From an uncultured virus (IMG/VR IMGVR_UViG_3300037189_010778) (taxonomy: Duplodnaviria; Heunggongvirae; Uroviricota; Caudoviricetes): DNA of 20,000 nt. Position 1 is the stretch's first letter; every line of letters starts with the position of its first letter. Below, one piece after another: positions 1-20,000 of this stretch. The stretch lies in IMG/VR virus record IMGVR_UViG_3300037189_010778, positions 55,818-75,817 of that record, one strand, 5' to 3'. The notes under the pieces are model-generated. The model made no database searches. It saw only the letters and a list, made by a program, of their open reading frames with translations, and had not been told where the DNA came from. Both the position numbers and the translations under genes were made by a program.

Positions 1-1147
1 TAATAATAGTAACATCATCTTTAGTTTCACCTACCAAATATATATTACCCATATTTATTCCCCCACCGTTAGCATTTTCAGGATAACCTCCTCCTCCCCA
101 ATTTACTTCATATATACAACTATCTAAAGATTGTACTATAATATTTCCTGGTACTGGTATACTTGGGGATGTTGCATCTCCAGGCCAAGAACCAGTAAAT
201 CCGTTTATAGATGGTGTTATAAATTGACTAGCACTTGTATAAACATTTATAGCTATAGCATTTTGTTGTTTACCTAAATATCGTCCACTTATATTAGAAA
301 AATATGAGTAATTCCATGATTGTACTTGAGCTCGTGCTGCTGTACCATTTAGTATGGATACTTGATTTTGGGCTACTATTGGACTATTTGTAAAATCTAC
401 GTCCATATAGAGTGGACTAATAACATTTACATCAACATTATTTTGTAATACATTACAATCACTGTTGTAAAAATTTTCACCAACGTATGGTTCAAGTACT
501 GTTATATCGTATGTTGAGGATTGCGTTGCGAATGATTGAGTGATGAGTATTTTTGAGTTATAGTAATTTGAACTATCATCTAATCTAAAACCATAACTAT
601 ACCCTTCAATAGGAGTAAAAGAACCAGCACGGGTGACATATCCACTTACTGTTGATGGAAAGTATAAATCAAGTACTGAGTTACCTATTGTTGCATTTGA
701 TGATGTATTATATGGATAAATAGACATTGTCACTACTACATTACTTTGAGACAATGAAAAAGATACATTTAATAGAATATTAGGTGTATTACCCATATTA
801 AGATAAGTACCATTAAAATATCCTAAAGTATTAGTTCCAGGTTGAATATTATAAACTGCTAATAAACCTCCTCCAGTTGGACCTCCATCACTTGCTGATA
901 CCTTATAATTTAATATTTCTTGATCTGCAGATGATGTAACGTCAGTAGGTACAATAGTATATAGATAATATGTTGGATATTCATTTATAGCACCAACATT
1001 ATATTGTGTAACGTTAGGTACATCTGAGAATTTAATTCTAATATCAGTTAAACTTTGTAACTCAATTGATTGATCTACACTACCACTATCTAGTTTAGCA
1101 ATTTTAATATATTTGACCCCTCTTGTATATGCGTTTGTTTGTGGCAT
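1..1147 (-). CDS. Putative virion structural protein, partial (runs off left edge; absent from ORF track)
   Basis: ATG at 1147 after an A-rich leader; manual translation MPQTNAYTRGVKYIKIAKLDSGSVDQSIELQSL...GGGGYPENANGGGINMGNIYLVGETKDDVTII stays open to the window edge. S/T/N/G-rich like neighbouring structural genes. Confidence 0.8.
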   Translation of the reverse strand, partial: MPQTNAYTRGVKYIKIAKLDSGSVDQSIELQSLTDIRIKFSDVPNVTQYNVGAINEYPTYYLYTIVPTDVTSSADQEILNYKVSASDGGPTGGGLLAVYNIQPGTNTLGYFNGTYLNMGNTPNILLNVSFSLSQSNVVVTMSIYPYNTSSNATIGNSVLDLYFPSTVSGYVTRAGSFTPIEGYSYGFRLDDSSNYYNSKILITQSFATQSSTYDITVLEPYVGENFYNSDCNVLQNNVDVNVISPLYMDVDFTNSPIVAQNQVSILNGTAARAQVQSWNYSYFSNISGRYLGKQQNAIAINVYTSASQFITPSINGFTGSWPGDATSPSIPVPGNIIVQSLDSCIYEVNWGGGGYPENANGGGINMGNIYLVGETKDDVTII

Positions 1148-1164
1148 TATTAAATTATTTTATT

Positions 1165-4100
1165 TTATACAACTCCCCCACCTGTACCAGAACTATAAGC
1201 TGGTGTTGTAAGTGGTCCTGTACTTCCTGAATCCCAATATAAATATATTTCTCCTGGGTTTGGTGATGTATTAGGATCTAGGAATAGATTAAGTGCGTTA
1301 TTACTTCCAGATAGTTGTGTTGATAAGTAAAATACTGGTTTGTATTTAGTTTCTATAGTATTAGCATATAAGTAAGGACAATAACTTAATTTACCAGTTT
1401 CTGCTACTATAACCGAACCACTAAATTCACCGTTGAAAAACTCATTTTGGTTAGATTGTGTAAACGCTACATTCCCAAGTAAACTTGGAGTTGTACCACC
1501 CCAACTTTGAGTAATATTAATGTACAAATTAGTAGACGCAGTCCCATTAAGTTGAGGTACTACTCCACCAGAACTACCTGTTGTTTGTTCTATTGGGAAT
1601 GATTGGTATTGGTTAGATGACGTGTATATTCTTTGTCCATTTAACATTCCAGGTATGCCTCTTATTGAAGCTGTAATAGTAATATCCTCAAATGTATTAG
1701 GACTATTCCATGTTATACTTGGATTAGAACCACTACCATATACAGATTGAGTAGTAGTTAAATTTAATTGTGGTGTAGGATAACGATTACGTTCTAATAA
1801 ATGTTGTTTAATTACAACACCAGATGCTAAATCAGTATGAGCAGGAACAAAATCCTGTATCATTTTAAATAGCGAGTTATCAAAGAATTTGATAAGTCTT
1901 ACATAATTCCAAATATTATAATTTGAACTATATTTTTGGAAATACAAATCACGTAACGCATCTAACGTTGGATAATGAGTATTTCTAGATGGTATTTCTC
2001 TTGGATCTCCAATATATTCACCAATGTTGAAATACCCAAATGTATCGTTTATATCGTCGTTTATTTCGTTTTGTGGTGAAAATGCTACTTCAACATAATC
2101 AATATTATTAGTATAAGAACTACTTATAGATGGTTGTTGTTGTATTGATATAAATGGTGATAATACATTAGCGTTAGGGATATTACTGTCACTGCTACTG
2201 TATGGTAATACTATATTTTTGTTTTGTATCTTCTCAGATATAGCGTTTTGTATACCAGCAGGTACTTGGTCGTAAAAGAATGTCTCATAATTACTAACAA
2301 ATGAACCTGATGGGCTTATATATGCTCCATTTTTCCCATATGGTAAAGCTGAATTAAAAGATGATGTGGTAGCCCAAGAACCTGTTACTCTAGGGTGTAT
2401 TGATGTGCTGCCTGTGTATAATTCACCTCCTAATGGTAAACGAAATGCTAAATAATTATACCCGTTTCCAACTCCATTACCTTCAATAGAATATGGATTC
2501 ATTATATAATCTTTAACACTAGATTCATTTAAATTTATATTCCCATAATAACGTATTTCTTGTAATGAACCAGAAAATTGACTATATGTTCTTGAATTAT
2601 ATACTATACTATTTTTAAAAAATGAAGATGTTACTCCTGTTGTCCAATCACTAGGAGTTATTCTGCCTGAAGCTGACGCGTAATACCCTAATTGATTTCC
2701 ATCATATCCATCATATTGTATATTTCCACCATATAAATAAGCATCATTCCCATTAACAATTGCTGTTATAGACCACCACTCTTCATTTAAAAATGGTAAA
2801 TATATTGTTAATCCTTCAGCAGGAGTAGATGAAGGATAAAATGTTAATTCTGAATATAAATTGTATAGGTTTGGAATTGAGCCGTTATATGAACCACTAG
2901 CTAGTCCTGAACCAGTATAGTTTAGTACAATGCATGTTTTAGTCCCATCACCTAAATTCCATAATACTTGTTGTGGAGTATTAAAGATATTGGTAGATGA
3001 CGATACTTTAAATCTAAATTGTAATACTGTAGGTCTATTACTAGTTGAATTCCATGATGAATCTAATTCCCAATTAGTTTGAACAGCTCGAGTAGATACT
3101 CCTGGAGATATGTAATTATAGGCATAGTTATACTCATCTTGCCAGTAGTCCCAAGTGTTACTATTTTTATCTTTTCCTCCAAACTCATTTATTCTTAATA
3201 TAGTATCAGGAATACCATATGATGTTATTAAAGCACGTAAACCTTCAGGTGTACCTTTCTTTTTTAGAATATAAGGCAAGTTATGATAAATGCGTTTATA
3301 TGTTTCAGCATTGATATCAAATGTAGGATCTAATGATGCTGTAGATGAGGCAGTAACATAATTGTTTATATACTCTAAAAATGAACCAGTAGGTACAGGT
3401 AAAGAAGTAGTTGTGTAAGGTAAATTATATAAACTACCTGATGGTGTAATACCAAGTATAGCCGAGTATAAATCGTCTGTTGAAAAATTATTTTGATATA
3501 TTTTTATACCTAGATCTCTTAAAACATCAGCTACTAAATCTTTAGATATACCATAATTTACTCGATTATCAGCATTATATTTGTTAGTAACATCTTTAAT
3601 ATAAACCCAAACACTATCAAAGTTTTGACCTACCATATCAACAAATAACATATATTGATCATTAGCATTATCTTCTCTAATATATGATGGTATAGAGTTT
3701 ACTAAACGATCATTATTATTTGAATCATATAATGATGCTGTCGCTGATTGAGCTGTCAAAAATGCTAAACCAGCAACTGAACCAGTAGAAGCATTAATAT
3801 AAGGATATGTTGAATTAGTTTTAGGCCAAGCATTACTACCTGATTCATAATATAAGTAATACTCATAGCCATCAAATCCAGTTATTATTTCATCTATTTT
3901 ATTTAACCATATGTTACTACTAGATGATATATATGGATTTGTAGTACTTGTAATTAAATTAGCATTTGATTGATATTGACCAATTAATGATAGTTTATAA
4001 TAAAAATTTTCTAAACGTGTTTGGGCTGATGAGAAAAATACAAATTCAGAATAATCTGAGTAGTCTATATTAATTTCTAGTCCTTTTTCTGCTAGTACAC

Positions 4101-4914
4101 TATTAATTTGATATTGTAAACTACCTGTACCTAAAGTAGATGAATTATTAACTAAACTATTATAATTAATCTGTGGAGTAGAGTTATTAATTTGATCTTT
4201 TACAGCTATATTAGTATTAGGACCTTTTAAATAAATATTTTGATCTAAAACATCAAATGTTTGAGTTATATTAATATTGTAAGCTACCGGGTCAGCTATA
4301 GACTCTACCACCCAACATTGAGATTGCATATCTAATGCTTGAGGGAGTGGTTCATATAATTTAATAAGAACTGTAGGATCTGTCGGATTAGTAGTAATAT
4401 CTAATAAAATATTATTAGCAATAATAAGATTATTATCACTAAAATCTAGATAAAAATCAATAAATACACTACTACTATTTCTATAATTTATAAATTCTTG
4501 AGTACTAGTTATTAAATCAACATTAGGGATAGTTGTAGTATTTAATCTAATTTCTGTTCTATCTGAACTAATTTGATCAATGTAATATCTATTAAGTGGA
4601 TTTGATGATAATCTATTTTTTAAGAAATTATATACTGTGTTGTAATTTCCTTCTTCATATCCTTGACGTTTTAAATCGGCTTCAGGATCAATAACAACAT
4701 TATTATCTATTAATTTAAAGTAAGGATATCCAGTAACATTAGAAAATAAAATACTTTTATTTAAATCATATATAAAATATTCAACATGATCTACACTAGA
4801 ATCAAAATTCTCATATACATCTGTTGTTGGTATAAGATTAATATCTTCTGGAGTATATGTTTGTGCCTCAAATGTTTGAGGATTGATAGGTTGTATGTTA
4901 ACTATTTCAGCCAT
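1165..4914 (-). CDS. Large baseplate/tail-associated structural protein (1249 aa)
   Basis: Segment YKRIYHNLPYILKKKGTPEGLRALITSYGIP resembles the KGT..GL motif of P2 gpI/T4 gp7-like wedge proteins; FSGSLQEIRYY resembles a LamG/ConA-like C-terminal strand; lies in the baseplate operon. Confidence 0.7.
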   Translation of the reverse strand: MAEIVNIQPINPQTFEAQTYTPEDINLIPTTDVYENFDSSVDHVEYFIYDLNKSILFSNVTGYPYFKLIDNNVVIDPEADLKRQGYEEGNYNTVYNFLKNRLSSNPLNRYYIDQISSDRTEIRLNTTTIPNVDLITSTQEFINYRNSSSVFIDFYLDFSDNNLIIANNILLDITTNPTDPTVLIKLYEPLPQALDMQSQCWVVESIADPVAYNINITQTFDVLDQNIYLKGPNTNIAVKDQINNSTPQINYNSLVNNSSTLGTGSLQYQINSVLAEKGLEINIDYSDYSEFVFFSSAQTRLENFYYKLSLIGQYQSNANLITSTTNPYISSSSNIWLNKIDEIITGFDGYEYYLYYESGSNAWPKTNSTYPYINASTGSVAGLAFLTAQSATASLYDSNNNDRLVNSIPSYIREDNANDQYMLFVDMVGQNFDSVWVYIKDVTNKYNADNRVNYGISKDLVADVLRDLGIKIYQNNFSTDDLYSAILGITPSGSLYNLPYTTTSLPVPTGSFLEYINNYVTASSTASLDPTFDINAETYKRIYHNLPYILKKKGTPEGLRALITSYGIPDTILRINEFGGKDKNSNTWDYWQDEYNYAYNYISPGVSTRAVQTNWELDSSWNSTSNRPTVLQFRFKVSSSTNIFNTPQQVLWNLGDGTKTCIVLNYTGSGLASGSYNGSIPNLYNLYSELTFYPSSTPAEGLTIYLPFLNEEWWSITAIVNGNDAYLYGGNIQYDGYDGNQLGYYASASGRITPSDWTTGVTSSFFKNSIVYNSRTYSQFSGSLQEIRYYGNINLNESSVKDYIMNPYSIEGNGVGNGYNYLAFRLPLGGELYTGSTSIHPRVTGSWATTSSFNSALPYGKNGAYISPSGSFVSNYETFFYDQVPAGIQNAISEKIQNKNIVLPYSSSDSNIPNANVLSPFISIQQQPSISSSYTNNIDYVEVAFSPQNEINDDINDTFGYFNIGEYIGDPREIPSRNTHYPTLDALRDLYFQKYSSNYNIWNYVRLIKFFDNSLFKMIQDFVPAHTDLASGVVIKQHLLERNRYPTPQLNLTTTQSVYGSGSNPSITWNSPNTFEDITITASIRGIPGMLNGQRIYTSSNQYQSFPIEQTTGSSGGVVPQLNGTASTNLYINITQSWGGTTPSLLGNVAFTQSNQNEFFNGEFSGSVIVAETGKLSYCPYLYANTIETKYKPVFYLSTQLSGSNNALNLFLDPNTSPNPGEIYLYWDSGSTGPLTTPAYSSGTGGGVV

Positions 4915-4915
4915 G

Positions 4916-5266
4916 TTATTGTGTTCTAGTTATATTTACGACATTTTGTTGTAAGTCTAGATTTTCTTGTCTTAATTGATTTATTTCTTCAAGTAAAGAT
5001 TGTATTAGTTCTTCATTAGAATCTAATGTTGTACCAATGTATTCTGTACTTGTTTTTATAAGATACTCATGAGAATTGACTTCTCCAAATTTAGGTATAG
5101 TAAAAAATAATTGTTGATAATAAGTAAAAAACTGTTGAATAGATATAGGAGGATTAGCAGTTGTATCAACAACCGGTTGAGTAAGTTGATTAAAAGAAGT
5201 ATTAATTACTTTCTCATACGAATTTTTATTAAATGAAGGTTTTACCAATGTTATTTGATCTGCCAT
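4916..5266 (-). CDS. Hypothetical protein with C-terminal coiled coil, probably virion-associated
   Basis: 116-aa ORF, stop/start overlap (TAATG) with the upstream gene; heptad-like IQSLLEEINQLRQENLDLQQ. Confidence 0.7.
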   Translation of the reverse strand: MADQITLVKPSFNKNSYEKVINTSFNQLTQPVVDTTANPPISIQQFFTYYQQLFFTIPKFGEVNSHEYLIKTSTEYIGTTLDSNEELIQSLLEEINQLRQENLDLQQNVVNITRTQ

Positions 5267-6447
5267 TATCCATTTATAATTTTAAAGCTATAATTATTAT
5301 TAAATACTAATGTTGAACCATTAATTGTACTTTTAATTAAGACTGTATAATAACGTTCTGTTTGTAATCCATTCATGTTAATATCAAAATAACTACCACT
5401 AATATCAGCGTTAAGTTGTGTGAATTGAGTATCAAAATCTATAACAAATTCATTTGTATCTAAATCTTTTATAGCCCAATATGAAGCTGTAGGTAAGTAA
5501 TAGTTTTGAGTATAGATTGAAGATGTCTGCCAAACCTGAGGTGGATATTCTGGTCTAGCATTTACTCTAAATCTATTTACACTTCCTGAATAAAAATATC
5601 CTGGGTTTTGAGCTAATGTTACTACTGCAGGTAATGTATCAAGAATAGTTAAACCTGATGAACCAGTATTCCATGTATAATCTCTCCATTTAAACTCTAA
5701 TTGAGGTGGGTAAATAGTATGAGTATCAACTGAAAAGAATTTAAGTTCAGGTTGTACGTTAATGTTATTTATAAATTCTGTAGCATCCGATAATTTAACT
5801 ATAAAACCATTATCAGCTATTGCTCCAGTATACCATGCTCTAATAATATTAGAAACATTCATATTGATATCTTTATCACTAGAATAACTAAATATTTGTG
5901 ATGCTGTGATAGGATATGTATTTGAGTTAAAATAAGATACATTAGAACCAGTATACCATGTTCCTCCTCCAGCTACAGCATAATTTAAATTATATGAACC
6001 AGTAACATTTAAAGGATAAGGACCTGTACTCCATCGGGTAGAACCAGAATAATCTAACCATATCCAACTTGTACCATTAGATACTTCAGGTTCATCTAAG
6101 TACTTACCAGTACCCATTCCCCAATTTCCACATATTGGATAACAATCTATTTGAGTGTTTAACGCTAATCCAGTCTCAGTTGCTATAAAACATTTTAATG
6201 TAGCTGTCCAAGATGAAGTATTCATAAGTTGGGCTGAGCTGCTTATTCCTATTTTATCTTCTAAGATACTATCTATTTCATCTGATGCAAATTGGACAAG
6301 AAATCTACTAACCTGTGGATTACCATTATTTTCTGTTGCTATTTGAGTTTGGGTAGACTCAATAATTTCATCTAATCCTGTGTTCATACTAGGGAACATA
6401 GAATATAATGTCGCGTCTTGGGAGGGAAATATTTTATATACTGCCAT
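5266..6447 (-). CDS. Virion structural protein, DNRLRE/CBM96-like beta-sandwich
   Basis: Pattern SQDATLYS...NTG...SRFLVQF...W.....NGFIVK...F.S.D....PQLEFKW resembles DNRLRE-type domains; located in the baseplate operon. Confidence 0.55.
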   Translation of the reverse strand: MAVYKIFPSQDATLYSMFPSMNTGLDEIIESTQTQIATENNGNPQVSRFLVQFASDEIDSILEDKIGISSSAQLMNTSSWTATLKCFIATETGLALNTQIDCYPICGNWGMGTGKYLDEPEVSNGTSWIWLDYSGSTRWSTGPYPLNVTGSYNLNYAVAGGGTWYTGSNVSYFNSNTYPITASQIFSYSSDKDINMNVSNIIRAWYTGAIADNGFIVKLSDATEFINNINVQPELKFFSVDTHTIYPPQLEFKWRDYTWNTGSSGLTILDTLPAVVTLAQNPGYFYSGSVNRFRVNARPEYPPQVWQTSSIYTQNYYLPTASYWAIKDLDTNEFVIDFDTQFTQLNADISGSYFDINMNGLQTERYYTVLIKSTINGSTLVFNNNYSFKIING

Positions 6448-6456
6448 AGTTTAATA

Positions 6457-8331
6457 TTATAATGGTACTACTTTACCTTGTATGTCTTGATTTAAATATT
6501 TTATTTCAAAAATAGATGGATCTAATGAAGGATATACAACATTGGCTGATGTTGCTCCTTTAATATCATAAGCGTAAGGGCTATATCCTAAATTCTCACC
6601 AACTAAATTTACTATTTCAACGTTTTTAACAGTCTGTACGCCTTGTATTTTATTTAATAATATATATAATTCTCTTAATATAATTGGTTGATTTATTTGC
6701 CAATTATCTATTGCAAAATATGTTTTAAGAGCGTCGATACATTTAATTAAAACTTCATTATTATTGTAATTAGGTAATACTATTATTTCAAAATTTACTC
6801 CTATATTAACAATAAATCCATCTTTAATATTAACAGCATCTCCTATCATTCGATATTGAGATAAATATGTTGTTAAATTCTGCTTTAAAGCTGTTGTAGC
6901 TGTACGTAATGTGTTATCAATATTATAACTTAATATATATAAATCTAACACTGAATTAGATTCTCCAGCTGATACTAGAGCGTCTCTTTTAGTTGGTTCT
7001 ATATATGCTTTAGATATAACTCCATATTTAGCAGGCATTGATAGTGCTCTTACTAAATAGTCATCTTGAGTTACGTTACGTAACTGTGAAGCAAAATTAG
7101 CCATTGAATTTTGTCTAATTTCTTCAATTGTATCTCCATCTCCACCTCCATCAGCAGCTAAAGGATTAGTTACAGCTAATGAATTAAATACAGTAGTTGC
7201 TGTAGTAGAATTTAAATTAGTATTTAAAAATGTTGGAGTAGAGTTTAATGTATTTAAAACATTAGCATTAACATTAGCTGTAACTCCCCCACCAGTTAAA
7301 TATCTTACAGTTAACGTAGTGTTAGAAGGAGCAATACCGTATGTTTTGGTAAATAAGAAATTAGATGGAGAATACGCGGTTGTAAGTTTAGTTTTTTCAA
7401 AAGGTAAACCTATACCTACATTATTTGGATTTGGTGTTATTTCTTCATCACTATCGTTTACTGTACCTGCTCCAAATTGAAATTGTAATGTAGTTGAATT
7501 AATAAATCGTGTTACAAATCGACGCTGTTGTTTTTCTAATTTAAGAAGATAAGGAGCGTTTCCTTGATTTATGTAAAAATTAGGATCGTTAGGATTAGTA
7601 TTTTTTACAGAAGTATAAACCATTTCTTGACCTAAATGATCTACTTCATACCATTGATTTCCATTAGAATCAAATACATCTAATACACCAATAACTTTAT
7701 CATCTGTTAAATTTACAGTAGAAAATTTCTGTGGATTGCCAAAACTAAATGATGTAGTGTTTATAGTTGCTGATATAGCTTTTCTACTTTTTTTAAGTAA
7801 AAAATAATTTGGATTACCTCCTGATACAGAATATACAGTTACTTCAGTAGGATCTTGAGATGACGATACTGTAAAATCAACTGGATCTTCAATTATAAAA
7901 GTAGAAGTAATATTGGTTAAAGTAGATGATACTGTAGAATTAGCGGGTACAAATAAAGCATAAGTAAAGTCAGGCACATACAAACTTCCAGATAAAACAG
8001 AAGGCACTTGTTGATAAAAATCAACTTCAGTTATAGCTACTTGTGTAACATTTGGTTTATATCCAAACATATATGCTAATTCAAATAAATTATTTGTCTG
8101 ACGAGCATATTGTAAAAAGTTTTCTTGAAATTGATTATCAAGATAAAAAGATAAAACATCACCAACATACGCAGCCATTTCCATAAACATTGTACCTGGA
8201 GATGTAGGGCTAAAATCATTATACGTTGTAGGAAAATACGTTTGAGCATAGTTTATTAAACTAGCCTTTAACTCTGTAAAATCCTTGTTTATATATTTTA
8301 TATCTTTTTTAGTATTATTATTTGTAGCCAT
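6457..8331 (-). CDS. Baseplate wedge protein (T4 gp6 / baseplate J-like)
   Basis: N-terminal DFTELKASLINYAQTYFPTTYNDFS...GTMFMEMAAYVGDVLSFYLD, AYMFGYKP, VRYLTGGG...N and GGGDGDTIEEIRQ...RNVTQDDY are typical gp6/J motifs; adjacent to a gp25-like gene. Confidence 0.88.
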   Translation of the reverse strand: MATNNNTKKDIKYINKDFTELKASLINYAQTYFPTTYNDFSPTSPGTMFMEMAAYVGDVLSFYLDNQFQENFLQYARQTNNLFELAYMFGYKPNVTQVAITEVDFYQQVPSVLSGSLYVPDFTYALFVPANSTVSSTLTNITSTFIIEDPVDFTVSSSQDPTEVTVYSVSGGNPNYFLLKKSRKAISATINTTSFSFGNPQKFSTVNLTDDKVIGVLDVFDSNGNQWYEVDHLGQEMVYTSVKNTNPNDPNFYINQGNAPYLLKLEKQQRRFVTRFINSTTLQFQFGAGTVNDSDEEITPNPNNVGIGLPFEKTKLTTAYSPSNFLFTKTYGIAPSNTTLTVRYLTGGGVTANVNANVLNTLNSTPTFLNTNLNSTTATTVFNSLAVTNPLAADGGGDGDTIEEIRQNSMANFASQLRNVTQDDYLVRALSMPAKYGVISKAYIEPTKRDALVSAGESNSVLDLYILSYNIDNTLRTATTALKQNLTTYLSQYRMIGDAVNIKDGFIVNIGVNFEIIVLPNYNNNEVLIKCIDALKTYFAIDNWQINQPIILRELYILLNKIQGVQTVKNVEIVNLVGENLGYSPYAYDIKGATSANVVYPSLDPSIFEIKYLNQDIQGKVVPL

Positions 8332-8738
8332 TATTGAAATGTTATTTGTAATTGATCTGTTATACCTGTATTTATTATATTATATTTTAAGATCATTGTT
8401 ACTTCATTGTAGTCAGGAGCTGATGTAAGTTCTAACGACACTACTAAAACATTTGGAAAATATAATGCTATTTTAGATTGAATATCTTGTTTTAAATTAT
8501 CTAAGTTTCCTGTAGTAATTTGTTCAAAAATAAACGCTCTTAAATTAGCACCAAATGTAGGATTTAAATATATCTCATCTGTATTAGTTAAGAAATAATT
8601 AATAAGATTAGTTTTAATCGCTTCTTTAGTTGTATAAGTTGATTGAAATACATTAGAAGCGTTAAATGGTAAACCTACTCCAACCGCTGTTCCAGGTTGG
8701 GTATCAATAGGAAATATTTTTTTTGCGCCGAATGCCAT
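8331..8738 (-). CDS. Baseplate gp25/GPW-like protein (sheath initiator)
   Basis: AIKTNLINYFLTNTDEIYLNPTFGANLRAFIFEQ matches the gp25 'L.T..GER...P.FG..L...LFE' pattern; size and position fit. Confidence 0.88.
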   Translation of the reverse strand: MAFGAKKIFPIDTQPGTAVGVGLPFNASNVFQSTYTTKEAIKTNLINYFLTNTDEIYLNPTFGANLRAFIFEQITTGNLDNLKQDIQSKIALYFPNVLVVSLELTSAPDYNEVTMILKYNIINTGITDQLQITFQ

Positions 8739-9085
8739 TATTTATTCATTAATCCCATTATTTGACTTAAATCAACTTCACCTTCAGGTAGTGTACCATT
8801 CAGTGGATCAATATTGCCCGTAGGTCTAAAAGGTACATTTTCAGTTGTAGCTCTACCACCAACCTGCATATCTTCCAGTATGTTACCAAACATAGCTCTA
8901 CGCTCAGCTGGTGTTAATTGTTTAGGTTGTGCGACATGTGGTTGAGCATAAGTATTAGGTTGTACTGTTTCTGTAACTATGTTTTTAGGAGCTTTTACAG
9001 CTTCTAGTAAGATATCACGTAATTCTTCTTGAATTACTTCTCTTACTGATTCTTTAATAATTTTTTTAAATTTGGTAATATCCAT
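8738..9085 (-). CDS. Hypothetical protein
   Basis: 115-aa ORF preceded by ATATTTATA motif; N-terminal FKKIIKESVREVIQEE helix; coupled to the gp25-like gene. Confidence 0.75.
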   Translation of the reverse strand: MDITKFKKIIKESVREVIQEELRDILLEAVKAPKNIVTETVQPNTYAQPHVAQPKQLTPAERRAMFGNILEDMQVGGRATTENVPFRPTGNIDPLNGTLPEGEVDLSQIMGLMNK

Positions 9086-9103
9086 ATGTTATAAATATTA
9101 AGG

Positions 9104-10093
9104 TTAATAAGCTTTTAAATTATCTCTATCAATCATTAATTTTAATTCATTAATTAATAATTCATCTTGAGTAGTAAATGATAGTTCTGTTTGTATTAAT
9201 TTAATACCACTTTGATTTTTTCCCACAGCTCTTCTACGATTTACTGTTGGGGTGTATGGTATTTCTTCAATTTCTATCACAAAACCAGCATATGTGGTAT
9301 TATTTTGTGTTTGTTCAGCTTTAGTTTGAAGTATTGATATTGATATTAAGTTTGGATCTATTGGGGCAAGACTAGAAGCTAAATTATTATTACATTTTTT
9401 AATTTTAACATCTATTGCACTTAATATAATTATTATTACTTGTATATATCCATTTATTATTGATATAGCTAATGACGCTGATGCTATCGAACTAGATACT
9501 TTAGGTAAACGAGGTGTACCATCTTTTTCAAATAAAAGTTTATTTATATTATCTTCTAAATCACTTAAAATTGAAGACACAACCCCAGGAGTACCTGGAG
9601 GAGATGGAACAGTCTTTACAGCTAAAGATGTTGATGTCTTGATAGTTTTAATAGTATCTATAGCTGCTTGACTTATTTCAAGAAAATTATTTAATCCAGT
9701 TACAGCTTTAGTTAATCTATCTAATTGTTTATTTATATTATTTAACTGCGCTATTAAAGCATTACGTTGAGCTAATATAGCTAATAATTTAGGTTCAGTA
9801 GGACATCCATCTTTAGATAAGATATTTTCTTTTATATTACCTAATTGGTCTTGAGCTACAGAAGCACCTAATTCTTTAGCTATACCTATTGCAATAGGGG
9901 TAAGTACTGTATATATTTTTTTACCTATTAATGTTATAGTATTACCTAATTTAGCACTACCTTGAGGTTTTAAAGAACCAGGAGTAGCCTTTTGAATTGA
10001 AGATAAATTAACATCTAGTATTTTACTACTATCACTTTTAGCTTGTTCAGCCGCTTTTTTTCTTATATTTTCTATATCTAAAGGAGAGGCCAT
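9104..10093 (-). CDS. Hypothetical helical protein in the baseplate module
   Basis: 329-aa ORF coupled (TAATG) to the gp5-like gene; coiled-coil and hydrophobic segments. Confidence 0.7.
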   Translation of the reverse strand: MASPLDIENIRKKAAEQAKSDSSKILDVNLSSIQKATPGSLKPQGSAKLGNTITLIGKKIYTVLTPIAIGIAKELGASVAQDQLGNIKENILSKDGCPTEPKLLAILAQRNALIAQLNNINKQLDRLTKAVTGLNNFLEISQAAIDTIKTIKTSTSLAVKTVPSPPGTPGVVSSILSDLEDNINKLLFEKDGTPRLPKVSSSIASASLAISIINGYIQVIIIILSAIDVKIKKCNNNLASSLAPIDPNLISISILQTKAEQTQNNTTYAGFVIEIEEIPYTPTVNRRRAVGKNQSGIKLIQTELSFTTQDELLINELKLMIDRDNLKAY

Positions 10094-11337
10094 TACGCTG
10101 TTTTAACATATTTTGATTTAGTATTCTCTAAATTAGTACTAATTTGTTCCAACGTTGTATTAAGTTGAGAAGCTACTGCGTTTAATGGTGCTAAAGGAGC
10201 ACCAGATGGAGTACTTACTAATGTGCTACATATTTGCATAAAAGACTGTAAATTTTGTATTAATGTCTTTAATAATGAAACTGTTGTATCACCTAGTAAT
10301 ACTGATTCCGTAGCATCTTTAGACCCTAAATATACATTAGTTGATTGTATTATAGTATCAGGGGCATCAATATTAACTGATGATACTGCATTTAAATTAA
10401 TAGATTTTTTAGAACTTAATAATATATGATCCTGAGTAGTATTAAATACTAGTCGGCCTGAATTTAGTATTATTTGTGAGCTATTAGAATATTCTTTAGG
10501 GTTAGTAGGTGCATCTGATTTATAACTTACATAACTAATACTTGAAGCTTCTAATGGTATTTTTTGAGTACTTGTACTGTATATAGAAGATAAATCTTTA
10601 TTTATATCTTCAGTAATAGGTACCCAACCCTCATCACTAGCATCTGTTGATTGTCCATTACGTATTAAGATAATTGGGTCACCATTAGTACCTATAGATG
10701 ACCAATTATTTTGTCTACCATTAACAGTAGAACCAAAACGTATACTATTACCCCATCTGCCTTCTTGTATAACATCTCCTTCAAATGGAAGAAGTGGATG
10801 TATATTAGAACGTTCTTTAAATGTTTGCCCTAAAAATATTTCAGTACTTTGATCAGTAACTCGTCTAACACTACCAGCTTGAGTTTGAGTATAATCTTTA
10901 GCTTGTGATGATGGTGGTGTATTTGGATTCTCAGGATAAGCGTTATGATGTGGATGATTCCATAATGAAACTAAACTAACATAATATGATCTAGCGGCAT
11001 TATAAGTTAATCCAATTCCAGTACTAGGTAATGAAATTAAAAATACAATTTCATTTATAAGTGGATAATTTTTAATATTAGGATATAAAGGATAAGCTAT
11101 TGAATATTGCCCTGATGTTGCTTCTAATGGATTATTAACTGCTTGATATTCTATAGCTCCTAATGAATTCCACTCTCCTAATTCTTTAAATCTTGGATGA
11201 GTACTATCTAATATAATACTTTTAATACGTACAGGTACCATTTGGTTACTTAACGCAGATAAAGTCTGCGATAAGCTAACCTGGTTTTGTACGTTTTGAG
11301 TTTTATTATATGCTTGGTATCCGTATGATTGAGGCAT
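10093..11337 (-). CDS. Baseplate hub/central spike protein (gp5/VgrG-like, no lysozyme insert evident)
   Basis: OB-fold-like N-terminus (AYPLYPNIKNYPLINEIVFLI), EGDVIQEGRWGNSIRFGST, then beta-helix-like strands (IILNSGRLVFN..DHILLSSKKSINLNAVSSVNIDA...VYLGS) and ESVLLGD. Confidence 0.7.
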   Translation of the reverse strand: MPQSYGYQAYNKTQNVQNQVSLSQTLSALSNQMVPVRIKSIILDSTHPRFKELGEWNSLGAIEYQAVNNPLEATSGQYSIAYPLYPNIKNYPLINEIVFLISLPSTGIGLTYNAARSYYVSLVSLWNHPHHNAYPENPNTPPSSQAKDYTQTQAGSVRRVTDQSTEIFLGQTFKERSNIHPLLPFEGDVIQEGRWGNSIRFGSTVNGRQNNWSSIGTNGDPIILIRNGQSTDASDEGWVPITEDINKDLSSIYSTSTQKIPLEASSISYVSYKSDAPTNPKEYSNSSQIILNSGRLVFNTTQDHILLSSKKSINLNAVSSVNIDAPDTIIQSTNVYLGSKDATESVLLGDTTVSLLKTLIQNLQSFMQICSTLVSTPSGAPLAPLNAVASQLNTTLEQISTNLENTKSKYVKTA

Positions 11338-11340
11338 TAG

Positions 11341-11679
11341 CTATTTATTTGGTCCATTGATCTTATCAATCTCAGCTAATAATTGTGCTTTTTCCTCTTC
11401 TGAGATGCCTAAGCTACCTTCTCCGGATGTATTACTTAATATTCTTTGAACTATAGTTGCCATTTTAATAAGTTGTTCATCATTTTTAACACTTATTTCT
11501 AAGTATTCTTTAATCAATGGAACAATTAAAGTAGCATCACCTATATCATTTATTAAAGGTTTTAATTCAGATATTAGAGCAGATATTTGTTTTTCTTTTT
11601 TCTTTTGGTTATCATATATCTCTTCTAATATATCACTGAATTTCTTCTTACCAAAGATTACGCTTTCTAGTGAGCTCAT
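11341..11679 (-). CDS. Hypothetical protein
   Basis: 112-aa helical ORF preceded by ATATTTATA; first gene of the structural block. Confidence 0.75.
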   Translation of the reverse strand: MSSLESVIFGKKKFSDILEEIYDNQKKKEKQISALISELKPLINDIGDATLIVPLIKEYLEISVKNDEQLIKMATIVQRILSNTSGEGSLGISEEEKAQLLAEIDKINGPNK

Positions 11680-11708
11680 ATATCTTATTTTAGTTATAAA
11701 TATGTGTA

Positions 11709-12428
11709 CTAAAAATTCGTATACCCATATTCTAGATAAAACATATATTTCTTTTTAAATATATCATATAGTCTATCTGCTACTTTAGTAATTTTTGATG
11801 TTTTTACATCTATTATCTCACGAATATATATGTAAAGTGCTTTTTTATTAAAAATATCTAAACTATCTCGTTTACGGAATAATTCTAAAATAGCGTCAGC
11901 TATCTGAGCGTCTAGTTCTTTAGGAAATAATTCAAATATATTATTAGTACAATATTCAATATACTTATCCATAAACTTAGATAAATTACTATGGGCTACT
12001 GTAGTATTAACATCATCTAATTGATATGAAAATTTTTCATCTTCTTCAATATGAGATACAGGAAGTGCATCTATACGTTTTTTATAATTAGTCTGATTTG
12101 ATAATATTAAATATCGTTTAGCTATGGTGCCAAAATAAGAAAAAGCTTTAGTACCTTTAGTTTGATCATATAGATGAATCTTACTGAGTAAGAATGTAAT
12201 TACTTCATGTTGTAAATCTTCAATATTATCTACTTCAGTATAATAAAATTTAAATGTATGAATGATATTTTCTGTAAGTTTAAAAAACGCATAATGGATT
12301 TTCTCATTATACAATTTATTACGTTCGTCCATATCATTACTAGCAACATACGCTACAATAGCGTCTTCTGTTTCTTTAGTAAAATATACATTTGATGTTT
12401 TCTTTTTCTTCTTAACCTCTAATTCCAT
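11709..12428 (-). CDS. Phage RNA polymerase sigma factor (sigma-70 region 2-like; probable late sigma)
   Basis: DLQHEVITFLLSKIHLYDQTKGTKAFSYFGTIAKRYLI matches sigma region 2.2-2.4 (DL.QE...L......FD..KG..F.TYA); N-terminal YFTKETEDAI resembles T4 gp55-type sigmas. Confidence 0.8.
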   Translation of the reverse strand: MELEVKKKKKTSNVYFTKETEDAIVAYVASNDMDERNKLYNEKIHYAFFKLTENIIHTFKFYYTEVDNIEDLQHEVITFLLSKIHLYDQTKGTKAFSYFGTIAKRYLILSNQTNYKKRIDALPVSHIEEDEKFSYQLDDVNTTVAHSNLSKFMDKYIEYCTNNIFELFPKELDAQIADAILELFRKRDSLDIFNKKALYIYIREIIDVKTSKITKVADRLYDIFKKKYMFYLEYGYTNF

Positions 12429-12431
12429 TTT

Positions 12432-12728
12432 TTATATATTCTTTATATTGAACTGATCCAATACACTTTGTATTGATTTCAATTGTTCAAAGAAAAATCC
12501 AACCTCATCATCACTTTCAAAGGAACCTTTACTATCTACTTCTTTAAGACGTTTATTTGAATGACTAATAATATCTGATACTTTATTTAGATATGTCATA
12601 TATCCAGCTAATATTTCAGTTTGCTCATTAACTATATCTTCTAATTTTTCATTTTTACGTAGAAGATTATAAGTTGTATAGCTTAAAATTAAGATAAACG
12701 CGATTAAAACAACTATTAGTACTATCAT
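12432..12728 (-). CDS. Membrane-anchored coiled-coil protein
   Basis: N-terminal hydrophobic MIVLIVVLIAFILILSY followed by heptad-like sequence. Confidence 0.7.
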   Translation of the reverse strand: MIVLIVVLIAFILILSYTTYNLLRKNEKLEDIVNEQTEILAGYMTYLNKVSDIISHSNKRLKEVDSKGSFESDDEVGFFFEQLKSIQSVLDQFNIKNI

Positions 12729-13501
12729 ATATTATTCAATAAATTTTTAAGTCCCTCGGATTTTATACCTCCTAAAGCTTTAGTCTTAGGTGATCTATTT
12801 TCTTTGTTCGATTCCAATGTAATATTTTTCTTTGGCTTCTCCACATTTCCTTTAAATTTAGGTAACCATTCTCTTTCAAATTCAATCCTGGATGCCATTA
12901 AATCTGCTTGATGTAAAATATAAGGTAAAGATGTTCTTGGTTTTTGCTCTGGCATGAACGCTGTTAAGTACTTTTTATTAGATTCATCATACAATCCATC
13001 ATGGGTTTGTATAGCTACCATTTCATTAAAAGAATACTTAATATTATGAGCCTGAAGCATATATAATCCTCTATCTGGAACTGATGCAAACGCTAAATTA
13101 CTATTAAACATATAATCTTCTCCTAATTTATCTTTACGCCATTGATCGGTTTGAGGAATATATGATTCATATTGTTCATCTCCTATTTTACCTAGATCAT
13201 GATTTAAAGCTGAGAATACTAATTCTTCAGTAGAATATGTAGAACTATCTACTCCCATTTGAGCCCAAACATTATTTAATTTAAGGGCACAATCTACTAC
13301 TCTTATAACATGATCTACATATCCTCCAGGGAAAGCACTATGATATTCCTTTTTATAAGAGGCGGGCATCATCATAATACGTTCTGAGTATTTATTATAG
13401 AATCCTTTTAACTCAGACCTACGAGGTTCTGAGATGTATGCGTCTATTCGACTCATTAAAATACTCCAATTATCTTGGATTTGTTCTGCTGTTAAATTCA
13501 T
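12725..13501 (-). CDS. HD-domain metal-dependent phosphohydrolase (YhaM-like)
   Basis: Motifs YHSAFPGGYVDH...LNHDLGKIG...HDG...LHQAD give the full H..HD..H..D metal ligand set. Confidence 0.88.
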   Translation of the reverse strand: MNLTAEQIQDNWSILMSRIDAYISEPRRSELKGFYNKYSERIMMMPASYKKEYHSAFPGGYVDHVIRVVDCALKLNNVWAQMGVDSSTYSTEELVFSALNHDLGKIGDEQYESYIPQTDQWRKDKLGEDYMFNSNLAFASVPDRGLYMLQAHNIKYSFNEMVAIQTHDGLYDESNKKYLTAFMPEQKPRTSLPYILHQADLMASRIEFEREWLPKFKGNVEKPKKNITLESNKENRSPKTKALGGIKSEGLKNLLNNI

Positions 13502-13518
13502 AACTTATTAATTTTTTA

Positions 13519-13719
13519 TTAGATAGATGTGTTTAATTCTTCTCCAGTTCTAGGCTCATACTCAACGTAAGATTTAAGTTCATCTATTAACTGCTTCATA
13601 TATTCAGTTACTTCTAGATACTCATTAATGTTTCCATTACGTTTTAAAATAAAGTCTAATTTACTCAGATTTGATTCTAATCTTTCCAATTTACTTCTTA
13701 CAATTTCTCTTGATCTCAT
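13519..13719 (-). CDS. Hypothetical protein (66 aa)
   Basis: Clean ORF with A-rich leader, co-oriented with neighbours. Confidence 0.7.
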   Translation of the reverse strand: MRSREIVRSKLERLESNLSKLDFILKRNGNINEYLEVTEYMKQLIDELKSYVEYEPRTGEELNTSI

Positions 13720-13836
13720 AATTTATTGTTTAAATGTTATATTAAATGTTCAATCGTTCCCTCCCCCCTTGTTCCTACATCCTCATCCTACATCCTCTCT
13801 CCTCCTCATTAACTAAATTCCCTTAAACCCGTAATT

Positions 13837-13868
13837 TAAATATAATATCTATTTTTTACGCTTCCAAG
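13837..13868 (-). promoter_or_regulatory. Bacteroidota-type promoter, variant copy (CTTGG-N19-TATATTTA)
   Basis: Same 32-bp spacing as the early-array promoters. Confidence 0.6.
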
Positions 13869-14290
13869 CTTTCTTGCGCAAAATCTAAAATTTTCTTTAA
13901 AACCGTGCATTTCTCATATTCTTCAGTACTGATGAAGTAGTTCAAAGCCATGATTAAATTGTTAATTAAATAACTATGTTTGGCCCTGGCTCTTACAGCC
14001 ATTTGATGATCCTCATTATTTATATCAATTAATTCCAAGAACGCGTAGGCTCGATTATATACAATAGCATTACTAGCATCTGATAGCAATTCATGATTAA
14101 AATCTTTACTATCAGATAATACTTTTTCAAGTTGGTGTTTGAATATATTATTATTTTGTATTAATCTTTCAAACATACCAACCCAAAATAACGGTTTTTC
14201 ATATAAAGCGATAATATTATTATCTTCTTCAGATAATGGTTTATCTTCGTTTTTATAATCGAATAAAGCGAATATTCTATCTAAGTTCAT
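13856..14290 (-). CDS. Protein with C-terminal UVR (UvrB/UvrC)-like motif
   Basis: LIMALNYFISTEEYEKCTVLKKIL resembles the UVR consensus L..A...E.YE.AA.LRD.I. Confidence 0.65.
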   Translation of the reverse strand: MNLDRIFALFDYKNEDKPLSEEDNNIIALYEKPLFWVGMFERLIQNNNIFKHQLEKVLSDSKDFNHELLSDASNAIVYNRAYAFLELIDINNEDHQMAVRARAKHSYLINNLIMALNYFISTEEYEKCTVLKKILDFAQESLEA

Positions 14291-14312
14291 ATATATAAAT
14301 ATATGGCAGAAT

Positions 14313-14340
14313 AAAAAAGCACCAACATTACATTGGTGCT
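14313..14340 (-). terminator. Intrinsic terminator closing the tRNA operon
   Basis: Minus strand AGCACCAA-TGTAATG-TTGGTGCT followed by a T run, about 35 nt downstream of tRNA-Leu. Confidence 0.8.
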
Positions 14341-14376
14341 AAAAAATAAAAAACAATAAATCATTAAACATACATG

Positions 14377-14456
14377 TACCCTCGATCGGACTTGAACCGA
14401 TACGTCTCTCGACACGGCTTCTAAGACCGCTGTGTATACCATTCCACCACGAGGGC
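14377..14456 (-). tRNA. tRNA-Leu (TAG)
   Basis: Acceptor GCCCTCG/CGAGGGT+A, D-loop GGAATGGTATAC, anticodon arm GCGGT-CTTAGAA-GCCGT, long variable arm, T-arm ATCGG-TTCAAGT-CCGAT. CCA not encoded. Confidence 0.93.
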
Positions 14457-14459
14457 ATA

Positions 14460-14572
14460 TTTGCTAGGTCACCGATGCCACCTAGCGTGGAGAGTAAAGT
14501 TTTGTCTAATTTCTCTTATGAGACATAGTCGCAGGATCTCTCTTATTCTTCAACCCGAATCGGTATTAAGGT
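14460..14572 (-). ncRNA. Candidate structured RNA with possible pseudoknot
   Basis: Hairpin GCTAGGT/ACCTAGC whose loop (ATCGGT) is complementary to upstream ACCGAT; nested GAGAG/CTCTC and TGTCT/AGACA stems; bounded by tRNA-type elements. Confidence 0.45.
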
Positions 14573-14573
14573 G

Positions 14574-14660
14574 TAGTCAGGACAGGATTCGAACCTGCGA
14601 CAATATAACCAATTTTTATTGGATAGCATAAACTACTTTGCCATTACATATTACCTGACT
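14574..14660 (-). ncRNA. tRNA-like RNA 1 (87 nt, no canonical anticodon arm)
   Basis: Acceptor AGTCAGG/CCTGACT+A and T-arm GCAGG-TTCGAAT-CCTGT are intact; the interior has two short hairpins with 4-nt loops instead of D and anticodon arms. Confidence 0.75.
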
Positions 14661-14665
14661 GTGTT

Positions 14666-14791
14666 TTAAAAAACGATTAAATATACTACAGTAAAAGCAG
14701 CTGAGATCATTAAAAATGCGACTACTAGTGACATAAGATACATCTCAACTGGGTGCATTTTACTCAACATAAATTCTAGTTTCTTTTTCAT
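14666..14791 (-). CDS. Small single-pass membrane protein (41 aa; absent from ORF track)
   Basis: MKKKLEFMLSKMHPVEMYLMSLVVAFLMISAAFTVVYLIVF*; A-rich leader; fills the gap between the two tRNA-like RNAs almost exactly. Confidence 0.65.
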   Translation of the reverse strand: MKKKLEFMLSKMHPVEMYLMSLVVAFLMISAAFTVVYLIVF

Positions 14792-14801
14792 AATTTTTAT
14801 G

Positions 14802-14926
14802 CAGTCAGGACAGGATTCGAACCTGTATGTGATATCTTTCACATTATCTACTTAACCATTTAGCTCGGGATTTTCGAACTTTTTACTGTTAAGCAATTCA
14901 GCATCTACCAATTGCGCCACCTGACT
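14802..14926 (-). ncRNA. tRNA-like RNA 2 (125 nt, extended central arm)
   Basis: Acceptor AGTCAGG/CCTGACT+G, Leu/Ser-type D-arm GCG-CAATTGGTAGA-TGC, long stem TGCTTAAC/GTTAAGTA enclosing AGTTCG/CGAGCT, variable hairpin ATGTGA/TCACAT, T-arm ACAGG-TTCGAAT-CCTGT. Confidence 0.78.
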
Positions 14927-14937
14927 ATGTTCTCTTG

Positions 14938-15009
14938 TAGTCCCATCAAGAATCGAACTTGAAATAACAGCTTAGAAGGCTGTGGTTATATCCATTTAAC
15001 TATAGGACC
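14938..15009 (-). tRNA. tRNA-Arg (TCT)
   Basis: Acceptor GGTCCTA/TGGGACT+A, D-arm GTTA/TAAC, anticodon arm ACAGC-CTTCTAA-GCTGT, T-arm TCAAG-TTCGATT-CTTGA. CCA not encoded. Confidence 0.95.
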
Positions 15010-15015
15010 AATAAC

Positions 15016-15153
15016 CTACTTAGATAATGTTGTATCTGTAACTACTGTTGTAGTATCTGTTGTAGGTGTGGTGGTACTTTGTGTTCCTGTAGAACTGCAA
15101 GAAACAACAAACATTGTTGCGATCATAATCGCGGCTAAAACTACTTTTTTCAT
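15016..15153 (-). CDS. Small Thr-rich lipoprotein (45 aa; absent from ORF track)
   Basis: MKKVVLAAIMIATMFVVSC-SSTGTQSTTTPTTDTTTVVTDTTLSK*: basic N-terminus, hydrophobic core, lipobox VVSC; directly downstream of a promoter. Confidence 0.82.
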   Translation of the reverse strand: MKKVVLAAIMIATMFVVSCSSTGTQSTTTPTTDTTTVVTDTTLSK

Positions 15154-15175
15154 ATTTTTAAATTTTAATTTACAC

Positions 15176-15207
15176 TAAATATACTATTAAATCTTTTAAA
15201 GGCCAAA
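15176..15207 (-). promoter_or_regulatory. Bacteroidota-type promoter driving the lipoprotein/tRNA operon
   Basis: TTTGG-N19-TATATTTA, same spacing as the early-array copies. Confidence 0.75.
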
Positions 15208-15211
15208 TTTT

Positions 15212-15670
15212 TTAAATATATCTTTTACCTATTTCTTTTATCACATCAATGGCTTCATTAATGTCTATTTTAAAGAATTCCCTATTACTATTGACCCGGT
15301 ACGAATCTAAGTATATATGGATATCATTTTCTAAGAATTCACCTTCATGACACTTAAATGCAAACTCAACTTTAAATGGTATAGGAACACCAGTAGATGC
15401 AGATATTTGTTTAGCACGTTCTTCTGGAGTTAATTTAGTAATTCCTATCTTAACTATATTAGGCATGGATTCATTAGATAAAATATATACCCAATATTTC
15501 CCTTCACCTTCTCTATGGATAGGATATTTTTTCTGATCTGTATAGTAAAAGACATAATCCCATTTTCCTTCAGAACATGGTATACGAGTAAAGTATGATG
15601 CTGGTTGCCCTAAAATATCATCTTGTGTACTTATATATTTCTCTGCTTCATATGGTGTTATATACCTCAT
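15212..15670 (-). CDS. T5orf172 / GIY-YIG superfamily protein
   Basis: WVYILSNESMPNIVKIGIT...PEERAKQIS.STGVPIPF...E..IH..L...R....REFF is the T5orf172/MUG113 signature. Confidence 0.88.
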   Translation of the reverse strand: MRYITPYEAEKYISTQDDILGQPASYFTRIPCSEGKWDYVFYYTDQKKYPIHREGEGKYWVYILSNESMPNIVKIGITKLTPEERAKQISASTGVPIPFKVEFAFKCHEGEFLENDIHIYLDSYRVNSNREFFKIDINEAIDVIKEIGKRYI

Positions 15671-15689
15671 AATTCACTTAAATATATAC

Positions 15690-16223
15690 CTATATAATAT
15701 GGTCTATAACACCATAACTATTGGCCTCTTCTGCGGACATATACCAATCTCTATGTTCACGTTTTACAATATCTAATTGCATTTTGGTTAGATTAGTGCG
15801 CTCCAATACAATAGAATCGTATATATCCATTATACGTTTACCTTCTTCCACCTCATTTCTATGTGTGGATAAATTTGAATCATGTAATGACCATAGTAAT
15901 TCGTGATACATGAACGTGCTATTTTTACTAGCTACACGATAATGCCCGGCAGCCATAATTACAAAACCCATTGATAATGCTGAACCATAACATATTGTAT
16001 GTACTGGTGTTGTACTGGACATAATAATGTCCGCAACTCCTAATCCTCTATATATATCTCCACCATATGAATTGATGATGAGTTTGATAGGCTCACGTTT
16101 ATCTACATCTTTTCCCTCATCCACATGATTTATCTCACAAATAAATTGTATAACTTCATTTGTGTTTTCATCATTTATATCACCTAATGATATTATGCGA
16201 TGGCTTGGGGGCGACTTTTTCAT
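15690..16223 (-). CDS. clpP: ClpP-family serine protease subunit
   Basis: IKLIINSYGG, catalytic Ser (ALSMG), His (FMYH), Asp (RDWYMSAEEA..YGVIDHI). Start placed at 16223 (MKKSPP) because the track start at 16298 overlaps the upstream gene. Confidence 0.9.
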   Translation of the reverse strand: MKKSPPSHRIISLGDINDENTNEVIQFICEINHVDEGKDVDKREPIKLIINSYGGDIYRGLGVADIIMSSTTPVHTICYGSALSMGFVIMAAGHYRVASKNSTFMYHELLWSLHDSNLSTHRNEVEEGKRIMDIYDSIVLERTNLTKMQLDIVKREHRDWYMSAEEANSYGVIDHII

Positions 16224-16245
16224 AAAACGTAGTTTATAATACATA

Positions 16246-16767
16246 TTATTCTTGCTTCTTTTTCCGGCCACGTTTTCCACCTTTACGAGCAAGTGCATAC
16301 GCTAATTTCTCGGCTTTTTGCTCTGGTGTGTATTTTGATGGACGGCCTTTTTTACCCGATGATTGAGCTTTTTGTTCCTCACGTTTCATTTTCTCCTCTG
16401 GAGATAATGGTTTCCTACCACGTTTTCCAGGTGTTGTATTGGTCTCTTTTATAATTTTAATTTTGGTTGTGTCTTTGTCATTACCAAACTTTTTAATACC
16501 TAAAACATAAGGATGGACAATTACTTGGTCTAAACCATAATTGTACATACATCCATTATCATGATATACCTCAAATCCACCATCGGGAAATGATTTTTTC
16601 TCTCCTGGTTGATACATTGCTTTTAATGTGAGGAATTCATTGGGTTGATCAAAATATTCCGCCGGCAATACTCTTACGTGTTTAACAAAATTTAAAAACC
16701 GAGAATCAACGTCTTCATACACTTTATATGGAATATATCCATCCTTAATTTTAGTAGTTATTTTCAT
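16246..16767 (-). CDS. Hypothetical protein with basic AT-hook-like C-terminal tail
   Basis: KRGRKP, KKGRPS and KRGRKK motifs in the C-terminal third. Confidence 0.7.
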   Translation of the reverse strand: MKITTKIKDGYIPYKVYEDVDSRFLNFVKHVRVLPAEYFDQPNEFLTLKAMYQPGEKKSFPDGGFEVYHDNGCMYNYGLDQVIVHPYVLGIKKFGNDKDTTKIKIIKETNTTPGKRGRKPLSPEEKMKREEQKAQSSGKKGRPSKYTPEQKAEKLAYALARKGGKRGRKKKQE

Positions 16768-17059
16768 ATATATTTTGTCGATGCGACTTTTTTATAAAAG
16801 GATCTTTTTTAACCTCTGTGATTTTATTGTGTTTTTGGTAAATCGAAAGTTGAGTATATGAGTATATACTGTCGATGTAGAAAGGTATAAGAGTTATATT
16901 CATCACTCAAATCACCCCCGGATAACATACCCACCATATATGGATATCAACGATGATGGGAGATTATACCGTGGTTACCTCCTACACCGTACGTACGTAC
17001 GCCGGGAATATCCGGCGACGCTTTGTACACACAATAAAATAAAGAACTAATATTTTGTG

Positions 17060-17111
17060 TGAATAAATTGAGGTTCGAACTCATTAAAACAGGCCATTAC
17101 TGTATTTATTC
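17060..17111 (-). ncRNA. Minimal tRNA-like element lacking the anticodon arm (52 nt)
   Basis: GAATAAA-TA-CAG-TAATGGC-CTG-TTTTA-ATGAG-TTCGAAC-CTCAA-TTTATTC-A-CA: 7-bp acceptor, D-like arm with GG, canonical T-loop. Confidence 0.55.
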
Positions 17112-17193
17112 GTTTGTGGTTTTTTGGCGTTCGCCACTTTCACTGACAGGGCAGGAAACGTAATTGTTTCCCACCCTTAATCAATGTTACTTA

Positions 17194-17544
17194 CTATTCA
17201 ACATCGGCCGTCGCTTCAACTTTAACTTGTTTTGGACGACCTAACTTAACTTCTATCCCCTGTGCGATGCGTTCCGCTTTAATAGCCAAACTTATTTGAC
17301 GTTTACTTCCTTCAACAGTTGGTCTACCGCGTTTTAATTCCATCCCCATAGCCAATTTGGCTTTGCGTGCCTCGAGTACCGCTTGGTTTTTACTTCCTTC
17401 AACCGCTGGTCGACCTCTCTTTGGCTGTATTCCGGCTGCGGCCATTGCTGCTTTTGCTGCTAATAACATTTGACGTTTGCTTCCTTCTACAACTGGACGT
17501 CCTAATCTTGTTTCTTGTGTTTGTGTTGGTGTTTGTGTGTTCAT
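17194..17544 (-). CDS. AT-hook tandem-repeat DNA-binding protein
   Basis: Three exact-length 29-aa repeats, each starting (K/R)(R/L)GRPxVEGSKxQ, plus a fourth KLGRP. Confidence 0.8.
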   Translation of the reverse strand: MNTQTPTQTQETRLGRPVVEGSKRQMLLAAKAAMAAAGIQPKRGRPAVEGSKNQAVLEARKAKLAMGMELKRGRPTVEGSKRQISLAIKAERIAQGIEVKLGRPKQVKVEATADVE

Positions 17545-17572
17545 AACCTTTATTTTTATTTTTTAATTTAAT

Positions 17573-17604
17573 TAAATATACGTTTATTTTTTAGGTGAGC
17601 CAAA
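17573..17604 (-). promoter_or_regulatory. Early promoter repeat
   Basis: TTTGGCTCACC...CGTATATTTA; -33 TTTG and -7 TAnnTTT(A) fit the Bacteroidota primary-sigma consensus. Confidence 0.85.
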
Positions 17605-17643
17605 TTTATTTTTTATTACCTTTTTTAACTTTTTATTTATAAC

Positions 17644-17675
17644 TAAATATACGTTACTAATTTTAGGTAACCAAA
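17644..17675 (-). promoter_or_regulatory. Early promoter repeat (no ORF follows)
   Basis: TTTGGTTACCTAAAATTAGTAACGTATATTTA. Confidence 0.85.
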
Positions 17676-17676
17676 T

Positions 17677-17919
17677 TTATTTTAAATTAACACTCATACC
17701 CTCATACTTAAGTAAACTGTTACAAATGTAAGTTTGGAATTTAACAATCGTTTTAATATCGTCCAATTGTCTTAATATTGTTTTTTTATCCTCCTCTTTA
17801 ATGTTTTTACCATTAATGAACTCGGTAGTAAATGTTTTGGCCTCATTAAGGTTGGTCATTTGAAATACCTGTTCAGCGATTTGTTCAAACACTGATTTGA
17901 TGTTTACTTTCGTTTTCAT
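17677..17919 (-). CDS. Hypothetical early protein (80 aa)
   Basis: ORF between two promoter repeats with leader AAATAAAAAGTTATG. Confidence 0.8.
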   Translation of the reverse strand: MKTKVNIKSVFEQIAEQVFQMTNLNEAKTFTTEFINGKNIKEEDKKTILRQLDDIKTIVKFQTYICNSLLKYEGMSVNLK

Positions 17920-17941
17920 AACTTTTTATTTTAATTTAAAC

Positions 17942-17973
17942 TAAATATACGCCTAATATTTTGGGTAGCCAAA
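17942..17973 (-). promoter_or_regulatory. Early promoter repeat
   Basis: TTTGGCTACCC...CGTATATTTA. Confidence 0.85.
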
Positions 17974-17981
17974 CTTATCTT

Positions 17982-18221
17982 TCACCATAGTTCAATACCG
18001 TGTTCACCCATTACAGAAATGAATTCCTGGATTAATATATCGTCATCCTCTGTTAATGCGAATTCATCATAGGCATCCTTACCTGTTATGTATGATATAA
18101 CATCCATCCAGTCTTCACCACCCGATTCTATTCCTTCTTGTTCGATTTCATCTATGTCCATTCCTAGGTCTTCAAATGTTTTGTACACATAATCAATGTT
18201 TACTTCGTTCATGTTATTCAT
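17982..18221 (-). CDS. Highly acidic small early protein (79 aa)
   Basis: 23 D/E versus 2 K/R by manual count; has its own promoter. Confidence 0.8.
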   Translation of the reverse strand: MNNMNEVNIDYVYKTFEDLGMDIDEIEQEGIESGGEDWMDVISYITGKDAYDEFALTEDDDILIQEFISVMGEHGIELW

Positions 18222-18242
18222 ATTTTTTATTTTTATTTAAAC

Positions 18243-18274
18243 TAAATATACGTTCTTAATTTTAGGTAACCAAA
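18243..18274 (-). promoter_or_regulatory. Early promoter repeat
   Basis: TTTGGTTACCTAAAATTAAGAACGTATATTTA. Confidence 0.85.
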
Positions 18275-18431
18275 CTTATCCTTATCCTTTTTATAGAGCG
18301 TTAGTATATAATTGTCTATAACAGGGGTGGGAGGGGGCGGAACATGTTTATTCGATTTTTGAAAACCCGGTTTTACCGTTATCACCATTTTATACCACAT
18401 ACTATTCCTCCCCATCCCTGTTTATCACACA

Positions 18432-18674
18432 TCAACCAACATCGTTTGTCACCCTTTCATACTCCCATATCCGTTCCTTCAACATATTAATTATTTTCTC
18501 GTCCGTCACCTCCTCATTATCATCAGCATCAACCACACACCACTCATTCATTATACCGTCCATTACATCCGGTTGTTCCGTCACCATATATGTTTTGGTT
18601 GTTATATCATCTATATCCGGTTGTGTTACTTCTATCGTGTATATGTTTGTTGTGTATGTTTCTTTCTGTACCAT
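18432..18674 (-). CDS. Acidic small hypothetical protein (80 aa)
   Basis: 20 D/E versus 6 K/R; AC-rich leader; no promoter repeat of its own. Confidence 0.75.
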   Translation of the reverse strand: MVQKETYTTNIYTIEVTQPDIDDITTKTYMVTEQPDVMDGIMNEWCVVDADDNEEVTDEKIINMLKERIWEYERVTNDVG

Positions 18675-18716
18675 ATTGTTGTGTTTGTGTTTGTTTCTGG
18701 ATTATTCTTATTCTTC

Positions 18717-18920
18717 TTATGCGAACCATTTTGGTTCTTGTTTCCATCCACCTGTTGGTGTTCTTGATTCAATTACATAGTCGCTGTTGTATTGTTTGTT
18801 TTCGGGGTGTGTCAGTCATATTCTTATATGTTCATGGTCTATTTTTAGTTCATCCCCGTCCCAGGCTTGTTCCATTGTTTCTAATTCGTTTAGGTCTTGT
18901 TGTGTGAAGTTTAGGTTCAT
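18717..18920 (-). pseudogene. 67-codon ORF interrupted by one in-frame TGA
   Basis: MNLNFTQQDLNELETMEQAWDGDELKIDHEHIRI*LTHPENKQYNSDYVIESRTPTGGWKQEPKWFA*; TGA at 18816-18818 (codon 35); fills the intergenic gap. Confidence 0.65.
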
Positions 18921-18938
18921 AACTGTTGTGTTGTGTTT

Positions 18939-19148
18939 TTATTGATTTGTTTGTTTGTTGTATTGTTCTACACATTCAGGACACGCGGCGTGTGTTAGTT
19001 TTTCTATTCGTGCCCAGTTAGTACTCAGTGCAGGTGTACCGCATAGGTTGCCTTGACCCGACTTGTATATGTGTGCTGTGTTTGACCACACTGTACCTTT
19101 GTTACCGAAAATTGAATATTCCGGTTTTAATTCTGTTACTTTAATCAT
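18939..19148 (-). CDS. Small putative zinc-binding protein (69 aa)
   Basis: H-x9-C (AHIYKSGQGNLCG) plus CPEC could supply four Zn ligands. Confidence 0.7.
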   Translation of the reverse strand: MIKVTELKPEYSIFGNKGTVWSNTAHIYKSGQGNLCGTPALSTNWARIEKLTHAACPECVEQYNKQTNQ

Positions 19149-19172
19149 ATAACCTTTATTTTTTAATTTAAT

Positions 19173-19204
19173 TAAATATACGCTTTGAAACTTGGGTAAC
19201 CAAA
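19173..19204 (-). promoter_or_regulatory. Early promoter repeat
   Basis: TTTGGTTACCC...CGTATATTTA. Confidence 0.85.
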
Positions 19205-19211
19205 TTTACTT

Positions 19212-19427
19212 TTAATGTTCAAACATATTATAAACATCCGAGAAATCAATCTTTGGTGAATCCAATACATCCGTTAAATAATTTACTACATCAAATCTTA
19301 AATGAGATATGAAATTACTGTTTTCCAACCCATCAACAACAAATTGTTTTATGGACGGGTATTGGTCATACATTTCATTTAACTTTTGTTTGTGTTCTGG
19401 TTTGAGGCGTTCAAATAAATTTTCCAT
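19212..19427 (-). CDS. Hypothetical early protein (71 aa)
   Basis: ORF between two promoter repeats. Confidence 0.8.
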   Translation of the reverse strand: MENLFERLKPEHKQKLNEMYDQYPSIKQFVVDGLENSNFISHLRFDVVNYLTDVLDSPKIDFSDVYNMFEH

Positions 19428-19445
19428 TTTTTATTTTTGTTTAAC

Positions 19446-19477
19446 TAAATATACGTTATAAGACTCGGGTAACCAAA
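19446..19477 (-). promoter_or_regulatory. Early promoter repeat
   Basis: TTTGGTTACCC...CGTATATTTA. Confidence 0.85.
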
Positions 19478-19487
19478 TTTACTTATT

Positions 19488-19730
19488 TTACTTATCTAAC
19501 ACCGTTGTTGTTAGTTGTGCTGCGATTTGGTCAAATTCATCTATATCATAATCATAACCATAATCATTTATGTCCTCAACCCATTCTGCTTCATCATTAG
19601 TCATGACCCTAGCTAATATGTTACCAGCATTTTCTACTACATACTCTATATCTTCAGTCATGTCATATAACTGTTGAATACGTTGTTTAAATTCATTTTG
19701 TTGTTCGGGTGTAAGTAATTGTTGTTCCAT
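19488..19730 (-). CDS. Acidic small early protein (80 aa)
   Basis: 20 D/E versus 4 K/R; leader AAATAAAAAGTTATG. Confidence 0.8.
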   Translation of the reverse strand: MEQQLLTPEQQNEFKQRIQQLYDMTEDIEYVVENAGNILARVMTNDEAEWVEDINDYGYDYDIDEFDQIAAQLTTTVLDK

Positions 19731-19752
19731 AACTTTTTATTTTTATTTGAAT

Positions 19753-19762
19753 TAAATATACG
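19753..19762 (-). promoter_or_regulatory. Partial promoter repeat (-7 box only)
   Basis: CGTATATTTA is present but TTTGG is missing at the expected distance. Confidence 0.6.
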
Positions 19763-19782
19763 TAAAAAGATTTGATAATTTA

Positions 19783-19974
19783 TTAATCATTTAACCATTT
19801 TAATTTAACATCACCTGTCACCTCAATAATTTCATACTCACCTTTTACTTTTTCTAATAATTCTTCAAATGTGATTTCATCCGAGTCATAACCACAACCT
19901 TCAATAACTTCTTCTTCAGTGTTACAAATACTACTAAATTGTTCTTGATAATCGATTTTAATAAATTTTCTCAT
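19783..19974 (-). CDS. Acidic small hypothetical protein (63 aa)
   Basis: ORF with A-rich leader; the edge of another -7 box (taaat) is visible at 19996-20000. Confidence 0.75.
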   Translation of the reverse strand: MRKFIKIDYQEQFSSICNTEEEVIEGCGYDSDEITFEELLEKVKGEYEIIEVTGDVKLKWLND

Positions 19975-20000
19975 TTTTTTATTTTTTTGTTTAGTTAAAT

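What the first reader, a model, noticed from the sequence alone, without database searches (positions are those of the whole stretch)
14574..14926. Two tRNA-scaffold RNAs with identical ends and unrelated interiors
Seen: both start AGTCAGGT and end with an identical 23-nt CAGGTTCGAATCCTGTCCTGACT (plus strand 14575-14597 and 14803-14825), giving a perfect acceptor stem and T-arm. Their interiors differ in length (87 vs 125 nt total), share no obvious sequence, each folds into its own stems, and neither has a canonical anticodon loop. Known: the acceptor stem plus T-arm is what RNase P, RNase Z, CCA-adding enzyme and EF-Tu recognise. Inference: this is not random tRNA decay, since the ends are pristine and the interiors still pair. 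It looks like a constant tRNA chassis carrying variable cargo, for example decoys for anticodon nucleases or tRNA-sensing defences, stabilised antisense/guide RNAs, or processing signals.
Basis: partly seen in the sequence, partly recalled or inferred. Interest (0 to 1): 0.85.

Follow-up and report, generated by a model that had tools for sequence, protein, structure and literature searches.

The report
Phage tRNA-frame RNAs carrying variable inserts
Two small RNA genes in this freshwater phage keep the outer frame of a leucine tRNA but carry unrelated folded inserts instead of an anticodon, and they belong to a large, undescribed phage family in which one constant frame carries well over a hundred different inserts.

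Summary
Two minus-strand elements, E2 (14803-14926, 124 nt) and E1 (14575-14660, 86 nt), share AGTCAGG at the 5' end and an identical 23-mer at the 3' end (T arm plus acceptor strand). ARAGORN calls neither, and Rfam's tRNA model scores both below its threshold.

They are not a local oddity. A single phage holds 1 to 18 copies, all on one strand and often inside tRNA arrays. It was found in no isolate genome and no GenBank phage.

152 extracted elements carry 131 different interiors. Most keep a leucine-type D arm, U48 and an A73 discriminator.

Both window elements have relatives with compensatory changes. E1's subfamily shows 8 pairs changed on both sides (0 of 500 shuffles reach this). E2's group shows 4 such pairs.

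Best reading (about 50%): a tRNA-Leu-derived frame makes the host's tRNA-processing enzymes cut out and stabilise a variable RNA arm. What the inserts do is unknown. Expression, processing and charging are untested.

Rivals are pure transcript punctuation, leucine acceptors without an anticodon, and mobile repeats.

This scan noted similar tRNA-frame RNAs on other DNA before. None of them shares this frame's sequence.

The parts
14803..14926 (-). E2: 124-nt tRNA-Leu-frame RNA. Acceptor 5' strand 14920-14926; leucine-type D arm 14901-14917; long arm replacing the anticodon arm 14848-14896 (9-bp stem, 7x5 internal loop, 6-bp stem 14862-14880 with 7-nt loop AAAAUCC); variable-arm hairpin 14827-14844; T arm 14810-14826; acceptor 3' strand 14803-14809.
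   Evidence: Sequence; fold z = -4.3; Rfam tRNA 27.1 bits, below the cut-off of 29. In 4 homologues 99.3% of cells pair and 4 pairs changed on both sides, in the long arm and the variable-arm hairpin.
14802..14802 (-). Discriminator position of E2: G, followed by C. The homologues L200, L204 and L142 have A here.
14575..14660 (-). E1: 86-nt RNA with a tRNA frame but no normal D arm. Acceptor 5' strand 14654-14660; long-range helix P2, 14647-14651 with 14603-14607; D-arm-like hairpin 14623-14644 (its loop lacks GG in this copy); hairpin P3 14609-14622 (the site where relatives carry 20-40-nt inserts); T arm 14582-14598; acceptor 3' strand 14575-14581.
   Evidence: Alignment of 28 distinct subfamily members: 98.9% of cells pair, 8 pairs changed on both sides, 0 of 500 shuffles reach this. 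E1 itself carries the AU/AU version of P2 and GC/CG swaps in the hairpin.
14574..14574 (-). Discriminator position of E1: A, followed by C.
   Evidence: across the family A is found in 91% and the following C in 97%.
14937..15009 (-). Ordinary tRNA-Arg(tct), 10 nt upstream of E2 in the same transcription direction.
   Evidence: ARAGORN; Rfam 61.9 bits
14376..14456 (-). Ordinary tRNA-Leu(tag), 118 nt downstream of E1. Its acceptor stem and T arm differ from the frame.
14318..14340 (-). Intrinsic-terminator-like hairpin plus T run that closes the tRNA/element cluster.
   Evidence: 1 found; shuffles gave a mean of 0.5; fold
14666..14791 (-). 41-aa hydrophobic small ORF bracketed by E2 and E1. Its ATG lies 10 nt after E2's discriminator and its stop 5 nt before E1.

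Best explanation
E1 and E2 are non-decoding RNA genes built on a frame derived from a class II leucine tRNA. They are transcribed with the neighbouring genes and tRNAs on the minus strand.

Inferred mechanism: the frame consists of a 7-bp acceptor stem stacked on a 5-bp T arm with a canonical T loop. In most family members it also has a leucine-type D arm and U48, which close the tRNA elbow. This is what RNase P, the 3'-end trimming enzymes and the CCA-adding enzyme recognise. The host's tRNA machinery should therefore cut each element out of the precursor and leave a stable L-shaped RNA. The insert projects from where the anticodon arm, the variable arm or the D loop would be.

The insert is the variable, selected part. 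Each insert type is a conserved folded module, and different phages combine the same frame with different modules.

Cutting out the element also sets the ends of the small mRNAs that abut it.

Shown here: the constant frame, the diversity of inserts, the copy numbers, the co-orientation, the covariation, and the absence from cellular isolates.

Inferred, not shown: transcription, processing, stability, and what the inserts bind. My guess for the last is host proteins or RNAs, acting as decoys or sponges.
For: Constant frame:
- 131 of 152 elements start with exactly AGTCAGG; the others differ mostly by changes that keep G.U or Watson-Crick pairing.
- When members were collected by an interior hairpin alone, 29 of 31 distinct sequences still had this acceptor stem, including compensated variants AGTCAAG/CTTGACT and AGTTAGG/CCTAACT.

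Variable interior:
- 152 elements fall into 131 interior clusters. Lengths run from 60 to 229 nt, median 102.
- In environmental runs, contigs join the same ends across other letters (tables 5 and 5c).

Selection on the RNA:
- E1 subfamily: 98.9% of cells paired, 8 pairs changed on both sides, 0 of 500 shuffles reach this; slid controls pair in 32-39% of cells.
- E2 group: 99.3% paired, 4 pairs changed on both sides.
- Within insert types the insert is 0.90 identical, while 80-nt flanks are 0.45 and 0.36 identical (26 pairs from 12 clusters).

Context:
- Per record: 18 copies in G010, 11 in G001, 8 in G005, 5 in G002 and G007, 4 in G003, 2 exact copies in G006. In every record all copies lie on one strand.
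- In G001 the elements sit among 24-25 normal tRNAs.
- In the window the cluster ends with a terminator.

Not a host tRNA:
- Only 20 stretches were found across one genome for each of 185,579 species, all on contigs titled MAG.
- No GenBank phage covers more than 31% of an element.

Established knowledge: RNase P processes tRNA-like non-tRNA substrates, including phage antisense C4 RNA (PMC11143913, passages read).
Against: - No expression or end-mapping data exist for these elements.
- Insert folding energies as a class are no better than those of flanking DNA: 75 inserts have mean z = -0.69, flanks -0.58, p = 0.098. Many inserts may therefore be loosely structured or unconstrained.
- No insert matched any Rfam family in 55 kb of arrays.
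- No antisense target was found in the phage's own 75.8 kb.
- The insert clusters were defined by insert similarity, so the contrast between inserts and flanks is partly built in. It could also reflect recent spread of whole elements rather than selection.
- The near-invariant acceptor sequence is more than the processing enzymes are known to need, so something else may read it.
Confidence: 0.5

Rival explanations
1. Pure punctuation. The elements are only cutting marks. Like tRNAs in mitochondrial transcripts or plant mitochondrial t-elements, they let RNase P and 3'-end enzymes chop polycistronic phage transcripts into small mRNAs with defined ends. The inserts have no function of their own.
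For: - The 41-aa ORF at 14666-14791 is bracketed by E2 (10 nt before its ATG) and E1 (5 nt after its stop).
- The same bracket occurs in G007 around a different 75-aa ORF.
- In 8 loci, 9 of 50 elements have an ORF stop 2-11 nt upstream and 15 of 50 have an ATG 11-30 nt downstream. Random placement gives 1.2 and 2.6, and 0 of 500 permutations reach the observed counts.
- 23 of 40 E1-type loci have no tRNA within 3 kb, so these elements stand among protein genes.
Against: - The random-placement control ignores the general compactness of phage genomes, so the enrichment is weak evidence.
- Many elements abut each other or tRNAs with no ORF between them.
- A minimal tRNA-like hairpin or a real tRNA would do the same job.
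- This model does not explain why insert stems keep pairing through double changes, or why the same insert recurs in unrelated flanks.
Confidence: 0.17
2. Leucine acceptors without an anticodon. The frame is kept because the host LeuRS charges it, and LeuRS ignores the anticodon. The charged RNA acts off the ribosome, for example by titrating LeuRS or EF-Tu, feeding an aminoacyl-tRNA-dependent transferase, or faking the charged-tRNA pool.
For: - The D arm is of the leucine type. Compare the frame with the phages' own tRNA-Leu, and contrast it with their tRNA-Ser and tRNA-Tyr.
- Of 152 elements, 138 have A73, 126 have U48, 142 have U8, 84 have the A14-A15...G18G19...A D loop, and 74 have all four.
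- For E. coli these are the leucine identity elements. The anticodon and variable arm are dispensable, and minimal tRNA-Leu molecules are still charged (PMC9976931, passages of the section 'Leucine identity').
Against: - Half of the family (78 of 152) lacks at least one element of the set.
- E2 in this window has G73.
- E1 has no normal D arm and no GG in its D-like loop.
- The identity rules come from E. coli, not from the unknown host, which is probably a member of Bacteroidota.
- Charging was not tested.
- The variable inserts are left unexplained.
Confidence: 0.15
3. Selfish or recombination-driven repeat. The constant ends are DNA-level handles (homology for cassette exchange, or a homing-endonuclease or integration target). 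They spread and homogenise by gene conversion, and the RNA is incidental.
For: - Ends are identical across otherwise unrelated flanks.
- Many copies occur per genome.
- A T5orf172/GIY-YIG-like gene lies next to the window cluster.
- An ORF inside the G010 array begins like an HNH endonuclease. This is my reading of its first 60 residues; it was not run against any family library.
- The 3' 23-mer covers the part of a tRNA gene that, from recalled knowledge, integrating elements typically use.
Against: - Compensatory changes in the T stem (3 of 5 pairs changed on both sides), in P2 and in the D-like hairpin show selection on the RNA fold, not on the DNA word.
- All copies are co-oriented with transcription.
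- The 5' half is conserved as strongly as the 3' half.
Confidence: 0.1
4. Ordinary tRNA-Leu genes that carry introns or are decaying pseudogenes.
For: - The frame is leucine-like.
- ARAGORN of 152 elements as tRNAs, 8 of them Leu.
- Many elements pass Rfam's tRNA cut-off despite their inserts.
Against: - The 31 calls scatter over 22 anticodon labels, 5 of them undetermined '???' calls and several with unusual A34 anticodons. With introns allowed, 101 calls are just as scattered.
- In E2 the positions where an anticodon loop should be are base-paired and covary: CTTAAC/GTTAAG versus CTCATC/GATGAG.
- The inserts are too short for group I introns, and no Rfam intron matched.
- Decay would not keep the ends invariant and the stems compensated.
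Confidence: 0.04

Closest known systems
Bacteriophage T4 species 1 and 2 RNAs (RNAC, RNAD)
   Same: - Small non-decoding RNAs encoded in a phage tRNA cluster, co-oriented with the tRNAs (NC_000866 annotation).
- RNAC ends with a GGTTCGAATCC T-arm hairpin closed by pairing of its two ends.
- Their function is still unknown (PMC3014915 passage; PMC9697503 passage).
   Different: - No sequence relation was seen. T4 was not among the listed rows of either blastn search (40 of 124 and 15 of 315 records were shown), and no record in either search covered more than 31% of the query.
- In the predicted fold, RNAC lacks a regular 7-bp acceptor stem.
- T4 has single copies. There is no shared frame with exchangeable inserts and no leucine-type D arm.
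Engineered 'tRNA scaffold' for recombinant RNA (Ponchon and Dardel 2007; recalled. Only the search-listing abstract of PMC3401473 was seen)
   Same: Acceptor stem, T arm and D arm are kept and the anticodon arm is replaced by a foreign RNA. The cell then processes and stabilises the chimera as if it were a tRNA. E2 has exactly this layout.
   Different: - It is man-made.
- In the natural family, inserts also sit in the D loop and variable-arm region.
- The E1 subfamily replaces the D arm with a nested helix.
tmRNA tRNA-like domain
   Same: An acceptor stem plus T arm, with a long-range helix enclosing the rest of the molecule, as in E1's P2. It is charged by a synthetase that ignores the anticodon.
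   Different: - ARAGORN's tmRNA search found none.
- Position 3:70 is U-A, not the alanine G.U.
- There is no tag reading frame.
- The elements are 60-229 nt long, whereas tmRNAs are roughly 300-400 nt (recalled).
tRNA punctuation and plant mitochondrial t-elements (PMC1920247; search listing and start of abstract only)
   Same: tRNA-shaped, non-decoding elements next to mRNA ends that RNase P and RNase Z can cut. Small ORFs abut the elements here.
   Different: - t-elements are degenerate, single-copy relics without a shared constant frame or conserved inserts.
- No RNA ends are mapped here.
C4 antisense RNA of phages P1/P7 and other non-tRNA RNase P substrates
   Same: A phage regulatory RNA released from a precursor by RNase P through a tRNA-like fold (PMC11143913, passage and reference 222).
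   Different: - C4 is one RNA with a known antisense target.
- No target was found for E1 or E2 in the available half genome.

Membership tests
Canonical decoding tRNA (Rfam RF00005) | 7-bp acceptor stem and 5-bp T arm with a T54-T55-C56-R57-A58 loop | tested here: met
   Both elements have AGTCAGG/CCTGACT, (A/G)CAGG-TTCGAAT-CCTGT.
Canonical decoding tRNA (Rfam RF00005) | Anticodon arm: 5-bp stem and 7-nt loop with U33 and a readable anticodon | tested here: not met
   ARAGORN calls neither element. In E2 the region is a covarying 9-bp stem plus a further hairpin whose loop is AAAAUCC. In E1 there is only the short hairpin P3.
Canonical decoding tRNA (Rfam RF00005) | Score at or above Rfam's gathering threshold (29 bits) | tested here: not met
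   E2 scores 27.1 bits; E1 scores 16.5 bits as a partial match. Many other family members do pass, at 31-48 bits.
Class II tRNA-Leu as a LeuRS substrate (E. coli rules, PMC9976931) | A73 discriminator | tested here: inconclusive
   E1 has A and E2 has G. Across the family, 138 of 152 have A.
Class II tRNA-Leu as a LeuRS substrate (E. coli rules, PMC9976931) | U8:A14, A15-U48, G18G19 and A20a in the D loop; intact D-loop/T-loop contacts | tested here: inconclusive
   E2 has all of them by sequence. E1 has no normal D arm and no GG. 84 of 152 elements match the D-loop pattern and 74 of 152 have the full set.
Class II tRNA-Leu as a LeuRS substrate (E. coli rules, PMC9976931) | Actual leucylation | not testable with these tools
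   Needs an enzyme assay or charged-tRNA sequencing.
T4 RNAC-like stable RNAs of phage tRNA clusters | Encoded in the tRNA cluster on the tRNA strand; not a decoder; T-arm-like 3' domain | tested here: met
T4 RNAC-like stable RNAs of phage tRNA clusters | Sequence or structural homology to T4 RNAC | tested here: not met
   T4 was not among the listed rows of the blastn searches (40 of 124 and 15 of 315 records were shown), and no record covered more than 31% of the query. The predicted folds differ.
T4 RNAC-like stable RNAs of phage tRNA clusters | Accumulates as a stable processed RNA during infection | not testable with these tools
   No RNA run holds this stretch.
tmRNA | Alanine identity G3.U70, a tag-peptide reading frame, pseudoknots | tested here: not met
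   ARAGORN finds no tmRNA. Pair 3:70 is U-A in 26 of 28 and U.G in 2 of 28.
Intron-containing tRNA | Removing one contiguous insert restores a cloverleaf with a consistent anticodon | tested here: not met
   ARAGORN with introns allowed gives 101 calls with scattered anticodons and intron positions. Covariation pairs the would-be anticodon positions. No intron family matched in Rfam.
tRNA punctuation / t-elements | mRNA 5' or 3' ends coincide with the borders of the tRNA-like element | tested here: inconclusive
   ORFs abut the elements, but no RNA ends could be mapped.

The most novel reading that the evidence does not exclude
Freshwater phages use one tRNA-Leu-derived frame as a natural expression and stabilisation platform, the same trick as the laboratory 'tRNA scaffold'. 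It serves a large, fast-changing repertoire of RNA effectors such as aptamers, decoys or sponges against host defence or RNA-binding proteins. New inserts would be acquired and exchanged by recombination at the constant ends, and up to 18 modules are deployed per genome. This would be an RNA-level counter-defence arsenal with a cassette logic.
Probability: 0.3. Interest if true: 0.9.

Novelty: new variant of a known kind. Interest (0 to 1): 0.78.

Why it matters
Non-decoding RNAs in phage tRNA clusters have been known since T4's RNAC and RNAD. These remain unexplained after fifty years and were thought of as isolated curiosities.

Here the same kind of gene appears as a large modular family. 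It has one invariant frame, more than 130 insert types in the first 152 copies, and up to 18 copies per phage. It is abundant in lake metagenomes and absent from cultured phages and cellular isolates.

This turns an anecdote into a comparative data set. Insert types can be aligned, tested for covariation, and matched to host factors.

If the frame really recruits the tRNA-processing machinery, nature anticipated the engineered tRNA scaffold, and the inserts are a ready catalogue of small RNAs that phages find worth stabilising.

It also matters for annotation. Rfam's tRNA model calls many of these elements as tRNAs, and ARAGORN gives them spurious anticodons. This inflates phage tRNA counts and codon-usage inferences.

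Tried and rejected
- **Antisense targets.** The longest exact matches of the E1 and E2 interiors elsewhere in the 75.8-kb record are 11-12 nt. Shuffled interiors give 11-16 nt. No cis target was found in this half genome.
- **Host look-alikes of inserts.** I ran blastn of the 14.5-kb G010 array against 201 genomes of the class of one MAG that holds an element. The 150 listed matches fall on tRNAs, protein genes or the constant ends, and none falls inside an insert. Only 2 candidates per genome were scored and 142 matches were not listed, so this is a shallow negative.
- **Known RNA families as cargo.** Rfam at E <= 0.05 on 55,007 nt of arrays gave only tRNA, sub-threshold tRNA-Sec, one freshwater-1 RNA outside the elements, and antisense Plastid-ycf2 artefacts.
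- **Expression.** No RNA holder is listed for the stretch. The one run labelled RNA-Seq is flagged as probably DNA and is held as contigs. Nothing can be said about transcription. Interiors without cover in the laid runs are likewise no finding.
- **Conserved partner gene.** In 40 E1-type loci with 3-kb flanks, the most widespread real neighbour family (a 106-aa protein just downstream) occurs in 9 of 40 loci. The two larger clusters are spurious frames across the RNA itself. Pfam and PHROGs on the window's neighbours gave a T5orf172 domain, a ClpP-like protease and an HD-type hydrolase, but nothing RNA-specific.
- **Thermodynamic structure of inserts as a class.** It is not different from flanks.
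- **Cultured phage carrying the frame.** None was found. The 24/25 match in Enterococcus phage tRNA-Gln covers only the 3' end of an ordinary tRNA.
- **Earlier notes of this scan by sequence.** None was found.
- **Literature.** Six full-text searches found no description of this family. The 2026 preprint on three bacterial tRNA-mimic families (abstract and outline read) concerns other motifs. Supplements were not consulted. One search failed on a term that was too short and was re-sent.
Full report
**What is in the window**

The window is the last 20 kb of a 75.8-kb viral record that CheckV rates 49% complete. A near-identical contig of 160.9 kb, rated 100% complete, carries the same two elements (G006). 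All long ORFs in the window lie on the minus strand. PHROGs and Pfam identify baseplate wedge proteins, a ClpP-like prohead protease and a T5orf172/GIY-YIG-like protein. This is a large tailed phage. The runs that hold parts of the stretch are labelled aquatic, lake or freshwater metagenomes.

Read on the minus strand, the order of features is as follows:
- a 45-aa lipoprotein-like ORF (15153-15016)
- 6 nt
- tRNA-Arg(tct) (15009-14937)
- 10 nt
- E2 (14926-14803)
- discriminator G plus 10 nt
- a 41-aa hydrophobic ORF (14791-14666)
- 5 nt
- E1 (14660-14575)
- 118 nt
- tRNA-Leu(tag) (14456-14376)
- a terminator-like hairpin (14340-14318)

**Checking the observation**

The 23-mer occurs exactly twice in the window and never in 200 shuffles, even with 3 mismatches allowed. 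Both elements begin AGTCAGG, which pairs with the terminal CCTGACT. Both carry a 5-bp T stem and a TTCGAAT loop.

ARAGORN reports neither element. Rfam's tRNA model gives E2 27.1 bits against a cut-off of 29, skipping 68 nt where the anticodon arm belongs. E1 gets a partial 16.5 bits. Both fold better than shuffles, with z = -3.0 for E1 and -4.3 for E2.

The lengths are 86 and 124 nt. E2's interior is not wholly foreign: it keeps a D arm and a variable-arm hairpin.

**A large family, not two copies**

The own record holds only these two copies. The complete relative G006 holds the same two plus four ordinary tRNAs.

The viral-contig collection tells a different story. From these and the window I extracted 157 distinct 3' ends. 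For 152 of them a pairing 5' strand lies 60-229 nt upstream, median 102 nt. Four of the other 5 are cut by locus ends, and one (L114, with 137 nt held upstream) has no pairing 5' strand.

- 131 of 152 begin with exactly AGTCAGG.
- 117 of 152 continue with T(G/A)G(C/T)(G/A).
- 88 of 152 have a strict D arm, most often with the loop GAAT(T)GGTAGA.
- The base before the T stem is T in 83%.
- The base after the acceptor stem is A in 91%, followed by C in 97%.

The interiors are extremely diverse. blastn-short groups the 152 elements into 131 clusters. Inserts sit not only in the anticodon and variable region but in some copies inside the D loop.

ARAGORN of the 152 as tRNAs, under 22 anticodon labels. 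Five of these labels are undetermined '???' calls and several are unusual A34 anticodons. Eight calls are Leu.

**Copy number and context**

Searching whole records with up to 3 mismatches gave the following counts:

| Record | Copies |
|---|---|
| G010 (208 kb) | 18 |
| G001 | 11 |
| G005 | 8 |
| G002 | 5 |
| G007 | 5 |
| G003 | 4 |
| G006 | 3 (one of these is an ordinary tRNA) |
| G004 | 2 |
| G009 | 2 |
| G008 | 1 |

Within each record, all copies lie on one strand.

In G001 the elements are interspersed with 24-25 ordinary tRNAs that cover most amino acids. In G010 they alternate with tRNAs and small ORFs.

The E1-type members are often outside arrays. Only 17 of 40 such loci have any ordinary tRNA within 3 kb.

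**Phage-specific**

A scan of one genome for each of 185,579 prokaryote species found 20 stretches. All are on contigs titled MAG, and many are labelled Chitinophagia, Saprospiraceae, Flavobacterium or Sediminibacterium. Each carries yet another interior. No isolate genome has the 23-mer, so the frame is not a host tRNA.

In 50,697 GenBank phage records, no place covers more than 31% of E2 or of a consensus-type element.

In four environmental runs from four studies, the summed contig depth over the constant ends reaches hundreds to thousands. Contigs also join these ends across other letters, which means the same frame with other inserts (tables 2, 5 and 5c).

**The frame derives from tRNA-Leu**

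The D arm (TGGCGGAAT(T)GGTAGACGC) matches the pattern of the phages' own tRNA-Leu genes and of T4 tRNA-Leu. It does not match their tRNA-Ser or tRNA-Tyr. The real tRNA-Leu genes, however, have other acceptor stems and T arms, including the one in this window.

For E. coli, the review PMC9976931 states the following (section 'Leucine identity', passages read):
- A73, the A15-U48 pair, G18G19 and A20a define leucine identity.
- The anticodon and the variable arm are dispensable.
- Minimal tRNA-Leu molecules remain substrates.

Of the 152 elements, 138 have A73, 126 have U48, 142 have U8, 84 have the D-loop pattern, and 74 have all four. E2 has the D-loop set and U48 but G73. E1 has A73 but no ordinary D arm.

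**E1's subfamily**

The pattern AGTCAGGTAATRYGTAATG found 36 loci. A pattern taken only from the interior hairpin found 40 loci.

Members come in sizes of 79-86, 100-101 and 119-120 nt. These are the same frame with or without a 20- or 40-nt module at one site.

I tested a structure with these parts on 28 distinct sequences:
- the acceptor stem
- a long-range helix, P2
- a D-arm-like hairpin whose loop usually holds GG
- a short hairpin, P3, that takes the insert
- an insert hairpin
- the T arm

The result: 98.9% of 750 cells pair. Eight pairs changed on both sides, and 0 of 500 shuffles reach this. Slid controls pair in 32-39% of cells.

E1 fits this structure through double changes. Its P2 is AUAU/AUAU where the others have AUGC/GCAU, and its hairpin has G-C and C-G where the others have U-A and G-C.

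The T stem covaries freely, with 3 of 5 pairs changed on both sides. The acceptor stem does not.

Because the interior pattern does not select on the acceptor, one search is a fair test of acceptor conservation. There, 29 of 31 distinct sequences have the AGTCAGG-type stem, some through compensated changes. Two have a different stem.

ARAGORN calls none of the 36 elements found with the first pattern.

**E2's relatives**

Three other sequences share E2's interior: L200, L204, and L142 from a MAG contig.

On the four-sequence alignment, 99.3% of cells pair. Four pairs changed on both sides. Two are in the 9-bp stem that occupies the anticodon-arm position (CUUAAC/GUUAAG versus CUCAUC/GAUGAG). 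Two are in the variable-arm hairpin. With four sequences the shuffle control is weak: 4-12 of 500 shuffles reach the observed values.

A fifth variant appears in a lake-water run. It differs at 8 positions, and the five listed changes are as follows (tables 3 and 8; my mapping):
- two in the inner hairpin, both keeping the pairs (U.G to C-G, G-C to G.U)
- two in loops
- one that breaks a pair

The would-be anticodon positions are therefore paired and under selection to stay paired. This excludes a decoder and excludes a simple intron.

**Are inserts functional in general?**

For:
- Within 12 insert types (26 pairs), inserts are 0.90 identical on average. The 80 nt upstream and downstream are 0.45 and 0.36 identical.
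- Several pairs show swapped stems with conserved loops, for example L016 and L054.

Against:
- The insert types were defined by insert similarity, which biases this contrast.
- As a class, 75 inserts fold no better relative to shuffles than flanking DNA does (mean z = -0.69 versus -0.58, p = 0.098).
- None matches an Rfam family.
- I found no targets.

I conclude that at least the insert types with relatives are selected folded modules. I cannot say the same for all inserts.

**Mechanism**

The common denominator of all members is the 12-bp acceptor/T-arm stack with a canonical T loop. Most members also have a D arm or D-like hairpin that can close the elbow.

From established knowledge of tRNA maturation, this is the part recognised by RNase P, the 3'-end nucleases and the CCA-adding enzyme. 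RNase P is documented to process non-tRNA substrates with such folds, including phage C4 antisense RNA (PMC11143913).

Co-orientation, array context and the terminator fit transcription as part of polycistronic precursors. I therefore favour a frame that secures excision and stability for a variable arm (confidence 0.5).

Excision would also free the abutting small mRNAs. The 41-aa ORF lies exactly between E2 and E1, and a different ORF is bracketed the same way in G007. In 8 loci, 9 of 50 elements have an ORF stop 2-11 nt upstream and 15 of 50 have an ATG 11-30 nt downstream, above random placement. Genome compactness makes that control lenient, so I treat punctuation as a likely by-product and keep pure punctuation as a rival (0.17).

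Charging by LeuRS is plausible for about half the family but not universal, and it is doubtful for the two window copies (0.15).

A DNA-level selfish repeat is disfavoured by RNA-level covariation (0.10).

Intron-bearing or decaying tRNA-Leu is essentially excluded (0.04).

One point remains unexplained. The acceptor-stem sequence is conserved more tightly than any known processing enzyme requires.

**Comparison with known systems and novelty**

The nearest known case is T4's RNAC and RNAD in the T4 tRNA cluster. Their roles are still unknown. RNAC shares a T-arm hairpin but has no regular acceptor stem in its predicted fold, no sequence relation that I could detect, and no modular frame.

In how it would work, the family resembles the engineered tRNA scaffold (recalled). 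In E1's topology it resembles the tRNA-like domain of tmRNA, but it fails tmRNA's defining features.

This scan's earlier notes describe comparable tRNA-frame RNAs in other phages. None shares sequence with this frame.

Six literature searches found no description of the family.

I rate it a new variant of a known kind: non-decoding tRNA-like RNAs of phages. It is distinguished by a single conserved frame, exchangeable inserts and high copy number.

Noticed in passing
window 14666-14791 (-) and 15016-15153 (-): Two very small ORFs are packed between the RNA genes. One encodes a 41-aa hydrophobic peptide lying exactly between E2 and E1. The other encodes a 45-aa lipoprotein-like peptide (signal-like start, Cys at position 19) that ends 6 nt before tRNA-Arg.
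   Followed up: partly
L160:10749-10811 (+) (record G005): A match to Rfam freshwater-1 RNA (RF02979) at 70.1 bits, just under its cut-off of 72. It sits inside a phage tRNA array between ordinary tRNAs and is not one of the frame elements.
   Followed up: partly
L071, L172, L142 (directly upstream of frame elements): A shared motif TTGACAGCTTGGAAAGACAAGCAA(C/T)AT ends 0-2 nt before the AGTCAGG or GGTCAGG start of an element in three unrelated contigs. It looks like a promoter placed so that transcription would start at the element.
   Followed up: no
L205 reverse strand 13352-13548 (record G010): A 197-nt element whose D-loop insert itself contains a T-arm-like GTGGTTCGAATCCAT. This is a tRNA-like piece nested inside the frame.
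   Followed up: no
window 15212-15670 (-): A 152-aa protein with a T5orf172 / MUG113 (GIY-YIG-like) domain lies next to the tRNA cluster. This recalls the SegB homing endonuclease in T4's tRNA cluster. An ORF inside the G010 array (L205 reverse strand 10206-10574) begins like an HNH endonuclease, judged by eye from its first residues and not run against any family library.
   Followed up: partly
window 14457-14574 (-): The 118-nt spacer between E1 and tRNA-Leu is covered by related contigs in three environmental runs. It ends in a 7-bp hairpin (GCUAGGU...ACCUAGC). The whole-spacer fold z is only -1.65.
   Followed up: partly
L258:3081-3401 (+) and 8 other E1-type loci: A roughly 106-aa protein (starting MIKRSKYNNKKTKVDGITFDS...) lies just downstream of the E1-type element in 9 of 40 loci. 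It was not annotated here.
   Followed up: no
Enterococcus phage records, e.g. KP339049.1 53771-53795: Annotated tRNA-Gln genes of Enterococcus phages match 24 of 25 nt of the frame's T arm plus acceptor 3' strand. No frame-type 5' half was found in these records.
   Followed up: no
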